Shown: positions 1 through 64,000 of the stretch, in pieces | How the letters are laid out: every line of letters begins with the position of its first letter | Numbering within the stretch: the first letter of the stretch is position 1 | DNA from: Narcine bancroftii | Taxonomy: Eukaryota | NCBI RefSeq assembly: GCF_036971445.1 | Contig: NC_091476.1 | Location: 107,446,001-107,510,000, forward strand | Direction of reading: 5' to 3' | Length of the DNA: 64,000 nt | Translations under genes and position numbers: made by a program | Notes under the pieces: generated by a model | Database searches by the model: none | Told to the model about the DNA's origin: nothing | The model's input: only the letters and a program-made list of their open reading frames with translations

Positions 1-339
1 CTTAGTCAGAGCCTTTGCAATGGCTCCTTGTCCCATTTTGTAGAATAACTCATGTGTTCCTACATGATACAGCAAATCTGAAATTATCTTGTGTTCAGCT
101 TGAAGCTGTCTATCACAAAGCAAACCTTTTGGAAAAAAAAAATTGTTGTCCAGTGTTATAATTTTTCACCTGCTGGCAGCCATGTTTCCCTCCCCAAATC
201 TCTGACTCACTTTTTTTTTCCATTTTTTAAGATATTCTGTTGAACCAAGATTTTCCCATCTGCTGTAATATTTCTTTATGTGGCTTGGTATAAAATATTG
301 CTTGAGATATCTTTCTGTATGAAAGATGCAGTACCAGTA

Positions 340-735
340 TGAGTAAAAACACAATGCTGGAGAAACTCAGCAAGTCAAACAGTGTCCTTTATATGTATTT
401 ATACATAACCAACATTTCAGGCTTGAGCCCTTCATCAATGTATGAACAAAATGTGGACAGGGGCCCGAACAAAATGATGGCGGGGGGGGGGGAGAGGAGC
501 ACAGTCCCACAAGCAGGAGGTAATAGGTGGTTAAGGAAGGGAGGACACAACAGAAAATGAGGGGAGGAAGGATGGCTCTGTGAATGGAGAGAGAAGGGGT
601 GGAGAGCTGAAGAAAAAAAGACTGGAATGGAGAAGAGATAAGAGAGATAGTCCTTGCTATATAAAGTACAGTTTGACCTGCTGAGTTTCTTCAGCATTAT
701 ATTTTTACTTCACTCATTGTATTTGGAGACTTTAA
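340..735. mobile_element. Penelope-like element terminal fragment with inverted-repeat ends
   Basis: GAGTAAAAACACAATGCTGGAGAAACTCAGC at ~340 is mirrored by GCTGAGTTTCTTCAGCATTATATTTTTACT at ~680-710. The same sequence family is attached to a GIY-YIG-like fragment at 15150-15360. Shorter pieces occur near 8900, 15850, 19570, 29200, 33640, 42850, 48220, 59820 and 62920. Confidence 0.6.
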
Positions 736-2623
736 TGTTTTACACCAATATGAGTTTATAGTTGTGTCAAACCTACAGAGGTTTGCATATTTTTCTAACA
801 TGACCTGAGTGTTATTTTCGACATCACCTTGTGTAATAATCAGTGAACAAATTGGCCTGTTAGCCCCAAATTCCTGAATCTAAAGCAATGTTGGAGCTGT
901 GGGAAATGTTAAATATAATATTTGATCATCTGTATTCAGATTCGCACTGTCTACATCTGAGCGTAAGCCAAGTCTCCTCAAAAATTAATTCTCCATGTTG
1001 ATGCATGGTCAGGAATTCTATTGAATACTCAAGAGTGATTTCTGGCAAAACTGACATTTGTTTCAGAAAGTGAGAATGTGAAAATTTGATTGGACTCAAT
1101 GGATTGCAGTAATTAAGGGATGGGATTGGTACATTGCATTGTCATTCAATAGCTATTCAGTGCAAAGATAGAGTAGCCTCATTTGTTGCCCTTTAATGGG
1201 AATGAGTGGCATGGACATGAAGTTAATTTTGTGCCTTTTTGCAATGCGACTTTATGCCTTTTAAAAACATCCCCACTGAGGCAGAGCTTGCAATTAAAAG
1301 GATCCTTGACTACATTGTGTTTTTGTAAAATAATTCTTAACTATGCAGGAAAATGTTACAATTTGGCTGCATAAATTAGGCCTAACACAATAAATAAAGG
1401 CCCTTTGCTAAATGATAACGCTGACCACATTTATATAAAGTTCTGCCTATCTATGGGGATTCATGTATTTACAAACACAGTTGTAGCTGAGGACAAATCT
1501 TAATGTATTTTTATAATTTCTGGAACCCTGTGCCAAATTTTTGAGTACCTAATTGGGCAGTATCAAACATCATAACTATTATGGACTGAATGGCCCCACT
1601 CTGCACTGTACGATTGTCGATGGGATGAGTTTGTTCCTGGAAGGCAATACTCCATGTGCACTACAGTACTCTACAGGCATTTCTAAAATCAAGCCAATCC
1701 ATGTCAGTATCTATCTTCCATTTAGTTCATTCTATCATCCTAACCTCTCTTTCCTTTCTTCCACGTGTTTATCTAGCTTCTACCCTCTTACCACTCTCTG
1801 AGTGATGCGTAAATAGGTTACTGTCAAGATTCCTCTGAACTTCAGTTCATTTGTGAACATAAAAACATTAGAACAGAAATGAAAGAGTCTGAACTCTTGA
1901 GTAAAGTGACAAAATAGTTCAGTCAGTTGTTGCACCTCAAGGTGTGGTACTGTGCCAAGTAGATCATAAGGCTTCAATTCAAAATCTCAGGTTATTTTGC
2001 ACATTTCCTTGCCTAATACAGCCCTAGGAATGAAAAGTTAATTTCTTCAAACATCTCCCTCTCTTCGTTCCTCCATATTATTCCTTTCCTATTTCCTCTT
2101 CTACCTCTCCTCTTTCTCCTTTCCTACTTCATCATATCCCTTCTCTCCACCTCCAGTCCTGCTTCACCATGTTGTGCCTCCTTTCCTTTTTCTTCCTGCA
2201 AATCCTCTCCTTTTCCCTGTTTCCATCACCTATACCTCTCTTCTTTCCTTCAGTCCCTTCCCTCATTGCCACTGTCCTGCCTGATCTTTCATCAATTCCC
2301 ATACCTCCTCATTGTCCTTTCTCGAAATGATGAGACATTGGGGTCCTTCAGATTTAGAAAGGCCACCGACCTTCCAATATGGAAAGGATTAAGGAGGGCA
2401 GCAAATACCACGAGACACTTCAGGAGCGAAACTAATACTAGAAGTTTGCAACAATAGATATTTAGTCCTAGGTATTTTATTGAATCAGTAAGAACTCTTT
2501 ATAAACTCTGTCAGGATCTAATGAAGTGTTTGGTCCTCTAGTGGAATATTCTGAATTATGCTTGTTACACACATGCCATGTTGATTTATCGCAACACTGC
2601 TTCAACCTTTGCCCTTTGAACAG

Positions 2624-2749
2624 GAAGTCCTTCGTATCACAGAGCCTAGCGACATGTTAGAGGAGACTAAATACCAGCATTGCTTCCCAGGAAAAGCAGC
2701 TTCTCTATTCCCCTCTCCTTCCACCCCATCGTACCCCAAGATACAGGAG
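2624..2749 (+). CDS. PHLDB1: Candidate PHLDB1 cassette exon A (126 nt, phase 0/0), EVLRITEPSDMLEETKYQHCFPGKAASLFPSPSTPSYPKIQE
   Basis: Acceptor CCTTTGCCCTTTGAACAG, donor GAG|GTAACA, open 42 codons, and phase matching the downstream exons. ACTAAC (2758) and TGCATG (2770) lie just downstream. Confidence 0.65.
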
Positions 2750-4793
2750 GTAACAGCACTAACAGTTACTGCATGCTATGGATTTGCTTTAAGAAATTTT
2801 CCCATGTTCATTATGGTGCTCACATTATGAGTCTGCTAAAAGCTTCCTGCATAAAGGTTATGCAATGTGTTTGAACATTGATTTCAAGGGCTTGAAACCT
2901 CAGTCATGGCAGCTTTAGATTGTCTCTGTGGGTTGATCCATTTCTGGAAACTGGTGATCTACTCACAAGGACGTGTGATAACTTATATCTGTGTTGGCAT
3001 AAATTGGGAAATCACAGTAGAATACGGCACTTAAGATAGAAATAAAAATCTATGGTTGAACTCAGGAATATTTTGCATTGGTGATTCGAAATGTTGTTCC
3101 AAGAGTTAGGATAGGCTTCCTGCATGTGTGGGTAGAGGTAGCCATTCCAACGTCTTGCTATTTCCACAAAGCCAACCTCTGCCTGGAGTGTGTGTGTTGT
3201 CTATGAATGAGTCTGTCTAAGCTGCCACATCATTCTCTGGATAAGTAGAACATGAGTTAGATGAAGGATAAAGACCCACCTGTCTCAGCAAACATTCTGG
3301 AATACATTCAGTGATTATTTACAAGTAAAACTTTGTCCTACATTGCCTCAACAGCAGTCCAGTCAATTGCATTAAATGTTCAGTCCTTGCATTCATAGAG
3401 TGCAGATTCTACAATGTATGTGTCCACTAGGATTTGCTGCAGAAACTGGGTATAGTTTCTTCAGCAACCCCTGCATCATCCAGAAGCTCAGGAGCATCAG
3501 CAAGATAGAAGCACTGACTTTGCTAAAGTACTTGCAATGCCTTTATGGTCCCTATCATAACCCTGCAACTTCTCTAATGTAGCAAAGTGAGAGCATCTTC
3601 ACCACACTGTCTCCAGGAATCCAGGAAGGTTTCTTATCACCATCTTCTACTTAGGATTTGCAGTAAAAGCCAAGCTCTTATTTCAAGCAATAATTATATA
3701 AAGATATACATTACATTATCTTCATTTTCCCAGACCACCATCTATCGATCGAAACCCAATTTAAGCCAGCTACTGTGGGCTCATGGGATATGACACAACA
3801 TATTTTCACATAAAGCTGCTTTTCATCAGAAATGAAGGTCTCCAACTTGTCAATCTCTGTTACATTCACACTCTGGTTAGAATCATGAAAGATCAGCATC
3901 CATTCTCCAAGGTCTCCCCAAATTAACTGTCTTCTCTACTGTGAGCTGATCAACAGTAAAAGGTTTTGCATTTGATGCGAATAACTGCTTTGTCCAATCA
4001 CTGCACATTTATAGCTGGCAGCACCAGATGGTAATAGAGAGTAGGGTTCAACCCTTGAGAGGTTCTTTGTAGAAATACTTTGCATTATTCTACACTCACA
4101 TTATTCAGACCCATGTGAAGTTCCATCATTTAAGATATGATGTGTTCTCTTTTTATTTAAAGTTCAAATCAATTAAAATAAATCATTTTAAATCCCCTTC
4201 ATTGCTCTGAAGCCCTGTATTGTCTTTGCCCATTCTGATCTCCGTAGCTTCCTGCTTTCAAAACTCTGATCACACTGAGCTTCAAGTCTAGTCTCTTGCA
4301 CAGCACATCCTGATTGCCTTGGACCTGCCATTAGCAATGGTGCCTTGCCTTTCTCCGTTCCTGAACTGATCAATTCTTCCATCCTAAAATTACTTCTTTT
4401 TCAAACCTGAGATCAACTGATTGTGTCAATGCAAAATTTTTTATTTTATATGAAATTATCCCTAATTTAATGTTTTCCCTAATGGTCATAATGAATAAAG
4501 TCAGAACTTTCAGGGAAAGAAAAGGTCAGTCATGATGTAATTCTTCCTAAATGGAGAATTGTTTTCCTAGTTAAAAAAAACCAAGCCATTATAAATTAAA
4601 CAACATACTCTACCTCAGCTCTGTTGATGATTTTTTTCACATTTGTTTCTGAATTATCTTGGCTAAAATGATTGAGGTTTCTTTCTCTTTGATTGTGTCA
4701 TGGATTAGAAGCAGCAAATCCTTGTTCTATACTATTGTTCTAATCTTTGGTTTTTTTTCTCTGTCTCTTTGCTAAACATTGCTCTTATTTTAG

Positions 4794-4919
4794 GAATATA
4801 TGAAGTTGGCTGACGTGTTTAAGTTCTACAGTGACATATATGGCACAGGCACTGATGCTGCATTCTCTGCTTCTCCACTGCGTTCTCTGCCTCTTACTGT
4901 ACCTCCATCAGCCCACGAG
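4794..4919 (+). CDS. PHLDB1: Candidate PHLDB1 cassette exon B (126 nt, phase 0/0), EYMKLADVFKFYSDIYGTGTDAAFSASPLRSLPLTVPPSAHE
   Basis: Long pyrimidine tract ending TTTTAG, donor GAG|GTACTT, open 42 codons. ACTAAT (4961) and TGCATG (4979) lie downstream. Confidence 0.7.
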
Positions 4920-5133
4920 GTACTTGCTTGCCATCCCGCTCTGTTATTATTGTCCTTGGTACTAATTAGCTGCCTCTCTGCATGACCTGTTTGCAGCTCT
5001 TTTGTTAAGTGTCTAACGATTGAGCATTTACCTTTTGATTAATAATCTTCAATGCCACTCAATGCAGCTCCATGGTTCAGCTCATGGAGGCACTGGCTCA
5101 CACCTCCAGTCTGGTGCAATACAAGTGGAATTC

Positions 5134-5238
5134 ACAAAAGTTCCCAAAAAATAAATTCATTCTTGGAGATCTGACACTGTCTTTCAAGTTCAGGGGTGCC
5201 TGAATTGTAATCTTCTGATTGTAATCAATTATGTGATT
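5134..5238. repeat. Left arm of a ~105-bp near-perfect inverted repeat
   Basis: Its reverse complement matches 6453-6558 except for one indel in a homopolymer. Confidence 0.95.
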
Positions 5239-6452
5239 GATTATGCAATTATTCAGTTGCACTCTGCAACTGTTTTGTTTCCTCTGGCTCCACTGGTTTC
5301 TTGCTATATCTCAAAATGAGAGTTTTGGTGAGTTAAGTGGTCACTCTAGATTGAGCCTAATATATATAGAGGAGTGGTAGAACCTGAGGCAAATATTGAA
5401 AGAACAAAATGGGATTAGAGTCCAATTGGTGCATGTGATTTGATGCACCTATTCAGTTCAAAAGCATGACTTCACAGTCATTAGAATGCAGAAGGCTGGC
5501 ACTTCAAACAAAGATGTCCTGCTTCCTGCACCAGAAGCTGGACTTGAGGGGTGGAGTAGAGGAGAAAGGATCAAGTTGCACATGCGACACCTGACCATAA
5601 AGAAATCAATGGACGCATTGAATGACCAATGTTCTTCATCTTTGCATTGGCATCACTCATTTTGAGGAACACAAAAAAAATACAAAGTTTAGAAGAGGGA
5701 ACCAAATTAATCTAGCACTGTCACTTTAAACACATGGAACATTTGGCTTTCTGTCCTTAACCACATGCAGAAATATGAATTAACCTCTGTTGACACAATA
5801 AAGTTCATTTGAACCAGGAATATGATTCAAAAGAAAAGGTCATAAAAATAATCTAGTTATTTTGGAAATTTTGCACTGTTTATTGTTTGAGTACTTATTA
5901 AGAAGCACAAAGGATGATTTAATTTCTATTTGAAATCCTTTGGTAGTAAGTCTATGGATTATTCATAGTTTATTCTGTTATCACTGATTAGAAATCCCAG
6001 TATGCTTTATTATAATTCTTGGTGAGTCAAGAATTTAGTACAATTTTAGTGAAGTCTTAAAGCTGATTGGTAAAAGAGTTAGTGAACTAAATTTCAGACA
6101 TTTACAGAAGAGACATCATGTGGAGATGCCAGAAAGAATTGTGCACAACTACGTGCAAGCAATTTTGTGTTTTAGCTTTCTTGTACAATATGTTAAAATA
6201 TTTGGTCATGTTGTAATGGGAAGGATGCACCACTGAGGAAAACCTCATGCAGTTGCCCATTGGAACTTGGTCATGTGCACAGGAACAAACCTTTTGGTCC
6301 AACTTTTCCAGTGTAACCCTCTTAAAATGATGAGAGAGCCTTTCTGAATCCAATTCTGTGCATCTAAATTTTCCTGCATCCAAGACTTCACTTTTCTCAA
6401 CAGCCTCCATGGTTGGGTGGTGAGCTTTATTTTCCTTCTGAAGCTTCTGAAT

Positions 6453-6558
6453 AATCACATAATTGATTACAATCAGAAGATTACAATTCAGGCACCCCTG
6501 AACTTGAAAGACAGTGTCAGATCTCCAAGAATGAATTTATTTTTTGGGAACTTTTTGT
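6453..6558. repeat. Right arm of the ~105-bp inverted repeat
   Basis: Reverse complement of 5134-5238. Confidence 0.95.
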
Positions 6559-6770
6559 CATTCTGTGTTTCATTACTTTGCTACCCATTGTCCTGCTATC
6601 CATATTTTACCCCTTGTATCTAAACTCTTAGATAATTGTCTCCTGTAAGCTCCTAGATGCATGCAACCAACCAGATGAAGGTGGCAATAAATATTGGCCT
6701 TCCACCAAATCCTGAAAACTGAAAACATCGTAGAAAAGTAGAAGCAGGAGTAGGCCATTTGGCACATTGG

Positions 6771-7965
6771 AACCATAGAATATTACAGCGCAGAAACAGG
6801 CCCTTTGACTATCTTAGTCCATGCCGAATTATTATTCTCCCTAATCCCATTGACCTAAACCCCGACCATAGTCCTCTATACCCCTCCAATCCTTGTACCT
6901 GTCCAAATTCTTCTTAAAAATTAAAATCGAGCCTACATTCACCACTTCAGCTGGCAGCTCGCTCCACAGTCGCACCACTCTCTGCATGAAGAAGTGCCCC
7001 CTAATGTTCCGTCTCAACTTTTCCCCTTTCACTCTTAACATGTCCTCTGAATTGCATCTCACCTATGCTCAGTGGAAAAAGTCTACCTACATTTACTCTG
7101 TCTAAATCCCTCATAATTTTAAATACCTCTATCAAACATCCCCTCATTCTTCTACACACCAGGGAATAAAGTCCTAACCTGTTTAACCTTTCCCTGTAAC
7201 TTATTTCCTGAAATCCAGGCAACATCCTAGTAAATCTTCTCTGCATTCTTTCAATTTTGTTGATATCTTTCCTGTAGTTTGGTGACCAAAACTGCACACA
7301 ATACTCCAAATTTGGCCTCACTAATGTCATGAACAATTTTGCCATAACATTCTTGCAGGAGGCACGGTTGATGTCGCGGTTAGTGCAACGCCTTTACAGC
7401 GCCAATGATCATGACCTGACCTGGGTTCAAATCCCATGCTGTCTGTAAGGAGTTTGTATGTTCTCCTGTGTCTGCATGGGTTTTCTCTGGGGCTCCAGTT
7501 TCCTCCCACCATTCAAAAACATACTGGGGTTTAGGTTAATGGGATGTAAATTGGGCAGCATGGACTTGTGGGGCCAAAATGGCCTGTTACTGTACTGTAT
7601 GATTAAATTTAAATTAAAAAATTTCATTTTTTAAAAATCAAACTCCTATACTCAATAGTTTGATTTATGAAGGCCAATAAGCCAAAACTCTTTTTGCAAC
7701 CCTATCTACCTGTGACACCACTTTCAGGGAATTATGTATCTGTATTCCCAGATCCCTCTATTCTAGCATGTGCCTCAGTGTCCAACCACTTATCATGTAC
7801 ATCCTTTCTGGGTTTGTCCTTCCAAAATGCAACACCTCGCACTTGTCTGTATTAAATTCTGTCTGCCATTTTTCAGCTCATTTTTCCAGCTGATCCAGAG
7901 AGCACTGTAAGCTTTGAAAGCCTTCCTCGTTGTCCAAAACACCTCCTATCTTTGTCTCATTTGCA
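6771..7965 (-). mobile_element. 5'-truncated CR1 LINE (ORF2 C-terminus and 3' UTR), interrupted by a SINE and inserted in an older CR1 tail
   Basis: ORFs 7001-7345 (LVRPNLEYCVQFWSP...LGLYSL) and 6841-7062 (FFMQRVVRLWSELP) are typical CR1 ORF2 C-terminal motifs. Confidence 0.9.
7360..7625 (+). mobile_element. tRNA-derived SINE (HE1/V-SINE-like)
   Basis: B-box-like GGTTCAAATCCC, core GGAGTTTGTATGTTCTCC...GGTTTTCTCTGGGGCTCCAGTTTCCTCCCAC and an A/T tail. The family recurs many times in the window. Confidence 0.8.
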
Positions 7966-8440
7966 CTTTGTGTCTACTCTGCCATTCATTATTATCAGGG
8001 CTGATCATTTACTTCAGTGCCACTGACTTGCCCTACCCCAGATCCCTTGATTCCCTTGATATCAAAAAAATCTGTGTCTATATATACTCAGTGGCTCATT
8101 TTGTTTTTTGGGGTAAGAGTTCCAAAGATTCACTGTCAGAAATCCTGTACTTGTATAACTCTTGGCTATTAAACAGTATGGATTCTGTTTTTTCTGTGAC
8201 TATTGATAAGATCTGTTTAGATTTGCTAAATTATTTTCCAACTGGTTTTAGATGGTGCTGTAATAAGTTGTTGTTAGTTGCGAAAATCGGAGGAATTTTA
8301 TAAAACAAAACTCTAATTTCTTTTCTGCTTCTTAGCATGGAAATTTCTCAGCCTTTTGATTGTTTCATGAAACCATCATTTTTATTTAACTAACAAACTG
8401 TTTCTTGTCCCACAATGGTTTCTTTTGCTGCTCTCCCCAG

Positions 8441-8602
8441 GAATACGTTACCCTAGGGCAGCTTAAGGAGTTGTACGGTAGATCAACGGAGAGCTCAACA
8501 CCACTCCCATTCCACACTAATGCAGCAACTGCCTCTCTGACTCTGTCTGCTGAAAGCTCCCCACCCTTGCTGGCTCCTTCCTCTCCACTATTTACAGCTG
8601 AG
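8441..8602 (+). CDS. PHLDB1: Candidate PHLDB1 cassette exon C (162 nt, phase 0/0), EYVTLGQLKELYGRSTESSTPLPFHTNAATASLTLSAESSPPLLAPSSPLFTAE
   Basis: Acceptor CTGCTCTCCCCAG, donor GAG|GTTGGT, open 54 codons, and an N-terminus similar to exon B. ACTAAC (8620) and TGCATG (8645) lie downstream. Confidence 0.7.
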
Positions 8603-10695
8603 GTTGGTATGAGGACAGCACTAACTCTCTCTACTTTTCCCCAGTGCATGAATTTTCAGCAAATTTCCCATTCTAACCAACCTCTCCCACCCACTGTACA
8701 ACCAACTTCTCCTGTACTTTCAAACAATTAGTTTCAGTTTGAATATCCCTCGTACACAATCACATTGAGTCTGTGACAATGTGATTGATCCACTCTTCTC
8801 CATCTAACTCCTTCGCTATGAACAAACAATGAGAAGCTGAGGGATTCAATGAGTTAGGCAGCAACCATGGAAAGAAATGATCAGTCAACATTTCAGACCG
8901 AAAAAAAAATATGCTGGAGGAACTCAGTGGGACAGGCTGCATTTGTGGGAGAAAAGGAATTGACGACTTTTCAGGTCAGAACCCTTCAGCAAGACCCAGA
9001 GTTGATGAAGTGTCCCAACCTAAAACATTGACTGTCCATTTTTCTCCATGGATGTTGCTTGAATGGGTGTCTTTCCATCTTCCCATTGTTTGTTCATCAT
9101 TCCAATATCTGCAGTTTCTTTTGTCTCTAACTCCATCACTATAATCCTTTTAATATACTTGTGCAGTTTCCCCTTGAAGGCATCTAATCTACTTACTTTA
9201 ACTACTAAGGGAACAAATCCCAAACACTCTGCATTGGTAAGTTTCTTCTGAATTTCTAATTGGCTTCATTGGTGATTATCTTTTATATATGTGCCCTTTA
9301 GTTTTGGTCTTCTCTAAAATTGAAAACATCTCTTCAAAATTATGACCTCCTTTAATCTTCTCTCTCTTAAACAAAAGAACTAGAGCCCACTCTATCTTTT
9401 CTTATAGGCACTTCCTGTTGTTTGCAAAATTGTCCTCTCCAATAACAAAAATGAAGTGTTACTGAACATTTGCTTAATCGATGGCAAATTAGAATTGAGA
9501 TGTATTCCTTGTAATTTTTTGAACTGCGCACTGAGCAATGGATAGGAAATTGCTTCACAAACCATAGACCTCATCCTGACTTGCCATTCCTTCACCATCA
9601 CTGGATTACAATCCTGGAACACCCTCCCCAACAGCATTATGGATATAACCAGGCCTCAAGGGCTTCAGCAGCTATTCACCACTTTTTCAAAAATATATGG
9701 GCATGGGCAGCCTTGAAAGCACAGATCTCTTGAATTAATAATGAAGAAGAGGCTAACTCATCAAGTATAAGGATTTTAGAAGACTTTAGAAGGCACTAGG
9801 GTTGCTATCTCTGAGGTTTAGAAGCTTCAGAGGTCAGGTTTTATCATGACCTCAAGTGCTGTCCCCAGTGTTTTTCTACCAGTACCTCCAGTTTCTTGTG
9901 CATCTTATATCTTGTCCATGTTATATCCACCTTTTCAGGGTAAAAACCTGAAGTGTTAAGGAAGAGGGAATGAATTATTGATAAAGAGATTAGTGAGTGA
10001 TATGTGAACTGGTGTGTCCGGAAAATGGACCGGAGATAGTAGATCAGCCATGATCTTATTGAACTGTGGAAAAGATTTAAAGCACCATTTTATCTAAACT
10101 TATACTATTTATGATAATCCTAGTGCATGCAATAAATTAAGATTAAAGGTAAAACCCCTGATAAAAGTCATGGAGTCAAAACTATTTTAAAAATATTACT
10201 TATGAGTGAAAATGGCTGTGGAACATGCATGAATATCATTGGGTTAGAAGGTAGCTGTCTCTGTAAGAGAGCAGTGCACCTGGAGTTTAGACTTGTGCTG
10301 CAAAATTGTAGCTGGAGTGTATGGAGACAGGAGCTCCTGTGCCATTCATACTACTCAACATGGCATCCTCGAGTTTGATCTGTTTATGGAAAGGGGCTAA
10401 ATTAATTCATCACTTCTTTTCTTTTAAAGCATTGTGACTTTATTGTTTACAATAATCTCAAAAAAAAGCTGCAAAAAGCAATGTTATTTTTCTTTTGATT
10501 TACCATTCATTTCTCTCAATTTTTTTTCTATTTGATTTCCTATCCCCTCTCTACCTATTGTATCATTGCCTATCTCTTTCACTATCCTTTCTCCCATCTC
10601 TCCCCTCCTGTCTGGCTTACCTTCCTGCCATTTATCTCTTCACTCTCTCTGTCTTTCTCTCTCCTTCTCTCCCTCCCCTTGATGCTTTGCGGCAG

Positions 10696-10842
10696 CCTGC
10701 CAACAAGCTGTTGGCCTCCACGTTGGAGCTAGAGAGATGGTACCGAGAAATCAAGGCTAACTTTGAGGCCTCATCTTCTTCAATTTCCTCCTCTCCTCCT
10801 CCTCTTCCAGCTAAAACTCACTCTGCACGAAGATCCATTCAG
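10696..10842 (+). CDS. PHLDB1: PHLDB1 exon (147 nt): PANKLLASTLELERWYREI...SSPPPLPAKTHSARRSIQ
   Basis: CAG acceptor and CAG|GTAAAT donor. Recognisably similar to the LEQWYQEL...SSPPPLPAK segment of mammalian PHLDB1 (recalled sequence). Confidence 0.88.
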
Positions 10843-12343
10843 GTAAATGGCATTCCTGTTTCCACTCGCCAGTTTCAGAGACCAGATGTTTTAGGAGCAT
10901 GAATTATGTGGGGAGATGCAGCATTTTAGATTTGAGAAGAGATTTCTGCCCCTTGATTGTTCTGTGCTGTTGATCAAGGCTGCTCTGTAACTCTGTTCTA
11001 ATTCACTTTTCTCTACATCCTTTGGTATCCTGACTAAATAGATCTCAATTGATAACACTCATTAAAGCTCAAGTCAGCCATCTGCAGCCAACTGATGATC
11101 AGAGTACTTGTCTTTCATATCCTTTGTGCACAAAAGGAATTCTACAATTTTCTGCTGGCTGCATTATCTGATGACTAGTAAGGTCTTGCTACCTAGATTC
11201 ACAATAACCAAGTCAAATTTATTATCCTCTGTACAAGTACAACCTGATGAAACAGCGTTCTCTGATTCTCAGTGCAAAGCATGCAGACACACAACCAGAC
11301 ATGGCACACACACTCAGACAAACCAGGACAAGTATTTATAGAAACATATAAATAATTTATTTTTGAGAAAATTCTGCTCTGTCCTGATTGTTCTACTTTT
11401 ACACTGCATTTATTAGAGCATTAAAGAATGTTCAAATTGAATTAAGATCCATGTAGGTGAAATAAACTACTGGCAAACTGATGTAGATGTTAGATGTTTG
11501 GCAAATGAAGAATTACTTCAGACAGTGGTATACTAGGATGTACAACACACTGGCTGAAGGAAAATAGAAGCAGTTCCAACAGTGACTTACAAAAATAAAT
11601 TGGACAAGGATCTGAAAAGATTGAATTTGTGAGATGATGTATACAGTTTAATTGGATCGCACTTTCGGAGATCCAAGTGCAATGGTTCTGTGATGTCAGG
11701 TTCCATGTTTTGAATAAAATAAGCACTGAGAGATAATCTGATTCAGGAAAATATTGGTAAGTCAGTAGAGAAAAGCACTGTTTTGGTACTTCTCACCTTG
11801 ATTGCTGCTAACGCAGGTTCCCATTCCAAAACGCAGTCATCTCTGTTGTTTGAGATCAATTTCAATGAAGATGTTGCTGCAGAGATTATCTGATTCACCT
11901 TCATTTCTAATGTCCTGTCCCAAGTCAGTTCCAAAGAGGTTCCAAAACAGAATTAATCCTTATTTTTTTTTAAATCTTCCTCTCCACAATTTCAACTTCT
12001 CCTCAGTGATTACCCTGGTCCCTGCTCACATTATGTATTCCCAAGCAAGAAATTAGAGAAATTGTCCAGTTGTTTAGTGACATCATGGAAAGTTTTACAT
12101 GTGTGGTGTCAAGTAAAGTTACCACGGATGAAGAATTTTAACCACAGAGTTACACAAATGTTATTTTACTTGAGAATGTTGAGAGGATATTTAATGGCGT
12201 TGTTCAAGGTTCTGGCTGATCTAAAATGTTAAATGCTCATTAGGAGAAGGTTCAAGGACCAGATAGATTTAAAAGTGTAGGGAAAAGTTAAACCACGGTG
12301 TGGTTATGATCTGGAATTTATTCCCTGTAACAGTGGTGGAAAC

Positions 12344-12616
12344 CAACCGTTTTCAACCTTTTTTCAGCTATTGTCCCACCCACGCCCCCCTCCCCCAACC
12401 CCACCCCTAGGACTCTGCCCAAAGTTTATCGGTTCCCCTTCCCTGTGAAGCAGTCATTTTGGTTTCTTCCATACTTCTCTCCTACCGACTACATAAAAAG
12501 CATTAAAAAATATTGATGTTACATGAGGTGAAAAGAGGCTTTTACTTAAATGTGCCTTGGCCCGGGGGGGTGGGGTGGGATGGGGGGGCCTGTAGGGTCC
12601 CTGTTGAGAATGGCTG
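12344..12616 (-). mobile_element. Non-autonomous hAT(Charlie)-like MITE
   Basis: Terminal inverted repeats CAACCGTTTTCAAC / GTTGAGAATGGCTG. Homologous to 45274-45519 and to a fragment near 63190-63335. Confidence 0.65.
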
Positions 12617-13110
12617 GGTGAGGACAATAATGTATAGGGCTACAGGAAAGGAGCAAGGGAATGGGATTGAATGGGTATCTATGTAAGACTAGGTATGGCC
12701 TCCTCTGTCCTGTAATGATTGAAGTTCAGGTTCAAGTCTACACCATTGGTCAGGTGGCTCACTGACATGTGCTGACACATTTTACTGGTGAAGAGTGCCA
12801 CCTCAATGGGTGAGTTGTTGGTGCCTGTCAAACTGCACTGTGATCTAAGCCACTATTTATGGAGAGGAGACAAGAAATTTGGAAAGTGTCATACCTGACT
12901 AGTTGATCCTCCTCTCTTTACTGGATCAGAAGGTCTTCATATTGAATCCTGTCATTGAGGTCAAATGGACACCAAATATTCTCTTGCCCCACTGGTTCTC
13001 CTGGCCAACATTCCTCTCTCAACTTCAGTGAATTGTTCACCACTTCCATCACAATGCAATCTGAAGGTCCAACAACTTGATTTACTGTTCTCTGTGTCTT
13101 CATACCTCAG

Positions 13111-13227
13111 GTCTACCGATCCAAAATGGAGAGTGATGGGTGTGGCACACTACCTCGGACAAAGACAGGGTCTGCCCCCTCCTCACCATTCACTGCTTCA
13201 ACACTGGGACGAAATCTTACGACAAAG
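13111..13227 (+). CDS. PHLDB1: PHLDB1 exon (117 nt): VYRSKMESDGCGTLPRTKTGSAPSSPFTASTLGRNLTTK
   Basis: CCTCAG acceptor, AAG|GTAGAA donor. VYRSKM...LPRT...TLGR matches PHLDB1. Confidence 0.92.
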
Positions 13228-14000
13228 GTAGAAGGAATTGGTGAAAGGATGATTGACTGGCAGGTTAACCACAGAGTGTGCAGTTTGTTGTGTTTCAAAC
13301 TCCAGATCAAAGAGTTTTGTGCTTTGTTTCACAGTTGGGTACAAATACCAACTTGTCTCAATTATAAAAGAATTCTTCCCTCCAACACCACTCCCTCAAA
13401 CAAATTATCAAACAAACAGATGCACTGGTCATTCAGCTTGTGTGCAGTATTCACATATTTAAATCCAAGCAACCAAATTATTCTGGTTTTAATTGTGTTG
13501 CTTCAGGAATAAACTCAAAGAGAAAACCAAAGAAAAAGTTCTACTCTTCAAAATAGTCTCCCTCTTTTAATCATGAGAGACCAGGCAGAATCTTGACATA
13601 TGATGGCACCTCCTCCCTCAGCACTGTACGAAGTGTCAGGCTGGATACTGTGCTCAAGTCGCTGCAGTGGTCCCTGAACCAACAACTTTTTGACAAGATG
13701 TGAGAGAGGTGTCTATTGAGTCTTGATTTTAAGCTTCAGGATATCTCTGGTCCCTGCTTTATGGTGTGAGAGTTCAGAACCATGGACATGTATGAAGGAC
13801 CTGGAGATCCACTGGCTTGGTTAATCATGCTTAGTGGGTACTTCACATACCAAAGCACAGCACGCAAATGATCCTGGGAACAATTGTGATAATGACAGTA
13901 CAGTAGTTTCACATTATCTCTCAACTTATTCTGCAGGAATAAGGTATTTGCTCAATAAATTAGGAACATAGTATTTTATCTGCATTATTTAACGTTCCAG

Positions 14001-14103
14001 AATCCCACACTGACACAGAATGGCACCGGCAGTTTACCACGGAACTTGGCTGCTACTCTCCAAGACATCGAAGCAAAACGCCAGCTCGCATTGCAGCAGA
14101 AAG
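14001..14103 (+). CDS. PHLDB1: PHLDB1 exon (103 nt): NPTLTQNGTGSLPRNLAATLQDIEAKRQLALQQK
   Basis: TTCCAG acceptor, G|GTAAGC donor (phase 1). Near-identical to the PHLDB1 motif QNGTGSLPRNLAATLQDIE. Confidence 0.95.
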
Positions 14104-14928
14104 GTAAGCAAGAATCCGGAGGTGACTGGCAAAGTGCAGAATATGATGGAATATTACAGGAGAAACATCATTCGGTCCATTACTGAAATGCTATCCAATT
14201 CTCCAGCCTTGCAAATTTCTTCTCTACAAAAAGTCATCAAATTTATTTTTTCAAATGACTGCTGAATCTACTTTTGCTGTGGCTTTTCTGGCAATACATT
14301 CCATATTGTAACAACTTGCTCTGTCAAATGATTACTCACTGGTTATCCTGAACATCCATCCTCAGAGATGGCCAACCATGTTGGCATTGCACAGTTCTGT
14401 CTTATTTATGTGGATTTGCATTGTCCACTTGAATCAGTAGGTTGTTGTCCCATTGCAGAAACCTGAGAGTGCATAATCTGGCTTCTGGTTCCTTGCAGCG
14501 TTAATGGTCTGCAAATCTGCTGCCAATTTCACTGAGGTATTAATCTGGGCTTCTTTCTATCCTCTCAGGGGCACGCAACTATTTTTCAAAAACTGGAGAT
14601 ACTGTTCAATGATTGTGTTCATTAATGTTCTATTACTTCTATGTCTAAACACCAACTATCTCATTATAGTACTGTAGAAGGCAAACTGCAGGGACATGTC
14701 GCACATCTTAAGGGATAGGGATGGTTAAATATCCCTTTTACTTTACTCCTTAACATCCACATGGGGCAGGATCCCTTCCTAATAACTTGTACAGTTCTGT
14801 GATGTGCAGAATTGTGGGTATTAGAAATTGTTGCTGAACCCTCAGGAGTAGGATGCTCACTTCAGACAGCGAGAGCAATGGGAGGAGCAGCCCAGCCTGA
14901 AGTTGACCCATTAGTTCAGTTGCTAGGA

Positions 14929-15655
14929 GTAAAACACGAAAAACTGCAGCCGCAGTGATTGAAGTAAAAACACAATGCTGGAGAAACTCAGCAGAACAAA
15001 CAGTGTATTTTATGTAGCAAAGATAAAGATTTATAACCAATGTTTCAGGCATAAGCCCTTCATCAAGGTATGAACAAAATGTAGGCAGGCACCTGAATAA
15101 AATGGTGGATGGAAGGAACAGGGGGAAGAGCACAGTCCCACAGACAGGATGAGGGAGGGAGCTGAGCACCTTCTTTCTGTCTGCATCAATGACAGGGATC
15201 GCCCAGTGGCCAACCTTTTCAATTCTGCGTTTCACTTCCACACTGGCATGTCTGTCCATGGCCTCATATACTGTCAAGCCAAGGTCACCCTTAAATTGGA
15301 GGAGCAATACCTAATTTTCTGTGTTGGCTCTCAACAACTGGATGGCATTGACATCGACCTCCAGTTTCTGCTAGCCCACTCCCCATTCTCCCTCTCTTCC
15401 CCATGCCTCTGTCTTCTTTCCTCCAGCTCTCCACCCCTTCCCTCTCCACGCACAGAGCCACTTCCCCCTCACTGTTTGCTGGTGGGCCCTCCCTCCCTTA
15501 TCCAACTATTGCCTCCTGTCTGTGGAACTGTGCTCCTCCTCCTTCCCCTACCTCCCACCATTTTGTTCAGGTGCCTGTCTACATTTTGTTCATACCTTGA
15601 AGAAGGGCTCAAGCCCACAACATTGGTTATGTATCTTTACCTTTGCTACATAAAG
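14929..15655 (+). mobile_element. Penelope-like element remnant with GIY-YIG endonuclease C-terminus and an inverted terminal repeat
   Basis: ORF 15149-15664 has PVANLFNS...HTGMSVHGL...LKLEEQYLIF...DGIDID. The segment ~14990-15150 is an inverted copy of ~15515-15655. Confidence 0.8.
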
Positions 15656-16232
15656 TTTAATTAACTTACACCCCTGGTACATGCTTGTGGGCTGAAATGG
15701 CCTGTTACTGTGCTGTATGTCTAAATTAAAAATTAAAAGGTTGGCCACCCCACAATTTAGATGTTGTATTTTAAGACAACTCAGCAATATTGTGCTTGTA
15801 ACCAATCCAGCAGAGATTCTTTGATGGATACTTTACCAGGTTTCAGAACAAATAATCCTGATGCAGGGTCTCGGCACAAAAGGCCAAGTATCCCTTTGCC
15901 TCCACAGATGCTGCCTGACCTGCTGAGTTCCTCCACAGATGCTGCCTGACCGGCTGAGTTCCTCCAGCAGTTTGTCTTTTTTGCCCCAGATTCAGCATTT
16001 TCAGACTCATGTCCTTTGAAAATAAATACCCCGACAATCATCGAATTGATTCTTAGCTTGAGATGTAAATTTTAATATATATATTTCCTAGTCTCTTGTT
16101 TCAAAAAGTACTTACTGTATTTTTTTTCTTTTGCCGATTTCCTTTCTGCTCCTTTTTCTCTTTTCAACGGGCGGGACTCCTAACTTCTGACTCCTCTTCT
16201 CGCACTCCTCTCTCCTTTCTGGTGCTGGGCAG

Positions 16233-16268
16233 AGTCAATAGGGATATCCAGATTGGAACACAAAAGAG
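16233..16268 (+). CDS. PHLDB1: Candidate 36-nt PHLDB1 microexon (phase 1/1), ESIGISRLEHKR
   Basis: ~110-nt pyrimidine tract, then TGCTGGGCAG acceptor and GAG|GTAGGA donor. It is open in the required phase, with TGCATG at 16337. Confidence 0.5.
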
Positions 16269-16999
16269 GTAGGAATTCTGATTGGAATTGGAAGAAAGAT
16301 GTGGTGTGCTTTGTAATCTAGGTTAGCGGATGGGTTTGCATGAAGGAATGTCGGTGGGCTGTGAATCTGTCGTCCTGCAGTTGCTTGTACTCACGGTTGT
16401 ATTGTGGTCCTGTAATATTTAGGGTTTCGAAAGTTTTACAGGTCAAGAGTAAAAATCCAAGAAATTCCACCTTGCTTTGCTGTTCTCAACTTTAATTTCA
16501 AATCAATCCACGGATTCTCTCCATCTCTCCCACCCCATTCTAGGTCTATAACCTTCCCAAGCCCCACAATTGAGCTCAGTCCTGGCCACTTAGCATTCCT
16601 GCTAATAATCACTCCACTGTTGTCATGACCTGCCTGGACCCTGAACTATGCCTCTCTGTCCTTGTTTTAAAGCCAATTAATTTTTGTCAGCTGTTCTTGG
16701 GTGACACGAATTTTGTTTGATGATGCTTTTGGAAGTATTTGAAAGAATTCGCTGCTGGTTTAATGTCAATTGCTGCTGTTCTGGATAATGGGGAGACTTT
16801 CCATCTGAGAAACAACTCAATAGGACAAAGCAGAATAATCATTTGGCACAGACCAGATGGCCTGAAGGTCCTGTTTCTGTGCTGTCATGCTCCATGGCTT
16901 TCCCTGCAGTCCATTTATATAATCAGATATCATTTTTTAGCTCCATCTCCCTGTCCTGGTTCCGGTGCCTCACTCCATATATACACACATTTTTCACAG

Positions 17000-17324
17000 G
17001 CCACCAGGTGATTGAAGAGCAGAAGCGGAGACTAGCTGAGCTGAAGCAGAAGGCTGCAGTCGAGGCCCAGTGCCAATGGGATGCCCTACACAACCAGCAC
17101 TCACCGACGTTTGTCCATCAGAGCCAGCCTTACCACCTTCCCGGGCACCAACAGTCACACCTCATCCACCACAGCATCCTCCATCACCACTCTCAGCCTC
17201 TCTCCGCTCAGCACGGAATCGACATGGAACATGCCTTCGACACACTCAGTTTGGAGAGTTCAGACAGCATGGAGACCAGCATCTCCACGGGCAACTCTGC
17301 CTGTTCACCTGACAACATGTCCAG
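17000..17324 (+). CDS. PHLDB1: PHLDB1 exon (325 nt): HQVIEEQKRRLAELKQKAAVEAQCQWDALH...DTLSLESSDSMETSISTGNSACSPDNMS
   Basis: TTTTCACAG acceptor (phase 1), AG|GTAAGA donor (phase 2). Diagnostic PHLDB1 sequence. Confidence 0.97.
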
Positions 17325-17759
17325 GTAAGAGAAACAGCTTGGGGACTGATTCAAGGATTCATTGAGGTAGGCAGAATGAAGCTACTTCTGAAAGGGGTTA
17401 CCTCTCATAAAGTCACGTTGACTGGGTTTAATTATTTTGAGTTTACCTAAATAATTAACTATTTCCCCTTTGATTTTTGAATCATGCGCCTTGTCAACAA
17501 TAACTAACTGATCTGTAGTTCCCTGTCTTCTGCCTTTCTATTTTTACAATCACATCAACTGTTTTCCAATCTTCTGGTACCCTCCCAATTTAGTGAATTA
17601 TGAAAAATTTCCACTAATGGTCCCTTATCTCTGCCACCACTTTCTTTAAACCCTGGTGTGCAATCCATTCATTCAGGTGACCCATTCACTTTCAGCTCCC
17701 TGAGTTTCTCCAGTACTTAATCCCTGTAATTAGAATTTTTGATAGTTTAATTTAATTTA

Positions 17760-17955
17760 TAATTTAGAGTAACAGGCCCTGCCGGCCTCTGAGGCTGTGC
17801 CTCCCAAATACACACTAGTGGCCAAGTAACCTACTAGCCCCTTGTATCTTTGTAAAGTGGGATGAAACCGGACCACCCAGAGGAAGCTACACGTACATGG
17901 GGAGAACGTACAAACACCTTACAGACTGCACTGGATTTGAACCCTGGTTGCTAGC
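17760..17955 (-). mobile_element. SINE (same family as 7360-7625)
   Basis: Reverse complement of the SINE core (GGGGAGAACGTACAAAC...GGATTTGAACCC). Confidence 0.75.
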
Positions 17956-17963
17956 TGCTACTC

Positions 17964-18460
17964 TAGGGTGACCAGATATCCGGTTTTAGGCCTTTGAGCA
18001 CTCTCTCCTCTGTCCAGCGCCTCCTTGAGCCGGAGGTTAATTTGTCTTCAATTTGGGGGTGTAGGGCAGAAAGGGCAAGGGAGGGGGTTAAATGCAGCAT
18101 CCTGGGGACGATAGGCTGTGGCAGCCATGTTTCTTCATGCGCGAGTGCCAGCTGGTGCATATGTGATGGATTGGTGTACCCGGGCCAGCTGGCATATCCT
18201 CAGGAGGTTAGTTTACTGAGGCTGGTTAGCGCAAGCACGGTGGGCCCACAGATAGGGGAACATTTAGCACAGGCGTGTAGTTCTGGCGTGATTGGGAGCA
18301 CGTCAGTTAGTGTGACTAGCCTCAGCATATGATATAAGCATGAACGTTTGTGTGTTCCGTTGTCCGTCAGAGGGAGGGGAAGTGTGACAGTAGCTCATGG
18401 AGGTTTTTGGCGGGTGAAGTACCTGCTCCCCCAAGCAACTACCCCCCCAATGAGAGAATT
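17964..18460 (+). mobile_element. Non-autonomous DNA transposon remnant (hAT-like end TAGGGTGACCAGAT)
   Basis: Collinear inverted homology with 29400-30760. Confidence 0.55.
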
Positions 18461-18559
18461 TTCAAATGTCATTTTGTGCCCCCCCCCCCCATGGTTAACA
18501 TAATGCTCCCCCATTAGATTTATAATGACACCGAACCTGCATGTCCTCCTTTTGGAAAT

Positions 18560-18880
18560 TATTTGAAATGAGACTATCTGCTGTCTTCAGTATATTAGCA
18601 ATGTCTTCCATGGTGAAAACTTATGCAAAAGATTTATTCGGAATAGCTACCATTTCATTATCTAGTTTTATGAATTTACCAGCTTCATCTGCTCAAAGCC
18701 CCACATTTACCTTTGCCACCCTCTTCCTATTTATATATGCAAAGAAACCTTTACTATTTCTTTTTATACTGCATGCAAGCCTTCTCTCAGTATTCACTAT
18801 CGCCCTTGTTAGGAGCTTTTTAGTCTTCTTCTGCTGAACTTTAAAAATCTCCCAGTCCTCTGCTCTACCAGTAGCCATTG
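18560..18880 (-). mobile_element. CR1 LINE internal fragment
   Basis: Translation includes ERRLACSIKRNSKGFFAYINRKRVAKVNVG, the CR1 ORF2 linker. Confidence 0.75.
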
Positions 18881-19342
18881 CATACCCGATTTTTCAAATA
18901 GATTAAAAGCGGGCTTCTCTATGGAGCTCACGTTGAATGACATGGTGCCTTGTAGTGTATGTCAGGCCCACTTTTCAGTGGAGACTGATGATTGTGCAAA
19001 GGGAATTGTGATCGAATTCCCAGACAGCTTCAGGGCTCCAGTTGTGATTCTTGTGTTGATAGGGGCTGGTATCTCAAGCAGATCTGTGCCTGTCTGCTCC
19101 ACCCTGTGAGCTTGCACGTTCTCCTTTGCAAATCTAGAATGTCGCTGAAAGGCAAGGCTTTTATTTTCTTCGTCTATGCTGCCAATTCATTGGCATGTTG
19201 AGACCTAAAGTCTCTGACAATTTATAGCTCTGAGTGAATCAATGTTAAAGGGTTGTAGGCACACCTCACTACAGTAAAGAACAGGATTTCAGTGCAGCAA
19301 TTCTATCCTCCTGCCCGTCAGTTTAACAATGACAGACTGAAT

Positions 19343-19356
19343 CTCTCTCTCTCTCA

Positions 19357-19433
<77 letters not shown>
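19343..19433. repeat. Compound (CT)n(CA)n microsatellite
   Basis: Seen directly in the sequence. Confidence 0.98.
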
Positions 19434-19435
<2 letters not shown>

Positions 19436-20137
19436 CCAATTTTTTTTTTCTAACTCTGCCCCTTGGTAACAACTCAAATTTAAAATTCTCACCTTTACCT
19501 CTGTCCAATATCTTTGTAATCCCTTCAGCCATATTGGCTAACATTCTGAAATCTAGACAATTCCTTTCACCATTGTTAATGCTGCTCGACCCATGAAGTT
19601 CCTCCAACAATTAGTTTTTTTGCTTCCGATTCCAACGTCTAGTTTCCCATGTTTCCAAGCTTCCAAAATGGGCCTTTATCACATACATCCATCTATCTTG
19701 CCTGTTCCACATTCATCTTCACCACCCTTCAGCTGTTTGACCCCAAGCCCCACCTGATTCTCTCCGCTGCACTCCCTTACCCCTGCACTACCTCCCTCTC
19801 TTCATAAGGTTACCTAAGTGAGTGTCGGTGTCAGTCAGTAAGCAGAGAGTGATATGTGCAAGGAACTTCAGACAAGTTTGGATAGAGACTTTCCTCAGAC
19901 CTTAACTTTATGATCAATGAGTGAAACTCACCTCCTTTAAGTTCCTCCTGTAGCCCTTATGTTGCCTCTGGGTTCTTGGGTAGACGAATATCCCTCCACA
20001 ACTTACCAGTTAAGGCAAAGGTATCAGTGCAGCATCAAGTCCAATGATTTGATCTTGTTGATGTGATTGGAAAGAAGGCAGGACTCCGGAAGATTTCCAG
20101 TGGCTGATTTTTCTTTTCCCTCTCCTCTCCGTCTCAG

Positions 20138-20176
20138 GGATACTGAGGACAATGGAAGAAGCTCAGCCGAGCTGAG
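20138..20176 (+). CDS. PHLDB1: Candidate 39-nt PHLDB1 cassette exon (phase 2/2), RDTEDNGRSSAEL
   Basis: Strong acceptor TTTTTCTTTTCCCTCTCCTCTCCGTCTCAG and strong donor GAG|GTGAGC. It is open in phase 2, as required between 17324 and 41700. Confidence 0.65.
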
Positions 20177-21367
20177 GTGAGCCAAATCAGCATTAACTAG
20201 TGATCTTGCTTTTCTGGAATGTCATATTCCAAATGAGATAGAAAATAATAAATCACGGCAGTGGTAAGAAATCATTCATGACCTCAGCTGTTGAAGTCTT
20301 GTTGCTGTCACAGCACAGTAAACAATTGGTGCACAGAGAGCAATAGGAGATGCCTGCTTGTCACTCAGGACTACAGGAGGACAATCGCAAGTAGTTTTCA
20401 ACCTAAAAGACTGGCCAGTCCAGGTGGTGTAAACATGCACTTTATATTTTACCTTTCAGTTTGGCAAGGAACGGCAATGTGATCAAGCAGGCTTAAACAC
20501 ACTTCATACTTGTAACGAAAGGGTTCCCCTCATTTTTAGTCTTGCTGCCTGGCTTGCCTCATCCATGCCTTTTCAATTGTCCCCAACACTATCTCCTCCT
20601 TCAGTGGAGAGTGGGAAATGTAGACTTTCCTCTGGTTATCATCTGCTGTGTGTGGTTGTGCACCACTTTGTCTCACAAGAAATAGGGTGGATGTCATGCA
20701 ATCTCCTGGCAGTGTTGAATAAGCAGGCAGTAGGTGTAAATGACATGCACCAGTACTGAGTGCAGTGGAGGATGTGAACATCAGGAATAAGGCCTGACTG
20801 AGATAGCCACAAGATGCTTATATTGTGCTCACCAAGAACAGGTTAAATGCACATAATGATCCCACAACATGCCTGAGAGGGGCCATTGTATTTAGCCTCC
20901 GTGCATTTTGTCCATCCATTTGAGATTAAAGCTAGTTTTCTTGTACACAATTCCCATGGCGTACTATAGTTTAAAAGAAGCATGATGTTATCAGCATGAA
21001 ACATTTCCTCTTTCTGTACTTAACCTGTTCTAGAGATGGAAAAGCAAAAACAGGGCACTTGAATCAGTCTCTAAATAAGTGCCCATTTGTGTTGTCCGTG
21101 TATGCATTCACTATGTTAGACTTGGCTAATTATTTCCTGGCAATCAACAGGAAAGCTGGATAGAATGGCAATTGATGTACAGCTACTGTGTTAAAGAAGC
21201 TCTGTGCTTGCATTCAGCACTGACCTGTTGCTGAGGAACATTCCTTAATTTTCTACTCCCCTGCTATTATTTTCTCCTTGCTCTCTTGGACTGCTCGTTC
21301 TTGCTGTGATTCTGTCCCCCAATCACCAGCCACTCCGATCCCTGCTGTACCTAACCAAGTACACACC

Positions 21368-21553
21368 TGTCACATTTGTGGCCCGAAATGTGAAATTAAT
21401 AACATCATCACCACATGCTTTACCAGTTGAACATCTCAGTGTCTTTATTTTCCTGCTTCCCTTATTTCATCATCCTGCACCTTCCACCTCCAGTGCATAC
21501 CATCTGACTTCCGGTCAGGTTAATACATATCATGCATATTCATTACCATGACA
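21368..21553 (-). repeat. 3' LTR of the Gypsy element
   Basis: TGTCA...TGACA. The adjacent TCCCTCCTTTC (21554-21564) is the polypurine tract on the - strand. Confidence 0.95.
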
Positions 21554-22049
21554 TCCCTCCTTTCACCAGAAATAAACTTTATATCTTTATGTTTAAATGT
21601 AAACACTTTAACACTATTAATAGCATTTTTCTGCCTTCTGAACCAACAAAACAACTTCAAATTCAAAACAAAAACAACTTCAAATTCCCTCTTCACAAAA
21701 TGTAACATAAACATGTTATAACCAAATGTAATATAATAGCTCAACTGTTCTTCTGTAATTATACTAATACAATGCTCACCTCATATGCAAAATGTAAACA
21801 TTTAAATTTATACACCTCACATGTTTAAATTCCAATACTTTTGTTTTTTTTTATTTAATGCCAAATAGTCGACTAAACAAAAATGAAATTCATACAGCAC
21901 TCATACATGTACTTTATGATGTATTGATCAAATCATTGTCCAAATGTTCCCATTATCATTTCTCTTCCTTGGTGAGTAACATTACTGCGCTTCATTGAAA
22001 CTCATTCCAACTATCACAAACTTTCACTTTCGTGATAATGCGGGCACGA

Positions 22050-23200
22050 TTAGAAATATGGCACAAAATCTTCATATCGTTTAGGTGGTTTCCTGTCCCG
22101 TCTCGGCCTTCCTGCAGTGCTACTGTGGCAACTTGGTTGTTCACCCTCAGCACCGGAAACACTGCTCGCTGCGGCCTCTGGTGTTTCTGGTACTCTGCTG
22201 GTAACTACCTCTGGAACATCATCTGGTCCCTCAGGTTGAGCAACTCGTACTGGATTTCCAACCACTTCACTCGGTGCCGCTCTGGATTGGTACTTTTTGA
22301 CACCAGACACATTTCTTTTGTACAGGACTCCAGCTGGAGACTTGACTGTCACCATACTGCCGCTTCTGGATACAACAGTGTAGAGTTGATGGTAATAAGC
22401 TTACCACCACTCTCTTGCCTCACCAGAACATTATCTCCAGACATGATGTCTGAGTACCTGGCCCCATGCCTCGAGTCTGCATACAGCTTTGCTGCTCCCT
22501 TCTTTTCAGCATCGTGGTCCCTCATCTCCTGGTCGTCCCAGATTTCCTTTATTTCGGGCATTTTTGTGCGGATTTTCCTCCCAAAAAGTACTTCTGCTGG
22601 ACTTTTTCCTGTGGTTGCATGAGGCATTGCCCGATAGACAGCTACAGAGGATAGCAATGCTTCTCTCCAGTTCTGTCCTTCTGCATGAGCAATCCGTAAT
22701 CGTTTTTCGATGGACTGATTTTGTCTCTCAACTTCCCCATTGGCTTGCGTCCATTTAGGAGTTACTTTATGATGGTGGATACCTGTGGTCCTCATGTATT
22801 CAGCAAATGTCTCTGAAATGAACTGTGGACCATTGTCAGAGTATAGCGTAACAGGGAATCCATATCTCGCGAAGATCTCTGCCAATGCTTGTATTGTTTT
22901 TTCAGTGGTCATTGACCTCATCACAGAGTACTCATAGTATCTGCTGTGGTAATCTAGAACTACCATGATTGTCTCACCAGTTGGTAAAGGTCCGAGAAAA
23001 TCAACAGCTACATCGATCCACGGTCCTGTCGGGAGTTGCGTACTCCGGATCGGTTCTGGAGGATTACTCCTACTTGTGAGTTGACACCCATGGCAGGTTT
23101 TGACGAATTTCTCTGCGTCTTTATCACAACCTGGCCACCATACTTTACTCCTGAGGTTTTGCTTGGGTACCAACAATACCTAGGTGTCCTTCATGAGCTA
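22050..23200 (-). pseudogene. Gypsy integrase (frameshifted)
   Basis: WWPG...CHGCQ zinc finger, VAVDFLGP, SDNGPQF, NGEVERQN (DDE), and basic tail RPRRDRKPPKRY. Confidence 0.92.
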
Positions 23201-23327
23201 ATGATACGATCTTCGGTCTCAACCTCTGTGGTATCACCAATCTACACCCCCTCAATACACACTGCCCGATGCAACAAAGTTCATCTCTAATGGGAATATA
23301 TGCCTTGTGAATGCACTTGTCCCATTG

Positions 23328-24617
23328 TCAACTTTGGATACATTCTCTAACTTCCATGAGTTCTGAGTCATGTTCGGACTCTCTCTTGACTTCCCTCGTT
23401 GTCACAGCTTCCGGTGTCGACTGAATAGCTATGAAGTGTACAAAGCTCTCTGCTTCTGTCCCCAATTCTGACTTGGATTGTGGGCATCCATCTTTCAACA
23501 ATCTGGACAGCGGATCAGCAATGTTTGCTTTCCCCGCAATATGAACTACTCTGTACTTGTACGGTTGGAGTCTGAGCACCCATCGTTCTATCCTGGCACA
23601 CGGTTTGGACCTGGCGGCATAGATCACCTCCAATGGTTTATGGTCCGTGATGAGTTCAAATTCAATGCCATACAAATATGCATGGAATCTCTCGCAGGCC
23701 CATGGAAGTCCGAGTGCTTCTTTCTCTGTCTGAGAATATCTCCTTTCCACATCTGTCAAAGATCTGCTGGCATAGGCAATGATTCTTGGTCCCACAACAC
23801 GCATCTGGACCAACATGGCTCCTAAACCAACAGGACTAGCATCCGCTATGACTTTGGTTGGTGCAGCCGTATCATAATACCCAAGAGTACTGGCATTCGT
23901 CAGACTTTGTTTCAGAGCTGTGAATGCTTCCTTCTGCTCAAGGCCAAAATGGAATGGTACACCTTTCCTGGTTAGTTTCCTCAATGGTTCTGCCAGTGTA
24001 GCAAAGTTAGGGATGAACTTTGCGCAATAATTAACCAATCCCAAGAAGCTCCTCATCTCCGTTGCATTCTGGGGTTCACGTGCATCTGCAACAGCTTTCA
24101 CCTTGGCATCAGCTGGGTTCAGTCCTTCCCGTGTAAGCCTGTGTCCCATGAAGTCCATCTCTGAGACACCAAACTGGCACTTGTCTCCATTCACGGTAAG
24201 GCCTGCCCCCTGTCTTCTGGATAGCACATGCCTCAAACGTCTGTCATGCTCTTCCTTTGTAGCCGCATGGACTATGATGTCATCAGAAATGTTGGCAACT
24301 CCAGGAATGCCTTGAATCACTCGATGGATTTCGTACTGGTAGATCTCAGGAGCTGCATTGATGCCGAACGATAGTCTCTTGTACCGGTACAACCCACAGT
24401 GAGTCACAAATGTTGTCACGTCCCTGGATTCTGGGTCCAGCTCTAATTGATGATAGCCCAATTTTAAATCAATTTTTGAGAACACCTGACTGGTAGTTAA
24501 CTCCTGAAATACTTCCTCCACTGTTGGTATGGGGTGTCGTTCTCGAATTATAGCTTCATTGGCCATCCTCATATCAACACACAGTCTTATGTCACCATTT
24601 GGTTTGGGCACAATCAC
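23328..24617 (-). pseudogene. Gypsy reverse transcriptase / RNase H
   Basis: IRLCVDMRMAN, FSKIDLKLGYHQL, LSFGINAAPE, NISDDII, ADASPVGLGA, RYSQTEKEAL, TDHKPL. Confidence 0.95.
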
Positions 24618-24629
24618 TACTGGACTGAC

Positions 24630-26160
24630 TCATTGTGTTGAATGTTCTACAGGTTGAATAATGTCTTGCTCGATCAACTCTTTGATTTTGGCCTCGACTT
24701 TCCCACGAAGTCCAAATGGAGTTCTGCACACTGGTTGCACCTTGGGTTTGACAGTTTTGTCCACTGCTAGCTTTAGTTGTCGACCTTTCAGCTTTCCTAC
24801 TCCCTGGAAAACTGCGGGGAATTCTTGATTCATATCTTTGTATGACTGAACTGAATTGACACGAGCTCCAATATGAAGTATTGCCAGGTCTTGTGCCGTG
24901 CGTCTACTCAGCAATGGTTCTCCCCTCTCGTCTATGACAACGAACTCTGCTTCGGTGTACTTGTCACCAGCTTCAACAGTCGCAGTGAAACATCCAATGG
25001 TCTGCAATGGCTTGGTTGCTGTGTGTGGATACAGTTTCTTTGAACACTTCTTTGATGTACAAATGATCTTTTTTCTTTTCAATTTCTCCCATAAGTGTCG
25101 GTCAATTACATTACTGTCACTGCCTGAGTCTACAATGACCAGAACTGTCACACCACCAATTATCACTGGGACCTTCTCATCATGTAAATCATTCAATGTA
25201 AACTGATAGTATTTCCTGGTTGTCATCATCATCGTCACTTTCTGGGTCACCTTCTATAAGGCGAATAGTGCCTTTCTTTCCAGGATACTTTCCTTTACCC
25301 CAAGCTTTGCCCTTAGAAGCTGTACTCTTCCCATTCTGGTTTGCATTTGACTTGCTTTTGCACTTCTTTGCAAAGTGGTCCTTACCTCCACACTTTCTAC
25401 AAACTTTGCCTTTTGCTGGGTAGCATGGGTCTTTCCAAAATGACCTCTGTTTCCACATCTGTAACACTCCAAGTCATGTGTCGGCATATTTCTTGGCTGG
25501 CTATGGCTATGCGAGAGCCTATTTACTTGTTGACCAACTTTGTCTTTACTGGGCTGGCTTGAGTTGTCTTTCAGTTTCATGGTATGAAATTGCCCCTCAA
25601 CAGCCTCTAATGCAGCAGCCATTGTTAAAGCATTGGTAAGTTTCAACTCACCCCCTTTTTACAGCAGTCGCCTTCTGAGTTTGTCTGATCTGCAGTGCTG
25701 CACAACTTGATCCAATAACTGGTTGTCCAAATCAGCTACCACGTCATTGCATCCCACAGCCAGTTGTCGCAATCTCGTCATATACTGGGCAACCGTTTCT
25801 CCATCTTCTTGTTTTGTTTTGCGAAACAAATGGCATTGAAATGTAGCATTCGGTGTCACCACATAGTGTGCATTCAATGCATCTACGGCTTTCTGGTATT
25901 CCTCCTTCCTTCCAGTATTCGAAAGCGTCTTAAAAGTTTCCCGAACTGCGGGTCCTGCGGTGAAGAGAAGTAACACCCTCCGCTGCGCTTTCTGTTCCGC
26001 CGTACTGCTATCGAGAAATAGGCCACAACTGTCGGCGTAGGCTTCAAATTCTTCCAGCCATGCCTTCCACTTCACCCTCACAGTGCTTGCATCACCCGTC
26101 GGGTCAAAATGAGGAACACCTCGAAGTGCTAGAAATTCAGCTCCTGTGACTGCCATGAAG
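24630..26160 (-). pseudogene. Gypsy gag and aspartic protease (broken by frameshifts and stops)
   Basis: Gag W..WLEEFE...LLLFTAG and QEDGETVAQY, two zinc knuckles (CYRCGNRGH; CRKCGGKDHFAKKC) and protease VDSGS. Confidence 0.9.
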
Positions 26161-26205
26161 AAAATCTTCCAGCTCAAAGCCACCGATTCAAAATCCAAAA
26201 TGTGT

Positions 26206-26218
26206 ATCCTCGTCGCCA
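26206..26218 (-). promoter_or_regulatory. Primer-binding site complementary to tRNA-Ser(GCT)
   Basis: The + strand reads ATCCTCGTCGCCA, the 3' end of vertebrate tRNA-Ser(GCT) plus CCA, 1 nt from the 5' LTR. Confidence 0.8.
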
Positions 26219-26219
26219 A

Positions 26220-26405
26220 TGTCACATTTGTGGCCCGAAATGTGAAATTAATAACATCATCACCACATGCTTTACCAGGTGAACATCTCAGTGTCTTTAT
26301 TTTCCTGCTTCCCTTATTTCATCATCCTGCACCTTCCATCTCCAATGCATACCATCTGACTTCCGGTCAGGTTAATACATATCATGCATATTCATTATCA
26401 TGATA
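26220..26405 (-). repeat. 5' LTR of the Gypsy element
   Basis: Differs from 21368-21553 at 5 positions by manual count. Confidence 0.95.
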
Positions 26406-26479
26406 ACACCCTTTACTTGCTTGGCCCCAGACGATAAACTTGACCCAGCTATTCATCTGCAGGATCATCACCATTTTCG

Positions 26480-27295
26480 ATTCTGTACAACACAAAGAGA
26501 CACTTCTGGTCCAAGCTGGAGAGTCAGACAGATGCTTGCCAGTTGTGGAAGGACTTGCTGCTATTAGTTCCTGTCTGGTGAAAACAAGCCATTAACAGTG
26601 ATATGTCTCTTCTGGATGAGCTCAATGCCTTCTATCCTCACTTCAAAAGTGAAAACAATAAAGAACCCTTGCTAGCCCCCACAGACCCCAGCAACTCTGT
26701 GCTCTCTGTTTCTAAGGCTGAAGTGAACAGAATCTTCGGGGGGGTGGGGGGGGTAAATCATCGAAAAGCATCTGGCCCAGGTGGTGTACACGTCCTTAAA
26801 ACCTATGTATGCAAGCCAACTGGCTGGAGTTTTTTTGCAGACATCTTTAACCTTCCAATACAATGGTCAGAGATTCCCTCTTGCTTCAAAAAGACAACTG
26901 TAATTCCAGTGGACAAGAAGTGCAAGATGGCATGCCTCAAGGACTAGTGGCTGGTGGCACTGACATCTACTGTGAGGAAGTGCTCTGAGAGGTTGATTAT
27001 GGAGCAAACCAACTCCTGTCTCTGGAAGGATCCTGACCCACTTCAATTCACCTATCATAAAAACAGGTCAACGACAGATGGCATCTTGCCAGCCCTGCAC
27101 AAGTTTGATCATGTGAACCACAGAAACACTTACTTCATTGACTGCAACTCAGCGTCCAACACCACCATACCTGCAAAACCTATGGCCAAACTAAATGACC
27201 TGGGACATTGTTCATGCCTCTGTGACTGCATAGTTACTTGACTTGCTCATCGGCAGATCCCAATCAGTGCAAATTGGCAACATCATGTCCTTGAC
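26480..27295 (+). mobile_element. Decayed Rex/Babar LINE fragment (RT N-terminal part)
   Basis: DELNAFY, FADIFNL...IPSCFKKTTVIPV, ALTSTVRKC.ERL, DPLQFTY..NRST.D motifs. Confidence 0.8.
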
Positions 27296-27688
27296 TGAGG
27301 TTTAGGAGTAGTTTTTTTGCAATATCTAACAGGCTCTTGAACCTCCCCTATTACACTAATCAGGGCTGCTCCAATAACCCAAAAAGATTGCCTGGAAGTT
27401 GCTTACTTTGTGCACTTGGGTAACTGAGAATATTTATTGTCTATTTTTGTTTGTATTGATTTGCTCTTCTTAATTCAGTTAATTATACTATTTTGTGAAA
27501 GATGAGAGTCTGCAAAAGCTATGATGGTAGTTAAAAACCCAAGACTGGACACTGCCAGACCTGCTGAATTCCTCCATCATTCTTGTCTTTTAAGTGTATT
27601 CTAGTCATTGTTATTTAATTGTTTGGATTTTTTTAACAAAGTACCTGTTCAGCTGCCACAAGTAAGAATAATTGTGCATCATATAACG

Positions 27689-28050
27689 TACAAGTATTCC
27701 TCAACTTATGACCGTGTTCCGTTCTGACCGACCAGTTGTATCTCGAAATGGACGTAGGTCGGAATCTCACTGTTATCCATTTTATCATTCGTCAAATACA
27801 GCGTGGTAGCCACCAGCCAGCTCTCGTGGATGGCTGTCCACCCCTGCCATAGATACTATTTTCCATAGATAGGCCCCTATTTTTGCCCCAAACGTGTATT
27901 TTTTTAATATTTACATATATTTTTTTATTTTTTAAATAAGGTTTCAGTCATATGTACAGATAGAAATAAGTTGAATATGTTATAAATCAGGGAATACCTG
28001 TATATGTATACATTGTATAATGTATACGACAATAATCTCATTATCATTAC
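27689..28050. mobile_element. Possible Tc1/mariner (Tigger-like) MITE fragment
   Basis: TA-CAAGTATTCCTCAACTTATGACC resembles Tigger-type termini. I did not find the second TIR. Confidence 0.35.
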
Positions 28051-28218
28051 AGTAGGGAGACATTTTGTCCCCACTGTGTTCAAGGTTGGTAACCATGAGA
28101 TTCCAATCAGGAACAGAAACAGAGACCACAGAGTTATCAAATGGAAGATCAGTCCCATGACACTCAACCCATAGCTCAATGGTTTGTAAAGTGGTTGAGC
28201 AACTCAACTATTTGTGAG

Positions 28219-28511
28219 TGTGGTGCACTGTTAGCCAGAATCAGACACACACAAAGATAAAGACTGTACAACAGGCTTTAATCCACAAAGACTTCCACAG
28301 AGCCAGGCTGGCTGTGGCTGCAGCAACTCTGAGTGAGGCCTCGGGCGGCCGGCGCAGGCTTATATCCCGGAGGGTGATTGACAACCAACCAGGTGGGCCT
28401 TGATCCATTCAGGCCGACTGATTGACAGCCAGCCAGGTGTTATCCTGTCCCCTTACACTCCTACAGGTACAGAGGCTGCCCCCTGCAGTAGGCCAGTGGT
28501 GTACCACCACA
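28219..28511. mobile_element. Solo LTR (293 bp)
   Basis: TGTGGTG...CACCACA inverted ends and 5-bp TSD GTGAG (28214-28218 and 28512-28516). Confidence 0.88.
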
Positions 28512-28574
28512 GTGAGTAAACAGGGAAAAGCAATAGATATCAGCCCACAAAATAGGCTGAAAAACCCTGGGACC

Positions 28575-28800
28575 ACACACACAGCGCAACACTGTTACAG
28601 CACCAGTGACCAGGGTTCGAATCCGCCGCAGTCTGCAAGGAGTTTGTGCGTCCTACTCATGACTATGTGGGTTTTCTCCAGATGCTCTGGTTTCCTCCCA
28701 CCCTTCAAAATGTACAGGAGTTGTGATCAATTGAGTGTAATTAGGCGGCATGGGCTCATAGGCCAATCACCATGCTGTACGTCTAAATTAATTTTTTTTT
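28575..28800 (+). mobile_element. SINE (same family as 7360-7625)
   Basis: GGTTCGAATCC B-box plus the family core. Confidence 0.75.
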
Positions 28801-29399
28801 TAATTTGAGAAAAATGTATATTGAAAAATATTACAGACCATGGGGAGAGAACAAGGAAATTAGAAGATACATCTCTGGTTGTGTTCCTTTTGAGACTCAT
28901 AGATTGATAATAGGAACTTATTGAGGTGTCTAAGGTGATAAAGAAGGTTGATAAGGTCGAGAGAGGAACTACATGTATTTCCTCTGGTGGATGGGCTCCA
29001 GAACAAGGGAGCTTACCTTAAAATCAGACCAAACCTTAGGAAATATATTTTCATTCGATGGATGGTAAGAGTTTAACTCTGGCAGATTTTGGTTACTAGG
29101 GTAGCCAAGGTAGATGTTCAGATTTGTGTTTGGTATGGGGAATGGATCAGAACTGGAAAAAAGGCTTTCTGACAAAATAAGTAAACATAAGTGCTGGAGA
29201 AGCTCAGTAGGTCATGCAACATCCATAGGAAGCAAAAGGCATTTGACGTTTCAGGACTGAGCCTCCTGGCAAAATAAACCAATTTTTGTTTTGAGCAGGC
29301 AATGAGAAGCTGGAGGGACTCAGAGGGCCAGGCAGCATCCATGGAGGGAATTGGTTAGTGGCCATTTCCAAATTACCAAAACAAAAGGACATGCATGGT

Positions 29400-30760
29400 C
29401 TCAGCGGTTGGGGGGTGTGGGGGAGGAGTACAGGTGCCTTACCTGCCATGAACCTCTGTGCGCCGCCATGACACTTCCCCCTCCCTCTGACGGAACGTGC
29501 AAATGCGCGTACTTATATGCATGCTGATGCTAATGCTGCATGTGGGGAGGGGCACAGTAACTCACTGAGGGGGGAAATACCCACGGATGCCCCCCTCCTT
29601 GGCACCGGCCCTGAGGACATGGTCATAGGTTACCATATGCACAGTGTTTCAAAAAAAATGTCTTTTTATATAAATTTTAAACTGCATTGCAAACACATCA
29701 AATGTAAACAGATGAGCACCTTAGTTATTTTATTAAATAAAAATTCTAACATTAAACTTTTTTTTGCTTGGATAAATCCAGCAAAAACATAGCTATTTCA
29801 ACATAAATCAGCCATTATCCGCTCGAGCCCTTTTTCCTATTCAATGATTTGTCATTCTGCATATTAGTCTTCCATCAACATCTCCATTGCTTCATATTAT
29901 TTTCCATTCTTTCTCAGAAGTTATCCCTCCTTCCTTTACCCATTTTGTTTTAATGTATAAAGTTGAATGTGCTTTAAAATTTGACAGGCCTTTATATAAA
30001 CACACACTTGATTTTACTACCATTATCTGAAGTATATAATTATGGCTTCTAAAAAACAGTTCTATCAAACATGTACTTGCATTGGTTACATTTTTAACTC
30101 TCTTTTTAACATAATTCGCGCAATCTGCAAATACTGATAAAAGTCTTGTTTTTCTAATGTGTTTCTCTTTAAGCATTTTTGAAATGCTGAAAGAGAAACA
30201 CGTTAGAAAATTTAAAATTTTTTTAAAAATTGAATCCAAACTGAGTTACTCAGCCTCCTTCAAAGATCACATTCCACGAACACACTCCACTCGAGTCGAC
30301 GTCATCTGTAGTCATCGACTGAAGCGATCATGCGCAGGGGCAGACGAAAATCTTCGTGCCACAAGTTTGCGCCTGTGCCCTGGCCCCTGTGCTATACGTC
30401 CGACCCGAATCCCCCCCCTGTCCCCTGTCTGCATGCGGGCCCACTGCGCATCTGCCGGCCGGCAATGGTACTCAAATCTATCACGCGTGCGCGAGTGCCG
30501 GCTGGCGCATGCACACAAGAAGAAACATGGCTGCGCATGGCCTTCTGACCCAGGACTCCGTAAGTTGACAGCTAAGTACTGTGTCCCATGACTCCCCTTT
30601 TTGGAGATTCTATCCCTTAGTTTTTCCTCCATTTGGGAGTGTATGACCTACTCCCCTAAATGGAGGACAAATTAACATCCAGCTCGAGGTGGCACAGGAC
30701 AGTGGACAGTGTCCTCAAAAGCAGGACTATCCGGCCTAAATCCAGACATCGAGCTGCCCG
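29400..30760 (-). mobile_element. Second copy of the 17964 DNA-transposon-like family, carrying an internal ~0.8 kb insert
   Basis: ~29410-29545 and ~30345-30760 align in inverted orientation to 17964-18450. The mostly AT-rich ~29550-30340 segment is absent from the other copy. Confidence 0.6.
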
Positions 30761-31269
30761 CCAACAAAGTGTTCTTATGATTGTGCCACGCTTCTTACTG
30801 CTCTCTTTCCCCTAGTTTCAAAACACAAAAAACAACTGATCAGTGGGAAAGAGTAGGTGAATGGAGAAAACGGCAGGAAGAGCTGAAGGAAAGGTTCAGA
30901 GAAATGGGATCCTTCCATGCTGCCTGGCTGTGATTCTGTGACTGGACAAAGACTCCACTCCAGGTTTTCCTGCCAGCTTCCCTCCCTTCCTTGAATGCTG
31001 TGTACTTGATCCATGTTTGCATTTGCCAAAGTTTCACAGAGAGGGAGAGAATGTTCTCAATCGGGTTTACTGAGAAAGGCAACCTTCACTTCATTGTCAC
31101 CTAAGGACCTAAGATCCTAATATTTAAGATCCCCTGAAAATCTTAATGAAGAAGATTGTGTTCCCGAGCCTTTTGTGTTGGGGACAGTAACCAAGAGTTT
31201 AATTCTGATACGATGGCTTCTAATCATACTAAGAAGTGTGACTGGTGAGTGTGCATTGCACATTGCGTG

Positions 31270-31310
<41 letters not shown>

Positions 31311-31428
31311 CCCCCCCTTACTCTCACACTCTCACACTCATTCACTCTTTCCTCCCTCTCTTACTCTCACACACTCTCTCACACTCATTCTCTCTCTGTC
31401 TCTTCTTTCCCCCCCCCCCCCCCCCCCA
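31270..31428. repeat. (CT)n-rich low-complexity tract and poly-C
   Basis: Seen directly in the sequence. Confidence 0.9.
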
Positions 31429-31971
31429 CAACCTTTAGGTGTTTAATCTGTTCAAAGCCAAAAGCTTCCCTTTCTGTCAACAAGAAATATTTCTCCAGGG
31501 GGAACAGAGGAGGTTTCTGTGATTGTTTGACAGCCCCCTTGTGTGGGGTTGAGAGTTTGATTCGTGCCCGGTTTAAGCCTACTATCTAATTGGTGATTTC
31601 TTGTGATCTCGGCAAAGGGTAAACCTACTCCTGAGTTCCTGGCACCTGGCAGTCAACCTTTAAACCCTTCCATGACTCCACACCCTTCACATAGTTGCTG
31701 GCAACTATTAACTCCTCAAAGGCTGGTGTACAGAAATTACATTTTTTAAATACTTAAATAAGGGGCTTACTTAGTTAGCAAACATCTAGGGTGCACTTAT
31801 TTTACTTCACCTTGATGAATGACAATTAACTTGTTGAGGATATTCTCACTTCTGAGATAGAATGTTTGTAGCTGCATAACAGGGTTTGACTGCATCCAGA
31901 TCATTTTTGCAAGTATTTTATCACAGATCCTAAGCCCAGTCTTCCATGGGCTTAGTCACTGGGTCAGATTG

Positions 31972-32245
31972 TTTAAATTTTAAATTTAGACATACAGCAT
32001 AGTACCAGGCAATTTCGGCCCACAAGTCCATACCGCCCAATTTACACCCAATTAACCTACAACCCCCCCCCCCTGTACAATTCGAATAGTCGGAGGAAAA
32101 CAGACCCCCCCCCCAGGGAAAACCCTTGCAGACATTGGGAGAACATACAAACTCCTGACAGACAGTGCGGGATTCGAACCCTAGTCCCAATCGCTGGCAC
32201 TGTGAAGGCGTTGTGCTAACTGCTCTGCTAACCATGCTGCCCACC
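31972..32245 (-). mobile_element. SINE (same family as 7360-7625)
   Basis: GGGATTCGAACCC (reverse B-box), core and tail. Confidence 0.8.
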
Positions 32246-32282
32246 ACCAACCACTGGTCTCACTGCATCTTTTAAGGAAAGA

Positions 32283-32700
32283 GGTCAAGTCAAGTCGCCT
32301 TTATTTGTTGCTCATATCATGCATTGCACAGTAAAGACGAGATAGCGTTTTTCTAGGACCATAGAGCAGATTTACATCAATAAAAGTTGAAATAGAAGTT
32401 AAAATATTAAGAGATATACAATAAAAGTCCACAGTATTAGCTACATATGTTCTGGGAATTCAGGAGCCTGATGGCTTGGGGGAAAAAACTGTTGCCCAAT
32501 CTGGACGTGAAGGCCCAAGTGCTAAGGTTCCTCCTACCAGATGGCAGAAGGGAGAACAGTTTACAGAAGGGTTGTGTGAGGTCCTTCACAATGTTTATTG
32601 CTTTCTGTGTGCATCGTGTGTTGTAGATGTCCATTATGTAGATGTCTGTTGTGGTCGAAAGAAAATCCCCATTGATTTTTTTCTGCTGGTTTCACTATCC
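32283..32700 (-). mobile_element. Rex/Babar LINE 3' end
   Basis: LFSLLPSGRR...SFFPQAIRLLN with a GTCAAGTCAAGTC tail. Same family as 44562-45268. Confidence 0.85.
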
Positions 32701-33112
32701 TTTGCAGATGGAGCTTCTCCCAGTGTCCTGCTCACACAATCTTTGGCTCTGTTTCAGCTTTGTTATCCCAATTCAGCATCTACCCCCAGACGGCCACAAA
32801 ACACCACTTCAAAGCAGTTAGCAATGTGTCACATGTATGAGAGCATTTTCCAGACATAATCAACACAAATTCCTACATCCATTCAGTCATTTATATCTAG
32901 AACTGAGCTAAAGCAATTCCAAGGTTCAATATCAAATTCCTGACATACACTCACCCCAGCTTGTTACAATAGGAAATGGTTCAGGAGAGGAGGGGCCAGT
33001 GAGGCTGTGGTTTGCCCGTATTTATCAAGGACATGGATCACGTGCAGGCAAAGAGATTTAGGTTAACTTGGCATCATGTTCAGTATAGTCATCCTGCACT
33101 GTCTTATGCTCT

Positions 33113-33202
33113 TTGGCTTGGCTTCGCGGACGAAGATTTATGGAGGGGTATGTCCACGTCTGCTGCAGGCTCATTGGTGACTGACAAGTCCGATGCGGGA
33201 CA
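33113..33202 (-). mobile_element. Short RTE-type LINE 3' end
   Basis: The - strand encodes SRIGLVSHQ.AC, a typical RTE C-terminus. It is flanked by a 12-bp TSD GTC(T/C)TATGCTCT (33101-33112 and 33203-33214). Confidence 0.7.
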
Positions 33203-34340
33203 GTCCTATGCTCTACTGGAAAGTAAAGTAAAGTGCAGGCTCTACTCAATGGTACTCGTTGATGTTAAACAACTTGCAGGTGGGTTGTCACAGCAAAATT
33301 GATAGCCAGGGCTCCTATGCACTCACTGAGCCTTACCCTCTGTCCTTCTGATTTGTGTTTCCACATTGATTCCCCTGCAAAACTTGTTCTCCCAAGGACA
33401 AGTAAAACTGTTATTAATATCCACCTTGCAGAACAAAGCTAAGGGTAGCTGACAACGTTGAATCTTAAGCATGAATATAGGTTGTAGTGCCTTGCAATCC
33501 AGTGAAAGTTATATATGATGATTGATGCATTTGATAAGAGAGCTACTGAATAACTATTTCTGTTGATTGATGACCTCAGGAAAGGGGAGGAGAGCCATAA
33601 TATCCAACATTTATTAATGTTTCTAAAACATGCAGATACTAAAAATCTGAAATAAAACCAGAATAGACTGGAAATACTCAATAGGCCAGGTAGCAACTGG
33701 GGACAGAAAAACAGGAATAATGTATCGTCAGAATTCATGATCAGAAGCGCTGAGAGTTTCTAACATTTTCTGGTTTTTTATTTAAGTTTGATCGGGACTG
33801 TAATTGTGCAAAATTGGAAAACAAAGGAGATATATGGTTGCAAATACTGGACTGATTTTACTTTAAATTATGTAAGGACATGAAAGGATATTGAGAATCA
33901 GATCATCAGTGATAAATTGATATGGCAGAAAATGCTCGAGGGATTTTGTGACCTGTTCTTACATTAAATTTGGTGAAAATTATCAGTCTGAAGTACTTCT
34001 CTTTCTCCAATACATGAAACTACTCTTTACCATGAGCAATTTAACAGTATTACATATTTAAATGTAATTTGTTTAGACTGTTCATTTGTTTCACTTTATC
34101 ATAGCCTGCACTTACAGAGTAATGTCAGGGAATGGAAGTTTCCCAATGCACCAGGAGAATCAGGGAACTGTTACCTAAAACTTGGCTGAAGAGATGGGTG
34201 TAGAAAGGCACAGAGAGTTGAAAAGTTAATATCTTTCTTAAGATGTGGGGTCCATTTATGGACAATCTGCATAAACTAAAGAGTTAGGGTAGTCAAAGGG
34301 CTTTGGCGCTGTGCTGTCGACTTCCAGGTTGAAACAAAAA

Positions 34341-36680
34341 AAACATAGAAGATAGGAGCAGGAGTAGGTCATTCGATCCTTCGAGCCTGCTCCGCCATTC
34401 AGCGAGATCATGGCTGATCTTAAAGTTCAGTACCCCGTCCACGCCTTCTCTCCGTAACCTTTAATACCCTTATACTGAAGAAATAGATCTAATTCCCTCT
34501 TAAATATATTTAATGAACCTGCCTCTACTGCCCTCTGTGGCAATGAATTCCACAGATTCACCACCCTCTGGGTAAAGAAATTCCTCCTCATTTCGGTCCT
34601 AAATGGTTTGCCTATTATCCTTAAACCATGGCCCCGGGTTCTGGATTTTCCCATCATTGGAAACATCCCATATGCATCCATTCTGTCCAGTCCTGCCAGA
34701 ATTTCCCCTCTCAATCTTCTAAACTCCAGGGAGTACAATCCCAATTTGCGCAATCTTTCCTCATAAGTCATTCCTGCCATTCCAGGTATCAGCCTGGTGA
34801 ATTGCCTCTGCACTCCCTCCATTGCAAGAACATCCTTCCTTAGATAAGGTGACCAAAATTGCACACAATACTCCAGGTGTGGTCTCACCAAGGCCCTGTA
34901 CAGCTGCAGTAAGGTATCCTTGTTCCTATACTCAAACCCTCTTGATATAAAGGCCAACATACCATTTACCTTTATAACTGCCTGCTGTACCTGCATGCAT
35001 GCCTTCAGAGACTGGTGTACAAGTACCCCTAGGTCTCTCTGCACTTCCCCATCTCTTAATCTATTGCCATTCAAATAGTAATCTGCCCTCCGGTTTGTAT
35101 TACCAAAGTGGATAACCTCACATTTATCCACTGTAGAGCTCGTCGAAAGAACCAAAGACTTGTTGATCCAAACCAAGGCTTTTATTAGCAAAAGACCGGA
35201 GCTCTTCACAGGTGGCCGACCAGTCCGGAATGATCCGACCTGGCTAGGGACACAACCCTTTAAGGCCCAAACAATAGGTGTGGCTTAGCTCTCAGCCAAT
35301 CGCTGTAAGCACAGTCTAGATACAGTAACTATATACACTATGTACATTGGTGATAGATCTGTACTATCACATCCACATTGTAGTGCATTTGCCATGTATC
35401 TGCCCAGTCCCTCAATTTATCCAAATCACACTGGAGCTTCCTGACCCCCTCTTCCGTGCACACAACCCCTTCCGTGTTATCTGCAAATTTGGAGATATTA
35501 CATCCAATCCCCTCATCCAGATCATTAATGTAAATTGTGAACAGCTGGGGTCCCAGTACAGATCCCTGTGGCACCCCACTGGTCACCGCCTGCCACTCAG
35601 AAAATGAGCCATTTATCCCAACTCTCTGTCTTCTACCTGCCAGCCAGTTCTCAATCCACATCAATACTTTGCCCCCAATCCCATGAGCCTTGAATTTGTA
35701 AGCCAGTCGTTTATGCGGGACCTTATCGAAGGCCTTTTGGAAGTCCAGGTACACCACATCCACCATCCCCCATCTATTTTACCTGTCACCATCTCAAAGA
35801 ATTCCAATAGATTTGTCAAGCACGATTTACCTTTTGTAAATCCATGTTGACTCTGTCCGATCCCTTCTCTGCTAGTCATATGCTCCGCTATTACATCCTT
35901 AATAATGGATTTCATCATTTTGCTCACTACTGATGTAAGGCTCACCGGCCTATAATTCCCCACTTTTTCTCTACCCCCTTTTTTAAATAGTGGGGTAACA
36001 TTAGCTACCCTCCAATCCATGGGTACTGATCCTGAGTCTATCGAGTTCTGGAAAATAATTCTTAAAGCATCTGCTATCTGAATGGCCACTTCCTTAAGTG
36101 CCCTAGGATGTAGATTATCAGACCCTTGGGATTTATCTGCCTTCAATCCCATCAATTTCCCCAAGACCATGTCCTGAGAGATACTGATTTCTTTCAGTTC
36201 TTCCCTTGCATTAGTCTCTATGTTTCCCAACATCCTTGGGAGGTTATTTGTATCCTCTCTTGTAAAAACAGAACTAAAGTAAGAATTTAATTGGTCTGCC
36301 ATTTCCTTATTCCCCATTATATATTCCCCTGATTCCAACTGCAAAGGACCTACTCTGGATTTCACCAATCTTTTCCTCTTGACATATTTATAAAAGCTTT
36401 TGCAGTCAGTTTTTATATTTGCCGCAAGCTTACTTTCGTAATTTATTTTTGCTCTCTTGATTAATCCCTTTGTCCTCCTTTGGTGCATCTTGAATTGCTC
36501 CCAGTCTTTGGTTGTGGTACTTTTTTTGGCCAATTGATATGCTCTCTCTTTGGACCAAATGCTGTCTCTAATTTCCCTTGTTATTCACGGTTGAGTCACC
36601 TTTTTTGGTTTATTTTTATGCCAAACCGGTATGAACGATTTTTGCAATTTCTCCCTTAGATCTGTGAATGCTTTCCATTG
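34341..36680 (-). mobile_element. 5'-truncated CR1 LINE, ~2.1 kb of ORF2 (RT) plus 3' UTR
   Basis: ORFs 35661-36533, 35338-35766 and 34427-35209 with NYRPVSLTS, YLDFQKAFDKVPH, SGVPQGSVLGP, KFAD and LEYCVQFWSP. Confidence 0.96.
35132..35371. mobile_element. Solo LTR (240 bp) inserted in the CR1
   Basis: TG...CA ends and 5-bp TSD TCCAC (35127-35131 and 35372-35376). Removing it restores the CR1 frame NVDKCEVIHFG. Confidence 0.9.
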
Positions 36681-37849
36681 TCACCTAATTTCCACATATC
36701 ATTTTCTAACCTTGCTTAGTGGTTGGGGTTTTCAGCTGTGGGGAGGGGGGGTTGCTTTTTTCCTTTTCTGTAGTTTAGGTTTCCTTTTTTTCTTTTTTTT
36801 TAAACTTGATAATATAACAGATGATGGCTTTGCTCAAACATGAATAATACAACTTTTGATAAAAATTCTTACAGAATGAGAAGTGAAGACAATTGTATAC
36901 CTTTTATTTTATTTTTCAAAAAAGAAGAAATTTATAATTTTTCCTTTATTTCCCTTATTTTTCCTTTATTTCTCTTCATTTTGTGTTTGGGGTTGTTTTT
37001 CTTTTTGTTTGATGTTATATCTTACTACACTATTACGTGTGTTCGTCCTTTTGAATTATGTTCATGTTTAAAATCTTTTTTCTTCATTTTTAAATGTATT
37101 GCACATTGTATAATTGCATTATTCAATTGTTTATATATTAAATATCAATAAAACATATTTTAAAAGGAATGAAACGTTAATGCATAGATGCACTTGAACC
37201 CACAACCTTCTGAACGGGTAAAATACTAACCAATGACTGGGTCGAAGAAACATTGAAACTTTCTATTTAATCAAAGCGACTTAAACTTTAGCCCCTTGCA
37301 TACTGCAAAAATAAAACTGGTATCAGTTACACCTGGTCATAAACGTGTTATCTGAACTGGGGACATTTGCCTCAGCAAGTCTAGATTCCATCAAGCTTCT
37401 CTTTTATGGGTTTAATTACACATCAGACATTGGTAGCATATGTCAGCACCTTCTGCATGTATGCTATGTATGACACGTAAGCTCACTTAATAATGAGGTT
37501 GCCTATTACTGTCTGTCATCCATCCCTGTTTGTTCGACACAGTCTAACATTCAAGGTGTTATCTCATCAAGTGTCACCATAACAACATATCTTATGCAGA
37601 ACAGATTACTCTCTTTCACTCTACCTGATCACTGTTTACTGTTCTCTTCTCTCTCATGGACAATGTTTCTTGTGTTTTATGCCTGATCTTGAATAGCAGT
37701 TGCAGAATGGGTAAAGCTTATTAAATTTGTGCTAAACGATAATCCTAGTCTTGAATATGATCTAGTAGAACAATCCCAAAACTGAGAGGCAAATAATATC
37801 GATACATTGAAGGGGAGGCTAAATATTAGATTGGAATACAAGATTGGAA

Positions 37850-38615
37850 AGTGGCAGCGTTGCTGGACCTGCTGTAATGGCAGAGCTGCTGTTAGCGTGG
37901 ACGCATGGAGAGCAGAGTCACAGCACTTTCGAGGAGTCCGACTGGCCAGTCCGACTACCTTCAGCTCCGTGCAGGTTTTAAACAGCCTGTTAAAGGAGCC
38001 AACAGTGGTTTTATTTAAAATTCCGCTACCACAGGGTCTGTGCTCAAGATGGTGACACCTACAATTGACAGCAGCCAGGAGGAGTTGCAGACTCCGGGAA
38101 ACACTGGCTCAGGGCACCAGAAAAAGGCGAGAGCACCCCCCTCCCCCACCGTCTAAGAAGGAGATGCAGACCAGGCGACCCATGGTGGGTGACCATGGTG
38201 GTGGACCAGTGAGGGGTTCTGTGGCTGAGAAACACATAGGCGGTGGTCTGTCGGTGACTGGCAGACTTTTGAAGACTGGTTCGAGACTGGCTGAAGGGAT
38301 ACTAGTATCAAAACCAGGATGAGAGAGGTTGTCAATGGCGCTGAAGGGTTCCTAATCATATCGGAGGTTGAAATTTGGAGCTCAGGTTGGATTGGACTTT
38401 GTGTGGCTGGGGATGCTGCGGGAGGGCTGGAGGCGAATCCATGAACACTCGATGACTCTGGGGGGGGGTCTCTCCTTTTCTCTTTCTCTGACTGTAAGAG
38501 GTCTTCAGGCAATTTCTGCCGATGGCAAATCTGTCTGCCTTACAGCAGAAAAAAGGCAATTTTGTGTAATATGACACTTTTTTAAAATTACATGATAATA
38601 AATTGAAACTTGAAA
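37850..38615 (+). mobile_element. Unclassified ~750-bp non-autonomous retroposon, copy 1
   Basis: Homologous to 39520-40258 (+), 48825-49610 (-) and 62215-62485 (-). It has a GC-rich head and an AATAAATTGAAACTTGAA-type tail. Confidence 0.65.
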
Positions 38616-38874
38616 TATACATAAGGTGAAAGGAATAGAGAATAGATTGGTAATATTAGATGGTTAAGGTAGAAGGAAAGTTTTGTGGATCCTAAACATT
38701 TGGACTAGAACTACTGATTCTCTCCTGAATTGTAAATGGAGTTTGTAGGGGCACCCAAGAGTTTTGTGTTAAGGCAGCATGGACGAAGGTGTTTCCCCGT
38801 CCCTACACCATTGGCAACTTGCTCATGTCATATGATTTTGGTAACATCAAACCAGATCTTTGTTCCTACACTTA

Positions 38875-39235
38875 TAGACATCTAAATTCCAGAATTAGGC
38901 CATTTGATCCATTGAGTCTGCTCCACCATCCAAATCATGGCTGACATATTTTTCCCTCTCAACTACATTTTCCTGCCTTCTCTCCATAATCTTTGACACC
39001 CTTACTAATGAAGAATCTATCAACCTCTGCTTTAAATATACTCAATAACTTGTCCTCCACAGCTGTCAGTGACAACAAATTCCATTGAGTCATCACCCTT
39101 TGACTGAAGAAATATCTCGTCATCTTTGTCCTAAAGGGACTTCCTTTTTATTCTGAGGCTGTGCCTTTCAATCCTAGACTCTCCCACTTCTGGAAACATT
39201 TTCTCCATCAGTCCATCTAGCCTTTCAATATATGG
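38875..39235 (-). mobile_element. CR1 3' fragment
   Basis: Homologous to the 3' end of 34341-34700. Confidence 0.75.
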
Positions 39236-39519
39236 TAGTTTCATGGCTAAAGGTGCTAAAGTTTGATTGGTAAACTTTAAGGGGACCCAAAAATGAGACA
39301 GGACAGTAAGTAGCAAATAGGTTATGAGGAAACAACAAGGGATAGGTTAAAGATATGGAGAATGGAATATAACTTGAAAAGGCATCAAATTGATTATTCT
39401 GGCAGGATTTTTATTTAAAAATGTGTTATTTAAATGGTAGAACGCTGGCCAATGCAAAGTTACAGAGGGATCCAGATGTCCTGGAGTACAATTCGCAAAA
39501 AGCTACTATACAGGTATTT

Positions 39520-40258
39520 TCAAGGTGTGGACCTGCAGGGAGCATAGTCGCAGCGATCCCCCTTGGGGTCCAACCGCCCAGTCTGATGACTTCTATTGGC
39601 TCCAAACAGGCTTTAAGTGACCTGTTAAAGGAGCCAATGGTGGTTTATTTTAAAATCCCGCAACCACAGGGTCTGTGCGGTGCCTCTTTACTCTAGCGGC
39701 CACAAGGAGTTGGAGACTCCGAGGAAGCAGAGGACTGGCACAGGGCAATGGAGAATCGGAAGACCACCCCCATTTAAGAAGGGGAAGCAGAGGAGATGAC
39801 CCACAAGACTGCATGGTGGCAGACCAGCGAGAGGCTCTGAGGCTGAAGAATACACATGCATTGGTGATTCGAGGCGAGGAGCCCACTCAGGGAGTGGGCT
39901 GCTGATGACTGCAGTCAAAGGACTTATACCAGGCTTTGGACTGCTAGGGACTAGCTTAAGATTGACTGAAGGGGTACCAAGTATCAGAACGAGGTGTGAG
40001 AGGGCGCTGAGGGCTTCTTGAAAGTGTCAGAGGTTTGCATTTGGAGCTCAGGTTGCTGATGGTTTGGACTGAAGGCTGGAGGTGAGGCCATGGATACTCA
40101 CTGGCTCTTGAGGGATTCTTTTTTGCTTCAATTTCTCTGGCTGTAAGGGGCATTGGGCAATTTCTGCTGGTAATAAATCATCTTAACGGTGGACTAAAGA
40201 AAATTTCATGTAATATCACCTTTTCTGTTTTATTACATGACAAAAAAAATAATCTTGA
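39520..40258 (+). mobile_element. Unclassified ~750-bp retroposon, copy 2, inserted in an old + strand CR1 (~39340-40700)
   Basis: Shares CCTGTTAAAGGAGCCAA..GTGGTTT.TTT.AAAAT.CCGC.ACCACAGGGTCTGTG with copy 1. Confidence 0.65.
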
Positions 40259-41699
40259 AAGTTGAGAAAAATTTACAGTTTTACTGTTTATTGTTGGGGA
40301 ATTAAATGCAAAACTAGGAAGTTTATATTTTGATTATGCAGGACATTGGTGAAACCACAACCAGTATAATGTTCACTATTAGTTTTCTCATTTAAACACA
40401 TATGTAAGTCCATTAGAAGCAGTTCAAGAAGGTTTCCTGGAATGAGCAAATTGTTTTATGAGGTAAGGTTGGACAGGCCAGATCTGTATTCTCTGAGGTT
40501 TAAAAGAGGTAAAACATAACTGAAATGTACAAAGTCCAAAGGAATCTTGGCGTGCGGGTCAATGGTGCATTTCCTGTTGTAGCAGGATCTAGAAGTGGAA
40601 GTCACCTCTTACCTTTGGAACTTTGAAGAGTGCTGGAAACAGATTCTTTAAATATGTTTAAGACAGAGATTGATTATTTTCGAGAGTTGCAACAGTTTTA
40701 CTGGTAGCAGATTTAGTTGCATATTTAAAAAGAAACAATACAAAAAACTACAATGGGATTTGTATTCGTTTTCATAAGATCATTAGGGTTGTGTTATGAC
40801 AATGTGTCATACTGTAGGGGCCTTTCAATCAGGGAGATATAGGGAGATGTTGCATGGAAACAGGCCCTTCACCCCACATAAACCATTCTGACCATCAGCC
40901 ATTCATTTACAGAATCTTACACAAATCCTTATATCTACTCACATTCCCACAAACTCTACACAGATTCTATTACTCAAATTCAACTGAAAAAAAAAGCATT
41001 CAGGATGTAATGAATGAAACATCCCATTCAGTCTATCTAACTCCTACCAAGTAAGAATCTACAACTTTCTGTGGTCAAATTCTAAATGGTTTAGTGAAGT
41101 CCTTCAAGGAAGGAAATCTGTTCTCCTACGATGTTCTCTGTCTACATATGACTCCATGGTCACACCAGGCTAGTTGACAGAAGGGGACCTTCTTGTCTGT
41201 ATGACACTGCCAAAAGCAGTTTGTGACCATCATTTTCTTAAGGCAGCTGGGTAGACAAATAAATATTGACCATATCGGCCATGTCTCATAGGAACATAGG
41301 AACATAGGAAGTAGGAACAGGAGTAGGCCAAAAATGGCCCATCAAGCCTGCTCCGCCATTCAATAAGATCATGGCTGATCTAATTTATGACCTAACTCCA
41401 CCTACCTGCCTTCTCCCCATATCCCCTAATTTACCTGAATAAAAAAGTATAATTAATTAAAATAAGTGTTTTAATTTCCTCAGGAAGTGAGAATTTCATC
41501 ATCTCACCTCTCACCACGTGATGGTGTAGTTTGTCACTTCACTGTGGCTTCGGCATATTCCAGGTTTATTCCTTTCTAAAATAGTCAGTGATCCATTTTG
41601 TTCTAAATTTCAGAAGAATGGAAGGTTAGTTGTGGATTTTGTTAATGCCTCTGACTGATTATTTTAAAATCTGATGGTTACTTCTTCTTCCCTCGGAAG

Positions 41700-41790
41700 T
41701 GCCAGTGGTGTGGATGTCTCCAAGATCGAAGAGATGGAAAAGATGTTGAAGGAGGCACAAGCAGAGAAAGCTCGCCTTTTGGAGACAAGG
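41700..41790 (+). CDS. PHLDB1: PHLDB1 exon (91 nt): SASGVDVSKIEEMEKMLKEAQAEKARLLETR
   Basis: AAG acceptor (phase 2), AGG|GTATGT donor. Matches the PHLDB1 KIEEMEKMLKEA motif. Confidence 0.95.
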
Positions 41791-42284
41791 GTATGTAACT
41801 AAAACCAAAGATCTATCTCATCGGTTAATCACTGGTCTGCTGCGCAATTGTTCAGATTCTATTTAATGAGGAAAATTGACTCTTTCCTTTGTACACCTGA
41901 ATTATGCCACCCTTCCTCCCTCACTAGCCAGGCCTTGCCTAGCCACTATCTGATGGGTCTTCAGCTGCATTGCTGTGACCACACCATACTTTCTGCATCA
42001 TAGAGGCTATCCTTTGTGTCATCCTGTTCTCCAACCCATCTTACCCAACAGCTTAATACTGCAGAATGCTTCATCTTCACTGTTCACAAACTCTAGCTTT
42101 CTAAATCCTAATTATAGACAGGAGATGTTTGGATTTTTCATACCCTGAATAGCTATACAAAGCCTTAAAATGCAATCCTGCCACACATGAACGCCTCCTT
42201 TATCCCTTCCTCCAGCCTTCTTGCACTGATTTCATCATACTCATTTGGGGGTTACATTTTATTTTTCATAATTAAACTTAATTT

Positions 42285-42522
42285 TTTTTTAATTTACAGC
42301 ACGGTAGAAGCCAATTTTGGCCATTTAAACCTGCGCTGCCCAATTACACACAAATTAATCAACAATCCCATACATTTGTAAGACGGAAGGAAACCGGAGC
42401 ACCCAGGGGAAACCCACACAGACTTGGGGAGAATGTACAAACTCCTTCCAGACAGCGCGGTATTCGAACCCAGGCCACTGATGTTGTAATAGTGTCGCAC
42501 TAACCACTACATTAACCTGGCC
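42285..42522 (-). mobile_element. SINE (same family as 7360-7625)
   Basis: Reverse-complement core and B-box. Further copies lie at ~42945-43175 (+), ~54505-54775 (+) and ~61770-61850 (+). Confidence 0.8.
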
Positions 42523-44561
42523 CCCCCATTTATCCCCCCATTCAATCAGAAATTTATCAAGCTCCTTATTTTGTATCTAGTTATCATTGGGAATTAAAGT
42601 TTTTTTTACAAGTTCCTCATATTAAATTTAACATTTTTCATTAACACCATGTTTAGCAAATGTTTCTGACGTGACATCTGCCACACAGTATGAAACAGAA
42701 GATTAGAATCGTGCATATCATTTCCTGATCTGAAATGAATTGGCTCTGGAGGCTTCAATAATGCTTTACAATAGTTTCCTGTTTATGTTGTGGAAGAAAT
42801 TAAGAGTTTGTTGTTTTGTGAGATCAGAATTGAGAATGTTCTTGTTAGTAAAAACACAAAATGCTGAGGAAACTCAGCAAATGTAAGCAAAGGCAGAGAT
42901 GCACAACTGACATTTCAGGCTAGAGCCCTTCATCAAAGGAATGCACATTAGTGCAACACTATCATGGTGCCAGCAATCTGAGTTCGAAACTGCCCCTGTC
43001 TGAAAGGTTGTTGGTGCGTTCATCCCATGTCCACGTAGCTTTGCTCTGGATGCTCCAGTTTCCTCCCACAATGCAAAGAAGTACGGGATTAGAAAGTTAA
43101 TTGGTCACATGGGCATATTTGGGCAACATGAGCTCATGGGCTGGAAGGCCCTGTAACCATGCTGTATCTCCAAATTACAAAAAAAAACATAAACTCACAA
43201 CCATTATATCCCTTTCATTTATTTTAACGTATTAAAATTCTTTATAAGCAATTTAAAGATCTTTTGGAACTGTTTATGAATGTCTCTCTGATTTTAAAAA
43301 AAAACTTTTGGCTCCAATAAATTGCAAAAGTCCTTCAGACCATGAGGACCATGAATGTACATGTGTGTTTTATGTCCATTGATTTTTATGGGTGATTATA
43401 TAAATAGGAACTGGGTGTGGACATATGGAATGCATCTGCATGCATAAGGTTGTGAACATTGGTGTGTACATATGCTTGGATGTGTGAATGAATGCACATA
43501 GAGTATGAGTTAAACATACATTTCGTAAAAGAGTTGATATTGGCCCGGATTTTCCTGGGTCTGTCTTGCATTGAAGGTACTGGCACCCTCTAACCTGTTG
43601 CAACTGGGCTGATTATCCAAATGAAGACATTTCCTGTGAGGTGGAGCAGACTCTAATGTGAGCAAACTTCAGGTGTCAGATCCCGAGCCCCCACCTCCAG
43701 AACACCCTGATATCCTTTAAACTTTTTTTTTGGACACTCGAAAGAGTTCCCAGTTACAGTTTTTTTTTCCTCAAAAAATAATTTCAAACTCCTTAAAGTT
43801 AAATTGAATGAAAATGAAATAATTTTTGATGAAAGATTAGAGTTCTTTGAGGAAGTGACAAGTAGCAGTATTTGTAATGCAGTTTTATTTTAAGAAGACT
43901 TTATTCTGGAACACAAGCAGTTGATCACTCAACAAGATTAGAGCACATGGAATTGGAGATAATGTACTGATGTGGATAGAGATTTAATTAACAAACAGAA
44001 AGCATGAGTGGGCTTTCCTGACTTAACTAGTGGTGGAGCACTGGCATATGTGCTTGGGCGTCAGCTGTTCACAATTTGCATGTACGATTTGACTGACATA
44101 TTCCAAGTTTGCTATTGCTGTGAAACAAGCCAGGATTGTAAATAGTAAGGGAGGATATTGTCAAACAATGTTGAATGGCCAGGGAAATGTGAGAAAGAGC
44201 GGTCATCCACCTTGGTGCAGAAAAGCTTCGTATTTTTACATTATGATGTTCTGAGAAATGTTGAAGTTTAAAGTGACCCAAGTCACTGTCACTGTGAGCT
44301 ACCGAGTTTTTATTAAAAGGATTTTGGCACAGGCAGGATTTTTTTTTCAAAACTAGACTTTATTTGCCATAAATTATTTACAGAAAGAAAACCATTCAAT
44401 GTCTCTTCGCACCCCTAGTGTCATATTCATCAATTTCCATCACTGGACATTGTTACATTCATTTTTTTATTTAGCTGCTTTATTATTACTGTGGTACCTT
44501 GTTGTTACTCCCCCCCTTTGTTGTTTAGAGGTTCCCCTCGGTCTCAGGTCTTCAATGCCCA

Positions 44562-45268
44562 GTGAAGGAAGGGCACAAGAAAGTCCTTCTGACTTTGCTG
44601 ACCACTGACGGCTTCACCATTGAGGTCATCAAGAGTATCAAGTTCCTTGGAGTGCACTTGACAGAGAATCTCACCTGGTTCCTTAACACAAGCACCATAG
44701 CTAAGAAAGCCCAGCAGCACCTCTACTTTCTGCAAAGGCTGAGGAAAGTTCACCTCCCCCCCTCCATCCTAACTACATTCTACAGAGGATGTATCGAGAG
44801 TATCCTGACCAACTGCATCACCACCTGGTTTGGATGCTGTACCTCCTCGAACTGCAGGACCCTGCAGAGGAGAGTGAAGTCAGCTAAAAAGATCATTGGG
44901 GGCTCTCTTCCTATCATGAAGGACATATACAAAATTGATGCAATAAACATTGTGAAGGACTCCACACACCCCTCATGTAAACGGTTCTCCCTTCTGCCAT
45001 TTGGTAGGAGGTACTGCAGCACTCGGGCCCTCACGTCCAGATTGGGAAACAGCTTTTTCCCCCAAGCCATCAGACTGCTGAACTCCCAGAACTTTTGTGG
45101 ATAGGGTTCCATGACGTTACTGTATATGTCTTAACATTTTAATATGTTTAACTTCTATTCTAACTTGTATTTATATAAATATGCTCTGTGGTACTGGAGA
45201 AACACTATCTCATCTTCACTGTGCAAGCATGGTTTGAATGATAAATAAAAGTGACTTGACTTGACTTG
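44562..45268 (+). mobile_element. Rex/Babar LINE 3' fragment
   Basis: KFLGVHL...[15 protein letters not shown]...[17 protein letters not shown]...SFFPQAIRLLN, followed by AATAAA and a (GACTT)n tail. Confidence 0.9.
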
Positions 45269-45273
45269 AAGAC

Positions 45274-45519
45274 CAGCCATTCTCAACAGGGGCTCTACAG
45301 ACACTTTGGAACGACCTCTACAAAACTCCACATTTAAGTAAAAGTAAAAATTTTATTTTCACCTCGCACAACAGAAATATTTTTTATGTTTGTTTATGTG
45401 GTCAGTAGGAGAGAAGTATGGATATAAACAAAACTTTACAGCTTCACAGAAAAGAGGGCCCATAAACATTGATCAGAGACCTAGTGGGGCCATAGCCAAG
45501 AAAAGGTTGTGAATGGCTG
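45274..45519 (+). mobile_element. Non-autonomous hAT(Charlie)-like MITE
   Basis: TIRs CAGCCATTCTCAAC / GTTGTGAATGGCTG, right flank CTCTAGAC. Confidence 0.7.
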
Positions 45520-46592
45520 CTCTAGACTGTGGTTCACCCCCCACAATGCCCTCACATTAGTTGGCTTCAGACAGTTAAGTTCTGGGTGAGGCTATAGTTG
45601 GAATATTGCATAGAGTTTGGGTTTCCTAACCTGTGGAAGGAGATACTTGACAGAATGGGATTGTGTGAAGCATTGGCTCTTAGTGTGGCAGGTCTGCTAC
45701 ATGAGGAAGGATTGAGTGGACGAGCTCTCTGTTCTTTAGGGATATCAGAATGAGAGTGACCTCACTGACAAACTTCTTGACAGGGTGGATGCTGGATGAG
45801 TGTTTCCCATGGTCTAGGTCCCGGACAACAGTCTTAGAACAGGGGATGGCTCATTTACATTCCAGTTGAGAAGAAATTTCTTCATGCAAGGGATGCTGAA
45901 TCTTTAGAATGTTATGCCCCTCACGTTCAATCACTGTGTTCATTCAAAACTGTGATCAACAAGTTTATCGATATTAAGACAGACAAGGGATTTGGGAATA
46001 GTGAAAGAAAATGGAGTTGAGATAGAACATTGAATCTTGATGAGTAGCAAATCAACCAGAAAGGGCCAAGTTGTTTACTTCTGGTCCTAATTACATGAAG
46101 TAAAGTATTATTCTTTAAAATAAATTAAATTGCCACACTTATCCAGGTCAAATGAATGGGTCATTGTTCTCATGCCAACCAATTGTGACATAGAGGTGCA
46201 GAACTTGATATAAAATACACAGCCCTTCCTCATCACATCTGAGGTCCACCATTAGTCTCACTGGGTGCTGCCATCTGACTTCCAGTTTCTCTTTGGCATC
46301 TGGGTTTGGCCAAGTGAACATGGGGTCACAATGAGCAGGAAATTGCAGGTTACTAGCAGTTCTCGATGGGGCTGGCAACTAGTGATGAACTCGATCTGGC
46401 CCATAGTAAGAGTCCCTTTGATGCACGAGATTGCATCCCTGTTTGTTGTGGCTTCATACTAGCTATGAATCGATTTCCTTTCAAGTAGAATGGGAGTGCT
46501 GGCTTTGCAGATGAGCCTGAAGAAGTCTTGGCAGCTTGAGTGAGTTAGTGAGATGTTGATGTTGATGCTATTTGTCTCCCCCATCCCCGCAG

Positions 46593-46739
46593 GCACGTGA
46601 GATGGAAATGCGTCGCCAAGCCTTTGAAGAAGAGCGCAAGAGACGTGAGGAACTGGAGAAGAGGCTCCAGGAAGAAACCGTCCATCGGCAGCAGCTTGTT
46701 GACAAGGAAGTCAAAATGCGGGAAAAACATTTTTCACAG
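46593..46739 (+). CDS. PHLDB1: PHLDB1 exon (147 nt), coiled coil: AREMEMRRQAFEEERKRREELEKRLQEETVHRQQLVDKEVKMREKHFSQ
   Basis: CCCCGCAG acceptor, CAG|GTGACT donor, phase 0/0. Confidence 0.96.
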
Positions 46740-46904
46740 GTGACTGAACTTGTACAAACGTGTCTTTTCTATATATCACACATTCATGGAGGAGACGACA
46801 GAACATTTTCAAGAAAACTACAAATACCTGTATAAAAAGAAGTATAGGTCCCCCTCATGTCAGAAATGGGAGAGTTCAGTGTGAGGGAACCAAAATACAG
46901 TATT

Positions 46905-48115
46905 TTGTTTCTAGCTTCAAAATCTGAATATATTGTCACGAAAAGTCATGAAATTCAGAGTTTTGTGGCAGTGTCAGTGCAAACATACAGATTATAACCA
47001 TCTTAAGACATTAAAAAACAATAATAATAATAGAGCACAAAAAGTAAGGCAGTGTCTTTGGTTCATTCATTATTCAGGAATCTGATGGCAGTGGGGAAAA
47101 GCTGTCCTTGTGCCTCTAAATACTCGTCTTTAGGCTCCTTTACCTTCTTCCCGATGGTAGCAGAGTGAAGAAGGCATGGCCTAGGTAGTAGGGGTCTTTG
47201 ACGATAAAGGCTGCTTTCTTAAGACACCGCCTCATGTCGGTGTCCTTGATAGAGTGATATTGCAGGCTGAATTAGCAACCCTCTGGAATTTATTCTTGCC
47301 CTGAGAGTTGGTGCCTCCATACCAGGCAGTGATGCAACCAGCCAGAATGCTCTCCACGGTATACCTGTAGACATTTATGAGTGTTCGGTGACATACCGAA
47401 TCGCCTCAGACACCTCACAAAGTATAGCCAATGGTAAGCCTTCTTTGTGATTGCATCAACATGGAGGATCCAGGACAGATCCTCAGAGATGTTGACACCC
47501 AGGAATTTGAAGGTCTTGACCCTCTACACTACTGAGCCCTCAATGAGGACTGGGTCGTGTTTCCCCCGTCTTCCTCCTGAAGTCCACAATATTCTCCTTG
47601 GTTTTTTTGACGTTGAGTGTAAGGTAGTGGTCGTTACGCCATTCAACGAGCTGATCTATCTCCCTCCTGTACACTTCCTCATTGCCATTTGTAATTCTGC
47701 CAACAACTGTGGTGTCATCGGCAAACTTGTAGATGACATTGAAATTGTGCCTGGCCACACAGTTATGGGTGTATAATAGTAGAAGCAGTGGGCTAAGCAC
47801 ACATCCTTGAGGTACGCCTGTGTTGATGATCAGTGAGGAGGAGACATTGTTTCCAATTCGTACTGACTGTGGTCTTCCAATGAGGAAGTTAAGGTTCCAG
47901 TTGCAGAGGGGAGTACAGTGGCCTAGAGTTTGTAGCTTCTTGACCAGCACTGAGGGAATAATGATATTGAAGGCCGAGCTATGGTCTATGAAGAGCAGCT
48001 GTATGTATGAATTGCTGTTTTCGAGGTGATCCAGAGCTGAGTGGAGGCCCAGCGAAGTAGTATCTGCTGTAGAGCATTTGTGACGAAAGGCAAATTGCAG
48101 CAGGTCCAGATCTTT
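46905..48115 (-). mobile_element. Rex/Babar LINE fragment (RT C-terminal half and 3' end)
   Basis: NTGVPQGCVLSPLL, YKFADDTTVVGRI, LNVKKTKE.IVDFRR. Confidence 0.9.
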
Positions 48116-48824
48116 ACTTCACACAGGAGGAAACCAGTAGCTTTCTCGTAATGTTAAGGAACTAAGAATTAGTCTTTAATTAAGACACTTGCCTGATTTT
48201 TGCTGATATCTTGAAGATGGGCTTAGGCCCAAAACATCAGTAACATATGTTTATCTCCTATGGACACTGCAAGTTCAGCTGAGTTCCTCTAGCATATATG
48301 TATGCTTTTACACAATCCCAGCATCTGCAGACTTTCGTGTTTCACAAAGAATAAATAAAGGCATTGAACAAATGGATATTAGAATTATTGATAGTGCCTG
48401 CAGAAATTAATGGTAATGAAATTTGACAAACTGCCTCAAACCCTTCATTGGATAAGAAGGAAACAGGAGAAACATCATACCAGAAATGTTGAAGTGACGG
48501 TAACAATTAATGTAGAAAGGATGTGTACTTGTTTTTATTTATTATATTTTATTATGAATACTTTGATAGTAAAAAAAAATTGGATCTCAGAGTACTGTCA
48601 CTGAGCCAAGCCAAGACTGACATCATCCATGAAATTTAAAGGCAAGCCTCAAAATTTATTCAGTAAGTGTTACACTGAGCCAGTAAGGTCACATGCCTGA
48701 ATCTCAGTGGCTTGAGTGCCTCAGGTCCAGAGCGAAGAGAAATCAGACTTTCCAGCCCATGGTCGCCATCTAGTGCCCACTGCTGGAATAGTCTCGATGA
48801 AGGGTTTTGAAATGTCGACCATTC

Positions 48825-49610
48825 TCAAGATTCAATTTATTGTCATTGTAATAAAACAGAGTCATATTACATGAAATTACTTTTGCAATAAGGCAGACAG
48901 ATTTGCCATCAGCAGAAATTGCCTGAAGCGCCTCTTACAGTCAGAGAAAGAGAAACAAAGAGAGTCCCCAAGTGTCCTTAGATTCGCTTCCACAGCCTCT
49001 GCAGCCACACAGTCCAGTCCAAACCACTGAAACCCGAGTTCCAGATCCGAACCTCCGACACAGTCAGGAACCCTTCAGCGCCTTTAGCATCCCCTCACAT
49101 CCTGGTTCTGATACCTGGTACCCCTTCTGCCATTTTCAATCCAATCTCCAGCAGTCCACAGCCCGGAGCGATTCCCCATATAGCAGTCTCCAGCAGCCCA
49201 CACTCCTCGCCTCAAGTCACCAGCAGCCCACCACTTGCATTGTTCTTTCAGCTGCAGAGCCCCCTCGCTGGTCTGCCATTGTGGACACCTTCCTGTGGGT
49301 CACCTCCTCTGCTTCTCCTTCTCAGACCGGGGTAGGCCTCCCCGTTTTCTGGTGCCCTGCGTCAGTCCTCCTCTCCCCTGGACCCTGCAAACCCTCGTGG
49401 CTGCTCCCAGTCTTAGGTACCACTATCTTGGGTGCCAACCCCATGGTTGCGGGATTTTAAATAAAACTACTGTTGGCTCCTTTAAGGGCCTGTGCTGAGC
49501 TGACGGCAGTTGATTGCGCAGTTGGATGCCATGGGTGCGCTATATCTCCGCTCCTCGCAGGTCCGCACCAGCAGCAGCACTGCCATTACACGACTCCAGC
49601 AGCACCACCA
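48825..49610 (-). mobile_element. Unclassified ~750-bp retroposon, copy 3
   Basis: Reverse complement of the copy 1/2 head and tail. Confidence 0.65.
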
Positions 49611-50264
49611 TTTTGTCATGGACTTTTTCTCCCCTTAATGCTGCTCGACTCACTATCCTCCAGCGGGTTCTTGTTGTCTTTACTCCAGATCTCCACCCTC
49701 TTGTGTCTTTCCAGAATGATAATGTTGGAATAAGGATGGGATGGAAACCATCATTCAAAAACAGAGTTAACAATTCAGGTCACGGACACTTTACGTGATG
49801 TTAACAATTGGTTTTGTTTTCTTCCACAGATGCTGCTTGATCTGCTTTAGTTTTCAAAGTATGTAGGACCCTTAGCAAGCACCCGGAAGTTCATCAGCAG
49901 TCAAATTATAGCTGTGGTCTGCAGACCACTTCCAAAAATCAGGCAGCATTAGGGTCGCTGGAACCAAATCTGTGGAGGCAGTATAATTATTGACAAAGAC
50001 CCCTGCATCATTGAACACCAGTGGTATTGCAAACTCTTCCACTGAAGACAAAACGGACATGATGTTCCACATGGGACAAACCTAGGCTGGTCCCGTGTAG
50101 AATATAATATCCATTTCCAGGCACAGGCAGGGTAAAAAGCTTGTGGCATGGGGAAGCTGCATTAAAGGGGCTGTTTCCATGCTGTATGACTTCATGAATG
50201 TGATCCTGTGAGAGGGTGCAGAGATGTGAAAGTCCTGGAGAGGCAAAGAAGCTGCACTGGGACA

Positions 50265-50635
50265 GCATGAAACACAAAAGTCCGCAGACACTATGAATGC
50301 AGTAAAAACACAGACATGGGTGGAGGAACATGGCATCCATAGGTAAAGATATATAACCGACGTTTTGGGTCTGACCCCTTCTTCAAAAAACAGGCAGGCA
50401 CCTGAATTAAAAGGCCAGGGGAGAAGGGGAGAAAGGATAGGTTCTCCATGTCTAATTATCACCTTTTGTCTGTTGGTCCATGCTCTTTCCCCTGCCCTTT
50501 TCTTCCCTTCTCCCCAGCCTTTTAATTCAGGTGCCTGCCTGCTTTTTGAAGAAGGGCACAGAACCCAAATATCAGTTATATATCTTTACCTACTACGGAT
50601 GCCATGTTCCTCCAGCATTTCCGTGTTTTCACTGG
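50265..50635. mobile_element. Palindromic Penelope-derived fragment
   Basis: CCCTTCTTCAAAAAACAGGCAGGCACCTGAATTAAAAGG is mirrored by CCTTTTAATTCAGGTGCCTGCCTGCTTTTTGAAGAAGGG. The arms extend ~130 bp. Confidence 0.7.
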
Positions 50636-50734
50636 GATGGTTCCAGAACCCATCTGTTACATGGATACAGAACCCATCTGTTAGATGGATACAATGGGGA
50701 AAATTAATAGCACTCTGTACTTGCATCCTTCCAG

Positions 50735-50954
50735 GCACGACCTTTAACCAGGTATCTACCAATCAGGAAGGAAGATTTTGATTTGCGGTCACATATTGAA
50801 TCATCGGGGCACAACCTGGAGATCTGTTACCAGATTACCATGTCTGAGAAGATGTGTAAGGGCTACCTAACAAAAATGGGCGGGAAAATTAAATCCTGGA
50901 GAAAGCGCTGGTTTGTTTTTGATCGCATTAAGCGGACATTGTCTTATTACGTAG
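50735..50954 (+). CDS. PHLDB1: PHLDB1 exon (220 nt), start of the PH domain: ARPLTRYLPIRKEDFDLRSHIESSGH...GYLTKMGGKIKSWRKRWFVFDRIKRTLSYYV
   Basis: TTCCAG acceptor, G|GTAAGT donor. Contains the PH beta1-beta2 basic motif KMGG..KSW.KRWF. Confidence 0.98.
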
Positions 50955-51152
50955 GTAAGTGTCTCTTGAGCTGATATGCATTGTGTTTACAGAATGCATC
51001 ACTGTTTCAAAGTTATCCTTAAACCTCCCGGACATTTGGTGACTCGGGGGAAAGAAGGGTGGGCTTGTCAATCGACACTAATTCAGGAATGAGGGAAAAG
51101 GACTAGGGATAAATAAATATTTGTAGAACATCTGATCTGATCATTATAATGA

Positions 51153-51299
<147 letters not shown>

Positions 51300-51476
51300 T
51301 AGCTAGAAGGTTTTCTTTTACCAAAAATAGACTTTGTTCTCATTATTTTATTTACAAAAAGAAAAACATTCAAAGTTTATTCTCACCCTTAGTGAGTATG
51401 TGAGAGTGTTTGAGTGTGTGTATGTGTCTACATGAGTGTCTGAGTAAAGGTAAAGTTTCATTATTGAAACATAATG

Positions 51477-52267
51477 CAGTACAACTCCGATTATCCAAAA
51501 TGGTCGGGACCAGGCCTATGTCAGATAAACGTTTGTTTTGGAGAACTGTTAATTTTTTTTAAAACAGCCCAGTAGCAACAGCAAATCACTTGTATCAATG
51601 TTCAAACAACAAACAACAAAGGAAAGCTTTTTAAGTGTTAAAATAATGTTTCATTCTCACCAAAATAATGCTGCCCGTGGCCGATCCCCGACACATCCCC
51701 AACACTGTCGTTGATCCCCAGGGAGGCTTCCTGGGACAGTGGAACACGCACTGGCGAGACAGCAGGTTCCTGACTCCCTGGTCACTGGAACTCCTGACGC
51801 CAACTCCTTCCCTAGGCCTACCACACACACACTCCGGGGAGTTCGGTGTGTGTGAGCGGTAGTAGGCTGAGGGGATGTTTCAGAGTCAGCGTTGGGACTC
51901 TGGTGTGCCGAGAGGGGAGGGAGGGAAGGGGAGAGGAGGGAATGCCACTGAGACCAAGGTCCTGCTCCTGCCCAGGAGGCCACTCTCCTTGATGACGCCA
52001 GGACAAGGGATTCTTCCGAACGCCACTTGTGGCTGGGAGACAGTGGCACGCACTTGGAGAGGACAAGTTGGAGAGAAAAGTCTATAGGGGAAGGTAAGGA
52101 AGAAATAGAAAGAGAGGGGGGGAGTTACCTGAAACGAGGACAATCTTCATTCTAATTTCATGTCAGGTGAATTTTTTTTCAACCTGTGAGGTCAGTTCGG
52201 TTCTGAAAAAACTTTGGATAAATGAGGATTTTATAGAATCCGATTTCAGATAATTGAAGTTGTACTG
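51477..52267. mobile_element. Non-autonomous Tc1/mariner (Tigger-like) element
   Basis: TIRs CAGTACAACTCCGATTATC / GATAATTGAAGTTGTACTG, with TA on the right flank (TG on the left). Confidence 0.7.
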
Positions 52268-52339
52268 TACTATATTAGAATGTTACATACATGAAATTTT
52301 TTAACTTTTCTCCACCATAAGGTGTGAGTGAGTGTGAGA

Positions 52340-53989
52340 ATTTTGGGGTCTGGTGGTGTTTGACATTTTGGGGTTTGGTGGTGGTTGATATTTTGGGTTC
52401 TAGTGGTGTTTGACATTTTGGAGTTTGGTGGTGGTTGATATTTTGGGGTCTGGTGGTGTTTGACATTTTGGGGTCTGGTAGTGGTTGATATTTTGGGGTC
52501 TGCTGGTGTTTGACATTTTGGGGTCTGGTGGTGTTTGACAATTTGGGGTCTAGTGGTGTTTGACATTTTGGGGTCTGGTGGTGGTTGAAATTTTGGGGTC
52601 TGGTGGTGTTTGACATTTTGGGGTCTGGTAGTGTTTGACATTTTGGGGTTCTGGTGGTGTTTGACATTTTGGGGTCTGGTGGTGGTTGACATTTTGGGGT
52701 CTGGTAGTGTTTGACATTTTGGGGTCTAGTGGTGTTTGACATTTTGGGGTCTGGTGGTGGTTGACATTTTGGGGTCTGGTGGTGTTTTACATTTTGGGGT
52801 CTGGTAGTGTTTGACATTTTGGGGTTCTGGTGGTGGTTGACATTTTGGGGTCTGGTGGTGGTTGACATTTTGGGGTCTGGTAGTGTTTGACATTTTGGGG
52901 TCTGGTGGTGGTTGACATTTTGGGGTCTGGTGGTGTTTGACATTTTGGGGTCTGGTGGTGGTTGACATTTTGGGGTCTGGTGGTGTTTGACATTTTGGGG
53001 TCTGGTAGTGTTTGACATTTTGGGGTTCTGGTGGTGGTTGACATTTTGGGGTCTGGTGGTGGTTGACATTTTGGGGTCTGGTAGTGTTTGACATTTTGGG
53101 GTCTGGTGGTGGTTGACATTTTGGGGTCTGGTGGTGGTTGACATTTTGGGGTCTGGTGGTGGTTGACATTTTGGGGTCTGGTAGTGTTTGACATTTTGGG
53201 GTCTGGTGGTGGTTGACATTTTGGGGTCTGGTGGTGGTTGACATTTTGGGGTCTGGTAGTGTTTGACATTTTGGGGTCTGGTAGTGTTTGACATTTTGGG
53301 GTTCTGGTGGTGGTTGACATTTTGGGGTCTGGTGGTGGTTGACATTTTGGGGTCTGGTGGTGTTTGACATTTTGGGGTCTGGTAGTGTTTGACATTTTGG
53401 GGTTCTGGTGGTGGTTGACATTTTGGGGTCTGGTGGTGTTTGACATTTTGGGGTCTGGTGGTGGTTGACATTTTGGGGTCTGGTGGTGGTTGACATTTTG
53501 GGGTCTGGTAGTGTTTGACATTTTGGGGTCTGGTAGTGTTTGACATTTTGGGGTTCTGGTGGTGGTTGACATTTTGGGGTCTGGTGGTGGTTGACATTTT
53601 GGGGTCTGGTGGTGTTTGACATTTTGGGGTCTGGTAGTGTTTGACATTTTGGGGTTCTGGTGGTGGTTGACATTTTGGGGTCTGGTGGTGTTTGACATTT
53701 TGGGGTCTGGTGGTGGTTGACATTTTGGGGTCTGGTAGTGTTTGACATTTTGGGGTCTGGTGGTGTTTGACAATTTGGGGTCTAGTGGTGTTTGACATTT
53801 TGGGGTCTGGTGGTGGTTGACATTTTGGGGTCTGGTGGTGTTTGACATTTTGGGGTCTGGTAGTGTTTGACATTTTGGGGTTCTGGTGGTGGTTGACATT
53901 TTGGGGTCTGGTGGTGGTTGACATTTTGGGGTCTGGTAGTGTTTGACATTTTGGGGTCTGGTGGTGGTTGACATTTTGGGGTCTGGTGG
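52340..53989. repeat. 25-bp minisatellite, ~66 units, consensus ATTTTGGGGTCTGGTGGTG(G/T)TTGAC
   Basis: A period of 25 is read directly. A few recurrent unit variants occur, including a 26-bp form. Confidence 0.98.
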
Positions 53990-55312
53990 ATTGCAACAAG
54001 CTCCTCTGTCTCATTCAAAATTCCCCTGAAATCCTATTATCCTAAAGAGCCAGACGATTGACGACATTCCTGTGAATCATCTAGTGGATTTTAAGGCGTG
54101 AAAGCCAATCTACAAACCTGAGCTGCTGTTAGATATCCCAAAAGCAGACTTTCCATGCAGGTATACATACATTGTCATCATTGTACATTGTCACATTCTC
54201 TTTCTATTTACACCATTGCCTCCACTGTGACACCTTATCATTACTCCCCCTGTGTTGGAAGTGGTGAACTACAGTGTTCCTCACTCCTGCAGTCACTCCC
54301 ATTTCTCCTCCAGCAGCCCCTCCTCGCTACACAGTACTGTGGTTAAAGTCGCCTTGCTCAAGTTCAGACAGTCCCAGTTATTGGACCTTGTGTTCAAGGG
54401 CTGCTGCCTGGTCATTTGGAAGGCCAAGCTTTCCTGAACGAATAGGGGAGGTTTGTTCAGTGAGGTCATTAGCTGTGCTTTTGAATGAGGTCATCTCCAC
54501 TTTGGGCAGTGCAGTGGTGTGGCCTAGTAGTGCTGCTGCCTCACAGTGGCTTCACCCCTGACCTGTAACCCTGTGAGCTTTCATTAGATGTTTCCTTTCA
54601 CATCCCATAGACATGTGGGCCAGTTAGTTAATCAACCACTGCAAATTGCCTTTAGTGCGTGGGTGACTGGTGTGATGTGGGGAGAGTTGGTGGAGTGTAG
54701 GGAGAGAAGCTATGAAAGGGTGGTTGAGGTCGATGTGGGCTTGGTGGTTGAAGAGTCTGTTTCCATGCTTGATCTGTCTTTTACTAAAATCATCAAGACC
54801 TTTAAACTTCTCAAATCATTGCCCAGTCAGAGGCAAGACTTGGGCCCACTGTCCTATGGCTGACAGGTACATTTAAAGAGGTTTTTAACCTGGAACTTCA
54901 ACAAATGGGAGCTCTCTATTTCCCAACAGTGCCTTTCAATTTGACTTGGAGATCGAGAGTGAGCAAGAGAGAAAGAAAGAGAGAATCATCTAATTATTCT
55001 GGTGTTGAATGAACAGTTTATAGTTCAGAGAGTATTTTTAATCTAACCCCGGGGTTAGGAACCTGAGTGTGTTCAAATCTAAAATCAAATGGAGTATAAA
55101 GTCAGGCAGGATTCTCCCAAGCATCTAACTCCAAATCTCCTCCATTTTTGCTCAGTGGGTTTGGTTAAAATTATTGCTTTGTTTTAAATTGTAGGTTTGA
55201 CTCCACTAATTATGTTGATTGTTAATCTTACTCTTTGAAGCCTTTGTTTACTTCTCTGCATTTCTTTCTCTTTTTGCATTTGCTGGGTAATTTCCTTCCT
55301 TGCTCTCCGAAG

Positions 55313-55339
55313 AGATATTTGAGTCTGCGCACAATCAAT
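55313..55339 (+). CDS. PHLDB1: Candidate 27-nt PHLDB1 microexon within the PH domain (phase 0/0), RYLSLRTIN
   Basis: Pyrimidine tract with TGC motifs, CTCCGAAG acceptor, GTATGT donor. It lies in the intron where mammalian PHLDB1 has a short optional insert (recalled as KRFFRFTMVTE). Confidence 0.6.
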
Positions 55340-55553
55340 GTATGTATGAACTGCAGCTCTCTGTGTTGTATGTCAACCTTGCACTGTGGTTTTCCAGGCC
55401 TTGTCTCTGTTCTATGTCCAAACAACTTTGGGTCACAATTGCCTTTTAATGATCAAGGGTCCATGACTCATTGAGTTTTCTGGAGGCCAGTGAGCATGAG
55501 CGAAGAGCAGGGTTTTGTTTGATTGCTAGGGTACGAACAGCATGTTCCTTGGG

Positions 55554-55786
55554 GGAAAGTCATGCTCTTGGGGTATCAAACAACACCTCAGATTTGTGGG
55601 TTGGTTTTCGTTCCTTAAAATATACAAGTCGATTCACAGGAGTGTTGTCAGTCAAAATGTGGCATTTTAGGATAAAAGGATTTTAAAGGCATTTTAAAAG
55701 AGACAGAGGTGCTTGCTGCAATCCAATGTAGAAAATCTGGGAATGTCAACCATCACCAGAATCCCAAAATTCTCACACTCACACAC
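55554..55786. repeat. Diverged inverted copy of the sequence that flanks and seeds the minisatellite
   Basis: The reverse complement of 55554-55725 aligns to 53987-54154. The reverse complement of 55742-55786 aligns to 52322-52368. Confidence 0.85.
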
Positions 55787-56577
55787 TCATAAACACACAC
55801 TCAAATATACACACTTTTATCGTACACGCACACACATGCAACACGTACACACACAGCCGCGCACACAAATCCACTTGTCAGGGTTTTCCTGATGTTCAAC
55901 AACCAGCTGTGATCCTCACTCCTTGCGGGATAGTTTAATACTTTATTTGTAGCCATGGTGATTTTTGCTGCCACGTTTTGCTCAGTAACTGCCTTGGTCA
56001 CAAACAGTCTGTTTGCAGCCGAAGTGGAAGGAAAGTTTCAGGACAAAGTACTTTATTTTTGATACCACCACAAAAATAACTCTTCTTGATCCCTCCGTAC
56101 ATTGGCCGACGTGGAGAGGGAAGTAAGGAAAACACAGGGTCAGATTGATCTGTGCCAGCTTCAGAGAGGACGAAGGAGCAAGAATTTCATAGTTTAGGGA
56201 GCAGGCACCTGAAGCCACTAAGTTCTCAAAAGGCCAGACCTGAAAGGGATACAGCCTTTATTTCCAATTCAGATCGCTGGATAGTCATCAGCCCTGACGA
56301 ATCCCTCAGCTATCCTATCTCATGGAATTTAAGAAAACAGATTGTAGTAAACCACTGTTATGCCATGATTGGCTGCTGCCAGCTGGACACGCCTCCCATA
56401 GGCCCTTGCATGTTCCCTTTCTCTTTGCTTTGATCAGTCAATGAGGTTAATGGTAGTTCCAATCTTTAGTTAATAAAATTGATGTACCATCAATAATCAC
56501 AAATGCCTGAGAGTTTCCCAACATTAGCCTTTTGTGGTTATTGATGGTACAGCTGGGAAGTGAAAAGTGCCTTAGAG

Positions 56578-57353
56578 CACTGGCATCATTAGGGGGGGGT
56601 GCGGACCACACTGGGTGACACCATCAGAAGGGGTGACACCAAAATGACTGTCTATAAAATTTTTGTACAATATTTCAGCATAAATTTATTTTTTATAAAA
56701 ATATCCCTGTAGCTAGTTAAAACAGCAAAAATATTTTTCGTAAGCCCAGCTTAGATGTATCAATATACGTACAGGTCTAAAACTCGATGCTACGCAGTAC
56801 TGTGGTTAAAGTCGCATTGCTCAAGTTCAGACTGTCCCAGTTATTGGACCTTGTGTTCAAGGGCTGCTGCCTGGTCATTTGGAAGGCCAAGCTTTCCTGA
56901 ACTTGAATAGGGGACCTTCTAATGAACTCCCCAGAGCTGTCACTATTACCCAATTTCAATGATGCTTCGAATCACGTGGTTTCGTCTGCACGCGCTACAA
57001 GCATGCGCTGTTGTTTTTGTTGCGGCTGCTACTTTTGTCAAGTAACCTGGTGTTTTAGCTACAATATTGTGGTAATTAGAATTTGTTTTCTTACTGAATT
57101 TTCAGTTTAACTACATGAAACGATGTAAATGTGAATACATTTAGGCTGTGTAATTTTAATTTTGCTAGTTGTTTATCTCACTACCATGCTATTACATTCA
57201 GAGATACACGGGAATTACGATTTACGAGTGATATTAGTACAAAAAACATTACTGAGGATTCTGTATGATCTGGTACGGGAGGAGGTCCATGGGTGGGTGA
57301 GGTGATTCCATGAGTTACCACACTGGGTGACACCACCCCTAGTGACACCACTG
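56578..57353. mobile_element. Non-autonomous hAT-type element
   Basis: TIRs CACTGGCATCATTAGGGG / CCCCTAGTGACACCACTG, subterminal GGGTGACACC repeats, and a degenerate 8-bp TSD CCTTAGAG / CCTCAGAA. Confidence 0.75.
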
Positions 57354-57965
57354 CCTCAGAATAAGTGAAGAATGCTGCCCCTGGTGATTACTGGACACGG
57401 AAAAAGTTACACCCATTTTCAGAACAGATTTCTGGACCCAAAGGTGCTCCATGACTAAAGAATTGCTATTACTGTGTACCTCTATTGGAAGGTCACAGTC
57501 AGCTCGCACATACGGAGACCCCCCCTCCACACAGCTACGTGACAGTGTCCGTGTTATTTGTTCTCATGGTGTAGGCTGGAGTGAGTAAAGAAAGGTCAGG
57601 ACCCAGGGGAGAACTTTGCACCTTTTCTTTGGAATCATCCCCACAGGATCATTGATATTCAGTTCAGGGAAAAGGTGGTTTAATGGTGCGTTCCAGAAAA
57701 ATGCACATTTGATGAGCCAGTTCCTCAGGTTTTCATTGGTAGCCTCAGTGTGGATTCGGTACTTCAATCTCTGGAGCAGGTGAACCCAAGAGTATACCCA
57801 TGGAGTAAAGGAGAGAGCAAGGTAATATATTATACCCAATTAGGTGCCCAGTTTATTAGTTCATTGATGTGGCACACTCCACTTCCTTTGAACGTCATAA
57901 ACTCTTCACATCAAGCCTTGTTTATTTTTGAAGTGAAAACGTGATCATTGTCCTTGAAAAATTGA

Positions 57966-58130
<165 letters not shown>

Positions 58131-58258
58131 GCATCCAGGGAAGGTGCCCTCCTGGGGCTGAATGAGTTGGCGTTATGGAGAGTTCCATCAACTCGATCTG
58201 TTCTGACCAGCACTGCCTGTATTGACTGACTGTCTCCCTGCCGCCCCTCCCCCCCCCC

Positions 58259-58322
<64 letters not shown>

Positions 58323-59770
58323 TTCAGGCAATAAGTAAACCAGTCCCATTTCAGCATGAGGAGTGCAAGTCGGCAATGCAATGTTTCTACTTTTGCTGGA
58401 AGTTGACTTCAAACAAAAAAGGAGAAACAGCTTCACCCAGAGGCAAAACAAAACAGGCTCCAAAGACTCCCATCCAGTTTTGCAGGTTGAACATTCTGAC
58501 TTTCCAAGTGAATGGTGAACAGAGTCAAAGGGAGACTAATGTGGAAAAAAGAATAAGTTAATCCTCGACCTGAAACATTACACAGGCCTCACGGTCTTGG
58601 ATCTTCTGTGATGACATCTCCACGGGACAGATTGGTGCCTGTGCTATCTTCAAGTGCAGCCTGTGGCCTCTTGGCGACTGGAAATGTTCAGTGACGGGCG
58701 AACATGCATTCACAAAGTAAAGGAACACGATCTCTTCCCCTGCGTATGCAACACCTCAGCACGAGCGACAGACTGAACTCAGAGTTGCCTGCAGACAAGG
58801 TGGAAATTCCGTGCCTTTGAAACTTCTGGTCCAGGGATTCCAAGTGCTCAATCTAAGGACTCGTTTTGGCATCCAGCGGCATATCTTGGGAGTTGAATCA
58901 GGGATTGAAATATGTTTTATTTTATTAATTTCTGGTCTTGTTGTTGAATGATGCTTTAAGCTGAGGTACTGTCAGGCAGAATTTACCTCAACGCTATGAG
59001 TGATTTTTACAGTTTTATAACTATTAGAAGCCCAGTATTGCTTCTGCCTCCCACACACCCTGTGCCATAGTTTGCTTTAACATATCAGTAACTGTATCCA
59101 ACTGTGCTTTCTTTTATCTTGCATTTTAGCCAGTATCACACTATGGCCAAGAAGTAAAGGGAACACCCTCTCGAGAATCTTTGGTGTGTCTCGGGGACAA
59201 TATGTTAATGGTTTGAGAGATTTCTTGGCTTCTAGGACTTGTTGATCAAAATCTCACAGAAGCTTCATCCTCGCCTTGATAACTAGACATTGTGATGGCT
59301 TGTGTCACATGCTGTCGGCCTTTGAGGTGGTTGTTTACCCAGTACAGAGGAGCAACAGCCCTTCTTAACGTTTTGGTTTTGCTGTATCTGCCAAACCCAA
59401 TCTTGGGACAACATGGTGGTGCTGGGGTTGGCTGACCTCATTGGAGCAAGATCCAATGTCCTTCTCCACCATTTGGTGGGAGCAGGAATTGGACAGGTCA
59501 AAGGAGGATTTTGTGACCTGCTTCTGTGGCTGAATAGTTCATTGTCATTTGGTTATTTACACTCAGTAATGTGTGACTTAACCACACAGACTGGAAAATC
59601 CCAGCATCAGTCATTTTCCAGAGGCAAGGCTGTTCATTAGCCTGATAATTGGTCGTAGGGCCTTTGATACAAAGGAAAGGGACAAATCAGCCAGGCTGCT
59701 GTCTCATTCTTCAATAATGCCTGTTGACATGGGTGCTGAATTTGGATTAATAAATTACATTTATATGTTT
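58131..59770 (+). other. PHLDB1: Probable PHLDB1 3' UTR (end uncertain)
   Basis: Repeat-poor sequence after the stop codon. AATAAA occurs at 59749, with further candidates near 62083, 63564 and 63883. Confidence 0.4.
58246..58319. repeat. Poly-C plus (CT)n microsatellite in the 3' UTR
   Basis: Seen directly in the sequence. Confidence 0.97.
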
Positions 59771-62700
59771 TACACTTTGCTGTTCTCTACAACCCAAGCC
59801 TGAGATTTGGAGATAAAATTGCCCAGTTTCGAAAAAAATGTCCCAACTCAAAACATTGACAGTTCATTTCTCTCCATGGATGCTGTTTGACCTGCTGAGT
59901 TGCTCCAGCTCCTCTTTGTTTACTCATGATTCCAGTGTCTGAAGTTTTAGTGTTTTGTTTTCTGTCATGTAGCTTGGCACTATTTCCCTCCTTCACTCCT
60001 ACCCCATTCCCTAACCTCCATTCATTTCATTCCCCCCACTTCAGCCCTTTCTCTCACTCCCTTCAGTTCCACCACACCACCGTCCTGTTGTCAACGTGGG
60101 GGAGGTACTCCTGAAGTACTTTTAGTTATGTTCCAAGATCTATCCTATACGGAAAGAATGCTGCAGGACTTTAGCCTTGCAGAGGATGGAAGGTACATAC
60201 CCAGCATTCTGACACACAGACTGATCGTGAATATAAGGTTGGGGGCTCTTGAGCTTTTAGATTAAAGGTGGGCCATTTGATTCTTACCCTCTCCCCAGCT
60301 CATCAATGGTCATTGCTATAGGTCTAGATGGTTCTTTAACCCTTAAGATCATGGAGTAATCTTTAATTATTAACCCTGAAGCATTCTTCCAGTCTGAAGT
60401 TTATTGCTGTTGGAGAATAGACAAAATATTGCTTTTCCTGAAGCATTTGTGAATTACAATAGACAAAATTCAGTTCAGGTCCTCTTCCTCCGAATAGGAA
60501 ATGTTGAAAAGGAGTTTTCATTTGTGGAGTTAGACCAGTCAGGTAACTGCATCAACAATATGGGCCAAATGACCTCCTTCATTGCTGTTCCATCCTACAG
60601 TGCTATCTGTTAGGAAAAGAACCATTGACTTGTCTCCTTACTCTACACAGCAGGAGGGACAAAACTGGGCATGAACCTGCCATTGATTAAATTGTATATG
60701 AAGTTCTGTAAGTAACAGTCCTGAAAAGAAATTTCTGGCTCTTACATTCTTGATGAATCAGAAATACTGGAGGATGAATGTCTTTCACTTTGACCAATGT
60801 TGGCTGCGTGAAGTGCTTGAGATTCTGGCCCTATCACTTGGAGCAAATGATTTGCTCTTTATTTTTCATTAAATTACTCTGATCACCAGCAAAGAAGGAT
60901 TTATATTCTCCCGACCTATAGCCTCCAGTTTTGTGGCCCTCTGTCATGCAACAAACTTGACACTATACCCGAGTATTATAAAATAGCATACCTGCACTTG
61001 TTTCTCTGCTGTGTGCCAGAGTGAGCAGTACAGTATCCAATGTTATATGGTGACAGACCCACATCTACCTGGATAGTACCCTGACTCCATGTGATATCAG
61101 GCCAGTAATGAAGTTCAGTGTTATATGGTGGCAGGTCAAAACTCTCTTTTCTCATGGCCCATTATTACAGAGTGACAGGTTAAACACCGACCAAATCTAA
61201 TGCACCAACAAATGAGGAAGTTCAACATTCACCTCTCTTTATAATGTCTTGGGTTTTAAATTGAAAAAGAATGGCATCAAAGGATCATACAACTTTCAAA
61301 CCCATATCTCAGCAGAATTTATTTTTTTAATTAAAAGATAATGCTATTGAAAGGACTGTGTCAGATATTTTTCCAGCTGAATCCTGTTTCTAACTAACTC
61401 ATCAGAAAAGGTAATGCTGAGGAACTAAAGTGAAAACCCCTTTAACGTGGGACCCTGCATATCACTGTATCATATAAGGGTCGTGTTGGTTGGTTCAATC
61501 ATGAACCTTGGGAGACTTTGATGACTAAAATGTCATATTTTATATCTAAATTATGCAAAACAAATAGTGAATAATCATTGCCATTCATTCATGTAATGTA
61601 TTGTATATTTACACCATAAAATCAAATCCAACCACTTTCTGTATCAAAGCTGTTAGTGATTACTGCAAACATTGTTGCATTGATTGTTGAATTCTGCCGG
61701 TTTCTCATTCTGATCCATCACCCTAAACTGGTGCAGGATGAACACCCACAACAAAAGCAACAAGAGTCCCGGAGGTTGTAGGGCAATTGGGTATAATTGG
61801 GCAGCATGGACTCGTGGGCCAAAGGGGCCTGTTACCATGATGTACATCTATTTTTTTTAATGCACTTCATGAACTAGCTTTTTTTTGTGCCAGGATGAGG
61901 GCACTGAGCCAAGGGAAATGCCATTAGCTGCAACTTTCCTCCAAGTCACACACTGTGCTGATCAGGATATATTGGGACATTGTTGGGTTAAGTGAGAGTC
62001 AAACGCTATATAAACTGGAGCAATGACCTGCCACCCTCTTTTCAAGGGTGGTTAGGATTGGATGCGAACTATTGGCCTTGCCAATAAAATAGCAGAAAAC
62101 ATCACAAAAGGTTGTGGTCACCTACATGGTGTGAATACCTGTTACCAGCGTTATTTACAAATTTTGGAAAGCAGGGAGGGAAATCAATCCCTTCTACATC
62201 TTCACATTGTGATGTAAAACAAGATTATTTTATGTCATGTAATAAAACAGGTGTAAACACAAAATTTCATTTAGTCTGCCATCAGCAGAAATTACCCAGG
62301 GCCCCTTACAGTCAGAGACTCTTAAGATAAGCAAAAAAGAGTTGTTCTCCTCCCCCCCCCCCCCCAGCCCAGCCCAGCCCCAGAGTCACTGATTGATGAC
62401 ATATTTGCCTCCAGAACTCCTACAGCCTCGCCAGCCACTCAGACATCAGTCCAAACCATCAAGGTCCAGATCCAAGCCTCCAGCACAATACACAATTTAA
62501 ATGACTTCTTATAACACCCAAGGCATCATGATGGATTCATCACTGATTTGAGTGCTGTAAGTGTATTAAAATCATATTCAAACACTCACTCCACTGAATC
62601 ACAATCTACTGTATCTACCCAATATATTTTGGTGAATTATTATTTTAATTCTCAACAGTCTAAAACTACAGTTTAAGACGTATGGAGTGGCATTCATTGA

Positions 62701-64000
62701 CTTGTTGCTTCCCGAAATTAGATTTTATGGTAAGAACTGAAAACCAACAATTCAGTCACAACCAGTGTTGTGTCACAATCCTGAGGAAAGGTTGGTGGGA
62801 ATCCTGCTGGACTTCAAATGAAATGAGTATACTGATAACTGCCAGAAGTGAAATATGCGATTGGATTTTGTTCCAGGCACTACAGTAATTGTTTACTTAG
62901 GAAAGGAAAAAAAAGTGTGGACGCTGGGAATCTGACATAAAATCAGAAAGTGCTGAAAGTACTCTGGGTCAGTCAGCATCTGCAGTGTTTTCAATTGCAG
63001 AGAATGGGAGGAGAACATTAGGATTATTTGTGTCAGGGTAGAGACGGAGAGAAACTAGATGTCGCAAGGGATTTTGGAACTGGCTGAGAGGGGTAGCGAA
63101 CTGTTCTGTTTATATCCTATCCAGGCAGCTCGTCTGTGAACACCACGGACAACATGTCTGGAGAGAGAGGGGCCAAAATGCCCCTGGGGGTCCATAACAC
63201 ATTTAAGTAAAAGCTTTGTTTTCTTTTCACCTCACGTAATGTAAATGTTCTTTATGTTTTTAATGTAGTCGATAGGAGAGAAGTACGGAAAAAAAAACTT
63301 GGTGGCTTCACATAAACTTTGAGCCAAAAAAAAGGTCTATCTTAAATCAATATTAAATGAAAGTTCATCAACTTGAAATGTTAATTGCATTTTTCATTTA
63401 CCTGATCTTGCCTGACCTGATCAATATCAGTTTGGAATCAGTAAATAGCTATCTTCAATGGCTTCTGACACTCTTCATGACGTGCTGCAAGGTTGGCTGT
63501 TTCATATCATTGAGCTGATGGTCACTTAATTTGTAAATTAATTAACTGTTCAACATGAGCCAAAATAAAATTTACTGAAAGCCATCTCTTGAAGAAAGCC
63601 TGGAAATGTCAATCATCTCCCCACCACCCAAAACCCTGCATACAATTTACTCCATGTGTGTGCACATAAACATGCTCCCTTTCTTATACATACATACACA
63701 CTCTCATACATGCATGCACTCATACACATACATTCTTCTCCACATGCACGCACACACACGTCAATTCACGGGATTTACTGGATTTTAACAAGCAGTTGTG
63801 AAACTGGAGAATACTTTAATTGTAGCCTATTGGTCTGAGCAGCACCTTCTACCTCAGTAATGGCATTGATCCACAGCTCACAAATAAAACTACTGTTAAA
63901 ATCACAACATGTAAAAAAAATAGCAGCTAGTTCTAAACCGCTGTCATTAGAACCCTTGTTTCAAACTTCTGGAATTCCCACTCTACACCCTTTGATCTCC

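What the first reader, a model, noticed from the sequence alone, without database searches (positions are those of the whole stretch)
52322..55786. Birth of a minisatellite recorded in place: a single monomer survives in an inverted paralog
Seen: the reverse complement of 55554-55786 reads GTGAGTGTGAGA-ATTTTGGGATTCTGGTGATGGTTGAC-ATT...TGGATTGCAGCAAGCACCTCTGTCTC...GACTTTCC. The same sequence, visibly diverged, appears on both sides of the array: GTGAGTGTGAGA-[ATTTTGGGGTCTGGTGGTGKTTGAC]x~66-TGGATTGCAACAAGCTCCTCTGTCTC...GACTTTCC. One arm of an old ~230-bp inverted duplication therefore has one 26-bp unit and the other has ~66. The single unit is bounded by ATT at both ends (slippage microhomology) and lacks the GGGG run that the expanded unit has. 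Inference: gaining the G-run and/or fold-back between the arms triggered the expansion.
Basis: partly seen in the sequence, partly recalled or inferred. Interest (0 to 1): 0.7.

Follow-up and report, generated by a model that had tools for sequence, protein, structure and literature searches.

The report
Minisatellite grown inside a local insertion
In a vertebrate intron, a 25-base unit is repeated about 66 times inside a backwards copy of nearby DNA that splits an older jumping-gene remnant, while the likely source 1.4 kb away holds one unit; this is a clear but ordinary record of how such repeats likely begin, with no evidence for the proposed trigger.

Summary
A 25-bp minisatellite (65 full units plus a 17-nt partial, 52340-53989) sits inside a ~230-bp segment whose inverted paralog (55554-55786, 75-79% identical) has one unit. 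Four pattern searches found the segment and the unit only here in a 3.3-Gb genome, so it is not a dispersed repeat. New: the array-bearing arm is an insertion. It splits an old LINE 3' end whose two halves lie 0-4 nt apart in 18 of 18 other copies, with no target duplication or poly(A). That makes the single-unit arm the likely donor. A second, younger templated insertion splits a transposon in the same intron. The proposed triggers are unsupported: G versus A cannot be polarised (P(ancestral G) about 0.58), 29 of 65 units lack four GG tracts, and arms this divergent and distant are unlikely to fold back. No outgroup was found. Single-unit paralogs occur for 3 of 22 arrays in 1.26 Mb. Verdict: a well-ordered new example of a known process; interest 0.27.

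The parts
51175..51260 (+). Penultimate coding exon of a PH-domain gene (name PHLDB1 recalled from peptide resemblance, not from a call)
   Evidence: Translation and GT donor at 51261; neighbouring exons hit Pfam PH below the curated cut-off, E 2.4e-4 and 1.1e-3
51261..57989 (+). Last intron of that gene, 6,729 nt; holds everything described
   Evidence: GT at 51261, AG ending 57989, last exon 57990-58130
51316..51393 (-). Host LINE 3' end, tail-side half
   Evidence: Matches dispersed copies L010-L027; upstream ORF in L013 has weak zf-RVT hit, E 0.012
51394..51445 (+). GT-rich outer end of the insertion; probably from the donor's GT tract, but not shown
   Evidence: Position fits; alignment score 40 is below that of 7 of 7 unrelated GT tracts, 48-64
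51446..52323 (-). Short dispersed retroelement-tail fragment (51446-51476 + 52268-52323) nested in the GT tract
   Evidence: Contiguous in other copies L069-L082
51477..52267 (.). Non-autonomous DNA transposon with terminal inverted repeats (Tigger-like, label recalled), nested in the tail fragment
   Evidence: TIRs; about 40 scored copies at 73-83%; loose ends at 51477/52269
52324..52339 (+). Outer flank of the copied arm
   Evidence: 15 of 16 identical to rc 55786-55771
52340..53989 (+). 25-bp minisatellite, 65 full units + 17-nt partial; diverged 5' edge, homogeneous remainder with higher-order repeats
   Evidence: 13 off-core changes in units 1-10 (250 nt) vs 4 in units 11-65 (1,375 nt), p 3e-8
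53987..54160 (+). Inner part of the copied arm (homology clear to 54154; 6 further nt before the LINE resumes)
54161..54265 (-). Host LINE, second half, resuming about 3 nt after the first half ends
   Evidence: Gap 0-4 nt in 18 of 18 copies, 3 nt in 13
55554..55786 (-). Likely donor arm with single 26-bp unit (55745-55770) and the 19-nt segment (55726-55744) that the copy lacks
   Evidence: no split-repeat signature found around it (weak test)
54326..54449 (+). Likely donor of a second, direct local duplication
   Evidence: 96% identical to 56789-56914; only these two places among 40 scored candidates
56793..56913 (+). Second templated insertion, replacing about 13 nt of a dispersed MITE (56576-57300; hAT-like label recalled)
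   Evidence: MITE halves adjacent in other copies; GCTA and TGAAC shared at the junctions, extra donor-like patch at the right junction

Best explanation
The array lies inside a short inverted copy of nearby intron DNA that splits an older LINE 3' end; this copy was likely written in during microhomology-mediated break repair, and its single unit likely duplicated later by slippage at ATT and then expanded by ordinary minisatellite turnover, while the likely donor kept one unit. Shown: the split host, nesting of two later transposon pieces, uniqueness of arm and unit in the genome, loss of 19 nt in the copy, and an old 5' edge with a young homogeneous body. Inferred: repair mechanism, seed duplication at ATT, a separate TGG-mediated deletion at the right edge, and growth by slippage or unequal exchange. 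No function is indicated; it is most likely neutral intronic turnover. No special trigger is needed.
For: LINE halves 0-4 nt apart in 18 of 18 copies (alignment; left-half scores 48-106 vs background 21-57). No target duplication or poly(A) at the junctions. Arm patterns only at this locus, reversed-pattern controls 0; unit 56 of 56 hits in the array. Ages are compatible with the nesting: LINE halves p 0.135+-0.040 and 0.104+-0.031 to the family majority, arms 0.21 pairwise (about 0.105 each), tail fragment 7 of 87, MITE 0.112+-0.011. A second templated insertion in the same intron, 96% identical to its donor inside a host about 10% diverged, shows such insertions arise long after the host and need no reverse transcriptase from it. 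Array polarity and repeated blocks of up to 11 units. Germline templated insertions with microhomology are described in PMC8421209 (passages).
Against: No unexpanded ortholog was seen: the only run from another label, X5, is identical where laid and holds array units. The 18 LINE copies were the best hits to the right half, so that half's age is biased young. All ages overlap within error, so order rests on nesting alone. Junction microhomologies of the main insertion (AGT, GTA, read by eye) are 3 nt, old and not tested. The outer GT piece is not specifically homologous. ATT is shorter than the 5-10 bp of the Haber-Louis model. Absence of a split host around the donor is weak evidence: the automated split test missed both known cases.
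Confidence: 0.76

Rival explanations
1. The seed repeat was made in the same repair event as the insertion: the polymerase copied the unit, re-primed at ATT, then jumped at TGG past the 19 nt; later turnover enlarged it.
For: Both junctions are adjacent, inside the insertion, and use 3-nt microhomology; one event would explain both. The second insertion carries an extra donor-like patch at its junction. Multi-template events are reported in PMC8421209 (passages).
Against: The oldest units are only about 5% off the core types, against about 11% expected since the insertion, though homogenisation can reset this. The donor has TGA, not TGG, at the matching site.
Confidence: 0.22
2. The donor already had a short array when copied and later contracted to one unit.
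For: Parsimony alone does not exclude a two-to-one contraction; no outgroup. Paralogs with fewer but more than one unit exist nearby (4 vs 2 units).
Against: The donor shows no partial second unit beyond ATT; the 19 nt after it is no better an inverted echo than 789 of 5,000 shuffles. Exact contraction from a long array is unlikely (inference).
Confidence: 0.1
3. The insert is a reverse-transcribed patch: the LINE's RT switched to the host pre-mRNA and back during integration, or a cDNA patch repaired a later break.
For: Insert polarity is that of a first-strand cDNA of the + strand transcript, the same strand as the LINE's cDNA; LINE and duplication ages overlap. Class 2 TSIPs are proposed to be RNA-derived (PMC5110952, passages).
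Against: Return to within 3 nt of the same LINE position is what two break ends give; the second insertion is in a DNA transposon, direct, and much younger than its host. This rival changes the template, not the order of events.
Confidence: 0.15
4. One reading: A-to-G gain made a G-run or G-quadruplex, or the arms folded back, and this caused the expansion.
For: 0 of 65 units carry the donor's A at either site; G4Hunter 1.08 for type A vs 0.65 for the tandem monomer. Human CACNA1C shows a similar fixed A/G difference from its single-copy precursor (PMC12452837, passages). In long single-stranded DNA, 75%-identical distant repeats can interact in yeast (PMC10164571, passages).
Against: A fixed difference is expected from any founder unit. 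S>W transitions outnumber W>S 2.3-fold, giving P(ancestral G) 0.58. 29 of 65 units (types B, C, E) lack four GG tracts; array mean G4Hunter 0.97, maximum 1.16. The same paper states instability is lost at 75% homology and falls steeply with spacer length in double-stranded DNA.
Confidence: 0.15
5. Arm and unit belong to a dispersed repeat that usually carries the array.
For: The DNA search is insensitive: it missed the 75% inner-arm paralog itself.
Against: Patterns with 2-3 mismatches at three places in the arm and for the unit found no third locus; none in 1.26 Mb of BLAST.
Confidence: 0.03

Closest known systems
Minisatellite birth models of Haber and Louis 1998 and Taylor and Breden 2000 (as described in PMC3389668, passages and section 3.4; originals not read)
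   Same: Single unit bounded by a short direct repeat; array ends in an incomplete unit.
   Different: Direct repeat is 3 nt, not 5-10; the terminal partial (17 of 25 nt) comes with loss of 19 nt of flank, which points to a second junction.
Lineage-specific VNTR from a single-copy precursor: human CACNA1C intron 3 30-mer (PMC12452837, passages)
   Same: Intronic; single precursor differs from the array consensus at a few sites, with an A/G difference found in no unit; variant units and higher-order blocks.
   Different: The precursor here is a paralog 1.4 kb away in the same genome rather than an ortholog, and the direction is fixed by a split transposon. No expression or population data here.
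Microhomology-mediated templated insertions (MMB-TI, PMC8421209, passages) and class 2 TSIPs (PMC5110952, passages)
   Same: Copy of other genomic DNA at a junction with microdeletion, short microhomology, no target duplication, no poly(A), donor intact.
   Different: About 230-280 nt from 1.4 kb away, between the within-100-bp templates of the first and the distant templates of the second; ancient and fixed; later hosted a minisatellite.
TE-derived tandem repeats (Ahmed and Liang 2012, PMC3389668)
   Same: Unexpanded paralogs show the starting unit; two such cases lie in the flanking 1.26 Mb.
   Different: The unit here is from single-copy DNA, not from the transposon that hosts it.

Membership tests
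Minisatellite | Tandem unit of about 10-100 bp, many similar copies with variant units | tested here: met
   25 bp x 65.7, 92%; variant map
Minisatellite (VNTR) | Copy number varies between individuals | not testable with these tools
   Only short-read contigs of at most two samples
Haber-Louis birth | Precursor flanked by 5-10 bp direct repeats | tested here: not met
   ATT, 3 nt; chance of 3 or more is 0.055
Taylor-Breden birth | Incomplete terminal unit | tested here: met
   17-nt partial at 53973-53989, but accompanied by loss of 19 nt of flank, so it may come from a later deletion
Templated insertion (MMB-TI / class 2 TSIP) | Inserted into a recipient with small deletion, donor intact | tested here: met
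   Host halves 0-4 nt apart in 18 of 18 copies; donor at 55554-55786
Templated insertion (MMB-TI / class 2 TSIP) | No target duplication or poly(A) | tested here: met
   Junction sequences
Templated insertion (MMB-TI / class 2 TSIP) | Microhomology at both junctions | tested here: inconclusive
   About 3 nt by eye at an old junction; clearer (4-5 nt) in the second insertion
Class 1 TSIP / LINE transduction | Target duplication, poly(A) signal and tail | tested here: not met
Transposon with long TIRs or dispersed repeat | Further copies in the genome; paired ends flanked by a target duplication | tested here: not met
   No third copy; one arm alone interrupts the LINE
G-quadruplex-driven unstable minisatellite (CEB1 type; PMC5491262 seen as search listing only) | Stable G4 in the unit | tested here: inconclusive
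   G4Hunter mean 0.97, maximum 1.16 (usual cut-off 1.2, recalled); only GG tracts plus one GGGG; no biophysical test

The most novel reading that the evidence does not exclude
The minisatellite was seeded by the repair polymerase in the very event that wrote the templated insertion (re-priming at ATT, jump at TGG), making microhomology-mediated templated insertion a direct route to minisatellite birth, recorded here with donor, host and product side by side.
Probability: 0.22. Interest if true: 0.55.

Novelty: new member of a known kind. Interest (0 to 1): 0.27.

Why it matters
Minisatellite starts are hard to see, and known models explained only 6% of TE-derived human cases (PMC3389668). Here one intron holds the precursor, a direction marker that needs no outgroup (the split LINE), nested elements that bracket the date, and an old-to-young gradient in the array. 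That makes it a tidy test locus for whether repair junctions seed arrays. It does not show a new mechanism or any function, and similar precursor-array pairs are common in this genome.

Tried and rejected
Dispersed repeat or long-TIR transposon: no third copy. The DNA search was too insensitive to count as evidence. Hairpin around the monomer: fold z -0.39 to -0.50; 789 of 5,000 shuffles score as well. Coding reading: the arm alignments show indels and no shared open frame; the long open frames through the array follow from a stop-free unit. Microexon in the intron: 3 candidates by pattern, none in the arms, not followed. Outer GT piece as proven homology: failed its control. Gene conversion between arms: marginal only. 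Outgroup from public runs: 5 runs listed, 4 flagged as possible source; X5 (share 0.17) gave four short pieces without differences at depth 2-5, so it is low coverage of the same or a near-identical genome. Reads were laid only on the array's edges, so allele lengths remain open. Automated split-host scan: 0 of 39 pairs, missing both known cases, so uninformative. Literature: no paper held all terms for a minisatellite born in a local templated or paralogous copy; the library lacks most subscription journals, so this does not show absence. No supplements were read.

Full report
Observation. The array is at 52340-53989, period 25, 65.7 copies. Its flanks match the reverse complement of 55554-55786: 75.3% over 227 nt, E 6e-35, and 88.9% over the first 45 nt. 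The right arm has one 26-bp unit at 55745-55770 bounded by ATT. Of 65 full array units, 57 are 25 bp and 8 are 26 bp; the closest type differs from the monomer at two A/G sites. The right arm has 19 nt after the unit that the left arm lacks; there a 17-nt partial unit meets the flank at TGG.

Setting. The window is on contig C17 of a 3.3-Gb genome; repeat content suggests a shark or ray (recalled, untested). The locus is the 6,729-nt last intron of a PH-domain gene on the + strand; the name PHLDB1 is recalled from the peptides.

Not a dispersed repeat. Patterns from three places in the arm, with 2-3 mismatches, gave 2, 1 and 2 hits, all at this locus, and reversed controls gave 0. The 25-bp unit gave 56 hits, all in the array. 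The DNA search missed the known inner-arm paralog, so only the pattern searches carry weight.

Direction. A search with 53990-55560 returned a dispersed repeat at 54161-54257 (40 of 759 candidates scored, 18 other copies fetched). The same copies also match 51316-51393. In 18 of 18 copies the two halves are 0-4 nt apart, 3 nt in 13. The repeat has a poly(A)-like end and an upstream frame with a weak zf-RVT hit, so it is read as an L1-clade LINE 3' end. Thus 51394-54160 is an insertion into it, with about 3 nt lost and no target duplication or poly(A). Inside the insertion, a short retroelement tail interrupts the GT-rich end, and a 790-bp MITE interrupts that tail. Without these and the array, what is left is the copied arm plus about 50 nt of GT-rich sequence. 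That piece fits the donor's longer GT tract by position but scores below 7 of 7 unrelated GT tracts. The array arm is therefore derived, and since no third copy was found, the right arm is the likely donor. Around the donor only low-complexity matches were found (40 of 206 scored).

Timing. Distance to family majority: LINE halves 0.135 and 0.104, tail fragment 7 of 87, MITE 0.112; arms 0.21 from each other. These overlap, so the events fall in one old period and their order rests on nesting. The array is younger or homogenised: 13 off-core changes in the first 10 units against 4 in the next 55 (p 3e-8), with repeated blocks of up to 11 units.

A second case in the same intron. 56793-56913 is a 96% direct copy of 54326-54449 that replaces about 13 nt of a MITE whose halves are adjacent elsewhere. 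In the 11 copies fetched the junction is continuous; GCTA and TGAAC are shared with the donor, and an extra donor-like patch sits at the right end. The host is about 10% diverged, so this insertion came long after it. This supports repair-type templated insertion at this locus.

Mechanism. Most likely a break in the LINE was patched by copying about 230-280 nt from 1.4 kb away in reverse (inferred; features match PMC8421209 and PMC5110952, passages). The unit then duplicated at ATT, a TGG-mediated deletion trimmed the right edge, and slippage or unequal exchange enlarged the array (inferred). Three nucleotides of microhomology has chance 0.055, short of the 5-10 bp model. The two junctions could also come from one multi-switch repair event; only orthologs can separate these readings.

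The proposed triggers. Non-CpG transitions in 19 MITE copies run 2.3-fold toward A/T, giving P(ancestral G) 0.58; loss in the donor is at least as likely as gain in the copy, though GC-biased conversion within arrays could pull the other way (recalled). G4Hunter averages 0.97; 26 of 65 units have four GG tracts, 29 lack them, 10 are other variants. For fold-back, yeast data show loss of instability at 75% homology in duplex DNA but interaction in long single-stranded DNA (PMC10164571, passages), so it is unlikely but not excluded, especially when the arms were young. The unit region is only marginally more alike than the inner arm (p 0.03-0.14).

Base rate. In 1,264,000 bases (window plus 600 kb each side) TRF found 33 non-simple arrays of period 10-100 with 4 or more copies; 6 have 20 or more copies at 90% or better. 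Eleven 84-bp arrays were set aside. Of the other 22, three have a single-unit paralog: this one, L187:12-317 and L125:6058-6176; two more have paralogs with fewer units. I inspected 4 of the other 21 by eye; five more with boundary-spanning hits elsewhere were not inspected. There are 39 local pairs within 10 kb with little distant coverage, 12 of them in one complex; some will be transposon ends. Neither ingredient is rare; this is the only long array in the sample seen with a short local single-unit donor.

Outgroup. None was obtained. Four of five runs may be the source sample; X5 is identical where laid and contains array units.

Literature seen. Passages: PMC3389668 (plus section 3.4), PMC5110952, PMC8421209, PMC10164571, PMC12452837. 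Abstract: PMC6614823. Listing only: PMC5491262. Taylor and Breden 2000 and Haber and Louis 1998 were not read. Earlier scan notes describe similar precursor-array pairs in other genomes (unchecked), which lowers novelty.

Verdict. Observation confirmed with corrections; monomer-as-precursor supported and now polarised; triggers unsupported. New member of a known kind, interest 0.27.

Noticed in passing
window 56793-56913 vs 54326-54449: Second, younger local templated insertion (direct, 96%) splitting a MITE in the same intron, with 4-5 nt junction microhomology.
   Followed up: yes
window 21368-26403: LTR retrotransposon on the - strand with 184-bp terminal repeats 97.8% identical; gag-pol-like frames interrupted by stops.
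   Followed up: no
window 5136-5238 and 6453-6555: Perfect 103-bp inverted repeat, 1.2 kb apart, with no distant match in 1.26 Mb; possibly a young DNA transposon.
   Followed up: no
window 50340-50592: Hairpin element with 102-nt arms, 80% complementary, 49-nt loop, just upstream of a PH-domain exon.
   Followed up: no
window 54505-54780: Very decayed sequence resembling a tRNA-derived SINE in the spacer between the arms (recalled resemblance, untested).
   Followed up: no
L187:12-317 vs L198:9437-9572; L125:6058-6176 vs L181, L124, L111: Two more minisatellites with single-unit paralogs (30 bp x10 and 30 bp x4, the latter also seen as a dimer), inside dispersed repeats.
   Followed up: partly
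L177-L180 (C17 107.095-107.118 Mb): Nested inverted segmental duplications, 67-99% identical, with tandem units differing in number between copies.
   Followed up: no
L098-L112: Eleven 84-bp tandem arrays that look like a C2H2 zinc-finger gene cluster (label recalled).
   Followed up: no
L106:4394-8297; L121:2755-3684; L195:250-1505: Very young minisatellites: 20 bp x195 at 99%, 22 bp x42 at 100%, 19 bp x67 at 96%.
   Followed up: no
run X5 on window 53940-55900: Run under a different organism code matches without differences at low depth; label or mixture unexplained.
   Followed up: no
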